Shown here: in pieces, positions 1 through 64,000 of the stretch | How positions within the stretch are numbered: position 1 is the stretch's first letter | Layout of the letters: each line of letters starts with the position of its first letter | Program-made: the position numbers and the translations under genes | DNA from: Octopus vulgaris | Lineage: Eukaryota | Assembly (NCBI GenBank): GCA_951406725.2 | Contig: OX597829.1 | Span: 51,274,001-51,338,000, forward strand | Direction: 5' to 3' | Length of the DNA: 64,000 nt | The notes under the pieces: generated by a model | Database searches by the model: none | What the model saw: only the letters and a program-made list of their open reading frames with translations | Told to the model about the DNA's origin: nothing

Positions 1-228
1 CATCGGTTGTCAAGCAATGCTAGGGGGACAAACACAGACACGCATATATATATATATATATACAACAGGCTTCTTTCAGTTTCCGTCTACCAAATCCACT
101 CACAAGGCATTGGTCGGCCCGAGGCTATAGCAGAAGACACTTGCCCAAGGTGCCACGCAGTGGGACTGAACCCGGAACCATGTGGTTGGTAGACAAGCTA
201 CTTACCACACAGTCTCACTCCTGCGCCT
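1..228 (-). mobile_element. tRNA-headed SINE, family A (truncated at window edge)
   Basis: Reverse complement of the GGCGCAGGAGTGGCTGTGTGGTAAG...GGTTCAGTCCC head (A/B-box-like); near-identical copies across the window. Confidence 0.8.
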
Positions 229-3200
229 ATAACTTTTATTGTATAACTTTTATTAACGCATGTATCGTTGATGTAGAAAAACACATGGCATCAGGTAGCC
301 ACCATAAATTCTGGTTCTTCTTGCTCTCCATGTTGCTACATGTACATGTGTTTGTATTGTATTCCAATAGAGCCATAAATGCAACAGTGCTGTGACTATG
401 GAACACAGGAACAGCTGCTTACATTTTAACAGTTTGGGGGAAGTGAAAGAGTGGGCCTGGGGGAGATAAGGGTCAGCCGGTCAAGGTGGCCAAGGCAAGG
501 ACTGGACAAATTGCCAGCACAAGCATAACGCTTGGGCTCTCTCTCTCGCTTAAATGGACAGCAGTGGCCATGAGGCTTTGATATGCAATAGCACTTGGTA
601 ATAATAAGTAGACACTTTTAACAATTTGGCAAAAACCAGGCAAAACCTGTTCAGTTTTGTTGTTCTCTAGTCCATTATACAAAAAGAGTTTGTAGTTTAA
701 CTGTTGAGCCTATTTATTAACTAAGGCTAAATTTACGTGCATTAAAAAGTAAGCTTGCACACTTGATTTCCACTTTAATCACATTCACTATTTCAGTTGA
801 GTTACAGTTTTTTTTTTACCTTTTGAAGAGTTAGCTAAAGGGAAGTAATAAAGTATACTTTCTGTTTTTTAGTGTTGCACATTTTACATACATGTGAATA
901 TTTTGTTCTTTGGTTAAGTTTTACCTTTTCACTTTCTCACAGATGTGTAATTTATTTTGATTAGATTTTAATCTAACCGAAATATGCAAGAGTTCTCAAT
1001 ATGCAAAATTGTTTTTTAAATATAATTTGATTAGGTTTAAAAATGCATTGTTCTTTCCTGCCGTGTCCTTGCTAATTTCTGCATTCATTTTCCTTATTTA
1101 AAAAAGATAAATACAAAATACTAAATATATGAATCCTATATATAAGGATTGCATTGAAACGAATTCATATTAAAATCCATACATAAAATTTCTTTCAACA
1201 ATTGATATTTCAAATTTCTTTTTTATATATATAGGTCAGCATAACCTATAATTTCTACTACATACAATTCTATTTATATACGGGGGAGCAATTTCATCTA
1301 AGACTGTTTTGAAACAAGAATTATTACAGTATAGAAGACACATGTTGGCCATTCAAAATCTATTAACTGTACTTAAATATTTATTTTTATCTTTGAAGTG
1401 ACAAAAATTTTGACACTGTTTTGCAAGCAATAATTTGATTAAGTGAAGTTAACCATCTTTGTGTGTTTATGAATGGCTGATATATGCCTTCCACACTAAC
1501 CATATCAACATGTTTAACTTTACAACTTAATTTCTGGGGTAGGATGGCCAAAAAGATGCACAGTCAGCCAACAGCTTTATGTATCAAGTAATCCAACTAC
1601 AGCAGCTTATTTTCTTTTAGACAGAATTCTTAATTCTACATTACTTATTTGTAAAATGTTTGCCTCTTAATTTACAACAAAGTGCATATCATCATCAATC
1701 ACAAATTGGGTACCTTCCCTGTATCTGGGGTTCGGTTTGCCACGCCCTTTATTTTTTTATATCATCAGTCTTTAATGGCCTCTTACCTTCACACTTCCTG
1801 CCAGAATGATCTTGGGCAATGAATCTTAACTCGTTGTATTCTCAAAATGTGATTGCTTTGTTGATTTGATTCTCTACAATAGATATTTTCAGACTTTCCG
1901 CTTTTCTAGTACTGCAGCATTTGCTATTCTGCCTTCTTTTCCATTACTCTAATTGTCCAAATTTCTGCCCCATACCAGACAATTAGAACAAATACATGCA
2001 GACACATTTTAAAGAGGGAGAATAAAATTAAGTACAGAGAGAAACAGATGAGAGGGACAAGGAAATGACAAGGATACTGAAGTCCTACAGCTTCAGCAAC
2101 ATTAATGAGGAAAGACTTTCACCTACGTATATGATATTTGACTTTGTCCTTTGTTGTAGGATAAGAGGCAAAATATTCCAACTGAGACTAGAATCAAGTT
2201 GTCTTGATTCTAATTTAGATATACATTCATCATTATCATCATCATCATTTCAACATCAGCTTTTCCATACTTGCATGGGTCAGATGGAATTTGTTGTAGT
2301 GAATTTTTCATCTGGATATATTTCCTGTTGGCAATCCTCATCTATTTTTAAGCAAAGTGATATTTCCCTGTGGCTAGACATGTTTTCTGAGAAAGATTGA
2401 AAATGAACCACCTCACTGTTATGATTATTAAAACAAGGGTGCACACTTATATACACACACACACACACACACTCATATTGCTAGTGTCATGTAAATGGCA
2501 TGTAAAAGCACCCATTACACTCTTGGAGTGGTTGGTATTAGGAAGGGCATCCAGCCATAGAAAACCATGCCAAATCAACCTGGAACCTGGTGCAGCTCTC
2601 CGACTTACCAGTTCCAGTCAAACAGTCTAACCCATGCCAGCATGGAACATAGACATTAAATGATGATAATAATTATGTGCTTCTTCCAGTTTCTGCCTCC
2701 CAAATTTGCTTGCCCACAAGACTTTGGTCGGCCTGGGGTCATAGTAAAAGACACTTGCCCAAAATATCATATGGTGGGACTGAACTTGAGACAGCATGGT
2801 TGGAAAGCAAGTTTCATGCTGTGTCATCAGATGCTTGTCACAGCTGATAACATGAGCTGTAAATCATAAAGAGCTGAGTGAAACTGTGATTAAAAAGAAT
2901 ATATATATAGCAAATGTTTTGAGTGCTGTGTGTAGACATAGCTGTGAATTTAAAAACTTGCTTTCCAACCATTTAGTATCTGGTTCAGTCCCACTGTGTG
3001 TCACTTTGAGCAAGTGTCTTCTATTATAACCCTAAGTCAACTAAAGAGTGCATTTGGATGATGGAAACTGAAAGAAGCCCATCATGTGAATGCTCTATGT
3101 ATACCCTTATCTTCACATCACATGATGGTTGTTAAGCATGCATCATCATTACTGAAGCAATGTATGTTCATTTCCAGTTTTTTTTTTAAACCACATCTGG

Positions 3201-4279
3201 TTATGGAGAAATATTGTCTTGTTTGGAAACAGGTAAAGATTGCCAACAGGAAGGGCATTTGGTCATGGAAAATCTGTCTCAACAAATTCCATCTAACTTA
3301 TGCAAGCATGGAAAAGTGGATGCTAACTGATGTGTTCTTGGCAGTGACAAGCGCTTCGGTACATGATCAGGGCATCAGAATAAAGGACTCGGAGATAGAA
3401 GTCTAAGCATAATTCTAAACTGTGATTCCAACAAAATATATTAAACTTGTATTTTGATGTGATCTCATCTTCTTTGTCCACTTATTCCTGGGATGGTTGT
3501 GAAGGCAAAGCCCTCAAGCACACCTTTCCTCGGGTTTAGTCACCAACTGTTTCCTATCAATCTGGCTGAATCTCTAAATGTGACCAACCAAGCTCATGGT
3601 TGTTATCCAACCATCTTGCTCATGATCTACCACTGGCTCTCCTGCTGGTTGGTTTTACCAGTAAAGCCTCTGCAGGGCCATGTAAAAGCACCCAGCATAC
3701 TCTGTTAAGTGGTTAGTGTTAGGAAGGGCATCCAGCCATAGAAACAATGCCAAATCAGATTGGAGTCTGGTGCAGCTTACCAGCTTGCCAGTTCTGGTCA
3801 AACCATCCAACCTGTGCCAGCATGGAACAACTGATGTTAAATGATGATGATGTCTGTAATATTAGAACTGTGATCTTTCAATTCGGAGAATGAAATTTTG
3901 ATGTGACGCTCAGTAAAAACAGCATAGGGAGCAATGTCACAAATTCAGAAAATAAGAAATGATGGCTCTAAATAAAGTAAGAAATAATTGTTCATATCCA
4001 ATTAATTATGAATCAATTAATCTCAATAATACAAAGAACTTTAGTTACTTTTATCTTTCCCTTGTTACTTTTGTTAAACAAAGATATCAAGTTGAATATT
4101 GCATAAGAGATGGGTTTTTTTTGTGGGGTTTTTTTTTTCTAATTCTTGGATGTGGCAAAAAATTGCCATACGTTTAATGCAATCATATTACAGAATTAAG
4201 GATGAGATACTTAGCTTATGGTGAAACATGTTATCTCTTTAGCACTGAGGTTGCTCTGTCAAATGTAATGCTTATTTAG

Positions 4280-4481
4280 GCCCTGTTGCCGGTGGAATGT
4301 AAAAAGCACCCACTACACTCACGGAGTGGTTGGCGTTAGAAAGGGCATCCAGCTGTAGAAACACTGCCAGATCAGACTGAAACCTGGTGCAGCCTTCTGG
4401 CTTCCCAGAGCCCGGTCAAACCGTCCAACCCATGCTAGCATGAAAAACGGACGTTAAACGATGATGATGATGATGATGATG
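4280..4481 (+). mobile_element. SINE/RTE-tail retroposon, family C, ending in (GAT)n
   Basis: ...GGCGTTAG(G/A)AAGGGCATCCAGC...GGACGTTAAACGATGATGAT tail; many copies (e.g. 6840-7093, 31455-31732, 37815-38025, 55705-55885). Confidence 0.75.
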
Positions 4482-5064
4482 AATGTGTTTGGAAATAATA
4501 ATAATCCTTTCTACTGGCTTCGTACTTGTGGGGAGGGGACTGGTCGATTACATTGAACCCAGTGTTTCATTGCTACTTAATTTATTGACCCCGAAAGGAT
4601 GAAAAACAAAGTCGACCTCGGTGGATTTTGAACTCAGAACATAGCGGCAGACGAAATACTGCTAAGCATTTTGCCCAGCATGCTAGCAATTCTGCCATCT
4701 TCCCACCTTAATGTGTTTGGAAATAATAATACATAATCTTCATGGTGTGATTGTATATTTTTAGAATGCCTTTGTAGGATAAGTGCGTGACATTGGCTGG
4801 TTTGAACATAAAACGGGCAAAATATTTGAGCTGGATCTGGCTGGTTTTAATACTGAAGGGTTCATTATTTTTTCTACAGTAAAGCAGGGTTTGTCTTATG
4901 CAAGAATGCATCTTATACATTGGCAAATTCAGTAACAACAAATTAATCAAGAATGTTATTTCCAAGTACCAAATCCTTAAATCCTAAATGAGTTGGATCA
5001 AAAAATAAAAACATGTGGTGCCAAAACAAGTGTGCCAAATAGCCAGTGCCGAAATGTCTGCACC

Positions 5065-5491
5065 AATTTTCAATATAACAAAGAATTTAGTAAAATAATT
5101 TAGTTGTCATTAAGCTAGTGTTAGGAACATAAACTGTTACTAAGCTTTGGTGGAAGATTTTTATTCAAAACTTATGCAAACAAAACATTTATACTCAGAG
5201 CCAGAGCTGGTTTCAGCCGGGTTGGTAATGAAAGGGTTAAGAATTGTTTCTCTATTATATATTTTAATCCTTTCGTTACTGTTTTTATTTTGAGAGACTC
5301 TGCATTTCTTTCAATTACTTTAAATATAACAAAGAATTTAGTAAAATAACTTTGTTATCATTAAGCTAGTGTTAGGAACATAAATTGTGACTAAGGTTTA
5401 GTGAAAGATTTTAATTCAAAACTTATGAAAACAAGACATTTATACTAAAGAGCCAGAGCCGGTTTCAGCCGGGTTGGTAACAAAAGGGTTT
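5065..5491. mobile_element. Tandem TTAA-type (piggyBac-like) MITEs
   Basis: TIR ttaa(c/t)cctttcgttac ... gtaa(c/t)gaaagggttaa; the same family occurs at 50550-50770 and 63672-64000. Confidence 0.7.
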
Positions 5492-5581
5492 ACAAAGTAA
5501 ACTCATTATGCTTGATTGAATTAGTTACAAATATCAGCTTTAATTAATTAATTAGTTAATTATTTATTTATTTACTTTCAG

Positions 5582-6374
5582 AAACGGACATTTGGTTACT
5601 CATCGTGCTAAAAAACCTTATGCATGTCATTTTGAAGGGTGTGATAAAAGTTACTGTGATAATCGGTCATTACGGCGCCATCTAGAAAACCATCACAACA
5701 AACAGAATCACGATGTTAACAACAGCAGCAGCAGTGCAGCAGCTGCGAATCCTGCAAGTGCTCCTGCAGTTGCCAGCGGAAATGCAGGTTCGGGTATTGC
5801 CAGCGCAAGTACGGCCTCAAGTTCAGTCTCGACCCAGAGCACAAGTAATGTCCCAGTATCTTCAATAGCCAATCAGTCTATGGATTTTCAAGGAAACAAC
5901 AGAGGAAGTGATATTTTTAATGATAATACCAACAGCACAAGTCGTATCCATTACGCTCCACCACCATACAACCCATCAGTAACTCCCGAGGACAGTCAAC
6001 CATGTGTGAGCACACAACCACAGTATTTCCAGTTTGACACCACTGTCCAGCAAGTGCAGCAGTTGCAGCAACAGCAACAGCAGCAGCAGCGTTTGCAGTC
6101 ACAACAGAAACAACAACAGCAGCAAAAGCAACAAGCAGCACCACAACAACAACAACAGCAGCAGCAGCAGCAATTGCAACAACAGCAACAGCAGCAGCAA
6201 CAACTACAACAGCAACAACAACCACCACAAAAGCAACAGCAGCAGCAACAACAACAACCACAGACTCAACAGCAGCAGCAGCAACAACAGCAGACACAAC
6301 AGACACAACAACAACAAGCATCATTCCAATCCTCAGACAATATACAGAACTGGCAACAGGACCATATATATAAA
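5582..6374 (+). CDS. TRERF1: Exon: end of one C2H2 finger, a full finger (YACHFEGCDKSYCDNRSLRRHLENHH), S/A-rich region and polyQ tract
   Basis: tttcag acceptor ending at 5581; in frame with ORF 5592; donor AAA|gttggt chosen because it gives phase 0 matching the next exon. Confidence 0.85.
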
Positions 6375-8212
6375 GTTGGTATTCGGATTAATGGATCTTT
6401 TTTATTTTTTTAAACTTTTATTTATTTTAGTCATTGGGCTGAGGCCCTGCCGGGGACACAGCCTCGTCTTAGTCAACCAAATCAACCCTTATTTTTAAGT
6501 TTAGCACTTGTTGTCTCAGCCTTAGTTTTTGCTGACCCACAAATAATATTTTCTTCTTGAGAGTAGTTTGCATATCACAGCATATTTGCAAATGCTAACC
6601 TTTAGATGCTCGTGTATGTTTTATTATAAATTCATAGTCGTTACAGGCACAGGAGAGGCTTTGTGGTAAAAAGCTTGCTTCACGACCATGTTGTTCTCGG
6701 TTCAGTCCCACTACATGGCACCTTGGGCAAGAGTCTTCTACTGTAGCCGCGGGCTGACCAAAGCCTTGTGGCCTTGTGAGTGGATTTGCTAGAGGAAAGC
6801 TGAAAGAAGCCCGTTGTATATATAAATATATATATATTCTGTGCCGGTGGCATGTAAAAAGCACCATCTGAACGTGGCCGTTTGCCAGCCTCGTCTGGCA
6901 CCTGTGCCGGTGGCACGTAAAAAGCACCCACTATACTCACAGAGTGGTTGGCATTAGGAAGGGCATCCAGCTGTAGAAACTCTGCCAGATCAAAATTGGA
7001 GCCTGGTGCTTCCATCTGGTTCGCCAGTCCTCAGTCAAATCGTCCAACCCATGCCTGCATGGAAAGCGGACACTAAACGATGATGATGATGATATATATG
7101 AGAGTATTGTAGTTTGCTTGAAGCATTGTGTATTGTTTGTGAAGAATAAAAAGTTTTGAATGGTACAACAATGCACTATAATACAAACAATGGGCTATAT
7201 ACCTGTTGTAATTTCCAACTTCACACACTTCTCATGAGGAATTCTGGAAGGAGCATTGTGAGACCACTGCTGATTCTGGAAGGAGCATTGTGAGACCACT
7301 GCTGAGACGCTTCCCCAAAAAAAAATTTAAAAGAAACGCCTTTGGAAAACTGATTATAGCAGTGACTCCATCTAAGAATACCTGAAGAAGGAATATTATT
7401 CCTAAATATCATATCAGACTATGGATGACTAAATTACAACAGGTATATAGCCCCTTTGTATGTGTGTGTGGCAGTGGCTCTGTGGTAAAAAGCTTGCTTC
7501 CCAACCATGTTGTTCCGGTAGACAGAAGCTGAAAGAAGCCTGTCATATATACAGTGCCACATAAAAGGTACCAAGTCCACTCTGCAGAGTGATAGGTGTT
7601 AGGAAAGGCATCCAGCTGTAAAGTCCTTGCCAAAACAGAGTAGCATAGGTTAGTTTTTCTACCTGGCCAGCTCCTGTGAACTGTCCTACACATACATGCA
7701 TGGAAGATGGATGTTAAACAATGATGATGGTGTATGTGTGTATGTGTCTTTGTTTTTGTGTTTGTTACCCACCACCACCACCGCTTGGCAAAACTTGTTG
7801 GTTCAGCATCAAAAGAATTCAATAGAATAAGTAATAGGCTTTAAAAAAAAAAGAACAAGTCCTGGAGTTGATTTGTTCAGCTTAGACCCTACAGGGCAGT
7901 GCCCCAGCATGACCGCAGTGAAGTAACTGAAACAAGTAAAATATAAAAGATAGGGCAGTGGGGTGGTTTGTAACCCAGGTAATATCAACTCATTAGAAAA
8001 ATTGTGAGCTCACAAAGGGGCACTGGGTGTTTAGGGGCTGAGGTCATAATTTTTTTTTTGTTCTAGAAATATTAAGTGGCATTCCATCAGTTACGAGAAC
8101 AAGTCTTCCAGTTGGTCCGATCAGTGGAACAGCCTAGCCTGCAAGTGGCTGAGCACTCCACAGACACACGTACCCTTAATATTGTTCCCAGGAACAATAG
8201 TGAAGACATAAA

Positions 8213-8555
8213 GTGAAGGTGCATGGCTCAGTGGTTAGAGCGTTGGGCTTACAATCATGGGGTAATGAGTTCAATTCCTGGACCGGGCTGCGTGTTGTGT
8301 TCTTGAGGAAGACGCTTTATTACACATAGCTCCAGTTCACTCATCTGTAGAAATGAGTTGCAACAACACTGGTGCCAAGCTGTATTGGTCTTCGCCTTTC
8401 CCTTGGATAACGTCAGTGGCATGGAGACAGCCATTCTGGTATCCATGGGCAACTGATGATCTTCCATAAACAACCTTGCCTGAACTTGTAACTCGGAAGG
8501 GAATTTTCTAGATGCAATCCCATGGTCATTCACGAATGAAGGGAGTCTTTTTACT
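8213..8555 (+). mobile_element. tRNA-headed SINE (GCATGGCTCAGTGGTTAGAGCG head)
   Basis: A-box TGGCTCAGTGG and B-box GTTCAATTCC; related copies at 19755-20085 (-) and 58322-58615 (+). Confidence 0.7.
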
Positions 8556-8720
8556 TTGACATCAGATATAGTCAGTGGTTTGATGAATAATTGTTTCAAG
8601 AATCCATAAGTGATATTTATTTAGTGTACCTATTTTAAAAAAGATTGAACGAAATTAACCTTAAATATATAATATCGTTAAATAAACTCATCAATTGTTA
8701 CTGTATTCTTGTCTTTGCAG

Positions 8721-8947
8721 GTAAACCAATTTATGAACCAGACTGTGATAAACACCAGTCAGAACACTTCCCAAAGTAGTCCAAGGACAGACCCTGAACA
8801 TTCCCCTGGATACTTACAGCAAATCAGTCCTATTAGCCCAGCTCCGATACCAAACCAATCCACAAGTCCGTTGCAGTTGTCAGGACAACAGAGACGCTCT
8901 TGGTACAAGCCACCAAACTCTAATACTGTCGCAAAATCAAATAATGA
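8721..8947 (+). CDS. TRERF1: Exon: S/P/Q-rich linker (VNQFMNQTVINTSQ...)
   Basis: ttgcag acceptor; GA|gttagt donor; phase matches both neighbours. Confidence 0.8.
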
Positions 8948-9840
8948 GTTAGTGCATTAGTATCGATTTATTTTGTTTTATACCAGTTGTTAGAGGTGCA
9001 GTCAGGTCAACGGGTCACAGTAAGAGACATTTGCTATTTCTTACAAAAGCATTGTAGATTGAAGCCAATGGCTTGGCTAGTGTACTACGCATGCAACAAA
9101 GATGGTACATTATCTTCATCTTTTATTTCGTCTCAGTCATTGTCCACCAAATCTACTAATTAGAGCAAAGCTTTATTAGTAAATTTGATTGACAAAACCT
9201 GAAAGAACTCTGTCATATATGCATATATGTGTTTGTGCATGTGTGTAGGTGCAATGGCCCAGTGGTTAAGGCAGTGGTCTCCCTGTCATAGGATCATGGT
9301 TTCGATTCCCAGACCAGGTATTGTGAGTGTTTATTGAACAAAAACACCTAAAGCTCTACGAGGCTTTGACAGGGGGTGGTGGTGAACCCTGCTGTACTCT
9401 TTCACCACAACTTTCTCTCACTCTTTCTTCCCGTTTCTGTTGTACCTGTATTTCAAAGGGGCCAGCCTTGTCACACTCTGTGTCACGCTGAATATCCCCG
9501 AGAACAACATTAAGGGTATACGTGTCTGTGGAGTGTTCAGGAGGCCAGTCAGGCGGTACTGGCAATGACCTCGCTCGAATCTTTTACACGTGCCAGTGAA
9601 GCGATGTTAGTAACGATCATGCTCGAATGGTGCCCTTGTTACATGCCACGGGTACGGAAGCCAGTTGGCTGCTCTGGTAGCAATCACACTCGGATGGTGC
9701 TCTTGGCACCCTACTAGCACAGTAAGGCGATGCTGGTAATGATCATACTCAAATAGCCGCTCTGTCAACGATCACACTCGTATGGTGCTCTTTGCACCCC
9801 GCTTGCACAGATGCCAGTCATCGAATATATATATATATAT

Positions 9841-10137
9841 AATTCATAAATGAGGGCAAAGGAAAAGAATTCTAGTGCCAAATATGCCGAAAAATTGGAC
9901 ACATTGTCCATTAACCATATAATTTTTTCACAATACGCACACTACTCGAAAAATATGGTTAATGGACAATGGGTCCAATTTTTTTGGCATATTTGGCACT
10001 AGAATTCTTTTCCTTTGCCCTCATTTATGAATTGTTTATAAATTTAACCGTTAAAGGTATTTTTTAATATGCTGGCCGTTGATAAAATTTTTTTCGAGAA
10101 AATAATTTTTTTTCGAAAAGAATTTTATCCTCACATT

Positions 10138-10139
<2 letters not shown>
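9841..10139. mobile_element. Fold-back element (about 80-bp inverted arms plus tail) inserted in (TA)n
   Basis: Arms 9841-9920 and 9953-10033; flanked by TA repeats on both sides. Confidence 0.65.
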
Positions 10140-10174
<35 letters not shown>

Positions 10175-10541
10175 CACACACACACACACACACACACATT
10201 GCTCCAGTTCCCCTTTGATCAGTGGTGGGGTTGTTGACCTGCTCACCTAGCCATTGGGATGGTATCATTTGATAGCCTGGTCAGTCATGTGTGATCAACT
10301 GACTTGGGTTTATGCACCTCACCTTATCTGGTTAGGAATAGTTAACCATATTTTTAAAGGTCTCTAAGACTAGCATTCTGTCCCAGAAGGTTTTTTTTTT
10401 TTTATGCCAATAAACTAAAAACTTCTGAAGCTCACAAAAAAATTAACCTCTTTCTCTCTCTCTCTCCTCCTCTCTCAGTTTTCATTATTCCACAATTACT
10501 ACAAATAAAAATAAAATAGCGTCCCCTGTTTTATACCTAAA

Positions 10542-10927
10542 CTAGCAGTATCGCCCGGCGTTGCTCGGGTTTGTAAGGGAAATAACTATATAAGCATTTT
10601 TAGAGATGTAAAGTATAATAGCCATCTCAATATGGCTAACCACAAAGGGGGGGGAGGTTACTGTAGCTTTTTACGTTCTGAGATTTAATAATAAATTTTT
10701 AGAAAGTTACTTCCCTTATATATGCCAAAAATGCATTAAAAATGGGAAAAATTGATGGTAAATTTTTTTTTTTAAATCGTAGACTCATCGTAGACGCGCG
10801 CTAATACTCAGAAGGGCTCGATATGAATCACAACTATAAGATACCCGGTTTTGGTTAAACTGCACCACAAAATGTGGGAGTAAGGAATCTAAATCGTAGC
10901 ACACAACCTCACTTGTATATATAAAGA
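10542..10927 (-). mobile_element. Non-autonomous Helitron
   Basis: Minus strand starts with TC and ends with a subterminal GC hairpin (CCCGAGCAACGCCGGG) plus CTAG; inserted at A|T with no TSD. Confidence 0.8.
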
Positions 10928-11039
10928 TATAAGTAGGCCTCATGTTAGCTTTTCTGCAATCTGTGACTGTATTTACTTGTATATTAATTTTTGTTTTTTA
11001 ATTATCTTTTCTAAAAATTTAATCTAATTTAATTTTCAG

Positions 11040-11148
11040 TGATGAATCTAAACCTGTAAAGTGTAATCTGTGTTCCAAGAGATTCAAAAATATTCCTGCT
11101 TTGAATGGACATATGAGACAGCATGGTGGCTATTTCAAAAAAGTTAAG
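11040..11148 (+). CDS. TRERF1: Exon: C2H2 finger [36 protein letters not shown]
   Basis: ttttcag acceptor, AAG|gtatgt donor; LNGHMRxHGG finger is typical of TRERF1/ZNF541; too short for the ORF track. Confidence 0.92.
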
Positions 11149-11249
11149 GTATGTATTAGAAATTTCTTTCAAACCAGAAAAAGAGTAAACCAACATGTGT
11201 ATTATGTGTTTTAGTTGTGTTCATTACGTATGGTTACATATTTATGTGT

Positions 11250-11555
11250 GGAGGCGCAATGGCCCAGTGGTTAGGGCAGCGGACTCGCGGTCGTAGGATC
11301 GCGGTTTCGATTCCCAGACCAGGCATTGTGAGTGTTTATTGAGAGAAAACACCAAAAGCTCCACGAGGCTCCGGCAGGGGGCGGTGGCGATCCCTGCTGT
11401 ACTCTTTCGCCACAACTTTCTCTCACGCTTTCCTCTGTTGGCCTGCTCGCTTAGCCAGCGGGGTGGCGTCATTCGAAGGCTAAAACAATGCGAAGCGCAT
11501 TGTGACCAGCGATGTGTAGCAACATCTGATAGCCTGGTCGGTCACGGTGATCACA
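11250..11555 (+). mobile_element. tRNA-derived SINE, family D
   Basis: GGCGCAATGGCCCAGTGGTTAGGGCAGCGGACTCGCGG...GGTTTCGATTCCC tRNA-like head followed by a non-tRNA body; second copy at 9247-9540. Confidence 0.75.
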
Positions 11556-12053
11556 TATTTATGTATATGTGTCTCTGTGTGTATTTTCACTGAATTAATT
11601 AAACGACAAACAAGGAAAGAATGTTGACACAAGCATGGCTGTTTGGTAAGAAGTTTGATTCCCAATTACATGGTTTGGGGGTTCAGTCCCTCTGCATGGC
11701 ACCTTGGCCAAGTGTCTTCTACTGTAGCCTGGGACCGACCAAAGCCTTGTGAGTGGCTTTAGTAGTTGGAAATGGAATGCCACATCAGACTGGAGCCTGG
11801 TGCAACCTCCTGGTTTCCCAGACCCCGGTTGAACTGTCCAACCCATGCTAGCATGGAAAACCGACATTAAATGATGATGATGATATATATATAGGTGCAG
11901 GTATGGCTGTGTGGTAAGAAACTTGCTTCCCAGCCACAAGGTTCCAGGTTCAATCCCACTGCATAGCACCTTGGGAAAGTGTCTTCTATTATAGCCTCAG
12001 CCAACTAAAGCCTTGTGGGTGGATTTGGTTGACATAAACTGAAAGAAGCCCAT

Positions 12054-12115
<62 letters not shown>

Positions 12116-12509
12116 TGCAGGCATGGCTGTGTTGTAAGAAGCTTGCTTTCCAACCACATAGTCCCAGGTTCAGTCCCACTGTGTGGAACCTAGAACAAAC
12201 GTCTTATTCTATGGCTTCAGAGTGACCAAACCCTTGTGAGTGGATTTGGTAGAAGGAAACTGAAAGAAGCCTGTCATGTGCTTGTTGGTGTGCACCTACC
12301 CTACAATGTCATTTTAAAAGTAACCAATCGCATCACTGAAATCTCAAAGCAATGAGATAATGCATGATTAATTCCATAATGATGTGGATAAATTAGCATT
12401 ACATTTAGCAGAGTAATCTGAATGCTAAAGGGTTAATATAGAAATAATAATCTCATGGTTTATTTTTTCAAGACTGTGCACATCTAATGTACTCTTTAAT
12501 CCTTTAGCA

Positions 12510-12639
12510 CTTACGAACCACATGGTTCCGGGTTCAGTCCCACTGCGTGACATCTTGGGCAAGTGTCTTCTGCTATAGCCCCGGGCTGACCAATGCCTTG
12601 TGAGTGGATTTGGTAGACGGAAACTGAAAGAAGCCTGTC

Positions 12640-12681
<42 letters not shown>

Positions 12682-12882
12682 CTGTGTTTGTCCCCTTAGC
12701 ATTGCTTGACAACCGATGCTGATGTGTTTACGTCCCCCGTAATTTAGCGGTTTGGCAAAAAGAGAACCGATAGAATAAGTACTGGGCTTACAAAAGAATA
12801 AGTCCCAGGGTCGATTTGCTCGACTAAAGGCGGTGCTCCAGCATGGCCGCAGTCAAATGACTGAAACAAGTAAAAGAGTAAA
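12510..12882 (+). mobile_element. SINE family A (5'-truncated) with internal (TA)n
   Basis: Matches the copies at 35961, 47974 and 58659; ends GAAACAAGTAAAAGAGTAAA. Confidence 0.8.
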
Positions 12883-13113
12883 GCTGTTAATGGGTTAAAC
12901 ATTTATTTTTAGAGTTTCAGGTTGCTCTTTTACCCCCTCCTCTCCATCACATTTTGCATATTTTGTTTTTGTTGTTTGTTGTTGGAAACCAGAAACCTCC
13001 AATGTTTGATGGTAGTGGTCGTTGTTGTTGTTGTAGTGGTTTAGTTTTTATTTATTTGTTTTTTTTTTTTTCTTTTTCAATCATTTTTTTTTTTTTCTCC
13101 AATTCTTAACTAG

Positions 13114-13215
13114 GATGCTAACAGTAACAGTAAGGATCAGAAAAAAGTTGTGATAAAGCACGAACCTGGTCAGCCATCCACTATATCTTCAGAACTACTG
13201 CAGCAGAAACAACAA

Positions 13216-13270
<55 letters not shown>

Positions 13271-13356
13271 AGCAGCAGCAACTCCAACAACAACAACACA
13301 GTCTGCAGCAACAGCTTCAGCAACAACTTCAACAAAAGCAACTTCAAAAGCAACTA

Positions 13357-13388
<32 letters not shown>

Positions 13389-13770
13389 GCAGCAGAAACA
13401 ACAACAACAGCAGTTACAACAGCAGCAGTTGCAACAACTCCAACAGCAACAACAGCAACAACAACAGCAGCAGCAGCAACAACAGCAGCAGCAACAACAA
13501 CAACAACAGCAACAACAACAGCAGCTGCAGCAACAACAGTTACAGCAACAACAGCTGCAACAGCAGCAACAACAACAGTTGCAACAGCAACAGCAGCAGC
13601 AACAGCAACAGTTGCAGCAACAGCAGCTTCAGACTGCCACCATTCAAGCTCTTGCACAATCATTTCAACAGTCTGCAGAACAATCCAGGTCGACCTCAGA
13701 ACAGGCAACATCCTCCACTGCACCAGTTGTCAGTATTTTCCAAGCACGTGTAGCACCACAATTATGTCAG
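13114..13770 (+). CDS. TRERF1: Exon: very long polyQ/QL tract
   Basis: Polypyrimidine tract plus tag acceptor; ORF 13150 frame; CAG|gtactt donor. Confidence 0.85.
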
Positions 13771-13939
13771 GTACTTTTTATTTTCTGGGTCTTCTTTGCT
13801 TGCCCTTCCCTCTTTCCTACCAACCTTAATCCACAGTAAGGCTTTCCTTGGTTGTTTGCTCCACCCATCTTACTTTCCTCAATCAATTGCTAAGCCTTGT
13901 TTTATTCCTTTCTCCCTTCTTCAATCCTGCCTGGCCCAA

Positions 13940-14258
13940 TCACATCATCATTCATCATTGTTCGACCGTGGTCGAGACAATGGAATTTACCATGCTACGC
14001 CAGACTTCACGGTCCATCACAGCATTACGGAGGTCCTGTTGCTGGATGCCTGTATCCCTGGAGATTACATCAGGGTAGGAGAGTGTGCGCCCTCTGGTAT
14101 TGCGAGCAGATGGCTTCCAGAGGAGAAGAGTAGAAATTACTTCTTTTTCAGCTCTACAACAATGTCCAGCAAACTGGACTCTCCTACCTTTCACAAGAGA
14201 TGACACAGGTGGTAGTTTCCCATATATTTGCATTTTGGTTGGATAGCGCTTCCACACA
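13940..14258 (-). mobile_element. RTE-like LINE 3' end
   Basis: Minus-strand ORF ...RRVQFAGHCCR...LLWKP...RGR...DREVWR resembles the RTE ORF C-terminus; short (TGA)-type tail. Confidence 0.7.
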
Positions 14259-14645
14259 TTGTTTGTTGCCCCTCCCTCTATCCTGCCTGCCCTAAACACA
14301 GCTAGACTTTGATTGTTTACCCTGCCCCAATTACAGCCAGGCATTGTTTGTTGCTGCCCCAATTACAGCCAGACACCGTTTTACAGTCAGGAATTGTTTG
14401 TTGCTCCTCCTTCAATCCTGCCTGCCCCAATCACAGACAGACATTGTTGCTCCTCCCCCTATTCTGCCTGCTCCAATCACAGTCAGGCACTGTTTGTTTG
14501 TTGCTCCTCCCTCTATCCTCCCTGCCCTGATCACAGCTAGGCTTTGATTGTTTATCCCTCCCTCAATCCTCCCTGCTCCAATTACAGCCAGACATTGTTT
14601 GTTTGTTGCTCCTCCCTCTATCCTACCTGCCCGAATCACAGCTTG
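14255..14645. repeat. Minisatellite, about 50-55 bp unit (ttgtttgttgctcctccctctatcctgcctgccccaatcacagccaga)
   Basis: About 7-8 degenerate tandem units visible directly. Confidence 0.8.
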
Positions 14646-15014
14646 GCCTTATGAGTCTTTCACCGCTGTGTGTTTAAGATGTTTTGCTTTGTAACTTCAA
14701 GGTTCTGTGTTCAATTTCACATGTTCCGACATGTTTGGATTTGGCAAGTGTCCTCTATTGTTGCCTGAAGTTGACCCATGGCTTCAGTGATATTGGTCAC
14801 TGCACCAAAGCTCATTTGTGCATGTACGTGTGTCTTAACTAACACAAGCCTCAACATTGTTTCTGTCTACCAAATCCATTCACAAGACTTTGGTTGGCCT
14901 GAGGCTATATATTAGAAGACATGGTGCCATGCAGTGGAACTAAACTCAAAATTATGTAGTTGCAAATCCAGCTTCTTATCCACACTGCCATACCTGTGTA
15001 AAGACATTTCTTAT

Positions 15015-15369
15015 TTACTCTTTTACTTGTTTCAGTCATTTGACTGCGGCCATGCTGGAGCACCGCCTTTTAATCAAGAAACTTGACCCCGGGACTTATT
15101 CTATCGGTCTCTTTTGCCGAACCGCTAAGTGACGGGGACATAAACACACCATCGGTTGTCAAGCAAATGCTAGGGTGACAAACACAGACACACAAACATA
15201 CACATATATACGACGGGCTTCTTTCAGTTTCCGTCTACCAAATCCACTCACGAAGCATTTGTTGGCCCGAGGCTATAGTAGAAGACACTTGCCCAAGGTG
15301 CCACGCAGTGGGACTGAACCCAGAACCATGTGGTTGGTAAACAAGCTACTTACCACACAGCCACTCCCT
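15015..15369 (-). mobile_element. SINE family A
   Basis: Near full-length reverse copy. Confidence 0.8.
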
Positions 15370-15475
15370 CATCCTATATATATTTATATATATTCTGTTT
15401 TGTATTTCTATTTTGCTTTTCTCTCTCTCTCTCATTCCATTTATCTTATTTTCTCACTGAACCGTTTCCCTACAG

Positions 15476-15601
15476 ACTGATAACTTTGGCCAGTCCCAAC
15501 ATCAGCTTCTACAGACACAGCTCTTCCCAGCATTGGAACAAATTCATCAGTTGCAACAGCAACAACAGAACTTACAAACACTTCAGCTACAACAACAACA
15601 A

Positions 15602-15652
<51 letters not shown>

Positions 15653-15700
15653 TTCCAACAACAGCAGCAACAGCAACAACAACAACAAGTTCAGATTCAA
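15476..15700 (+). CDS. TRERF1: Exon: polyQ (TDNFGQSQHQLLQ...QVQIQ)
   Basis: tacag acceptor; CAA|gtaagt donor; phase 0/0. Confidence 0.85.
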
Positions 15701-16192
15701 GTAAGTAAAATTTTTAATGGCATTTTAATATTTTCTCATAAATTGCTCTTCTGTTACCATATTTCTAACAGAATAATTCCTTGTCTTTTGTTTCAATTAA
15801 TTTTGAAAATAATGTAGAATTTAGTAAAATAACTTTGTCATATTTTAACTGGTGTTTGGAATAGAAATTAACAAATTTTGACTGATGGTTTTTTTATTTT
15901 TTTTATTTAGATAATTTTAAAATAGAAAGTTTGTGACATAGAACCAGGGTCAGAATAGGGATGATGGTATGATAGGCAGGGGAGGGAAGAGACAGAGAGA
16001 GGGGTGGTGAGACGATGTTATAGTTGAGTAAGTTCCAGAGTACAGGAGGGAGACGGGTATAGTCTTTGGGGAAAGAGAGAGAGACAGATGGTGATGATTA
16101 AGGGGAAATAATCTGGTGGTCCAGTGTAATGATCAGTGTAAAATGTGGGAAGAGAGGATAGCATTTAGAGTAAACGGTCTGTCTCGACAAAA

Positions 16193-16422
16193 AGGCAGCG
16201 AGCTGGCAGAATCTTTAGCATGTCGGGCAAAATGCTTAGCGGTATTTCGGCTGCCTTTACGTTGTGAGTTCAAATTCCGCCAAGGTCGACTTTGCCTTTC
16301 ATCCTTTCGGGGTCGATAAATTAAGTACCAGTTACGCACTGGGGTCGATATAATCGACTTAATACCTATGTCTTTCCATGTTTGTCCCCTCTATGTTTAG
16401 CCCCTTGTGGGTAATAAAGAAA
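16193..16422 (+). mobile_element. SINE family B (GGCGGCGAGCTGGCAGAA head)
   Basis: Head with GAGTTCAAATTCC B-box and conserved GCCTTTCATCCTTTCGGGGTCGATAAA body; many copies (4505-4708, 23258-23685, 51020-51235, 51527-51760, 56695-56893). Confidence 0.78.
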
Positions 16423-16528
16423 TAGGTCTGTCTCGACAAATTCCATCTGACTCATGCAAACATGTGAAGTAGATGTTAAACCTATGAAGATGATGATAAT
16501 ATAATTCGTTTTTATATCTCTGTTTCAG

Positions 16529-18119
16529 CTGACAACAACCCAAGAAGTTAATAGCAAACTGCAAGCACAACAACACCAAACATCTGATTTCCATAACGAA
16601 ACCATAAAACAACATCTACAACATAAAGAATTTCAGCAGACAACCAGTTTGCATCAAAGCCAGCAGGATGTGGAGTTAAGCAATGCATCTAACCTGAGAA
16701 CTGCTGCTACGGAGACACACCCTTCTAACGGAGATGCTCTAGAATCAAACGTTTCAACTGTGCTCTCGCAAGCATCTCTGCCCTCTCGGCTTGCTATGGT
16801 TGAGACATTTTCTGCTCAGTCCCTCACAACTCAGCAGCCCATTACGTCGTTCATCAAAGAGAACAACATCCAGTCCCAGCTGTCTTACTCCCAGCTCTAT
16901 CAGTTCTCCAACAACACTGCTGCGTCCAACTCGTTATCGATTGCCGAAGAGCACATTGCTACCACGGAACTCAACTCTGGTGCAAATTCAATATCGTTGA
17001 ATTTTGAATCTAACTCTGCAGCTGAGCAACAAGGACAGCAAAAAAGTAGGCATGAACAACAACAACAACAACAGCAACAATTAGAACAACAACAAACTTT
17101 AATCCAACAGCAGCAACAAACTTTACACCAACAACAACAGCAACAACAACAGACTTTACAACAGCAACAGCAGCAACAACTTCAACTTACACAACAAACA
17201 CAGACACAACAACAACAGCAGCAATCATCTCAACAACAAACACAGCATTCTGGATTCCAATCCGTTCGTCAAGTTACAATGTCTTCACTAAAAAATGAAA
17301 ACAACAACAACAACAACAACAACATGGAAGAGCTTTCTAAGCATAATATAAACAAGGACCCTTATATGTTTTCAAGTGGGAATGCTTCACTCTTCTCATT
17401 TCCCCCAGGTAATACACTGCCCTTTGACAACACTCTGCCCGACGATTTAAGCCATCGTTCTGGCGCCGCTGGTCAATTCCAGCCAATTGGATGCGAGGAC
17501 GAAAAAGACAAAGACCGACTTCTCTCTGAACTCGATGGAAGCACAGAAATGAAATCATTGAGTTCTATTCTGTTATCTGATTCTAGCTCCTCATTGATGG
17601 ATTTGGCAAACCGAGCCTTAGATTTGAATCAATTCAACAAAAACTGTGATGATCACAAACTTCAGCGCTCAAAAAGCGAGGACCATACCTTCATGAGGCC
17701 CCAGAATCGCAGTGAAGACGTCCCTTACAGACCACGAAGTCGAAATGAAGACCCTGTCACTAGTAGATGGCGTAACCAACCTGAAGAACAGATAAAATCT
17801 GAAGGTGCTGGCATTTTCCGAAATCCAAATCTTGGAACAAGTCCGGTGAGAACAAAACGGAAGCACCGACCTGCGCCACTCATCATACCGCCATATGTGA
17901 GCAATAGTGGTTTTCAGAGTAGACTCAGGTCCCCACGGGTACGTGACGGAAATGAAGTCCGCACTCTTTCTCCTCCTCCCTATACACCTCCCCCCATGCT
18001 TAGCCCAGTCCGAAGTGGACCTGGTCTGTTCTGCAATATTCAAACACCTTATCGACCTGTTTCACCCAGGTTAAGCTCAAATATGAGTGCCCGCCTACCA
18101 CCAATCATAAACCGACAAA
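16529..18119 (+). CDS. TRERF1: Large exon: polyQ, polyN, KRKHRPAPLIIP and YTPPPMLSPVRSGPGLF conserved motifs
   Basis: tttcag acceptor; covers the 520-aa ORF at 16649; A|gtaagt donor. Confidence 0.92.
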
Positions 18120-19371
18120 GTAAGTATTTTGGTTTTATTTTAATAGCTATAAGATTTTTTTTTTTAATTTTATATACATGTATTTATTTTACACTTTTTT
18201 TTTATATATAACTAATTAAGTATATAAATATTAATGACTATATAAACCATACATTTAAATATAAAGTACTATCAGATTACATGAAATAACATGACATTGC
18301 ATTAATTTAAGAACATTTAAACTGGCATAAGAATCATGTTTGGTTTATGATTGCAGTTTCCAAATGAATTTTATTTTCAACATCCAACTTCCATTCTAGC
18401 AAGGGTTGGATGGTTTGACAATCTGATGAGATGAAGGACTGCATAGTGTTCCAGTATCTACTTTGGCATGGTACCTGTGGGCATTCGTCTGCAGAAACCA
18501 TGACAAAGTTGATATTGATGTGCGATGCTGTGTTTGAACTTGTAACGACTTTCCCAAACTGTCTGACTTGACCCTTGATCCTATACCATCATCAAAGCCA
18601 GATATTAAGTGATGACAACAAATATAAACTCTACAGATTCTTTAGAATTCCTGATGTATATCCAGTAGCCAGAGCATATCTACTGTATGATGACATCTGG
18701 TAGCCAAGATCTGTTGATGAGCTTTGCATAGCATTTTACAAGGTTTTTACCCAAATTCTGTTTAACTTATATTTATATGCACATGCATGTGTGCATGAAA
18801 GGTGTTATTTCCACTTCTTTCGTGGGATCATCTGAACAGTCAAAGAAAACCCTATTTTCATTTAATTCAATGTCTTGTAGCTCTGCATTCTCCAACCAGT
18901 AGAATAAAGCTTTCCTTATTTATAAAGCAGGAAAGGATCAATGACAGGATGACTTTCTGACTGTAAAAATACTGCTTCAAATAAATATTCATCCATCTTG
19001 TTCCATCAGAGAAAAAAAATGGATGTCATGATTATAGAATTATCAAAATATTTAAAGAAAAATAAGACTACATTCATTTTTCAAATCTTTTTCAGTTTTT
19101 TATTTTTATTTTTTTTTTACTAAATTACTGTCAAATGTCTTAAAGGATTTGACATTTAGCAGGTGACATATGAGACCCTAAAATAACTTCTATTACCAAG
19201 TTATGTTGGCGATCTAAGCATGGTAGTTTAATAACTTCGTTATAAATATTAAGAGGTATATTTAAACTGTATATATTTTTGCAAGATGTTTAATTACTTA
19301 GCAAGATTCATTGTAATTGTTTCACTATAAAAATATTAATAAAAATCATACAATTTCATTTGCCACAACAG

Positions 19372-19456
19372 TAAGTATTGGAACCCCATCTCAAGAAACG
19401 CCAGCCAGTGATGAAACGACAGAAACAGAAGCACCTCCAGAAACCGATATATTACC
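19372..19456 (+). CDS. TRERF1: Exon: (I)SIGTPSQETPASDETTETEAPPETDILP
   Basis: aacag acceptor, CC|gtaagt donor; phases 1/2 fit the neighbours. Confidence 0.85.
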
Positions 19457-20405
19457 GTAAGTATTCTTCATCATCATCTAATGTTTGTTTTCCATGCTGG
19501 CAACCTATGCTCTGGCAACAATCATGCTCGTATGGTACATACTAATGTATGCACATCATTAAAAGACATGATTTTATGAAATCGTCTGCAATAAGTTCCC
19601 TTCATAGTCTCGATGTGTTAAAAACTCGATATGTACCAGAGTAAGATAAAACTGTTGCTACAGAGACTCGTAAGAACAAAGTGTCTCGGCTTTGTTGAGC
19701 CCTGTTAATACTGTGCACCTGATTGTCACCTGCTTTGACAAAGGGTAACAGGTAAAGACCCCCTTCGGTCATGAATGACCATGGGATTGCACCTAGAAAG
19801 TTACCCTCCCAGGCACAAGTCCGGGTATGATTGTTTATGGAAGACCAGCAGTCGTCCATGCATACCAGCCTCCCTTCTCCACGCCACTGATGTTATCCAA
19901 GAGAAAGGCAAAAGGTGATACAGCTTGGCACCTGTGATGTCGCAACTCCTTTCTACAGCTGAGTGAACTAGAGAAACATGAAATAAAGTGTCTTGCTCAA
20001 GAACACAACATATAGCCTAGTCTGAGAATCAAACTCATTACCTCATGATTGTAAACCCAAATGCTCTAACCACTGAGCCATGCAACATAATGTTTTTAAC
20101 ACACCATGGCTATGAAGAGATTTTATCTCAGGCAGTTCCACAGCATCATGCCTTCTAATGGTGTCTATACATTTAGTATGATAAACAGATATCAATATGA
20201 CTTTTCTTATTTCACTAAAGTCCTCAAAAACTAACAAATGAATGACTGACTCTTAATCTTGTACATCTTGTCTTAAATCAAATGCAATCAATGGCAAAAT
20301 TTGTTAATGTGTCTATTTTTGACTCTTAAAATAGCAAAACCAAGTTATTTTTTTCAGGATCTGAAAACTTAAACTGACCTTTTGGATTTTTATCTTTTTT
20401 TTTAG

Positions 20406-20455
20406 GCACGTGAATATTGGATCAAATTACCAAGCAGAATTGCCACATTTTACTA
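20406..20455 (+). CDS. TRERF1: Exon: ELM2 domain start (HVNIGSNYQAELPHFT)
   Basis: tttag acceptor, A|gtgagt donor; ELM2 signature xIxVGxxxQAxxP. Confidence 0.92.
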
Positions 20456-21200
20456 GTGAGTATTTCTATCTTTTGTTATTGATTTAACACTAGTATTATT
20501 TTTTTTTATTTTTATGAATGGCCAATTTTGGAATTGTATGGAATCATACAAAAATGTAAAATCTTGCAACATTTTTTTTTTGTTTCTTTGAATTATTCTG
20601 AAATCAAATGCTGTAACTCTTTCAATGCAAGGTTTTTACTTAACCTTTTCGTTATCATATTTCTGTTGAAATACACTGGCTTTCATTCCATTAGTTTTTA
20701 AAATAATGAAGAATTTAATAAAATAAATTTGTCATTATTAAACTGGTGTTTTGGAACATAAATTAACACGAACTTTTGATGGAATTCTTTAATTTAGATC
20801 TGTTTAATTCCTTTTTGTTACCATATTTCTGTTGAGATACACTGTTTTTTGTTTCAATCAATTTTGAAAACAATGCAAACTTTCTTAAAATAATTATTAT
20901 TCTGGTTCTTGGAGCATAAATTAACATAAAATTTTGATACAAGGTTTTTATTGAATCATATTAATTACATTGAATCATATTAATTACATTGAATTAATTA
21001 TACACCTAATAGCAGTCATTCGTCTCCAAGACTATTTAACTGAGAGTTTACCAAAACACCTTTATGGAACATGCATAAAATCTTTAACAAAATCTTCAGT
21101 GTTGAAATTTGAAATACTTCTTTAAAAGTTTGATATTTGTGGGTCTAATTCATGGATTTTCCCAGAAAATCTATAATCCTAAACATTCTGTTTTGTGCAG

Positions 21201-21287
21201 GTAATCGATTTGATGTTTCAATGTTGGAATCAAAAGAGGACCTTCTGTGGCATCCAAGAATACTGGATGATAAAAATGAAGAAGATG
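21201..21287 (+). CDS. TRERF1: Exon: ELM2 (NRFDVSMLESKEDLLWHPRILDDKNEED)
   Basis: gtgcag acceptor, G|gtaaaa donor; LLWxP motif of ELM2. Confidence 0.9.
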
Positions 21288-22757
21288 GTAAAAATTCTAA
21301 ATTTATAATTTTGAACAATCTAACCTTTCATAATGTAATAAATAATTTTACCCATAGGAGGTAGTATTTTTATAAAGATAACCATTACTCTCTAATAGGT
21401 AACTTTTCACAATGTATACAAGCAGCTCTTTGCTTCTGTAAACTGTTTTTAATATGTATACAGGCAATAGTTGGCTATGTGGTAAGTAGCTTGCTTACCA
21501 ACCACATGGTTCTGGGTTCATGGCACCTTGGGCAAATGTCTTCAACTATAGCATCAGGCTGACCAAAGCCTTGTAAGTGGATTTGGTAGACGGAAACTGA
21601 AAGAAGCCCGTCACATATGTATGTGTGACTGTGTATGTTCCCCCAACATCGCTTGACAACCAATGCTGGTGTGTTTACATCCCCGTAACTTAGCGGTTCG
21701 GCAAAAGAGACCGAAAGAATAAGTACTAGGGTCGATTTGCTCGACTAAAGGCAGTACTCCAGCATGGCCACAGTCAAATGACTGAAACAAGTAAAAGAGT
21801 ATATGTATGTATGCATGTATATATGTTTGTGTGTCTGTGTTTGTCCCCCTAACATCACTTGACAACTGATGCTAGTGCCTTTACGTCCCCGTAACTTAGC
21901 AGTTTGGCAAAAGAGATTGATAGAATAACTACTAGGCTTACAAAGAATAAGTCCTGGAGTCGATCTGTTCAACTAAAGACAGTGCTCCAGCATGGCCACA
22001 GTCAAATGACTGAAACAAGTAAAAGAATAAAGAATAGTTATTATATTTTATATTATTTCAATATATATATACATGTGTTTATGTGTATGTATATATATGT
22101 GTTTATGTGTATGTATATATGTGTATATATATATATATATATAAATTAAGCTATTAGATTTTGTTATACACTGCTGGTCACAATGCACTTCCTTGTATTG
22201 TTATAGCTGTCAAATGATGCCATCATGCTGGCTAGGCAGGCAGACCAACATTCCCCTACAAACGGAATGCTTGTCCATCACAGGGTTACCTATTATCAGC
22301 CGAGTGGACTGGTGCAATGAAATGTTTTTTTTCTCAAATGTTCAACACATTGCTTCTCTGGGAATCAAAACCATAACCTTGCAGTCATGAGTGCACCATC
22401 TTCACCACTAGATCACATGCCTTCACGCAGATATCATTATCATTTAATGTCCATTTTCCATGCTGGCAAGGATCGGGCAGTGTTTGACCGGATATGGTAA
22501 GCCAGAGGTCTGTGCCAAGCTTTACTGTCTGTTTTGGCCTGGTTTCTATGGGTGGATGCCCTTCCTAATGCCAACCACTTTACAAAGTGGACTGGGTGTT
22601 TTCCACATGGCACCAGCACCAGTGAAGTCTGCTTTGTCCTGGTTTTATAGCTGACTACAAATCTACCTGATTAGTCAGTACTACACATACCAATATTCAC
22701 CATTTTGTTCAAATGAAAGGAACTCAGTTTAATTCTTTCTTTACACTCTCTTTGCAG

Positions 22758-22861
22758 TCCAGTGCTACCAAAATCTTGCAAGTTCCTCTGCTGTTAAAGG
22801 AAATGGATCAAACGTTGAGTATGCCATGCACCTTCTGTTCATAGCACAAGGAGATATTCAG
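22758..22861 (+). CDS. TRERF1: Exon: ELM2 (QCYQNLASSSAVKGNGSNVEYAMHLLFIAQGDIQ)
   Basis: ttgcag acceptor, CAG|gtttgt donor; resembles the family GGTNxExALHxLxxxxGD segment. Confidence 0.92.
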
Positions 22862-22965
22862 GTTTGTAGATATTCCTTCTTAACAATTTGCCTTTATTTA
22901 CCGTTCTTTTGTGCTTTGCTTGCTTATCGCTTTATTCCCCTCCATCCAAAATTGATAGCCTGGGC

Positions 22966-22974
22966 TATTATTAT

Positions 22975-23030
<56 letters not shown>

Positions 23031-23258
23031 TTACTACTACTAATACTATTACTACTACTACTACTATTATTACTACTACTACTAATTATTACTACTACTA
23101 CTAATACTATTATTACTACTACTACTATTATTACTATTACTACTACTATTACTACTACTAATACTATTATTACTACTACTACTACTATTATTACTACTAC
23201 TTCTACTATTATTACTACTACTACAACTACTACTATTATTATTATTATTATTATTATT
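22966..23258. repeat. (TAC/TAT)n trinucleotide microsatellite
   Basis: Seen directly. Confidence 0.95.
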
Positions 23259-23959
23259 AAGGTGGCAAGCTGGCAGAATCGTTAGCAGCATTTCATCTGT
23301 CTGCACGTTCTGAGTTCAAGTTCCACCAATGTTCCTTTCGTCCTTTTGGGGGGGGTCGATAAAATAAAGTGTCAATTGAATGCTAGGGTTGATGTAATCA
23401 ACTATCCCCCGTCCCCTAAAATTTCAGACCTTGTGCCTATAGTAGAAAGGATATATCATCATCATCATCAAGGCGGTGAGCTAGCAGAATCATTAGCACG
23501 CCAGCCGAAATGCTTAGCAGTATTTTGTCTGTCACTATATTCTGAGTTCAAATTCCACCAAGGTTGACTTTGCCTTTCATCCTTTCGGGGTCGATAAATT
23601 AAGTATCAGTTGAAACACTGGGGTTGATGTAATGAGCTGGTCTCCTCCCACAAAATTTCGGGCCTTGTGCCTACAGCAGGAAGGATTTGAGAGAAATTTA
23701 GCTGTTATTTATAGAAGGTCAAGTAATCACACTGAGGGGCTCACATTGCTTTACAGATGCTTGGTTACACAGTAGTGAGTGCCTCCAGCTGGGAACATTT
23801 TTTATATTGGTTATATACATTCCCCCACTTTGCTTATAAAATCCTTAATTACAAGTTCTGTTGTTTTAGCTTCAAATTGTAATTTCAAAATGTGTCATTT
23901 ATACACAAAAATAGAACATACTGAAAATCTTTTTTTTTCTTTTGTTTTTTTTCTCTCAG

Positions 23960-24035
23960 AATGCACTGCTAATGTTGATGGGAGATGTTCCTAAACTGCC
24001 AAAGAATCATCCTCTAATGTCATTTACATATCAAG
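23960..24035 (+). CDS. TRERF1: Exon: ELM2 end (NALLMLMGDVPKLPKNHPLMSFTYQ)
   Basis: ctcag acceptor, G|gtaag donor; HPLxxYxY-like motif. Confidence 0.92.
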
Positions 24036-24238
24036 GTAAGCATCCATGAAATGTGTGTTGTATGCATATTCTTTTAAAATTTTATATACCATGTTTTGTG
24101 AACAGTAACATCATTACTTACTTTTTTTTATGAGCCAATCACTGATCCAATACATGGCAAAAATGACAAGGCCATATCCAAACCAGGGCTGCCTGACTGG
24201 CTCCCATGCCGGTGGCATGTAAAAGGCACCCACTACAC

Positions 24239-24417
24239 CAGTGCTTTTCAACCTTTTTGCTGGAGCGGAACCCAAAGAAAACATTTCACTGGCTCAAGGA
24301 ACCCCTGTGCAATAATTTAATAGTCTTATGCACACATATCTGCACAGAAGAATTAAAAATTACTGTCGATTTTAGCATTTTGGTAACTTCTTGCGGAACC
24401 CTGGTTGAAAACCACTG
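24239..24417. mobile_element. hAT-type MITE nested in a family C retroposon
   Basis: TIRs cagtgcttttcaacc / ggttgaaaaccactg; 8-bp TSD cactacac / cacttcac (one mismatch). Confidence 0.8.
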
Positions 24418-24770
24418 CACTTCACTCTCAGGGTGGTTGGCATTAGGAAGGGCATCTAGCTGTAGAAACCTTGCCAGATCAGATTGGAGCCTGGTGCAGT
24501 CGCTGGCTTTCCAGCTCTCAGTCAAACCATCCAACTAATGCCAGCATGGAAAACAGACGTTAAACGATGACGGTGATGTTTTATATTCAAATTGGTCTGA
24601 TCCAACCTCTCATGCTTGCCCTACAATGTCATTCTAAAAGTAAACAATTACATCATTCACGTTTCAGTGTCACACAATAATGCATAATTACTTCAAAATA
24701 TTATGAATAAATAAACATTACATTTGACTGAGGGATCTGAATGGTAAAAGGTTAAAACACTTCAACTAAT

Positions 24771-25108
24771 GCACAGGAGTGGCTGTGTGGTAAGTAGCTT
24801 GCTAACCAACCACATGGTTCCAGGTTCAGTCCCACTGCGTGGCATCTTGGGCGTCTTCTGCTATAGCCCCGGGCCGACCAATACCTTGTGAGTGGATTTG
24901 GTAGACAGAAACTGAAAGAAGCCTGTCATATATATGTATATATATATATTTGTGTGTGTGTGTGTTTGTCCCCTTAGCATTGCTTGACAACCGATGCTGG
25001 TGTGTTTTCACGTCCCCGTCACTTAGTGGTTCGGCAAAAGAGACTGATAGAATAAGTCCTGGGGTCGATTTGCTCGACTAAAGGTGGTGCTCCAGCATGG
25101 CCGCAGTC
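24771..25108 (+). mobile_element. SINE family A
   Basis: Near full-length copy; an inverted partial copy lies at 25203-25371. Confidence 0.8.
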
Positions 25109-25567
25109 CATGATGATGATGATTTAAACTTAATTACACTCTTTTTCGTTAATAAATATATTTACAATAAAGGCCACGTTTCTTCTTCATCCACCAACTT
25201 CTATATATACGACGGGCTTCTTTCAGTTTCCGTCTACCAAATCTACCCACAAGGCTTTGGTCGGCCCGAGGCTATAGTAGAAGACACTTGCCCAAGGTGC
25301 CACGCAGTGGGACTGAACCCGGAACCATGTGGTTGGTAAACAAGCTACTTAGCACACAGCCACTCCTGCGCCAATAGTATACAAAAAGAAGGAATGAGGG
25401 AGAAAGAGAGACATGCAAACATGAGAAAAAGAGTACAGTTCTATATTTAAAAGATGAGGAATTATGTAAATAATGAAAAAAAGAGTAGTTTAACGGGGAA
25501 AAAAATGGGAGGGGGAGTTTAAAAACCTTTTGTATTCATCCAAGATTCTCTTGTTTTTCCACTTTAG

Positions 25568-25656
25568 AAAATGACGACTGGACAACAGAAGAAATTGAGG
25601 CTTACAATGCAGCGTTGATGAAATGTGACAAAGACTTCTTCAACATCGCAAAAGTG
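25568..25656 (+). CDS. TRERF1: Exon: SANT N-half (NDDWTTEEIEAYNAALMKCDKDFFNIAKV)
   Basis: tttag acceptor, GTG|gtaagg donor; WTxEE...KDF SANT signature. Confidence 0.93.
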
Positions 25657-26156
25657 GTAAGGTTAATTTGTCTATTTTAATAAAACTTCAGTACTGTTGC
25701 TGCTGTTGTTGTTGTTGCCAATTTGACTCTGATTAGTTTAGTCCTAATCAAGCAAGATTGTGATCAAAAGGTGTTGCTGTCATTACCATTCCGTAATTGG
25801 AAATATCATCCAATTCAGTTGATATTTCACTGAATTGGATGATATTTCAGTTACGATATCATCCAATGTAACTGAAGGATACATTGGATGATATTATCCA
25901 ATGTATCCTTCTTTTGTTTAAGACAAGCTTGATTTGAAAGAAATTTGACTGATGTTTTTAGAAAGGTGATAGAGGCTTTCTTGTAGGAACCACAGCAGGT
26001 TACACTGTTTGCTGTTTAAGTGTTAAGGTACACTAACATAGCTATTTCAGATGCAAAAATGTATTGTTGTTGTTGAAGGCATTGCACAGTATCCAATATT
26101 GTGATGTTGCAGTTTAAAGATATTGTATGTCCCAGGGGTTTGTACTGTCTGTCAAG

Positions 26157-26870
26157 TCACAAAGGTAAAGGTGACACATTAGATACGAATAATTACAGAG
26201 TTATCAAGTTGTTGGATCAGGTAATGAAAGTCATGGAGAGGGTCATAGCCCAACTAATTAGGGAGAGAGTCAGTTTAGACGAGATGCAGTTTGGGTTTGT
26301 GCCGGAAAACCACTGATGCTATATTTCTGGTAAGACAGCTGCAGGAGAAATACATTGCCAAAGATAAGCCCCTGTACCTAGCTTTTGTTGACATGGAGAA
26401 AGCCTTTGACAGGGTGCCCTGATCCATTATCTGGTGGTTAGTGAGAACTGTACAAGCCATGTACAGGGATACTGTCAGTAAGGTGAGGGTTGGAAACAAG
26501 TATAGTGAAAAAGTATCAGTCCTCAGCCCACTCTTATTCATTTTAGTCCTCCAGGCAATAACAGAGGAACTCAAGACAAGTTGCATATGGATGAGGACAA
26601 CACTGTGAATAAGTATCACACCTTAGCAGTAGAGGGAACCTGTGGAAGAGGTAGACCCAGGACGACCTGTGATGACTTGGTGAAGTACAACATTTGAACG
26701 TTAGGCCTCACGGACATGATGACAAGCAACTGAGAACTTTGGATATATGCTGTGCTTGAAGTCCTGACAAGCCTAGTGAGACTGTAACTATGGCCTATGC
26801 CAGTGTAGCATAACTGGCCCATTTAAGAGTATCCTTCAACCATTGAGCAAATAAACTGTGCTTGAGGGCG
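26157..26870 (+). mobile_element. RTE-clade LINE fragment (degenerate RT)
   Basis: KGKGDTLDTNNYRVIKLLDQVMKVMERVI...QFGF and LAFVDMEKAFDRVP RT motifs with frameshifts. Confidence 0.88.
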
Positions 26871-26924
26871 TTGTGATTTGACAGCCTTCCTACTTACTAA
26901 GACTTTGGTTTTGCTAGGTTAACC

Positions 26925-27800
26925 CTAAGGCCCTTCAATTCTAGACCTTGCTTCCACATCATAAACTTCGTCTCCAGTTCTGGCGGTGACTTGACTATAA
27001 GAGCAAGGTTGTCAGCATAGAGGAACTCCCAGGAGCAGCCTGTCTTGAATTCCTCTGTTATTGCCTGGAGGACTATAATGAATAAGAGCAGGCTGAGGAC
27101 TGATCCTTGGTTAACCCCTACTTCTACTCAGAATTCTTCACTGTACTTGTTGCCAACTCTCACCTTACTGACTGTCCCTGTACAGAGCTTAATCAGCTCT
27201 TAGCAGCCACTCGTCTATCCACAGTTTCCACATTGACCACCAAATAAGGGATCAGGGAATCCTGTCAAAGGCTTTCTCCAAGTCAGCAAAAGCCAAGTTC
27301 AAAGGTTTATCTTTGGCTAGGTATTTCTCCTGCAGTTGCCTTACCAGAAATATAGCATCAGTGGTGCTTCTGCCTGGCAAGAAACTGAACTGCACCTCAT
27401 CTAGGCTAATTCTCTCCCTATTTAGTTGGGCTATGACCCTCTCTGTAACTTTCATCACCTGATCCAATAATTTGACACCCCTGTAGTTATTCCTATCTAA
27501 AGCATCACATTTTCCCTTGTAGCAGTTGACTATGGTACTGCTACACCAGTCATTGGGTATGATTCCTTCATGTACTTCCTGATTTACAATGCGGGTAACC
27601 CACACTGCCCAATATTTTAAGCATCCCAGCAGTGATTCCTGATAGGCCAGGTGCTTTCTCTGTCTTCATATCCTTAATTGCTTTATCTACCTAAGTACTG
27701 TCGATTCGGATAGATGGTCCCTTAATTTGGTCAACCTTTGGCAGACTCTCCTCCTCCCATTCATTTTCCACATTCAGCAGTCTTTCATAATGGCTTCTCA
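26925..27800 (-). mobile_element. RTE-clade LINE fragment (degenerate RT), inverted relative to the previous one
   Basis: ORF 27252-27605: IPNDWCSSTIVNCYKGKCDALDRNNYRGVKLL...GRSTTDAIFLVRQLQEK...DLEKAFDR; LYADNL nearby. Confidence 0.9.
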
Positions 27801-27906
27801 TTTTAAAAATCATCTCTGGCTAATCGTTGAGAGGACATTGGTGTTGCCTTGGCGGAGGTTTTCCACTCCCTGAGTGCTCTTGTTGGTATTAATATTATAT
27901 CTTGTT

Positions 27907-28132
27907 TAACCCTTTAGTGTTCTGATTATTCTATCAAACATAATGCTTATTGATTCACATTGATTTGAATCAATCATGCATTATCTCATATCTTCAAGAT
28001 CTTGATGGTGCAATTACTTAATGTAGAATAACATTGTAGGGTAGGTGTGAGGGCCTGGATCTGGTCAGTTTGAACATAAAACAGATTAAATATTTTGGCC
28101 AGATATGGCCGGTTTAAATACTAAAGGGTTAA
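27907..28132. mobile_element. TTAA-type MITE (ttaaccctttag...ctaaagggttaa)
   Basis: TIRs with TTAA; a near-identical inverted copy lies at about 52615-52832. Confidence 0.78.
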
Positions 28133-28171
28133 TGTTATCTTTGCTAAATATGGATGCATTTTATTTTTCAG

Positions 28172-28378
28172 GTGAAGTCGAAGTCTGTGAAACAATGCAT
28201 TCAGTTCTATTATTTGTGGAAGAAAGTTTGTCCGGATGAATATAAAAGACTCCGAACAATTCGTCGTAAAAAGGAAAGTGAAGCTATTTACCGTCTAAGA
28301 AATCAGCAGCGTGAGGAATCCAATACCGAAGTCCCAAATTTTAAGAGCAATCTAAAAGAACCAGTTGAAAGAAAAACT
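28172..28378 (+). CDS. TRERF1: Exon: SANT C-half (VKSKSVKQCIQFYYLWKK...)
   Basis: tttcag acceptor, ACT|gtaagt donor; matches ORF 28154. Confidence 0.93.
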
Positions 28379-28455
28379 GTAAGTTTATGACGTTTAGTTT
28401 TGTTGTCGTTGAGCTTCTTTTTTTCTTTCCCCCAAGTGAGAAATGCATTGAAGAA

Positions 28456-28826
28456 TATTATATAGAGAATACCAAACGAGTTCCCTATGGATACCGTATT
28501 TATTACAAGCCACGAGTTGTAATAAATACGGTATCCATAGGGAATGAGTTTGGTATTTTATTTATTACACACGAATAAACGACCATATTTTATTAACCCA
28601 ATAACTAAATTCTTCACATTTAGTTGTAACTTATGAATGACAAAAGTAGTGCCGTCACCGTGACCTCAAGTCATCACCATAGATTGACCAATCAGAAGCA
28701 GTGCTGTCACCGTGACCTCGGGTCATCACCATGGATTGACCAATCAGAAGCAGCGCTCGCAGTATCTGACATATGTTAGATACCAAAAATATCTCAAAGT
28801 GTTCTCACTCACATGTGTGTAATAAT
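28456..28826 (+). mobile_element. 371-bp non-autonomous element with terminal hairpin and two internal 52-bp repeats (copy 1)
   Basis: Near-identical inverted copy at 57845-58215; TATTA.../...TAATAA ends; no obvious TSD. Confidence 0.75.
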
Positions 28827-30429
28827 TCAGGATGGTAGATGGTTCATACAGTATTTAAGTTACTTTAATTTAGCTTCGTTAACCTCTTGTCTATTTTGAA
28901 ATTGCACCAAGTTAAGTGTAGTTTTTTTTTTTTTTCATGCTTCCCAGTAGTATCAGTTGCTGTTGTTGTTGTTGTTGTTTAATTCTAGGTTAACCTGTCA
29001 GCATTCAAACCGGCCATATCCAGCCAAAATATTCTACCTGTTTTAAGTTCAAAGTGACCAGATCCTGCCTCTCACACCTATCTTATAATGTCATTCTAAA
29101 AATAGTCTCATCATCAAAAGCTCAAAGATACCAAATAATGCATGATTAATTCAAAACGACAGAAATAAATATGCTTTATATTTGAGAGTATAATATGAAT
29201 GTCAAGGGGTTAAGGCAGGAAGCTGACATAATTGTTAGCACAATGGGCAAAATGCTTAGCAACATTCTGTCCATCTTTACATTCTGAGTTCAAATTCCAC
29301 CAAAGCCAGCTTTGCCTTGCATTCTTGTGGGGGTCGATAAAATAAGTACCAGTTGAATACTGGGGGTCGATGTAATTGACTTACCCCTTCCCCTGAAATT
29401 GTACCAAAATTTGAAACCATTATTTAATTCTAGGTTAAAGGTGGCAAGAGCTCAGATTCATTAGAGTGCCAGAGAAAATGCTTTGCAAAATTCTGAGTTC
29501 AAATGCTGCCAAGGTCAACTTTGTCTTTAATTTTTGGTGGGGATTGATAAAGTACCATTCAAATATTAGGGTCCCTCCCCACTTATTTCAAGTCTTGTTC
29601 CTATATTAGAAAGAATTATTTAACCAAACATAAGCCCTGGTTGAGCAGACCTATGATCAAACACATTTTAATCATTAAACACTTTTTTTCTTCCCTACAT
29701 AGTATACATTACCCACCAGATTATCTTAACTTTTTTTAAGATGCTTGGATGTGATTTGAGGGGAATTTAGCCATGAACTATGGAAATAAGATGTGTTTTG
29801 GCATGGTTTCTACAGCTGAGTGCTCTTCCTAATGCCATCCACTTTACAGAGTGTACTGGGTGCTTTTTACGTGGCACAAACAATGGTGAAGGTGTGGCTA
29901 TGTGGTAAGAAGCTTGCTTCCCAATCACATGGCACCTTGGGCAAGTATCTTCTACAATAGCCTTGGGGTGACCAAAGCCTTGTGAGTGGATTTGGTAGAC
30001 GGAAACTGAAAGAAGCCCGTTGTATATATATATTTTCATATATGTATTTATGTGTGTGTCTGTGTTTGTCCCACCCCCCATCACCACTTGACAACCAGTG
30101 CTGGTGTGTTTACATCCCCAAAACCTAGCGGTTCAGCGAAAGAGGCCGATAAAATAAGTACTAGGCTTCGAAATAAAAAGTTCTAGGGTCAATTGGTTGA
30201 ACTAAAATGCCTCAAGGTGGTGCCCCAGCATGGCCGCAGTCAACTGATTGAAACGATTAAAAGGTAAAGCGGTAAAAGGCAATGGACTTGCAAGACAAGA
30301 CCCCTTAACTAAATGGGGCACAACATTGAATGAGCTGAAAGTATAATAGGGGGACAAGAGCAAATTGAATGAGCTGAAAGTATAATAGGGGACAAGAGCA
30401 GAAGGTGATTATGAAAGAGATAGAACAGG

Positions 30430-30970
30430 GTATATTGCTTTACTACCCACAAGGGGCTAAACATAGAAGGGACAAACAAGGACAGACAAACGGATTAAGT
30501 CGAGATGTGGGGGATCAAGACAGAAGGTGATTATGAACGCAGTGGCAGACGAAATACCTATTTCTTTACTGCCCACAAGGGGTTAAACACAGAGTGGACA
30601 CACAAGGACAGACAAACGGATTAAGTCGACTATATCGACCCCAGTGCGTAACTGGTATTTATTTAATCGACCCCGAAAGGATGAAAGGCAAAGTCAACCT
30701 CGGCGGAATTTGAACTCAGAACGCAGTGGCAGACGAAATACCTATTTCTTTACTGCCCACAAGGGGCTAAACACAGAGGGGACAAACAAGGACAGACAAA
30801 CGGATTAAGTCGACTATATTGATCCCAGTGCGTAACTGGTACTTAATTTATCGACCCCGAAAGGATGAAAGGCAAAGTCAACCTCGGCGGAATTTGAACT
30901 CAGAACGCAGTGGCAGACGAAATACCGCTCAGCATTTCGCCCGGCATGCTAATGTTTCTGCCAGCTCGCC
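30430..30970 (-). repeat. Tandem array of SINE family B units (about 183 bp)
   Basis: Repeated ctatttctttactgcccacaagggg...gaacgcagtggcagacgaaatac units. Confidence 0.8.
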
Positions 30971-32360
30971 AGCTAGAACAGGGTAGATGAACGCTGACCC
31001 TTACCAGTGCATGAGAAAAAGGAAGCCTCTACATAATCATTTTATTTGATGGGAATAACAGTCAAATCTCCTTCAAATCACACCTTGCTGTCTTCAAAGA
31101 AAACAGAGCAAATGGTTGGACACACTGGACAATGTATCCCTACTTGAACGACAAAAGACAGGATGGTCAAAGGTGGAAAGCTTTTCATCCATAGGTCTGC
31201 TTTTTCAGGGCTGACCAAGATTTAGCTCCTTTGGCATTCAGATCACAATTGTCAAATGTAATGCTCACTTATTCTCATTGTTTTCAATTAATCGTGCATC
31301 ATCTCAAAGCTCCAAGATGGCCTTGTAGGGTAGGTGTGAGAGGCCTGATCTGGCCAGTTTCATCATAAAACAAGGTAAAATATTTAGGACAGGCATGGCT
31401 GGTTTAAACATCACCGACTCCATTGTTAATATTCTTATCATTTTCTTTACTCAGTGCCGCCTTGGCTGGCTTCCGTGCCGGTGGCACGTTAAAAGCACCA
31501 ACCAATCGTGGCCGATGCCGGACCCCCCTGGCACCTGTGCAGGTGGCACGTAAAAAGCACCCACTACACTCGCGAAGTGGTTGGCGTTAGGAAGGGCATC
31601 CAGCCATAGAAACACTGCCAGATCAGACTGGAGCCTGGTGCTGCCCCTGGCTTCCCAGATCCCCGGTCGAACCGTCCAACCCGTGCTAGCGCGGAAAACG
31701 GACGTTAAACGATGATGATGATGATGATGATGTTACTCATTGCATAAGACAAATCACATGTCAGAGAAACCCCATGGTTTTTATGATTAGACTCATTAGT
31801 CAAACTATTTAATGAGTAATGAGCAGGCAGAATCGTTAAATTAGATACTTGTAGTATCTAATTATGGCTCTTCGTATTTATTTCTTTATTGCCCATAGGT
31901 GGGAGTGCTAAACGTAGAGGGGGGATAAACAAGGACAGACAAAGGGATTACATCAACCCCAGTGTGTAACTGGTACTTGTCTGTAACTCATTGCAAAACA
32001 AATATCTCAAGAGGCTTCATTCTTAAAACATTTGTTTCTGATCAGTTTCCTTGCTGATGCTTACATTGGTCACACGTGTGTGTGCGTGTGTGCATGCGTT
32101 TGTGTGTGCGCACACACCCACACGCACACACTTCAACACTACATACCAAATGGCACTCACACACAATGTATTGATCAATCATGAAACTGTGTTGAAACAT
32201 GACGCTCACCCAATGAGAACTCAAACAAAAGATTGCACTAAGAACTCTGTAGTTGAGAGGAGGAATTTCTAACTATACAACTGTTGATGTAGTACTTTGC
32301 TGAGATACCTTATCTTATGCCATGTTATTATTTGGGTCTTTTTTTTTTCCCCCCCCACAG

Positions 32361-32432
32361 GAGAATTTTGAAATGGAGAGTAAAAACCAAATAAACTCTT
32401 CATTTCGTTGTGATTACCCTGATTGCAGTCTT
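32361..32432 (+). CDS. TRERF1: Exon: first half of a C2H2 finger (ENFEMESKNQINSSFRCDYPDCSL)
   Basis: Strong pyrimidine tract plus cag; CTT|gtgagt donor. Confidence 0.9.
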
Positions 32433-32494
32433 GTGAGTATCTTTACATCTTCATGTATAATTAGCAATTGATTGCTTCACTTCTACTTTGATTG

Positions 32495-33682
32495 TAATGG
32501 AAACACCTTAAAATTTCAAACAAATTAATTTTGATATGGGGGTAGGACCGCCTTTGGACATAAATACAACTTGAATTCTATGAGGTATGGACTCGTACAA
32601 AGTTTGAATTGTTTCCAAAGGAATTATTGTCCATTCTTCAGCTAAAACAGTCTCCAGTTCTTGTAGTGATGATGGTGGAGGATATCGACTCCTTACTTGT
32701 TTTTCTAAAAGGCACCATAAATGTTCGATGATATTGAAATCTGAGGACTGTGATGGCCAGATAAGATGTTCAACTACACTAGAATGTTCCTTGTGTATGA
32801 ATTGGTGCATTATCATCCTGAAAGATTGGGTTTCCTTCCGGAAACATTTCCACAACCATAGGATGAATTTGACCAGATAAAATGCTTAATTAGTCTTGAC
32901 TATTAATTCTGCCATGAAAGGAAACCATTGGGCTGACAAATCATCATAGATCCTGCTCCATGTTTAACAGTTGGAAGAAGGCAGTCTGGGTCAAATGCTT
33001 CTTTTGGCTGTCTCCACATGTAGACTCAGCCAGCGGTCGGAAATAAGGCAAAGGATGACTCATCCAAGGAAATAGCATTCTTCTACTGCTTTATGGACCA
33101 ATTCTGTAGGTTTTTACTCCACTCTAAACACGTTGCAACATTTGTTTTTGAAAGTAGCGGTTTTCTGATTGCAGCCCTCCTTTGAAATCTGGCTTTGTGC
33201 AGCTCATGGTCATTAGGTTCTGCATTAATTTTGAGAGCTCTACTTTTGTGATCCTTTCTAACAATCAGTGTAAGAGTCCAATGGTCCTTACCTGAAAGTT
33301 TTGGTTTTCTTCCGGAGTTTTGTTTCGGAGAGGAGGTTTCTCCCTCTTTCTCAAAGGCTGTCATTACTTTCGAGACAGTACTTCTTGATACACCAAACAT
33401 TTCGGCCTGTTTTCATTACACTAGTGCCTGCCATACGAACACCAACAATTTGACCTCTTTGAAAGTTCGACAGATCTGTCGTTTTAATGAATTTTAATTA
33501 CCTTTTTCTGATGATATCTGAAAAGAAAGAGCGATTTTAGCAAAACATATTAAGCAACACTAATAATAAATAAAAAAACATAAAAAGCTTTTGATGGTTT
33601 TATAAACAAGCTTTTGATGGTTTTATAGATATTTCACAATTATGATGCTAGGTGTTTCCATTATTTTGTTCCAACTCCTATA
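32495..33682 (-). mobile_element. Tc1-family DNA transposon relic (pseudogenised transposase)
   Basis: TIR remnants taatggaaacacct / aggtgtttccatta; HTH region FQRGQIVG...FGVSRSTVSKV; catalytic WPSQSSDFNIIEHLW motif; stops and frameshifts. Confidence 0.9.
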
Positions 33683-33977
33683 TACACACACATACACAGA
33701 TGGTTGTGGTTGAGTAGCTAATGAGAAAGGCTCAGATCATGTTTGATATTAAAAACAGTCAAGATTAGCTGTAAATTTACTGTGGTACATTCCTTTGTGT
33801 GAATGTGTGTGTACATTTGTAAACCCAAAATTTAATCATAAGTATTATTATTATAAGCTTTGCATTTGTAATTAAACTTTACCAATTTTTAAATAATGAT
33901 AATAATAATAATAGTAATAATGATAATAATCCCTTAATAAATCTCCAAATGAGATGTAAACAGTAACCGCTCGACAA

Positions 33978-34231
33978 CGTAAAGTGTACTAGCCATCTCA
34001 ATGTGGCCAGCCACTGGGGGTGGGTGTTACTGAAGCTTTTAGCCCCAGGAGATCATCGTCTCCAGCTAGCTTTAGGCACACTTTCTGTGCCTTTCTGATA
34101 TTTGCGAATATCAGAAAGGCACAGAAAGTGTGTCTACAGCCAGCTGGAGACGATGATCTCCTGGGGCTAAAAGCTTCAGTAACACCCACCCCCAGTGGCT
34201 GGCCACATTGAGATGGCTAGTACACTTTACG
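33978..34231. repeat. Near-perfect 254-bp palindrome (125-bp arms, 4-nt loop)
   Basis: Arms differ at only 3 positions; explains the mirror ORFs 33998(-) and 34020(+). Confidence 0.95.
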
Positions 34232-34332
34232 ATAATAATCCCCTTTTACATTTAAACAAATAATTGGTTTGTTTGATGATGATGATGATGTTAAACAATA
34301 ATACATGAATTTTCAAAACTCGTATTTTTCAG

Positions 34333-34520
34333 ATTTTCAACTCTAGACAGGTTTTAAATAACCACATGAGAATTCATGGAAAAACTGTGAGTAGCAACTC
34401 TACAAGAGTAGAATCAGTGATGACATCCACTACGTCATCACAACATACAACAGCAACAACCAATTCTGCTCCAACACAAACTGTTCCGGTCATTGATTAT
34501 CCTTGTAAACTGTGTGGAAA
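34333..34520 (+). CDS. TRERF1: Exon: finger end (IFNSRQVLNNHMRIHG), T-rich linker, start of last finger (YPCKLCG)
   Basis: tttcag acceptor, AA|gtaagt donor. Confidence 0.92.
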
Positions 34521-34889
34521 GTAAGTGATTTGTTGAAACAAACAGTAAAACCTTATGGTGTTTCATGTGAAGGTGCATGACTTTGTGGTTAGGGTATTCA
34601 GCTCACAAAGGCGGCGAGCTGGCAGAAACGTTAGCACGCTGGACGAAATGCTTAGTGGTATTTCATCTGCCATTACGTTCTGAGTTGAAATTCTGCTGAG
34701 GTCGACTTTGCCTTTCATCCTTTCATCATCATCATCATCGTTTAACGTCTGCTTCAGTGTTTCTACAGCTGGATGCCCTTCCTAACGCCAACCACTCCGA
34801 GAGTGTAGTGGGTGTTTTTTATGTGCCACCGACACAGGTGCCAGACGAGGCTGGTGAACGGCCACGATCGGATGGTGTTTGTTATGTGC

Positions 34890-35530
34890 CCACGGGGTCG
34901 ATAAATTAAATACCAGTTACGCACTGGGATCTGATATAATCTGCTTAATCCGTTTGTCTTCTCGGTGTTTAGCAAGATATAGGTATTTCATCTGTCTTTA
35001 CATTTTGAGTTCAAATTCCGTCAAGGTCGACTTTGCCTTTCATCCTTTCGGAGTCGATTAAATAAGTACCAGTTATGCACTGGGATTAATATAATCGACT
35101 TAATCCGTTTGTCTGTCCTTGTTTGTCCTCTCTGTATTTAGCCCCTTGTGGGTAGCAAAGAAATAGGTATTTTGTCTGCCACTACGTTCTGAGTTCAAAT
35201 TCCGCCAAGGTCAACTTTGCCTTTCATCCTTTCGGGGTCGATTAAATAAGTACCAGTTACGCACTGGGGTCGATGTAATCGACTCAATCCATTTGTTTGT
35301 CCTCTCTGTGTTTAGCCCCTTGTGGGTAGTAAAGATATAGGTATTTCGTCTGTCTTTACGTTTTGAGTTCAAATTCCACCGAGGTTGTCTTTGCCTTTCA
35401 TCCTTTCGGGTTTGATTAAATAAGTACCAGTTACACACTGGGATCGATATAATCGACTTAATCCATTTATCTGTCCTTGTTTGTCCTCTCTGTGTTTAGC
35501 CCCTTGTGAGTAGCAATGAAATAGAAATAG
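34890..35530 (+). repeat. Tandem array of SINE family B units
   Basis: Three to four head-to-tail units of about 180 bp. Confidence 0.8.
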
Positions 35531-35960
35531 GTATTCAGCTCACAGTCATAAAGTCGTGAGTTCAATTCTGGGCAATGCATTGTGTCCTTGAGCAAGACAC
35601 TTTATTCCATGTTGCTGACTTCATATTCATAAATGTAAGGTAAAAGTACTTGCAACTTTTAACCACAAAATTGTGAGTTCCACTTTCCATAAATTATTTC
35701 AGTCTGTTGTGTAATCAGTAGACTGATTACCTAAATGAATGCCTAAACCATTTCCCAGTAAAAAGACATTGACATCATCTTGTTATTGTTGTTGCTCTTT
35801 AACCACCTTGATTAAAAATTATTCCAGTTGAGAACACCCCCCCCACTTCTAAAAAAAAATTAATGTAATTAATGTATCTACATAGAGGCTTCCTCTGTGT
35901 AACTTGTGGTGATGGTGCTTCTGTACTGTAACTCCCTTACTACATTATTTTATTAACATA

Positions 35961-36331
35961 GGCGCAGGAGTGGCTCTGTGGTAAGTAGCCTGCTTACCAA
36001 CCACACGGTTCCGGGTTCAGTCCCACTGCGTGGCAGCTTGAGCAAGTGTCTTCTACTATAGCCTCGGGCCAACCAAAGCCTTGTGAGTGGATTTGGTAGA
36101 CGGAAACTGAAAGAAACCTGTCGTATATATATGTGTGTGTGTCTGTGTTTGTCCCCCCAACATCGCTTGACAACTGATGCCGGTATGTTTACGTCCCCGT
36201 TACTTAGTGGTTCGGCAAAAGAGACCGATAGAATAAGTACTGGGCTTACAAAGAATAAGACCTGGGGTCGATTTGCTCGACTAAAAGGCGGTGCTCCAGC
36301 ATGGCCGCAGTCAAATGACTGAAACAAGTAA
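35961..36331 (+). mobile_element. SINE family A, full length
   Basis: tRNA-like head through the GAAACAAGTAAAA tail. Confidence 0.82.
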
Positions 36332-36591
36332 AAAAAGAAGAAAAACAAAAAAAAAAGAGAACTTAAATATTTTTTTGAAGTTTGGTGTAGAAGAAGGGGC
36401 TGCATCCATTCCCTTCTCAGACTCTGCAAGATCAGTGAGATTGACGATGGCATTACCATTCTTCTTAAACTGTTGGAAGTTGATGACTGCAGGAAAGGGA
36501 TACGAGATGTTTTGGTGCCACCTGTTGGGCATCGCTGATTCAATGCCGGCTCATTTAACATCAGACTTAACAACCTTTTTTTCATTTTTCA

Positions 36592-36603
36592 TTCTCTCTC
36601 TCT

Positions 36604-36656
<53 letters not shown>

Positions 36657-36899
36657 ATGTTTATGTGTGTGAGCTTGTTTCCCTTTATGTGTCTGAGGAG
36701 AGGGAAAGTGTTCATGTCAGTCACGTCCAATTAATATATTGTAATCTCTCTCTCTCACTTACTCACTCTGACTCTCTCTCTCTCTCTCTCTCTCACTTAC
36801 TCACTCTGACTCTCTCTCTCTCTCTCACTTACTCACTCTAACTCTCTCTCTCTCTCTCTTACTCACTCTGACTCTCTCTCTCTCACTTACTCACTCTAA

Positions 36900-36930
<31 letters not shown>

Positions 36931-37281
36931 TCTCTCTCTCTCTTTCTCTCTCTCACTTACTCACTCTGACTCTCTCTCTCTCTCTCTTACTCACTCTAAC
37001 TCTCTCTCTTACTCACTCTCTCTCTCTCACTTACTCACTCTGACTCTCTCTCTCTCTCACTCTACTCTCTCTCACTCTCACTTACTCACTCTCTCTCTCT
37101 CTCTCTCTCTTACTCACTCTGACTCTCTCTCACTTACTCACTCACTCTAACTCTCTCTCTCTCTCTCACTTACTCACTCTGACTCTCTCTCACTTACTCA
37201 CTCTGACTCTCTCTCTCTCTCTCTCTCACTTATTCACTCTCTCTCTCTCTCTCTCACTCACTCTGATTCTCTCTCTCTCTC
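36592..37281. repeat. (CT)n microsatellite with ctcacttactcactctga higher-order unit
   Basis: Seen directly. Confidence 0.9.
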
Positions 37282-38308
37282 CTATTGTTTATGCGTGGTC
37301 ATATTTCCCATATGTGTCTAAGGAGAGAGAAAAATGTTTATGTCAATCTTGTTCCATTAATGAATTGTAATGTTTCCCTATCTGCATGTGTTTATTCCTC
37401 TGTGTGCGTGTGTGCCTCCAACTCCAGAAAGTATTGTCAAAGAGGGCTGAATACCCAGTCAGCTGGCCAAATTGTCAATGTCCTCCAAACAGCCACACCA
37501 AGTCATCTCATTCTGACAGGAAAGACACGCAAAGGGAGAAATTAAACAGAGCTGATGTTCTATGGAAGAATGACTGTCTGTGGTGGTTTGATGGTATTGG
37601 GCACCATTTAACATCCATTTTCCATGCTGGCAATGTTTAAGCAGTTTCACTGGCTGGGAAGCTGTGGACAGCTGCACCAGGTTCCAATTATCTGTTTTGG
37701 TATGGTTTCTTCTGCTGGATGCCCTTCCTAATACCAACCACTTTACAGAGTGTACTGGGTGCTTTTTTATGTGGCACCAACATGGGTGCTTTTTGTGTGA
37801 CAAAGCACCAATCCAATCGTGGCCGTTTGCCAGCCTCGCCTGGCACGTAAAAAGCACCCACTACACTCACGGAGTAGTTGGCATTAGGAAGGGCATCCAA
37901 CCGTAGAAACACTGCCAGATCAGACTGGAGCCTGGTGCAGCCTTCTGGCTTCCCAGACCCCAGTTGAACCGTCCAACCCATGCTAGCATGGAAAACGGAC
38001 GCTAAACGACGATGATGATGATGATCAGCACAGATGCTTTTTACATGGCATTATTAGCTCAGGTGCTTTTCACACTCTGGTATTGAGGTATAACGTTGTC
38101 TGTATTCTAATCCCAACGTACAACATTTGCTAAGATTTACAAAATTATATCCTCAGAGTTAATATGAAAAAGTATTAATGTAGTCAATCAGATGTATCTT
38201 CTCCTGTTTGAACCATTGAAATGAAAAATGTTCATGTCCTGTCCAATAAAACTGTAATAATATATTCCCTCTCTCTTTTCTTTTCTTTTTTTTTTCTTTT
38301 TCTTACAG

Positions 38309-38405
38309 GGTATTTACTAAAATCAAAAGCCGATGTGCACACATGAAAAGCCATGCTGAAATAGTAAGAAAAGTTGCCAAATTACAAGCTGCTCCTGAAG
38401 ATTGA
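38309..38405 (+). CDS. TRERF1: Terminal coding exon (VFTKIKSRCAHMKSHAEIVRKVAKLQAAPED*)
   Basis: Long pyrimidine tract plus acag; completes the KIKSRxAHMKxH finger; TGA stop. Confidence 0.92.
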
Positions 38406-38498
38406 TTCTTTGATTTACCATTCCTTCAGCTGGATAAGAAAATTATTAACAAACACAAGCACAATTCTTGTTTGTGTGTGCATGAGAGAGAGAAAGAA

Positions 38499-38529
<31 letters not shown>

Positions 38530-39189
38530 TATAAGAGTTTGTGTGAATTTGTATGTATGCGAGATGTCTTTCTGGACATATTTCTCCTATGTAAATATTG
38601 ATGTATATTCATGTTGCCAAGCATGACCTAGTGTGCATTTTTATGTGTGTATATATAGGTGTGTGTTTATATATATATATAATATGATATGTATGTATAT
38701 GTATGCACACATGCATTCATACATGTGTGAGTATGCATGCAATTCATTAATATCCATTAATATATTTTAAGAAAGAAAAACGAAAAAAATCAAAGAAGTA
38801 AATAGACTGAATTCAGTATAAATATGCAATAATTGATGTCCTTGTATCATAAATATTGAGGGGAAGGGGGTGGGGTGAAAGAAGAAGAAGAAGAAGAAAA
38901 AAAAAAAAAGAGAGAGACAAGGACTTTGTAATTTTTTTGTTTGTTTGTTGTTGGGTTTTTATTGTTTATTGTTTTTTTTCTTCTTTCTTTCTATGTTTCT
39001 TTGCGAAACTTTTACTAATTTACATTTTACAGTAAAGAAAGAAGAAAGGAAGGAAGGAAGGAAAAGAAATATTATATAAGTTGAGAAAATATAAAATTGG
39101 AGCAAAAAATTTTAATGTTAAATTATTTCTTTCTTTTTATCAACAAGAATGATGTGTTTCTGCCATATTGTTTCTTGTTTTGTGGCTAC

Positions 39190-39222
<33 letters not shown>

Positions 39223-39568
39223 CAAAGAGAGAGAGAGAGAGAGAAAGAGAGTATTGGGTGATGGGTTGGGGGTGGATAACAAAGATAAGAACCCCCTTAA
39301 AACAGAGTCCCAAGTGAATAACAAATGACAAATGTGGCAATTCGAAACGTCTGTTTAGAAAAGAATACCACGAGAAACACGGTAAAAATTATAATAAAAA
39401 AAGAAAATAGAAAAAAAAAAAAGAGGAAAAAAAATCAATTGACAATCTTCTTATTAGCTCATTATTGAACTCAAATTGAACTTTGCAATTTACTTAAAAG
39501 GAAATCTTTGAAATAAGTGTCTCACCACATAAGGAATATGCATATTATGTTATTGTGTGTGAGTATGA

Positions 39569-39569
<1 letters not shown>

Positions 39570-39609
<40 letters not shown>

Positions 39610-40086
39610 TGTACGTATGTATATATACATATACATATATATGAATGTACGTATGTATATATACATATACATATATATGTACGTATGTATATATATACGT
39701 ATACATATATATGTATGAATGTATGTGTACATATATATATATATACATGAATGTACGTATGTATATATACATATATATGTATGAATGTATGTGTACATAC
39801 ATATATATGAATGTACGTATGTATATATACATATACATATATATGTACATATGTATATATATACGTATACATATATATGTATGAATGTATGTGTACATAT
39901 ATATATATATATACATGAATGTACGTATGTATATATACATATATATGTATGAATGTATGTGTACATATATATGAATGTACGTATGTATATATACATATAT
40001 ATGTATGAATGTATGTGTACATGTGTATATATATATATGAATGTACGTATGTATATATATGTATACATATATATACATATGTATGA

Positions 40087-40122
<36 letters not shown>
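39570..40122. repeat. TA-rich compound minisatellite (atgaatgtacgtatgtatatatacatat units)
   Basis: Seen directly; source of the spurious YIYI ORFs. Confidence 0.9.
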
Positions 40123-40129
<7 letters not shown>

Positions 40130-40650
40130 TACACACTTTCACAAACATTGCTGTTCACACACACACACACATATATGTGTAGGTATGTATATATGTATGT
40201 ATAAGGTGTGTTTATGTTATGGTAAGGTATGTTATATATTCTGTTCTGTTACGTTTATGTTTTTTTTTATATATAATATGTGTTAAATGAAAAGTCTTAC
40301 AGAAACAGACAGGTGTGTCTGTAATAGGTTTGCTGGGGGTTTTTTTTTCTTGGTTTTTTTTTTACCTTCTGAAATGAGGAGAGTATGCAGAAATTGAGAC
40401 ATTATGAAGTGGGGGTTGAGTGGAAAATGGTGTGATGGAATTGAATCACAAGATTCATATATGTTATAATGCATGTGTACATGTATACATACATATATGT
40501 ATAATGCATGTGTACATGTATACATACATATATATAAACACACACACACACACATATATATATTTATATATATATATATATATGTGTGTGTATATATATA
40601 TATATATGTGTATACATATATATATATGTATATATATATACATATATATT

Positions 40651-40691
<41 letters not shown>

Positions 40692-40969
40692 TATATATGT
40701 GTATATATATATACATATATATATGTATACATATATGTGTATGTATGTGTGTATGTATATACATATACACAAACACATGCATTTTTCACACCAAACACTT
40801 GTGCACTAATGGTGCTGTTGTGCTCTGTCTCAAATGTAGTACTCGGTATGTCATCGGGTCGTGAAACAGCTCCATAAGTGTTTTAGAATCTTTCACCTAC
40901 ACACACACACACACACACATATATATATTCTTTCCCTCATTTCAGCTATGCGGCTACAGTCTTTCTTTT

Positions 40970-41385
40970 ATTCTTTTACGTGTTTCAGTCATTTGACTGT
41001 GGCCATGCTGGAGCACCTCCTTGAAGGGTTTTAGCCAAAAATATTGCCCCCCAGCACTTATTCTCTGTAAACCTGGTACTTATTCTATCGGTCTTTTTTG
41101 CCAAACCACTAAGTTACAGGGATGTTAACACACCAACATCAGTTGTCAAGCAATGGTTGGGGAACAAACATAGATACACACACGTGAATATATAAATACA
41201 TATATATATATATATATATAGAATGGGCTTCTTTCAGTTTCCGTCTACCAAATCCACTCACAAGGCTTTGGTCGGCCCCAGCCTATAATAGAAGACACTT
41301 GTCCAAGGTGCCATGCAGTGGGACTTAACCTGGAAGCATCTGTTTGGGAAGCAAATTTCTTAGCACATAGCCATGCCTGCACCTA
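40970..41385 (-). mobile_element. SINE family A (older copy)
   Basis: Reverse copy with internal (TA)n. Confidence 0.7.
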
Positions 41386-43465
41386 TATATGTATATATAT
41401 ATATATATCATGTAATGGCTGCAAGCTCATGTTTGAGTATTGTCATCACCTGATTGCAAGTCCCCCACACGTGAAGGCTACAACCAGCCATTTTTGTGAT
41501 AGGTCTTTTTTTTTTTTCAAGCGATGCCTGTACATGATGATCTTTTATAGAAAGGATTTGCACAGATCCAATCCCACTCTCTGGATATGGACGATATAAA
41601 CTCGAAAAGAATAACTAGTCTACATCATTGAATATTGTCAGTGTCGCAAATTTTCTCTCTGAGTTTCCCTCTCCTAGAGAGATGTTGTGACAACAACAGA
41701 GGAGCCCCACCCCCACAATCCCAGTGGATCAACCACACACCTGGACACCAATCCAGGTATTTCCATGTCCCCACACATACATAGATGTACACATATTGTT
41801 GGATGGCCATTGACTGCTCATAAGTTCTTCCACTCTTTGATATATATATATGTATACACACCACACACACATATATATACAGGTGCAGGCATGCCTGTTT
41901 GATCAAGAAGTTTGCTTCCAAATCATGTGCTTTCAGGTTCATTCCCACTGCATAGCACCTTGTCCAGGTGGATTTGGCAGACAGAAACAGTAAGCCCATC
42001 ATATATGTGTGTGTGTGTCCAAATTGTGCATTTGAAGGCATAATTAATGAATAAGATGAAGCGTTGCTGATGCTTTCTCTTATAAATGGTATTTTGCGTA
42101 ACACTACATTTACATGTGGTATAGGTGCCAGTTGTTGTTGTTGTTGTTGTTACTATTGTTCTTGTTATTGTTTCAGATAGTCAACAGTTATAGTTACAGT
42201 TGAAACATTCTTCAGTTATTCCATTCCCCCTCCACACACACACCTTACCGCTAACAGCAGTGAAAAACGTTTCTCTTTGAAGTAGCTTCTTACACATAAC
42301 TCCACAGAGGCTCACAGGGATATGCTGTTGATATGATATGATATGAATTGTTGAATTTTTCTATAAGGATATCAGCATTTTATTTACTCGGTTAGCTATG
42401 CATGCATACATATATATTTATGTATACACACACATATATATATATATCTGTTATCTTTTCTTTCACTTGTTCCATTGTTTAGACTACAGCCATGCTGGGG
42501 CACTGCCTTAAAGAAGTTTAGTCAGACGCATCAACCCCAATACTTTTTTTTTAACCCTGGTACTTATTCTATAAGTGTCTTTTGCTGAACCACTAAGTTC
42601 TGGGGACACATATATACTCACCAACACCAGTTCTTAAATGGTGGTGGGAGAAAAACAGACACATATACACACACACTTGTGTGTCTGTGTATATATGTAT
42701 GTATGTATGTATTTATACAAGAGGCTTCTTTCAGTTTCTATCGACCAAATCCACTCACAAAACTTTGGTTGACAGTTGAAGACACTTGCCTAAGGTGCCA
42801 CACAGTTACCCTATATATATATATATATATATATATGAGTGTGTGTGCACACTACATAATAGATAATTAATTTGACTTGGTCTGTTCCCGGTGGAGTGAC
42901 ATCTCATCACTTTTATTCTTGAGCATCATAATGTGTCTTTTCATTTTTCTTTAAAATAAACCAACACAGATAGGGCATTGCAATTCCTAGACCAGTTGAG
43001 GTCATTGGGTTGCAATAGTGGCTAGCATTCATGCAATGTGTTATGTAATGATACACGCACAAGTAAACCATATTCAAATTAGCAATCCCCACTTCTCTGA
43101 AGTTACTGGTTTGTGTAAACAGTTTGGCTACTTATTTCTGTCAAGTGATGCAGACATCTCTGATAAGACCTCAATAAGGCTTGAAAATCAGTTAAGGTTG
43201 TATATAATTTTTCTTCAATCTACAGAATGATAGTTAAATTTGTCTTCTTTATATATTTGCTATGTAGGTTTTATATATATATTTAATGTAAGCAAAAAAT
43301 TGTCTGCATTTACTAACTCAATACCTATTGAATCATTGATAACAGACTTTCTTTTGCAACAAGAATAAATCTGCAAATTGCAACTATTTAGTCTACAGTT
43401 GTTGTTAACTCTATGGAGTTCTCGTTAGATTTCTAGTCTCTTTCATCTTAGATTTTTTAAATATT

Positions 43466-43509
<44 letters not shown>

Positions 43510-43511
<2 letters not shown>

Positions 43512-43741
43512 GGAGTAAACACATAAATGTGAAACAAGGTGGAAAAAAGAGTACTCAAATACCAGTGGTAGAGTAATATGCTTTATTTAAAGCAGCAGAA
43601 AATTCAACAAAACCAGTTACTCTGAGTTTCCCGTTGCCATTCATCGGACAGTTTTTGCTATCTAGCAAAAACTGTCCGATGAACGGCAACGGGAAACTCA
43701 GAGTAACAGGTTTTGTTGAATTTTCTGCTGCTTTAAATAAA

Positions 43742-43742
<1 letters not shown>
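43510..43742. mobile_element. Penelope-like fold-back element in (TA)n (80-bp arms plus about 70-bp tail)
   Basis: Arms 43581-43660 and 43663-43742; TA flanks; hammerhead motif in each arm; relatives at 44585-44818 and 60617-60782. Confidence 0.72.
43666..43715 (+). ncRNA. Minimal type-I hammerhead ribozyme-like motif (CCGAUGA core variant)
   Basis: caaaaactgt-CCGATGA-acg gcaa cgg-GAAAC-tcaga-GTA-acaggttttg: stem I closes, short stem II, palindromic ACTC-A-GAGT stem III. Confidence 0.6.
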
Positions 43743-43805
<63 letters not shown>

Positions 43806-44103
43806 AAATCTATGTGTGAGAGAGAAAGGATTCTTTAGGATACATAAGATATCATATATAATATAAATAAAAGACATTTGTAAATGGGAACATGTTTTAT
43901 ATCTTGTTTTGAAAACATTTTTTTATCAACAGCCAATAACTGAATAAGCCAAAACAAAGCAAGGTATAAAAAAAAATAACAGAAGTTGATGTTTGATACT
44001 TGTACCTGGAATCACAGGGCAAAAGTTCTAGCCATTGGCCTCTATTATTTCTTAAAACTTGTATTGTTTTGGTTTTATAATTAAAAAAAATAATTGAAAA
44101 AAC

Positions 44104-44136
<33 letters not shown>

Positions 44137-44532
44137 TATGCACAGGCACATGCATACATACATACAAACTAGTGTGTGTGTGTGTGTATATGCAAAAGTT
44201 GTATTTTTGAATCAACTTGTTAGCTTGCCCAGCATGGGAGGTATCCCAGCTCTGGCCCTAAGTAGAGTTGCAAAAAATAATAATATAATGGAAATGCATC
44301 ATGAGAAAGTAAATACCAAAGTGAAAAGTTGCAGTTACTGTATATTTCATCAGGCTGTTGTGCAGAGTTAAGATTCTACCATGTTATGTAATATGTCATT
44401 AGTGTTGGGGGCAGGAAAGGGTCCATGTGACAGATCCATCTTAAATACAATGTACACTAGATATTCCTTCTTAAAAGTACAGTAGGACATGCAACTGAAA
44501 ACAACATAATGTAAAGGAAAGTAGCTGATTGG

Positions 44533-44583
<51 letters not shown>

Positions 44584-44584
44584 T

Positions 44585-44818
44585 ACTTTATTAAAAAGCT
44601 GCAAAAATATCACAAATATTGTTACTCAGTTTCACGTTTCCATTCATTGGACAGTTTTTAGAATCAAAACAAAACTGTCCAATGAACAGGAACGTGAAAC
44701 TCTGAGTAACAGTTTTTGTGATATTTTTGCAGCTTTATAATAAAGTATACTACCCTACTTTTGGTATTCGAGTATTAAGTTTTCCACTTTGTTTCACATG
44801 TATATGCTTACTCTGGTA
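44585..44818. mobile_element. Diverged copy of the Penelope-like fold-back element, opposite orientation
   Basis: Inverted arms; aaaactgt-CCAATGA-acaggaacgt-GAAAC-tctga-GTA-acagtttt at 44671-44717; tail homologous to 43510-43580. Confidence 0.68.
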
Positions 44819-45999
44819 TATATATATAGATGATGATGAATTCTCTTGTCGTGAACGACAAATGAGGTTTCAGTGAAATAAAGCATTAATCATGTTCTAT
44901 GGACACGAGTGTGTCTCTTGAGGCCTGCTGGTGCCTTGCAAACCTTTTGGCATATGGAACATTATGTAATAATGTATTCCCTGATGATCCATTCTGATTA
45001 AGCATCAAATGGCACATGGAACATATAATGCAGGATTCCAAGAAACATACATAAGAACTAATGATATAAACCTGTTTATTGTAATTTCTCACTTATATAT
45101 ATAAATATATAAAATCTAAAAAATGTTTTTATTAGCATGAAGACTGTGAGCATTAACTGCAAAAATAAGGACTCTCTACTAGTATAGAGTAAGATATTTT
45201 AACTAATTTTCTCAATGACTTTGCAGTTTTGCCTGTGGTTGGCTTTGGCAGATCGTAAATTCCACTCGTATGAAATAGAAATCCTAGTTTTTAGAAATTA
45301 TAGATCTAACTCTACATAATATTTAGATCTTACACCTATAAGAAAAATACCTATACATATAGATAGCACACTAAAGAGTAGCATTCACAGTTGATGGCAG
45401 CAACTGTTGGCAAGATTTCAGTCACTGCCCTTAAAATCTTACATGTATGTTATAATGAAGTCAAATGAAACAGTGATATTTTGAAATCATTTAATATGTA
45501 CGTTTCAGGTTTTTATGATGTATAATAGGAAATGCATCCATTACGTAAACCTTCCTCAGTTAAAACATTACAAAAATATTGGCATAACACAGAATTATAT
45601 ATATAATATATATATGTCTTTGGAAACAAGATGTTTCATTGCACACTATCTCACGTCTTGTAGCTATCAGCAAATAAGTACCAGGTGATATAAGAGTGAT
45701 AAACATTTCACTTAATGCTGCTGTAACCCAGACTTGAAACGTTGGTCTTTATGAACTCTTGTAGGAGGCATATATTTGATTTGAAATGGGTTGGTGTGTA
45801 GAGAAACAAAAAAATGCCTTGCCATGTGTAATTGTTTTTGTTTACATTACATGTTCGAATTATACCACGTGTGATTATTATATATGTGTGTTTGTGTGTA
45901 TGTATATACATATGTGCGTATATATCTACACATGTATGTATAACGTGTTTATACCCATATAAGTATTTGTGTGCATGTTTATTCATGCAACAATGCCAC

Positions 46000-46050
<51 letters not shown>

Positions 46051-47559
46051 CCTTCTGTCTCCATGGGATAAATAATAAAATCACTGCTGCCACATGTTAG
46101 TGGGTTTCATTTTTTTTTTTTATTTCTGTTTGTTGTTGCAATATTATTTTTTAAATTCTAGCAAAGACACTTAAAATTTAAAAAAAACAAAAACAAAAAA
46201 CCATGCAATGTTGTAAACTGCTTATCCCGACAAAACCAATTTGTTTTTTTTTTCTCTCATCATTTTTTTTTTTTTTTGTGCTGAGTATATTTTTCAAACT
46301 TCGACGGATATGAAACTCTTTTTATATATATATAACAATGTAAAAAGACTTCAAACACACACATTAAAAAAAAATAAATATTAAAATCCAAAAAAAAAAA
46401 AATTTTTTTTTTATGTTTGACAATTCCAATAAACCATAAATATTTTCTAATTAACATCACTTTGTCTTTTCACAATGCTGTTGTTTCAAGCTTTTTTCTC
46501 TTTTTTTTTTTTTTTTAAAATATCTACTGCCTCTTTTGAGTGTGTATGTGTGTTTGATTTTGAATTTATTATTTTATTATCCTTCCCACAATTCTTTCAC
46601 TTTCTTCCTGTAACTCTCCCGCCCCCCTATTTTTTTTGTTATTTTTTTCATGATTTTTAGATTGAAAAAAGTTTTACCATCATTATCCTCTGCCTCTGCC
46701 TTCTCCTTATCATCATCATCATCAACATCAAAACCATCAAATATTATCATGTGAAACTTGAGCATTTTCATTAAACCATATTTTCAATTTGAATTTGTTT
46801 ATCAATATATTATTAATATATTGTTTGAAAAAAATGTTATTGTTTTTTGTTCTTTTCTGTTTATTTTTAATATTATTATCTTATTATTTTATAAACAATA
46901 TTATTATTGAAAATACTTTATAATTATTAAGAAATCATTATTATTTAACAGTGTTAAAAAAATCATTATTAATATTGTTGTTGTTGTTGTTGTTGTTGCT
47001 TAGGGCCAGATCATCACTGATCAAGCAGACCTATTATCAAAGACATTCGACCCATAAGTACCTTTCCGTCTTTCTCCTTTGTGCAGGGAATCCAGGACCA
47101 TATTACTTGAGGGAGGCTTGACTGCTGTTTCTAGCAAATAGGACTAGAGCATAGTGTCTCCATCCTTGATATATATTACAAAGTAATGTAGCACCAGAAA
47201 TGGTTTAGCTATTTTTCATCATCATTAGTCCTCACTGAGGTAACGGTAAGTGACTGAGACCTTTGGCCTTATGCCATTCTTGAGAGGACCCATCAAGCCA
47301 AGTGAAATCATAGTCGTGCTCAATGCTGGTGTTATGTAAGTGGCACCTGTGCCTGTGGTGTGTCAAAAGCACCCGTTGCACTTTTGGAGTGGTTGGCATT
47401 AGGAAGGACAACCAGCAATAGAAACCATGCCAAATCAGATTGGAACCTGGTACAGCTCTCCAGCTTACCAGTTTCAGTCTAACCCATGCCAGCATGGAAA
47501 GCAGATGCTAAATGAATGATGATGGGCTTAATAATAATAAGAAGAAGAAGAAGAAGCTT

Positions 47560-47930
47560 ATTTGTATACACTGCAACTCAACAGAAAAATTAGCCAAAAG
47601 GGCATGAACAGTGAATAAATCATTGAAAAGGGAAGTGGGAATTTGGTGTACTGTTGGTGTAGATCAGGAAGCATGGAAGTTTTGAAGGATGTATCCCAAC
47701 TGCTAACAACTGATGCGAATAGTTTATTCTACGCTTCAGTAATTCAGGGTGTGAAAAATAATTTCAAAAGTCATGGTGCTGTGTTGTTTTTTTGATTTTG
47801 TAAGTATGTCCAAAACTGTTAGACATATGAAATTCAAAAAGATACCCAAAGTTGTTTTACCCCAGGGTATTATGAGTTAAAGCTCCCACAGGAGTCTGTT
47901 GTCTTTGCATTTCAACTCTAGAATCAATAA
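47560..47930 (-). mobile_element. Degenerate CR1/L2-like LINE 3' fragment
   Basis: Minus-strand FFTP.ITEA*NKLFASVVS...SFK resembles the CR1 C-terminal 'FF..RV...WN.LP..VV' motif. Confidence 0.45.
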
Positions 47931-47973
47931 ATAATGGCCACTTTTTATGGAAATATAGAAATGGTGTTAGGAA

Positions 47974-48341
47974 GGCGCAGGAGTGGCTGTGTGGTAAGTA
48001 GCTTGCTAACCAACCACATGGTTCCGGGTTCAGTCCCACTGCGTGGCACCTTGGGCAAGTGTCTTCTGCTATAGCCCCGGGCCAACCAATGCCTTGTGAG
48101 TGGATTTGGTAGACGGAAACTGAAAGAAGCCTGTCGTATATACGTATGTATATATATATGCGTGTGTTTGTCCCCCTAGCATTGCTTGACAACCGATGCT
48201 GGTGTGTTTTCGTCCCCGTCAATTAGCGGTTCAGCAAAAGAGACCAATAGAATAAGTACCGGGGTCGATTTGCTCAACTAAAGGCGGTGCTCCAGCATGG
48301 CCGCAGTCAAATGACTGAAACCAGTAAGAGAGTAAAAGAGT
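47974..48341 (+). mobile_element. SINE family A, full length
   Basis: High identity to the other copies. Confidence 0.82.
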
Positions 48342-50122
48342 ATGGCAACTTGGACAAGTATCTTCAACTATAGCCCCAGACTAACTCAAACCATGCAAGT
48401 AGAATTGGTAGATGAAAAGTGAAAAAGGCCATCATATTATCATCATGTTCATCATTTTAACATTCAATTTTCCATGTTTGTGTGGGTTGGATAGAATTTC
48501 ATTGAGGCCAAGTTTTTACAACCAGATGCCCTTCCTGTTGCCAACCCTTCTGTGTTTCCCAGTGACCAGACATGTTTACATGGAAGTGAATGGAGAACAC
48601 CACTTGCATAGCAGTGACATTTGTTTATAACTATCACACAGTGTCATGGCAAGGAGACAGTAGTATGCATATACACACACACCCATACATATACAATGGG
48701 CTTCTTTCTGTTTCCATCTACCAAATCTACTCAAGGATGCTCTTCCTAACACCAACCGCTCAGCAGAGTGAACTTAGTACTTTTTACATGGCACAGGTGA
48801 GTCAGTTTTGGCAAGGTTTTTTATAGCCAGATGCCCTTCTGAACACCAACCACTTAACTGTGTGGACTGGGTATGTGTATAAAGATTTGGTCATACAAAC
48901 AGGAGAAATTAAACTTGAATAGAAAAATATTTACTCTTAAATATTATCTACAAAATTACTCAAGGTCTGAGAACTTCAAGCTTTGATAGATTGATATGTA
49001 CAAAGCATGAAACCCAGACATTGAATCATACATGGAGCTTCACAGTTAAATATATGGATGTAAATATAATCATGTAATTAAGCCATTATCATATCCTTGT
49101 AGACATGTCTAGTTATGTGGCCCTAAAGGCTTTTAACAGAGTCTGCTTTGTTACAGACATTTGAAGCAGGTCTCAGATCTGAGAGTAACTTACTTGTGTC
49201 TTCCTCCTTTTCTCTCACACCATGACCTCTTGGAGGTCATGAAAAAGCTTACATGCAGTTCACCTTCTCTCTAAACCAGTGCTTCTGAACCTCTTTGATT
49301 CTCATTTTACTCTACTGGACCCTCACGGTTATTTGATGCTTAAAGAAATCCTATTATATTTTTATAATTAAATATTATTAAGGATTGTATTAAAAATTGT
49401 TAAGATATTTTATGCATTGTAGCATTATAAACCAGTCTATTTCACTTGAATTTTTAATGACAAAATCTTATGTGGACCTCAAAAGGTAATTTGGACCTTG
49501 GTTGAGGACCATAGAAATAAAGTAATCGTTATTCATAGTCATAGGAGATTCGGATTATGATGCTAGCAGTGTTAATATGATGAAAATCATCATTTAGCGT
49601 CTGCTTTCCATGCTAGCATGGGTTGGACGGTTCAACAAGGGTCTGGGAAGCCAGAAGGCTGCACCAGGCCCAGTCTGATCTGGCAATGTTTCTACAGCTG
49701 GATGCCCTTCCTAATGCCAACCACTCTGTGAGTGTAGTGGGTGCTTTTTACATGCCAGACGAGTCTGGCAAACAGCCACGCTCGGATGGTGTTTTTTATG
49801 TGCTACCGACACAGGTGCCGGACGAGGCTGGCGAACGGCCACGCTCGGATGGTGTTTTTTTTTTTTTTAAATAAACACCAAATTTGAAAGATTTATTTCT
49901 CCATTCTTGTTTGGATATTTGCTGGTTGAAGAGATTTCCTTCTAGCTGCTCTACAACATCAGTTGCCTTACAATGTGGATTCATCATCATCATTGTTTAA
50001 CGTCCGCTTTCCATGCTAGCATGGGTTGGACGATTTTGACTGAGGGCTGGCGAACCAGATGGCTGCACCAGACTCCAATCTTGATTTGGCAGAGTTTCTA
50101 CAGCTGGATGCCCTTCCTAACG

Positions 50123-50310
50123 TCAATAATCCAATTGACATCCCAAAGACACTCAGATCAAGATGCTGTTGTGTTTCTTTTCTTTGCTGGTGAATTGTAC
50201 AGTCACTCTGTTGACTGTAGCAAGAAGAAGCTTTGGTTTTGTGCAATCTTACACTAAGTCTTCCCTCAGATTCACCCACAATATGTCCTCTTTGAAAATC
50301 GGACATCTCC
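50123..50310 (-). mobile_element. Tc1 transposase 5' fragment
   Basis: MSDFQRGHIVG resembles the N-terminus of the Tc1 relic at 33.4 kb. Confidence 0.55.
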
Positions 50311-50549
50311 TTTGCTTCTGGTAATTGTAATATGGCTAGTTGCTATAAACAACAACACTCACTGTAATGTAAAATGTAGTGTCTGCACTTATAAAATTAT
50401 AAAATGAGGTGGGGCTTACTTTTGAGGGTGAGAGTAAGGAAGAAAAATAAGAGAACCAGGTGAGCTGGAGGGGAAAAATTAAAGCGAGGGAAGAGCTAAA
50501 GGATAAAGGCAGGATAATTGTTTTAGGAATGGATGAAGGAGTTGCTCAT

Positions 50550-50770
50550 TTAACCCTTTCGTTACCAACCTGGCTGAAACTGGCTCTGGCTCTGAGTACA
50601 AATATTTTGTTTCCATAAGTTCTGAATTAAAATCTTCCACCAAAGCTTAGTCACAGTTTATGTTCCTAACACTAGCTTAATGATAACTAAGTTATTTTAC
50701 TAAATTCTTTGTCATATTTAAAGTAATTGAAAGAAACAGAGCATCTCAATAGAAATATGGTAACGAAAGG
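50550..50770. mobile_element. TTAA-type MITE
   Basis: ttaaccctttcgttacc ... ggtaacgaaagg TIRs. Confidence 0.75.
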
Positions 50771-52003
50771 TGATGCTGTGTTTCAAAATGAAAACAAAAC
50801 ACGGAACTTTGTTCCGTCTATGTAAATCCAGGACGTACAGAGATAATAGGCACTGAAAAAGAAATGATGGAGTGTCTTGTGTTGATGTGGATAGCAAGAG
50901 CTTGGTTTGGCATAATGGGTTCTGAAAAGTTCCTGGGTTTGGGTAAAAGATAATACACGAGGATTAGTTAATTATGGCTTTATTCAACATATTCCCCTCT
51001 CAGATTCATACACTTATCGAAGGCTGCAAGCTGGCAGAAATGTTAGGATGCCAGCCAAAATGCTAAGCAGTATTTCGTTTGTCTTTACATTCTGAGTTCA
51101 AATTCCACCAAGGTCAACTTTGCCTTTTATCCTTTTGGGGGTTGATAAATGAAGTACCAGTTGTGTACTGGGATCGATCTAATTGACTAGCTCCCTCCCC
51201 CAAAATTTCAGGCCTTGTGCCTAGAGTAGAAAAGAGTCCTACACTTATTTCAGTGCTCCTTCAGTCTTTCTAAGTCCTGTAAAAGAACTTGGAAGGCTGG
51301 GCTTCCAACCAGGCTTTTCGGTGCCCATCGGATATAAAAGGATACTAGAAAAGTGTTCATGAAAAGGATCAATAAGCTGATGCCACTAATGTAAAGAAGA
51401 CTGCAAAGTTTGCAGATGATGCTGGATGCAATGTTCTTTCTCTCTACAGAAAACAAACCATTAATATATTACCAACAGTGTTGATATTTTGCCCCAGATT
51501 TAAAGCAGTGAGCTCGTGGAATTATTAGCGGCAAGCTGGCAGAATCGTTAGCATGCCGGTTGAAATGCTTTGCGGTATTTTGTCTGCCGTTACGTTCTGA
51601 GTTCAAATTCTGCCGAGGTCGACTTTGCCTTTCATCCTTTCGGGGTCGATTATATAAGTACCAGTTACGCACTGGGGTTGATATAATCGACTTAATCCCT
51701 TTGTCTGTTCTTGTTTGTCCCCTCTGTGTGTAGCCCCTTGTGGGTAATAAAGAAATAAGAATTATTAGCATCCCAGGCAAAATGCTTAACAGCATTTCAT
51801 TTGTTTTCATGTTCTGAGTTCAAATTCTACTGAGGTCAACTTTGCCTTTTGTTCTTTCAAGGGTCAACAACATAAATAACTAGTTGACCACTGGTTGATA
51901 TAATCGATTTACCCCTCCCCCCAAATTTCCGGCCTTGTTCCAAAATTAGAAACTGATATTTAACCCCAGATCAATTCCAACTCGACCTTGCCAGGCCACA
52001 TTA

Positions 52004-53060
52004 CAAGCTGGTATCAAACAGTTCCTGGACTAGTTATGTTTAATAAAAAAAAATAACTTATTTACCAAAGTTTTAGCATCATCATCTTTGAAATAGTCAC
52101 CTTGCACAGCAATACACCTGTCCTAAGGTTCCTGCCACTTTTGGAATCTGGCCTGGAAGTTATTTTCCTTAAATGAGTCAAAGACCTTCTGTGATTCACT
52201 CTTGATCTCAACAACAGTGCTAAGACAGTGACCTTTGAGCTGTATTTTGATCTTGAGGAAGAGATGGAACTCTGCAGGCGCTAAATCTGGGAAATATGAT
52301 GGGTGTGGAAACGACACCGTGTTTTTTGGTGAGAAACTCACAAGTGAGGAGAATTTGGTGACAGGGTCCATTGTCATCGTAAAGAAGCCAATTCTTCACG
52401 CTCCACAGATCCAGTTACTTTTGCCAAACACTTTCCCTCAAATGCTTCAAAACATCATCGATTGTCCTCCGACGATTCTCGTGCACAAGCTGATGAATTA
52501 TCTCTACATTTCCAGGAGTGGCGCTTCTGGCAGGTCTTCCAGATCGCTTTTCATCTTCCACATTTTGAAGTGCCTGTGTCACTCAAAACATTGCACATGA
52601 CCCACTTCCTAAGTTTAACCCTTTAGTATTTAAACCGGCCAAAATATTTAATCTGTTTTATGTTCAAACTGACCAGATCCAGGCTCTCACACCTACCCTA
52701 CAATGTCATTCTACATTAAGTAATTACACCATCAAGATCTTGAAGATATGAGATAATGCATGATTCATTCAAATCAATGGGAATCAATAAGTATTATGTT
52801 TGATAGAATAATCTGAACACTAAAGGGTTAATGCAAAATTTCATGTTGGCTCTTTGTTCCAACTTCCCCTCCATGACAAAATCTCAGACTAAAGCATACA
52901 CGTGATCACAAATTTCACAACTAGTGAAGTAAACACAGCAATGTCACTCAGTACACTACCCCATGAAGATCACTGCTAGCTCTCACTGTGCATGCAACAA
53001 TGTGCTGCCACCTATTTGTGCACTGCAGAACTAGTCCAGGGACTTTTCGATACCACCTTG
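52004..53060 (-). mobile_element. Mariner-family transposon relic with a nested TTAA MITE (52615-52832)
   Basis: About 30-bp TIRs caagctggtatcaaacagttcctggactag / ctagtccagggacttttcgataccaccttg with TA TSD; HPSYFPDLAPAEFHLF matches the mariner HPPYSPDLAPxDFHLF motif. Confidence 0.88.
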
Positions 53061-53755
53061 TATATGTCCATAACTTGTCATTGCTCAACTGCCAACGATC
53101 TGCTCAACCATATAGAATATATAATGGATTCTATTGGTGTTACTACTTAGTCAAAGTATTCACATGATCCAATCTGACCAATGGTGATGCAAATATTCTC
53201 ACCTAGAAGCCATTTTAAAATTTCTTTTAGATTATCTTCTGTCTGCCTCCATAAATTTAATATGGAATATATTTTGAGTCTATGAAACTTTGACTAATTT
53301 GGAGGTATGAAATAAAACTACAACTAAATGTAAAGTGCTACATTCACATGTCACCTTCTCATATGTGTATGCAAGCATGTATATATGTATATGTATGTAT
53401 ACACTCTTAGAGTGGTTGGCGTGTTAGGAAGGGCATCCAGCCATAGAAGCTGAGCCAAATCAGACTGGAGCCTTGCATAGCTCTCTGGCTCATCAGCTCC
53501 AGTCAAATCATCTAACCCATGCCAGCATGGAAAATAGACACTAAATGATGATGATGATATGAGTGTGTGTGGGCGTAGGAGAGGCTGTGTGGTAAGTAGC
53601 TTGCTTACCAACCACACGGTTCCGGGTTCAGTCCCACTGCATGGCACCTTAGGCAAGTGTCTTCTACTTTAGCCTCGGGCTAACCAAAGCCTTGTTAGTG
53701 GATTTGGTAGATGGAAACTGAAAGAATCCCGTCGTGTGTGTGTATATATATATAT

Positions 53756-54000
53756 TATTGATAAAAACGGTAACACAACAGAAGAATGAAAGAGACATCA
53801 ATATTATGTAAATAGAGGAATTTATCTGCAAATATAAATATATGTGACAATTATTCGGTAGCCATGATAAAACTCTGAGTTTCGGATGCCGAGGTGGAAA
53901 TCCACGCCACCATCTCTTCAGTTATCTGGCCATCACGGCATCCGAAACTTGCAGTTTTATCATGGCTACCGAATAATTGTCACACATTACATTTACAGAT
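53756..54000. mobile_element. Second Penelope-like fold-back family inserted in (TA)n
   Basis: Imperfect arms at about 53824-53891 and 53936-54000, plus a left tail; contains a hammerhead motif. Confidence 0.65.
53861..53930 (-). ncRNA. Type-I hammerhead ribozyme-like motif
   Basis: Minus strand: gccagataa-CTGAAGA-gatg...catc c-GAAAC-tcaga-GTT-ttatcatggc; canonical CUGANGA/GAAA/UH core with paired stem I. Confidence 0.68.
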
Positions 54001-54729
54001 ATATATGTGTGTGTGTGTATGTTTGTGTGTCTGTGTTTGTCCCCCCAACATTGCTTGACAACTGATGCTAGTGTGTTTAAGTCCCCCGTAACTTAGCGGT
54101 TCGGCAAAATTGACCGATAGAATAAGTACTAGGCTTACAAAGAATAAGTCCTAGGGTGAATTTGCTCAACTAAAGGCTGTGCTCCAGCATGTCCATAGTG
54201 TGTGTATGTATTTTCATATATTTATATATATAAATGTATTCGTAATAACAAAGGGTAAAATTAATTAAGAAGTAATCAATAATTTCACCAAGTAGAATTT
54301 GACATGAAAAAAGGACTATTTCACAGTAAACTTAAGTAGCTTGAACCCTAATTATTAAGTATATGTATTCATAGATAGATATAGCATTCTGTATATCTTA
54401 CTTCACATGCATATACTGTTGAAAGTCACAAAACTGCAGTATTTATCTTGAGAAACTATTCTGTATTAATGTATAGTGCTAAAAAGCACAGAAGTGTATC
54501 AGTGGCAGATGAAAGGTGACCAAATCACTAAATAGGTGGTGAATTGGGTGAAAATTTCTTATTAGTGATAGAAGTATTAGTTTAAAATAGCAATCTGTAT
54601 ATCATACTTAACATAGATATACAACTGTACAAAGCCACACAACTGTAATATTCATCTCAAGAAAGCATCTTGATGCATAGTACTGAAAGCACCGTGTGAT
54701 ATCAGTAGCAAATATATATGTAAGTGTGT

Positions 54730-55495
54730 GTGTGTGTTCCATATATAGAAATGTAGGTGGAAATTCCAGATGGTGTACTCAATGCAGACTACGGACACAC
54801 AAGAGGCACAGTGGAATCACAAGAAGGTTAACAGAGAAAGGCTTTGTGTATTGCAGGTGCACAGACGCAATAAACATGGAGATTAAATTCTTCTGGAATT
54901 CCCAGAAGGATCCTTTGAGATAGTAAATAGTTTCAGTTACCTAGGAAACCTAATTAATAGTAGAGTGAATGTTCTGAAAGTTTAGTTGCTAGAATATGAA
55001 CAGTACGAAGAACATTCAGAGAACTTTTACCTCTGTTGATGACAAACGGTCTCTCTCTCTTTCTCTCTCTCTCAGAGTGAAAAGCAGATTGTATGGTGCC
55101 GTTGTATGAACAGCTATGCTACGTAGTAGTGGAATATGAGCTGTGAATGCAGGGGACATTTGAAGAGTAAAAAGAAATGGAGTTAGTAACCTCTAACGGA
55201 TGTGTAAACATCACTGCATGTGTACAACAAAACACAAATGTTTTGTGAGGAAAATTGGGTGTAAGAGGCATCAGATGAAATGTGCAGAAGAGAAGACTGC
55301 ATTGATAAGGTCGTGTGCATGAAATAAACTACATAAATAATTGTGGTTCCATCTACATTTAGTGATCAGATAACCGTGGATGGAACCTGTAAAAGAGGAG
55401 ACCCAGGAAGATATATTGGATTGTGCCATGAATATCAACCTGAAGATATTAATCCTCACAGAAGATATGAGAAAGGACTGAGATGATGCACAATA
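54730..55495 (+). mobile_element. Highly degenerate RTE-like LINE 3' region
   Basis: Fragments resembling EIVNSFSYLG, SLRVKSRLYGAVV.TAML and RGDPGR; many stops. Confidence 0.55.
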
Positions 55496-57844
55496 GCTTG
55501 AGCAAGTGTTTTCTTCTTATAGCCCCAAGTAAACCAATGCTTTGTGAGTGAATTTGAAAAGACGGAAACTGTGTAAGTTTGTTGTGTGTGGGGGGGATGT
55601 GTGCCTGTGTTTTTTGTGTCCCTGTAATATTATGTTGCAGTGCACTTACCCTTCCGCACTTACGAGAGGAAAAAGGCTTGGGAATTTTATTATGAGAAGC
55701 TGTTCATCGTCACCATCATTTAGCATCCGTTTTCCATGCTAGCATGGGTTGGACGGTTCAACTGGGGTCTGGGAAGCCAGAAGGCTGCACCAGGCTCCAG
55801 TCTGATCTGGCAATGTTTCTACAGCTGGATGCCCTTCCTAACGCCAACCACTCCATGAGTGTAGTGGGTGCTTTTTACGTGCCAGCAGCACGGGGGCCAG
55901 GAGCATGTAAAATATGTAGGAAGAAGAATGATCCGAAGTGTAGCCAACAGAGGGATTGGCTTTTGAAGTGTACAGTTATACGGTGAAAATGACCACTAAA
56001 AACATGAAAATGGGGAAAGTAGTAGGAATATATCTGCTAAATTAGGGCTCAAGCTAGTTACCTATATGAACAACCAGATAATATAGGGAGGTGCCATACC
56101 AATGACAGGTATAGGAATATAATCATTCACTGCCACAAAGGTGCAAAGAAAATGCTTTAAAGAGAAACAACACATCAAATTGATGTTGACTGGTTATGAA
56201 AGTTATAGAAAGAGTATGAGGAGAATTCATTAGGGAGGGAATCAGTTTAGATGAAATGAAGTTCAAATTTGATGCTCTTTTCATAGTGATAGGAATTTCT
56301 AGCCAGGAACAAACCCCTCTATTAAACATTTGTTGATCTGAAGAAGGTCTTTGGCAAGGTACCACAGTCTGTGGTCTGGTTGCTTTTAATAAAACTAGGT
56401 GTAGAAGAATGATTTATGAGCAATGCATATGAATGGCATCAACAAATTGAGAGTCAGAAATAATTTCAGTGAGGAATTTAATATACGGGTTGGTGTTCAA
56501 TGAGGTTTGGTTCTCAGCTCATTCCAATTTATAATAGTTCTCCAAGACAGGATATTCTAGTGGAAGAGGAAGATATGGGTATATGTAGTAAAAGATGATC
56601 TCAGGATGTTGAATTTCACAAAGATGATGAAAGAACTCGACAAAATCTTTTTTCAACTTTAGGCCCACTTTGGTAAGGCACAACTTTTTTCAACTTTAGG
56701 CACAAGGCCTGAAATTTGGTGAGAGGGAGCCAGTCGAATAGATCGACTCCAGTACACCAACAAGTGCTATTGACCCTGAAAGAATGAAAGGCAAAGTCAC
56801 CCTCGGCAGAATTTGAACTCGGAACGTAGTGATGGGCGAAATACTGCTAAGCATTTCGCCCAGCATGCTAACGATTCTGCCAGCTTGCCACCTTAGAACT
56901 CCACAAATAATAAACAGTGACATGCTATATTAGAAAGCATCAAGAATTGCATGTAATGCGAGATGGCAGAAACGTTGGCACACCAGGCAAGATGCTTAGC
57001 AGTATTTTGTCTGCCATTATGTTCTGAGTTCAAATTCCGCCGAGAAGAACAGATGCTACTGCTATTTTAACCCCAAGAGGATGTCTACACTAGCTGGTTA
57101 TTTAGTGTGATTCACACTCGATATATATATATATTGCAAGCAGGGAGAGAACTCCCTAATATTCAAACCCTGAGACCACCAGAACACATGGTTTTGACCT
57201 TATTATGGTCATCCTCAGTGATGGATATTCATCTGCTAGACACAACAGTAGTTCATGCCCAGCTTGCAATATATAGAAAAAAAGTGACACACAGATCACT
57301 GATCTTGCTACAAGTAAATTAGCTCGTTAAGAAAATCTCTATCAGAGATGAAAGCAGTATTTTTATACTGAGAAGTAATGTGTATCACTACCAAAATACA
57401 AGTGTTCTTTGAAGAACAGATAATACTGCTATTTTGATGTATAATGACACAGAAATCTAAATTAACTTTTGCACCACTACTAGATACTTTTCATCTGCTT
57501 CTGATACACATCTTTGCTATTTAGCACTACACATCTATAGAAGCTTTCTCAAGATTAATACAGCAGTTCTGTGATTTTCTATAATATATCTACATTAAGT
57601 AAGATATACAGAATGCAATTCTGAACTAACACTGCTTCCCTTGCCAATTTATAAATGTTTACCCAGTCCACCAACCATTTGTAATTCCAGTAACTTGTTA
57701 ATCACTGTTTTTTCCATATCAATGGAAGCTAGATTTGTCTAAGCATCCAGTTGATACAAGATACTTGCTACTGATGATGCAACAAAGAAACAGAAAACTG
57801 GACTTAGCAATCTCACTGCCATTGTTGGCCACTTTTCATCTGCT

Positions 57845-58215
57845 ATTATTACACACATGTGAGTGAGAACACTTTGAGATATTTTTGGTATCTAACATAT
57901 GTCAGATACTGCGAGCGCTGCTTCTGATTGGTCAATCCATGGTGATGACCCGAGGTCACGGTGACAGCGCTGCTTCTGATTGGTCAATCCATGGAGATGA
58001 CTTGAGGTCACGGTGACGGCACTACTTTTGTCATTCATAAGTTACAACTAAACGTGAAGAATTTAGTTATTGGGTTAATAAAATATGGTCGTTTATTCGT
58101 GTGTAATAAATAAAATACCAAACTCATTCCCTATGGATACCGTATTTATTACAAGCCACGAGTTGTAATAAATATGGTATCCATAGGGAATGAGTTTGGT
58201 ATTTTCTATCTAATA
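57845..58215 (-). mobile_element. 371-bp hairpin-ended element (copy 2)
   Basis: Reverse complement of 28456-28826, same length. Confidence 0.75.
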
Positions 58216-58658
58216 AACTTGTGTGCTTTTTTAGCACTATACAAGAACCTTTCTCAAGACAAATATTGCAGTTTTGTGGCTTTCTCACAGTATATACAGA
58301 ATGATATATATATATATATATGTGAAGGTGTATTGCTTAGTGGTTGGTACATTCAGCTCACAATCATAAGGTCATGAGTTCAATTGCCAGTGATGTGTTG
58401 TGTCCTTGAGGAAGACTTTATTTCACGTTGCTCCAGTCCACTCAGCTGGCAAAAATGAGTAAGTACCTGTATTGTAAAGGACCACCCTTGTTACACTAAA
58501 TCTCCCCGAGAACTAGGGTACACATGTCCATGGAGTACTCAAACATGTCATGAGCAGGCTGTTCCGTTGATCATATCAGCTGTGACCCTCGTTATCGTAA
58601 CTGACGAAGTGCTCCTACATATATATACACATGTATGTACAAATATATACATATATAT

Positions 58659-59030
58659 AGGCGCAGGAGTGGCTGTGTGGTAAGTAGCTTGCTAACCAAC
58701 CACATGGCTCCGGGTTCAGTTCCACTGCGTGGCATCTTGGGCAAATGTCTTCTGCTATAGCCCCGGGCCAACCAATGCCTTGTGAGTGGATTTGGTAGAC
58801 GGAAACTGAAAGAAGCCTGTCGTATATATGTATGTGTTTGTCCCCCTAGCATTGCTTGACAACCGATGCTGGTGTGTTTACATCCCCATCACTTAGCGGT
58901 TCGGCGAAAGAGACCGATAGAATAAGAACTGGGCTTACAAAAGAATAAGTCCTGGGGTCGATTTGCTCGACTAAAGGCGATGCTCCAGCATGGCCGCAAA
59001 TAACTAAAACAAGTAAAAGAGTAAAAGAGA
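58659..59030 (+). mobile_element. SINE family A, full length
   Basis: High identity to the other copies. Confidence 0.82.
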
Positions 59031-60616
59031 ATATACATATATACATGTATGTATATACGTTTATACATGTATGTATATATATATACACACCATAGTAATT
59101 AGCTGTTCAAACAGACAATGATAGGAATATACACGTTATGCTTGATTGTGAATTTATATCTTAGTCTTGTTTATTTGGGTTATCATTCATTCTTGTGAAG
59201 TGGAAAGTGTCTTTGAGGCCCACTTTGGTATTGTGGTATTGTTTGGTTTTTCTTCATAAGGCTACAATGCTTAGATATTGGTGTCCAGTTTTGGGAAGTT
59301 CTCTGGCATTGGTGCAAGTGTGTGAAACATTTCTGAATACTGTCCACTACATGAAATCACAACTGGTCTTTTTACAAATCTTTATTAAATTCAATGCCAC
59401 CACCCTGCATAAAAAAAACAAACAAACAAACATATCAAAATGAAAAAAATAACAAAACAAACAATAACAATCTTTGTTAAAATATTTCTTTATTTCTCCC
59501 ATGATCCCCTGCTCTAGTATGCTGATGACAAACATACTAGTATCAGCATCCAAGGCACTAAGTGTGTTGCAGACCAAAAATGTACAGTTTAGAGGAGGAG
59601 GAGAGGAGAGGAGAGAGAGAAAAAATTTTTTTTATATTATACATATATACATATATATATATAATAAAAGCAACAGTAAAAATGATAGACTACAAACCCA
59701 ACAGAACGTGAACAATATTTTTCTTGATTGAGTCATATCAGTATGAAATGAAAAATGAACAGAAAAAAAAAAAACAAGAAAAAAAGATTCAATCTCTTCC
59801 TCTCTCTCCTAAACAAAGCAACACTTGTTTACATCAGTAATAAATAGAATCATTTGTATTTATATATATATATATATGTGTGTATATATATATATATGTA
59901 TTTGTATTTATGTACTGTCATCCACATATGGATAATCATTTACTCTTATCTAGTTCAGTAATCCTGCTTAATACAGCAGTATTGGGTTGTTGTTGGTTTT
60001 TTTTTTTTTTTTTGTTATTAAAAAAAAAAAAAAAAAAAAATCACAATACATTTACCGGTGTTTGAAAATTTTATATTATCATATATAGGTTTAACATTTT
60101 ACATAAATTTTTTAAAATAATTTTTTTCCACCCTTCTTTTTGATAAACTAAAAATTCAATAACTTTCAATTGAAAGAAGAAAAAAAAAAAAGTCCCAAAT
60201 GCTATAATTTCAAATAAAATACTTGCAATTATAATAATAACAAAAAGAAACAAGATTACTTTAATATTTAACGAAGATTTTGCAAGTTCTTCTTTATCTG
60301 CCCTACTATATACTAACTATGTAGAACCCAAATTATTTCAGAATGTAAAAAGAAAACTAGCAGCAGAAATCATAGTGTTGGTGTTGGTGGTGGTGAGGCA
60401 GTGAAGGAGGCTTTGCAGCGTTGCTTAATCTGCTCATAACAACAACCAAATCTTTCTCTACAAACTTTACATATCAGATGAATATGAGCCAATAAAGAAG
60501 TCTTTATATGTTCTTCTTTGACTTGCTAAAAACTAGCAGCCAAATCTCCTTCAAAGTTCAACCTTTACTTAAAAATTAGATAAATCTGTTATTATATATA
60601 TATATATATATATATA

Positions 60617-60782
60617 CTTTATTTAAAGCAGCAGAAAATTCAACAAAACCTGGCAACGGGAAACTCAGAGTAACAGGTTTTGTTGAATTTTCTGCTGCTT
60701 TAAATAAAGCATATTACTCTACCACTGGTATTTGAGTACTCTTTTTTCCACCTTGTTTCATATTTATGTGTTTACTCTGGTA
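60617..60782. mobile_element. Penelope-like fold-back copy with deleted hairpin centre, in (TA)n
   Basis: Near-identical to 43510-43742 (reverse orientation) but lacks the central segment. Confidence 0.72.
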
Positions 60783-62212
60783 TATATATATGCCAGAAAA
60801 GACAAGATAGTTGCTACTGGGAAAGCTGGTGAAAAAGTGACACAGGAAATCAAACATACAGATCCGCAGGTTACACCTTAATATTCAGCTGACTTCGTAT
60901 GCAATCACAAACTGACCTGGGGACCCACACAACAACTAGAAGACATCCTTCTCACAAGAGAATTCAATGATGTGCCTGGTCTGTGTGTCCCCTTAACCCT
61001 CTATCATTTGACCTGGCCATATCCATCTCAGATACTCTGTTCTATGCTCAAACAAGCCAGATCAGGCCTTTCACACCTACCCTAAAATGTCGTTCTAAAA
61101 CTAAAACAATCACATCATCAAAATCTCAAAGCTATGAGATAATCCTTGATTAATTGAAAAGAATGTGAATAAGTAAATAAGCATTGCATTTAACAGAATA
61201 ATCTGAATGCTCAACAGTTGGTCTACTAGCTATCTTATACGCCGTAAGTTCTAATGAGGAGCTACCAAACTGAATTTACCAGTAACATTTTGATATTTTA
61301 GATATTTACTCGTTAAATGCTTTTAAGTTATAAAAACAAAACTGTTACTGCTGTTCAGTGGAAGATAGAAAATTATTATTCAAAACTAAACTAAAACTCC
61401 AGTCAACATGAATTGCTGTAATGTTACCCCTGTGTCACTCACAAAACTATACACTTAGCAATTAAATTGGGTTTTAAAAAATTCAAACACTACTGAAATT
61501 TGGTCTATTTATTTTAGAAACTTGAGATTTAAAAAAAAAATATATCTTTCAAATTTCATAAATAATATAGCAATGCAATTTTTTTTTTCTCTCTCTAAAG
61601 CAAACTGTAACATTTCTGATATAATTAATAATGTATACATCTGTGAAAGAAAAAAAAAATTTTTTTTCAATTCTACTATGAAAATAACAGGAAGCAAAAT
61701 TATGATATATATATATATATATATATAATATATAAAGTATACTGTTAATCTATTTTCCCCACAAATAACACAGTCATTTCAAGGAAATCAAAAGATTTTT
61801 CTAGATTATTTTTGAAAAAAAAATGTAGAAAAATTTTTACTATCAAAGGAAAAAAATAACTATGGCAACATTGTTTATCAAAAGAGTTAAATAAAATGAT
61901 GAAATTTTTGATAATTGTTAGTTTTGATATTCCTTAAGCTTAAATATCTGTTTTGTTTTATTTTGCATTATATTATTTTCTTTTCCAGTTAAATATTGAG
62001 ATATCTCTCTCAAACACACACACACAGACTAAATAAGATATGAAGCCATTACTGAATAGTGTGTCTAACAGAGACAACATTGCCTTATGTTATTTTTATT
62101 ATTATTATCTACATCTATTTCAGTGGTAATCCATCAATTCAACACAACATACTTCATATTTATCACTGAAACAACTGTAATGTGATGACTTCATTGCTTA
62201 AAAATGTCCAAT

Positions 62213-62490
<278 letters not shown>

Positions 62491-63671
62491 AAAGGTAATG
62501 AAAGTACTTAGATCAGTTTCTACATTATGTATTGAATATGGTTTAATTAAATAGTTTAATCAAAAAAGTTTTTTAAAAAATTAAATAAATTACATGGCAT
62601 ACATGTTCAAAGAAACTCAGAACAGATTTAAAGTTAAAAAAAGAAAAGAGTTTGACCAAGCTGATCCATGTTGAAGGAAAAAAAAAAAAACAAATTTTAA
62701 AAAAACTGCAAATCATAACCTTTTGATATTTAAAAAGAAATAAGACTTTAATAAGTTTTTTAATTTAAAGACATAATAATGCCATAATGAAATGTTTTGC
62801 CAAGTAACACACACAATTAAGCAAACTCAACATTTATTTATGACACCAACAAGAATGTGAAATGAAATGTTCAGAATAAATAATTTACAAAGTAAAATAT
62901 ATAAAAAAAAAAACTGTTCGACAGCCAGATTTTGAGAGAGAGAGAGAGAGAGATTGTTTAATTCTATTTGCAAATGTTTGGAAAAGAAATGCTTTTTGTT
63001 TAACCACTCATTCCCTTCTCTTACTAAAAATGTAATGCAACTTCACTGCAAGTTTCAAGATTCTTTCAAATTAAAATTAGGGGAGGGGGGAGAAGAGAGT
63101 GAGAGAGATGAGGAAGTGTATAAGGAAGAATACAGTCTTTAGTAAAATAAATCTTGAAAAATACAATATATGAAAAGCTGGAATCATTAAACTTTTGTAC
63201 AAGAATACCTCCTTACATTGCAACAGTATGTAAATGAATTATAATTAGTATGGTTCTGGTTAATCACCATTTTAAAATAATTGTTACAATTATATACATA
63301 CATACACACAAACACAATATCATATACCATTGATATTAGGATGTGTTAAGTGTTAATTAAACCTTTGTTTACTTGCAATAATATGCTTTGATAAACACCT
63401 TTTGTAGCGGCTGAATTAACTGATTTATCCAAGAACAGGAAAAGAATTGGCAGGAATACAGGATCTTGTCTCCTAGACGTCGCACAAATAATAATAATAA
63501 TAATAATAATAATGGTCTTAAATGTTGGCAAAAGACCAGCAATTTCAGGGAATTGGGTAAGTTGATTACATTGACCCCAGCATTCAACTGGTACTTTATT
63601 TCATCAACCTCGAAAGGATGAAAGGCAAAGTCAACCCTGGCAAACACAGTTAATCCTGCCAGTTCACCACC

Positions 63672-64000
63672 TTAACCCTTTTGTTACTGTATTTATTTTG
63701 AGATGCTCTGTGTTTCTTTCAATTAATTTTAAATATAACAAAGAATTTAGTAAAATAACTTGATTATCATTAAGCTAGTGTTAGGAACATAAATTGTAAC
63801 TAAGGTTTGGTGAAAGATTTTAATTCAAAACTTATGAAAACAAGTCATTTATACTACAGAGCCAGAGGTGGTTTCAGGTAGGTTGGTAACGAAAGGGTTA
63901 AGAATTGTTTCTCTATTTTTTAAATATAACAAAGAATTTAGTAAAATAACTTGGTTATCATTAAGCTAGTGTTAGGAACATAAATTGTGACTAAGGTTTG
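63672..64000. mobile_element. Tandem TTAA-type MITEs (runs off the window)
   Basis: ttaacccttttgttac ... gtaacgaaagggttaa followed by a second partial unit. Confidence 0.72.

Follow-up and report, generated by a model that had tools for sequence, protein, structure and literature searches.

The closest described relatives of the element examined here are the CryptonA transposons of animals, which, in the account of Kojima and Jurka (2011; PMC3212892), have no gene other than that of a DUF3504 tyrosine recombinase, leave no regular target-site duplication (TSD) and are far outnumbered by their own short derivatives. These properties recur in the family represented by two copies in the window (the whole 64,000-nt stretch of Octopus vulgaris DNA that was analysed). 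In the passages of PMC3212892 drawn on here, animal Cryptons are reported without terminal repeats and a hairpin is not mentioned. Unlike the elements described there, the octopus family ends in a hairpin of 145 nt and has an 11-bp subterminal repeat that is asymmetric, a palindromic target with a 6-bp centre, one-sided inheritance of the spacer and tips that occur in flip and flop forms. Eulor5, Eulor6 and the salmon families Crypton-N1_SSa as well as CryptonA-N2_SSa reportedly bear a long hairpin at one end. They can be likened to the octopus family by description, being also non-autonomous CryptonA elements with conserved termini, and the relevant text of the paper that describes them makes no mention of a hairpin or palindrome (PMC5753468).

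With regard to mechanism, experimental demonstration of how Cryptons move is lacking, and a double-stranded circle is the assumed intermediate (PMC13565253). For integron attC sites, one-strand exchange of a folded strand followed by replicative resolution has been shown, as set out in the cited parts of PMC3458562 and PMC5027507, and if our reading of the octopus family holds, attC x attI recombination would share with it a tyrosine recombinase, a folded strand with unpaired marks, a single exchange and resolution by replication. The octopus family differs from integrons in being a eukaryotic transposon with degenerate, dispersed targets, a site that would be built from both element ends, no cassette array and a recombinase of Cre-like predicted fold. 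To our knowledge, folded-single-strand transposition has so far been demonstrated only in bacteria.

Helitron2/Helentron elements, as outlined in PMC3627910, likewise have asymmetric terminal inverted repeats, and beyond the inner one lies a hairpin; the octopus family differs in its enzyme, which is not RepHel, in the much greater length of its hairpin and in its target. Quasi-palindrome template switching, as summarised in PMC8604942, also homogenises arms, inverts loops and favours perfect arms, but in the octopus family most copies of a young family are affected, and the changes depend on length, not on age. Within the literature searched, including the relevant parts of PMC13465315 and PMC8969392, hairpin ends, flip/flop tips and folded-strand transposition are undescribed for Cryptons; Repbase or Dfam entries may describe the ends. 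By providing exact ends, a target consensus, full-length open recombinase frames and strand predictions, the octopus family makes the Crypton mechanism directly testable. Its recombinase belongs to the lineage ancestral to ZMYM, QRICH1 and KCTD1 and, were the folded-strand route true, would be the first eukaryotic tyrosine recombinase acting like an integron integrase.

Window copies and their full-length partners

The two window copies are near-identical and lie in opposite orientations (Table 1), and the reversal of their 8-nt loops, on which the original prediction was built, is confirmed in sequence and orientation: the loop at 58155-58162 reads GCCACGAG on the + strand, which relative to the element body is CTCGTGGC. 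The copies are real, but the 371-bp bounds first assigned to them take in 6+1 bp of target, the true length being 364 bp. Similarly, the inverted arms are present but not perfect, with a CGAG/TGAG mismatch in copy 1 and conversions in copy 2, and the TTATTAC/GTAATAA motifs were located in the subterminal repeat and the far end. The hairpin-bearing stretch has a folding z-score of -9.0, with 0 of 100 shuffles as good. In the 2.8 Gb of genome searched, the TTTATTACAA-N8-TTGTAATAAA motif occurs at 32 sites, and a 19-nt motif from the hairpin base has exact matches at 303, against 1 for the control in either case.

Table 1. Features of the two element copies and of their insertion sites in the window
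Feature	Position	Strand	Description
Copy 1	28462..28825	+	Non-autonomous CryptonA derivative, 364 bp; hairpin tip deleted, right arm retained
Copy 2	57846..58209	-	Same derivative, 364 bp; outer-arm base and site 1 converted to complement of inner arm
Left target half-site	28458..28461	+	Host DNA; TTAT here, ATAH is the family consensus
First 6 nt of element (AKAGAG)	28462..28467	+	Putative element-side spacer; left end in 185/186 copies
Outer hairpin arm	28468..28508	+	Mismatch site 1 is CGAG at 28477-28480
8-nt loop GCCACGAG	28509..28516	+	Right-arm (site 2) remnant after 54-nt tip deleted between TTACAA repeats
Inner hairpin arm	28517..28557	+	TGAG at 28545-28548
4-nt linker	28558-28561	+	Between hairpin and subterminal repeat
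Subterminal inverted repeat TTATTACACAC	28562..28572	+	Complement of far end
First 68 nt after hairpin of full-length element, 3' of its gene	28552..28619	+	Internal deletion of ~2 kb at about 28619
Two copies of 52-bp unit	28651..28754	+	Derived from region upstream of recombinase gene
Far end GTGTGTAATAA	28815..28825	+	Last bases like target half-site
Target 6-bp centre and right half-site	28826..28835	+	Centre is 28826-28831; host DNA
8-nt loop CTCGTGGC of copy 2	58155..58162	-	Left arm retained after site-2 conversion, or inverted copy-1-type loop

Both copies are, with near certainty, gene-less deletion derivatives of a 2.4-kb CryptonA transposon, in keeping with the non-autonomous, Crypton-like nature that had been predicted for them. 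A genome search with DUF3504 gave 18 matches, and seven of the top eight sit in elements of 2341-2427 bp that share both the hairpin end and the far end; these are the longer, recombinase-encoding relatives that the original prediction proposed to seek. The eighth apparently represents an exon of a host gene split into several, and a short copy lies close to it. The recombinase frame, 518-521 aa long, is encoded opposite to the CGAG strand and has the hairpin on its 3' side; it matches DUF3504 (PF12012, E=1.7e-26), Phage_integrase (PF00589) and QRICH1, and is the only long frame in both full-length loci whose frames were examined (2 of 7). The catalytic residues of the R-(K)-H-R-(H)-Y set, R265, K298, H393, R396, H419 and Y428, are retained by 53-57 of the 58 proteins aligned, and the family protein is 95% identical to one attributed to Octopus sinensis. 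The predicted fold is Cre-like (pLDDT 81), with QRICH1 and then Cre as the best fold matches and an integron integrase at rank 31, below Cre. Judged by sequence matches of the DUF3504 and QRICH1/KIAA1958 types, the family probably belongs to CryptonA.

The 133 copies with intact tips fall into 39 deletion classes. In the derivative found in the window, the first ~68 nt after the hairpin are fused to the last ~155 nt, with a 52-bp duplication whose unit is single in the full-length copy L155 and present in many copies in L031, L036 and L084. Within L031, L036, L083 and L084 this unit has become a minisatellite, with more than 35 copies in L084. The window copies have in common an 8-nt loop and a haplotype carried by 19 of 96 copies; a tie between them by local hopping is unproven, most other close pairs being different derivatives.

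At least eight more distant DUF3504 matches (L161, L163, L165-L170) are without the ends of the octopus family, several of them within open frames of 397-599 aa. An ungapped inverted-repeat search of the stretches taken showed no similar hairpins beside these eight loci, whose ends may have decayed or fall beyond the stretches searched; L251 has two short inverted pairs.

Ends, target and spacer polarity

Empty sites in repeats set the left end of the element at A(T/G)AGAG. Eleven non-self empty-site comparisons comprise seven exact cases, two within 1 bp, one with a 4-bp duplication and one poor, and duplication of flanking k-mers is close to that in shuffled sequence, apart from a slight surplus at 4, 6, 7 and 8 bp. 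Neither comparison reveals a regular TSD, as had been noted for the window copies, and the family lacks the combination of terminal inverted repeats and fixed-length TSD by which DDE-type MITEs are recognised. Across 169 sites, the target consists of ATAH, six free bases and then a weaker mirror image (ATAH-N6-DTAT), and the agreement between its left profile and the mirrored right one peaks with a 6-bp centre (r=0.88, against 0.52 for the runner-up). Immediately past the cut, the initial bases show a preference for those of the element itself (A 64%, T 47%). With 99% invariance, the far end terminates in ATAA, like the left half-site; in a check for fixed terminal repeats of the CryptonF/S type (4-6 bp), the right ATAA proved invariant and the left ATAH host-derived and degenerate. 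The second base of the element, T in 127 cases and G in 40, varies together with target position -3 (G: 13/40 vs 8/127, p=7e-5) and weakly with position +2 (p=0.04); a choice of target guided by base pairing, or slippage of dinucleotides, could underlie this.

In 185 of 186 copies the element's 6 nt lie on the left and the 6 bp of the target on the right, and the single exception is not reciprocal; no reciprocal spacer products occur in the 186 copies, whichever side the overlap is placed on. A staggered two-strand exchange with unlike spacers should, we infer, yield about half reciprocal copies, and the one-sided spacers fit a single strand exchange. Furthermore, in a natural head-to-tail tandem, one among about 300 dispersed copies, the far end and the left end meet in an exact junction. 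One strand allows the inner subterminal repeat to pair with the far end beside the hairpin base, and the two ends would thereby be stacked as a single site whose short centre is unpaired. A search for permuted insertions originating from the opposite strand yielded none, the junction motif occurring twice, in one tandem and in one converted arm.

In organism C, the element body has no cover at 85% likeness: the contig leaves the window at 28461 and resumes at 28833, and the orthologous empty site holds 15 letters vs 7 expected. Organisms B, D and E have the CryptonA family, and their flank contigs run into the element. The gap in organism C may reflect recent invasion or horizontal transfer, contigs showing presence, not absence. 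Copies cluster towards chromosome ends (C3, C4), with 10 of the 22 matches listed on C3 lying beyond 168 Mb. In addition, about 20 copies (L012, L013, L015, L017-L020 and others) represent one insertion amplified passively with a host repeat, in which the flanking (TA)n tract varies in length.

Tip deletion, tip inversion and their timing

The intact terminal hairpin is ~145 nt long and contains three CGAG-opposite-CGAG mismatches and a C-GAAA-G tip, with TGAG on the inner arm at site 1. Its two strands differ by 2 kcal/mol only in folding energy (-66.9 vs -64.7; nearest-neighbour); tandem G.A pairs give extra stability. Among the first 100 matches listed by a loop-blind search, 69 have intact tips and 31 have deleted or unreadable ones. 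TTACAA and TTGTAA are each present twice in the hairpin, 54 nt apart, and deletion between the TTACAA pair retains the right-arm 8 nt, that between the TTGTAA pair the left-arm 8 nt. The 30 copies with 8-nt loops, which span many body lengths and include one full-length copy, form four classes (17, 8, 3 and 2) that match left- or right-arm retention combined with site conversion. Since the CTCG share among right-arm loops (8/25) equals the site conversion rate in intact copies (45/134), the 8-nt loop behaves as a recurrent scar. It is mostly a deletion scar, and its interpretation as a tyrosine-recombinase spacer, central to the original prediction, is rejected in favour of a remnant of 54-nt tip deletion between 6-bp direct repeats. 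Copy 2 may be a true inversion of the 8-nt loop, in which case one strand switch would explain its loop, site 1 and the outer-arm base together; site 1 is converted in both copies of its loop class.

When loop orientation was tabulated genome-wide, inversion proved frequent, recurrent and independent of subfamily, although the 8-nt loops themselves, with their four forms, do not show the 50:50 flip that had been anticipated. In intact hairpins a 14-nt tip inverts as one unit, with flip:flop counts of 67:48 genome-wide (exact pattern) and 47:18 in the tolerant loop-blind sample, the two samples combining into 142 pooled copies (88:54); in the family at large, about a third of copies have the reversed tip. 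Flop tips are spread over 13 of the 39 deletion classes, and each of the four common body haplotypes includes some (7/23, 7/15, 14/26 and 5/14), so that they are neither rare nor confined to a single clade; they show no clustering on the body tree (23 changes vs 20.7 in shuffles), which is star-like, with 0 starred branches and little power. Tip flip/flop is therefore real and subfamily-independent; three copies of one 441-nt derivative display three different states.

Each stem site is converted on its own: site 1, altered in 46 of the 136 copies, changes mostly towards the inner arm (39 vs 7), and site 2 converts both ways (24 vs 39). Flop tips are found in 42 of 78 copies with a perfected stem site vs 5 of 51 with ancestral stems. 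Not one of the 129 fully scorable copies has all mismatch sites inverted together, which argues against the rolling-hairpin replication originally invoked for the reversed loops. Before counting, L046, L053 and L147 (rearranged or without an outer arm) were left out, as was L143 in some tables, and four site states in the early sample were assigned by eye. In the rearranged L147, an inverted body piece is fused into the hairpin tip, as a tip strand switch would give.

Conversion or flip of any kind affects 86 of 121 copies with a body below 700 nt vs 2 of 16 longer ones (p=9e-6), in a test that left out 8 copies without a far end (4 converted), whose element matches stop early. The same bias appears when each deletion class has one vote (18/28 short vs 2/11 long changed, p=0.014) and in the loop-blind sample (36/57 vs 1/7, p=0.036), and a comparison of divergence gave no age effect (p=0.34). 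Mirrored private arm mutations number 7 of 174, where a simple model of steady post-insertion conversion leads one to expect 10-15% and chance about 1. L254 has an inner arm that is wholly a copy of the outer one, private change included, and one arm-perfecting base distinguishes the duplicates L081/L082; together with the seven mirrored mutations, these cases indicate some conversion after insertion. The short-element bias, the lack of a rise with divergence and the scarcity of mirrored mutations imply that most scrambling is early, with a real later background, and point to tip inversion and arm conversion that mostly predate private mutations and belong to the time of transposition. As an alternative account of the length effect, long elements might be mobile only with an unaltered hairpin. 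A control with passively amplified copies, those nested in another repeat, shows 0 conversions in 20; it is weak, because these copies are of lower age (divergence 0.6%, elsewhere about 1.3%) and a single deleted tip is common to most of them, and a search for more such copies gave only two with an exact full hairpin.

A folded-strand reading and its alternatives

We consider the chances evenly poised that the element moves as one folded DNA strand, in the manner of an integron cassette, and that its end hairpin is scrambled by host repair or replication around transposition. This reading starts from what was observed: which family it is, where its ends lie, how its hairpin is built, the symmetry of the target, the one-sided spacers, and how often and in which copies flips occur. 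In it, the CGAG/GAAA strand would fold, with the hairpin base and the stem of subterminal repeat and far end stacking into one recombination site; the recombinase would join the far end to the left end and then swap one strand with an ATAH-N6-DTAT target cut at the left edge of its 6-bp centre, and the junction would be resolved by replication, as in integrons. In the folded hairpin, arm mismatches would be converted and the tip inverted through strand switching or cruciform resolution, the tip equilibrating near 50:50 once a mismatch is lost; separately, slippage between the 6-bp direct repeats would remove the tip and leave the 8-nt loops of the window copies. One-strand exchange of a folded strand would thus explain the polarity, the fold-back ends and the mismatches confined to one strand. 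A pure single-strand route makes no inverted tip, so both strands would have to be present at some stage, and tip inversion is for this reason best attributed to strand switching by the host, or to the processing of a cruciform, at about the time of transposition. By analogy with integrons, the recombinase would bind and cut the folded strand selectively. The original idea that mobilisation itself inverts the loop is favoured. The wider proposition, that animal CryptonA transposons are eukaryotic folded-single-strand recombination systems, counterparts of integron cassettes in which G.A mismatches mark the site and hairpin changes record each round, is one we hold tentatively, at slightly less than even likelihood.

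The likelihoods attached to this reading and to its rivals address partly different steps and do not sum to one. The published Crypton model (in the cited parts of PMC3212892 and PMC13565253), in which two strand exchanges join a double-stranded circle to the target by way of a brief ATAA/ATAH repeat common to both, the hairpin being an accessory binding platform, agrees with the likeness of the far end to a target half-site, the element-like lean of the first bases after the cut and the Cre-like predicted fold. It should nevertheless have left reciprocal products, of which the 186 copies contain 0, it leaves the fold-back layout of the ends and the three same-strand mismatches unexplained, and active CryptonF copies rose despite clean excisions, according to the relevant part of a preprint (bioRxiv 10.1101/2022.05.23.493040); we regard it as doubtful, if still a serious contender. 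Rolling-hairpin replication of the parvovirus type, or an HUH element of the Helitron2/Helentron type, could draw on the existence of both flip and flop tips and on the Helitron2-like layout of asymmetric subterminal repeats and hairpin (PMC3627910, in its relevant part), and is very improbable given that mismatch sites are never all inverted together, that the sole long frame in the two full-length loci with frames examined is a tyrosine recombinase and that the target is a recombinase-type palindrome, not a T run.

Two further explanations accept the same transposon and concern the hairpin changes. Ordinary quasi-palindrome template switching in host replication, accruing after insertion and independently of transposition, homogenises arms and inverts spacers mostly in already perfect arms (PMC8604942, in the part cited), which matches the excess of flop tips among perfected stems; it does occur in the octopus family, as the mirrored private mutations, L254 and L081/L082 attest, and one intermolecular switch accounts for all three changes in copy 2. 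As the main source, however, it predicts independence of length and a rise with age, whereas no age effect was found and conversion, at similar divergence, affects none of the 7 full-length copies and 2 of the 12 long derivatives; mirrored mutations are fewer than it predicts, and in 19 of 49 flop copies the conversions are not contiguous from the tip, so that a single switch is insufficient. It is accordingly unlikely, with some weight of its own. Still less probable, in our view, is inversion by the recombinase itself, which would flip 54 nt on an extruded cruciform through a TTACAA-N8-TTGTAA site in each arm, the two spacers differing by 2 nt; it transfers the original prediction to the intact hairpin. 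Such inversion would suit the link with mobility and a 50:50 ratio where the two spacers are alike, TTACA is similar to the subterminal motif, and the one-sided conversion of site 2 that it predicts for flop copies is seen in 32 of 50, vs 31 of 84 flip copies. Yet 13 of the 50 flop copies are unchanged on both sides at site 2 and 5 are changed on both, site 1 is converted although it has no such recombinase site, the integration target has a 6-bp and not an 8-bp centre, and an early by-eye tally of 14/17 in its favour fell to these 32/50 genome-wide.

Around the insertion site of copy 1, an 80-codon ORF at 28148-28390 (+) lies in single-copy DNA and ends ~70 bp before the element; it is possibly a last exon, which would place copy 1 in a 3' UTR. 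Broken frames at 26275-27665 (-) resemble, as judged by eye, a non-LTR reverse transcriptase.

Follow-up and report, generated by a model that had tools for sequence, protein, structure and literature searches.

In a stretch of 64,000 nucleotides of the Octopus vulgaris genome (contig OX597829.1, positions 51,274,001 to 51,338,000 of the forward strand), hereafter the window, a fold-back insertion of 246 bp interrupts a SINE within its TA tract, as an earlier note made from the letters of this DNA had stated. The 5' half of this SINE covers 53572-53733 and its 3' half about 54002-54200; where the same SINE stands uninterrupted elsewhere in the window, it carries a short TA tract at the insertion point. 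The arms of the fold-back are 58 nt long and 90% complementary. On the minus strand, positions 53861-53930 show the predicted layout of a type I hammerhead ribozyme, whose letters were checked in the window; the inverted arm (53936..54001) has no tail, is without the CUGA core and carries a mutated palindrome. We refer to the family of this hammerhead as family 2 and to the 43.6-kb family of the same window as family 1. The insertion and its surroundings are composed as follows.

53572..53733, plus strand: 5' half of the host SINE, with a tRNA-like head by eye and no tRNA gene called
53734..53755, no strand: (GT)n/(TA)n tract of the SINE, from the sequence, flanking the insertion on the left
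53756..53822, minus strand: tail of about 67 nt separating two alternative 3' ends; it continues into the ORF 5' UTR in partial-tandem copies
53823..53860, minus strand: spacer from the ribozyme to end site 1
53861..53870, minus strand: 3' strand of stem I, with one bulged A
53871..53873, minus strand: GUU triplet, predicted to be cut between 53871 and 53870
53872..53880, minus strand: palindromic stem III of the ACTC-N-GAGT type
53881..53883, minus strand: core G12 A13 A14
53884..53914, minus strand: stem II, with 11 pairs, two mismatches and a bulged C
53915..53921, minus strand: core CUGAAGA
53922..53930, minus strand: 5' strand of stem I
53931..53935, minus strand: 5' terminus of the sense copy, which is truncated and starts within the 5'-end hot zone of family 2
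53935/53936: head-to-head junction
53936..54001, plus strand: inverted copy of the same element, more deeply truncated at its 5' side and stopping at end site 1
54002..54200, plus strand: remaining TA/GT tract and 3' half of the SINE

The CTGAAGA core, the stems, the GAAAC and the GTT site that the earlier note had read on the minus strand are all in place, letter by letter. The extended stem II is likewise present with 31 nt, but it departs from a perfect helix by the bulged C beside the core and the two mismatches; this single bulge sits after the first pair. As an isolated 70-mer the motif is predicted to form stems I and II at -22.6 kcal/mol (z -2.9), with 3 of 200 shuffles folding equally well. 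A type I descriptor matched the window only once, at this motif, and none of 200 shuffles, while an initial pattern with a longer stem III gave 0 matches, and an Rfam scan at E<=1 returned no hammerhead at the motif, its matches being microsatellite-driven miRNA only. The family 2 hammerhead has the core CUGANGA, the GAA, the pair A15.1-U16.1 and an H17 other than G, together with stems I and II, G10.1-C11.1 and a short palindromic stem III, and 94% of the alignment cells are paired.

Family 2 is abundant in the genome. A genome search gave 3,062 first-look candidates, 40 of which were scored, and exact matches to two 25-mers numbered 2,069 and 2,143 (controls 0), which are lower bounds for arms and not for loci. 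The counts given below come from samples that were all collected with exact-match patterns in the initial part of contig C1. Sample 1 comprises 86 of 90 rows, leaving out L156, the second arm of L155, and the duplicates L169, L170 and L180; sample 2, which overlaps it, comprises 82 loci with second arms merged and the last two listed places left out. For family 1, the first 100 places in a list of 5,462 supplied 63 loci. Element ends are BLAST ends, so that an error of a few bases is possible. In contigs of four public sequencing runs, family 2 was seen in several organisms, where strand, starts and ends are not readable.

Upstream searches in four steps led from the ribozyme through a 3' UTR of about 1 kb with an internal TA tract into an ORF with an RT followed by a C-terminal GIY-YIG endonuclease, pieced together across overlapping broken copies, none of which was intact among those read. 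Two partial tandems (L121 and L130) give the order ribozyme/pLTR, tail, 5' UTR and ORF start, and it follows that the minus strand of the window is the sense strand. The RWK motif stands near the N-terminus in L130, with RWE instead in L121; DKT replaces DKG in many copies, and a CxCX5C linker and a CxxC were found in the translations. A CCHH motif was not found in the endonuclease in the translations inspected, and a Pfam scan of two ORF pieces returned 0 families. These motifs and the linkage of genomic copies to the ORF match family 2, as far as sequence tells, to the Hydra clade of Penelope-like elements (PLEs), and the same linkage backs the earlier proposal of a distinct hammerhead-bearing Penelope-like family. 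Two further candidates were rejected: the sequence upstream of L024, which is unique flank and not ORF, and a PLE ORF abutting the 5' end of L046, which is Neptune-like, of the CCHH type by eye, and not family 2. Other PLE-like insertions lie in internal or flanking TA tracts of family 2 copies (L033, L039, L187, L199) and form nested stacks. The open end of a Neptune-like PLE ORF (L051:6345-8027) carries its own CCGAAGA hammerhead-like motif and, in this single case, meets a family 2 copy head to head at the internal TA boundary, which is either a nested insertion or a two-family fold-back. At L134 and L141-L144, an ORF-start copy has its 5' end exactly at end site 1, beside (GATA)n, an arrangement multiplied by segmental duplication.

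The closest known systems are found in the Hydra clade as described by Craig et al. (2021, PMC8557442). According to the parts of that paper available to us, its members share with family 2 the C-terminal GIY-YIG, RWK, DKT and CxCX5C motifs and the lack of CCHH, insertion into (TA)n, a type I hammerhead close to the 3' end, and the inverted 5'-truncated copy with a one-sided tail; Hydra-1_oBim has the same CUGAAGAG core, and Hydra-2_aMil, Hydra-1/2_aJap, Penelope-3_HM and Penelope-16_HM have the same ACTC-N-GAGT stem III. Differences are that the family 2 unit, assembled from the coordinates of L121 and L113, measures about 3.3 kb against 'generally <3 kb', which is a tendency, that its tail has about 67 nt against 30-40 bp, that its stem II has 31 nt, and that the CxH, which with CxxC is a 'possible' motif flanking the conserved E and N, is mostly CxY (CxY in 15 of 22 copies, CxH in 2). 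The identity to Hydra-1_Obim is about 62% (67 of 108 residues, counted by eye), and that element has other stems I, II and III (PMC8557442). Because the ribozyme differs, family 2 is, on sequence grounds, a sister family of Hydra-1_Obim and not Hydra-1_Obim itself.

The minimal PLE hammerheads of Cervera and de la Pena (2014, PMC4209133), again from part of the paper, are similar in being of type I with a long helix II and G10.1-C11.1, in a short palindromic helix III for which activity as a dimer is expected, and in occurring mostly as solitary truncated copies with some opposite-strand pairs. Unlike in them, the extra base of family 2 belongs to the 3' strand of stem II and does not lie between A9 and 10.1, and stem I of family 2 is extendable to about 10 pairs. 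PAc, a Poseidon element of the green anole (Frangieh et al. 2024, PMC11167929), resembles family 2 in the two RT start sites that define the tail and in an AT-rich target at which both strands are extended, with no sign of ends at the cut site; it belongs to another clade, and its ORF starts in stem II, whereas that of family 2 begins 104 nt beyond the tail. The portions of the PAc paper at hand make no mention of a coupling of the two sites within one insertion or of a pile-up of 5' ends.

How far the ribozyme is conserved was examined in 39 arms picked by their upstream sequence. The majority letter accounts for 85-100% at each core position, which is no higher than in the flanks, and within the subfamily covariation was no better than in shuffles (98 of 500); both are as expected for dead copies. 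A third subfamily, C (L320-L335), first met in contigs of the public runs and also present there in contigs of other organisms, occupies 16 places in the genome and combines a CUGACGA core and a GUC cut site with altered stems. When subfamily C is compared with subfamily A, the core is kept, differing solely at the free positions N7 and H17, and stem II shows one two-sided change and one pair that is broken in all 10 C rows. The pattern used to choose the C rows fixes stem II, and the between-subfamily signal amounts to one or two historical events. This comparison lends modest backing to selection on the ribozyme.

Folding in context gives a different picture from folding of the ribozyme alone. 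The pairing probability of stem I falls from 0.87-1.0 for the isolated ribozyme to 0.0 in the whole insertion, and since the inverted arm pairs over the motif, the ribozyme of the window copy is predicted to be buried and inactive. For one long copy folded within its native 3' UTR, stem I is likewise missing from the prediction, which agrees with the protein-assisted ribozyme described for PAc (PMC11167929, seen in part). For the family 2 hammerhead, cleavage is predicted only in a homodimer or when assisted by the protein of the element.

The ends of the inserted copies bear on how they were made. At the 3' side, family 2 copies terminate at either of two sites 67 nt apart, and family 1 also has two 3' end sites, at a distance of 65-68 nt. 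Within a fold-back the choice is almost strictly complementary: exactly one arm is tailed in 49 of 52 family 2 fold-backs of sample 1, in 47 of 47 of the overlapping sample 2 and in 36 of 39 family 1 fold-backs. In the part of the literature on the Hydra clade that was available, the tail is described as present 'often' or 'optionally' at one end, with a length of 30-40 bp (PMC8557442). At the 5' side, 31 of the 47 family 2 arms that reach a 30-nt zone upstream of stem I end there. The stop rate in this zone is about 0.31 per 10 nt, compared with 0.07 downstream (p 3e-10), and it also differs from the upstream rate (p 1e-5); in family 1, 26 of 44 arms end within a 20-nt zone upstream of stem I (p 6e-9). 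The 5' end of the window copy falls inside the hot zone of family 2. Among the 12 ORF-start copies with a pLTR that reaches the zone, 7 begin in an 11-nt span of it and the other 5, with long pLTRs, begin far upstream. No cluster of 5' ends is seen at the predicted cut site, where 3 of 82 family 2 ends lie within 3 nt and 2 of 63 family 1 ends fall in the 10-nt bin. The 5'-end pile-up and the counted one-tail rule were not found in the literature, in a search outside which most subscription papers lay.

Taken together, the pile-up ahead of stem I, its absence at the cut site and the one-tail rule likely mean that the template is uncut RNA which starts at the edge of the ribozyme, and that copying begins at two coupled sites. 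The tail, the inverted copy, (TA)n targets and hammerheads are known for the Hydra clade (PMC8557442), and for PAc it has been described that the tail reflects two RT start sites, that both strands are nicked, and that the ribozyme is protein-assisted and dispensable for insertion in vitro (PMC11167929); Penelope has a promoter within the pLTR (PMC2377424; all three sources seen in part). We therefore consider it very probable that the insertion in the window is a fold-back left over from the 3' end of a Hydra-clade PLE with a type I hammerhead, likely generated when the enzyme of the element cut a TA repeat and copied uncut RNA onto both DNA ends. In such a process, the RT-endonuclease would nick both strands of (TA)n, one DNA end would prime synthesis at site 1, its counterpart at site 2, and both cDNAs would be extended towards the 5' end of the RNA, just ahead of the ribozyme, or would halt earlier; this RNA 5' end would likely be a transcription start in the pLTR, and the two cDNAs would finally be joined head to head. 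A more specific version, which we put forward tentatively and hold to be possible but somewhat doubtful, is that the RNA of Hydra-clade PLEs starts at the front edge of the hammerhead and is copied uncut, that one enzyme dimer, using the two fixed sites of a single RNA that are separated by 67 nt, primes both ends of the TA break, which would force the single tail, and that selection maintains the ribozyme for some step other than the making of the template.

The 5' ends could alternatively pile up because the RT pauses, or because ends are joined by microhomology, at T-rich or palindromic letters, in which case the zone would not mark an RNA start. The hot zone of family 2 is indeed T-rich and spans 30 nt, a short palindrome lies inside the zone of family 1, fold-back junctions often overlap by 1-4 nt, and self-priming has been invoked for palindromes at inverted junctions (PMC3846280, seen in part). 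However, the RT stops after passing the structure and not ahead of it, other upstream T-rich stretches show few stops (2 in 61 arm-steps), and the same stop zone is found in single copies joined straight to the flank and in full-length copies, so we think that this explanation deserves attention but is rather unlikely. That the insertion stems from a non-autonomous retrozyme or a SINE-like element instead of the end of an autonomous PLE might be suggested by the majority of copies, which are shorter than 250 nt and contain no ORF, but the copies grade continuously into the 1-kb 3' UTR and the PLE ORF, and the tandem arrays of non-coding hammerhead monomers that characterize a non-LTR retrozyme are absent from the loci read, which makes such an origin very improbable. 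The 3' end is followed by a TA repeat in 66 of 86 family 2 copies and by any microsatellite in 78 of 86, and the insertion target of family 2 is (TA)n. The earlier note had seen the TA tracts inside SINEs as landing pads, and besides the window copy up to 8 of 86 copies do lie at the inner edge of a SINE; yet SINE-internal tracts make up 23 of 185 TA tracts in the flanks and the window, so that there is no excess (Fisher p 0.54), and 4 of 63 family 1 copies lie at a SINE. A preference for SINE-internal tracts hence seems highly unlikely, and the host SINE is an incidental target.

The earlier note had further proposed that several independent families share one stem III palindrome, which might allow heterodimeric cleavage. 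Family 1 is also of the Hydra type, with its own ribozyme 1.3-1.5 kb downstream in 10 of 15 loci picked by the endonuclease end and with 37% protein identity to family 2; it gave 5,462 exact 25-mer matches, near-identical young copies among them. The arms and tails of the two families are unlike, as had been noted: their 3' ends share only a 12-nt piece of GAAAC and palindrome, and the best other match has E 0.08. The families are, however, not independent, as both carry Hydra-clade ORFs and the palindrome is on record across the clade, an ACTC-N-GAGT stem III being listed for five elements of coral, sea cucumber and Hydra (PMC8557442, File S2, seen in part). The palindrome common to both families is real in the window copy but does not represent family 2 as a whole, whose majority loop is TCGGA (middle base G, 52 of 86 copies); TCAGA, with A in the middle, is the state of a subfamily (34 of 86) and is joined in 29 of these 34 by a second variant. 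As this variant is missing from the window copy and its inverted arm is nearer to the loop-G form, the exact match of the window palindrome to family 1 likely arose by CpG decay.

Further observations concern family 1 and the window. Its fold-backs in the window, at 43513-43742, 44583-44815 and 60612-60779, have one tailed arm each. A young subfamily of family 1 (43672-43678, L235-L249), abundant and 96-100% alike, has mostly CCGAUGA (U4 to C) and a stem II of 2 pairs with a mismatch at its base, and it may be spreading despite a weak ribozyme. At 36765-37268 of the window there is a tandem array in which a 9-mer similar to the stem III palindrome recurs on the minus strand.

In a dimer of type I hammerheads, the strand with the cut site is supplied by the partner. 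From this topology we infer that stem I must pair across the families in a heterodimer, and this pairing fails: the first 5 positions give 1 or 2 pairs across families, with the core-proximal pair lost, against 4-5 within a family, and the best stem I duplex reaches -0.9 to -3.7 across families against -7.5 to -10.9 within. The 9-nt palindromes themselves are predicted to pair across families as they do within them (-7.4 to -7.8 kcal/mol), and one family 2 subfamily natively has the 9-mer of family 1. Both a palindromic stem III and activity as dimers have been described for PLE ribozymes (PMC4209133 and PMC6765202, both seen in part). The same palindrome, however, recurs in unrelated hosts, and BLAST screens showed no head-to-head arms of family 1 and family 2, with matches lying apart or, by their coordinates, nested in TA tracts. 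Mutual cleavage of the two hammerheads as heterodimers through the common stem III is therefore extremely unlikely.

Family 2 is new within a known clade, and every one of its structural features is of a known kind: earlier publications, also on the Hydra clade, already describe PLE hammerheads, their palindromic stem III, TA targeting, and copies that are inverted or tailed. What is added are counts that bear on the role of the PLE hammerhead and on the origin of inverted insertions, namely that the inserted copies show no trace of cut RNA, that the one-tail rule is nearly strict, and that an RNA start can be predicted. If the tentative scheme with an RNA start at the front edge of the hammerhead is true, the thousands of short copies would constitute a genomic map of the PLE transcription start.
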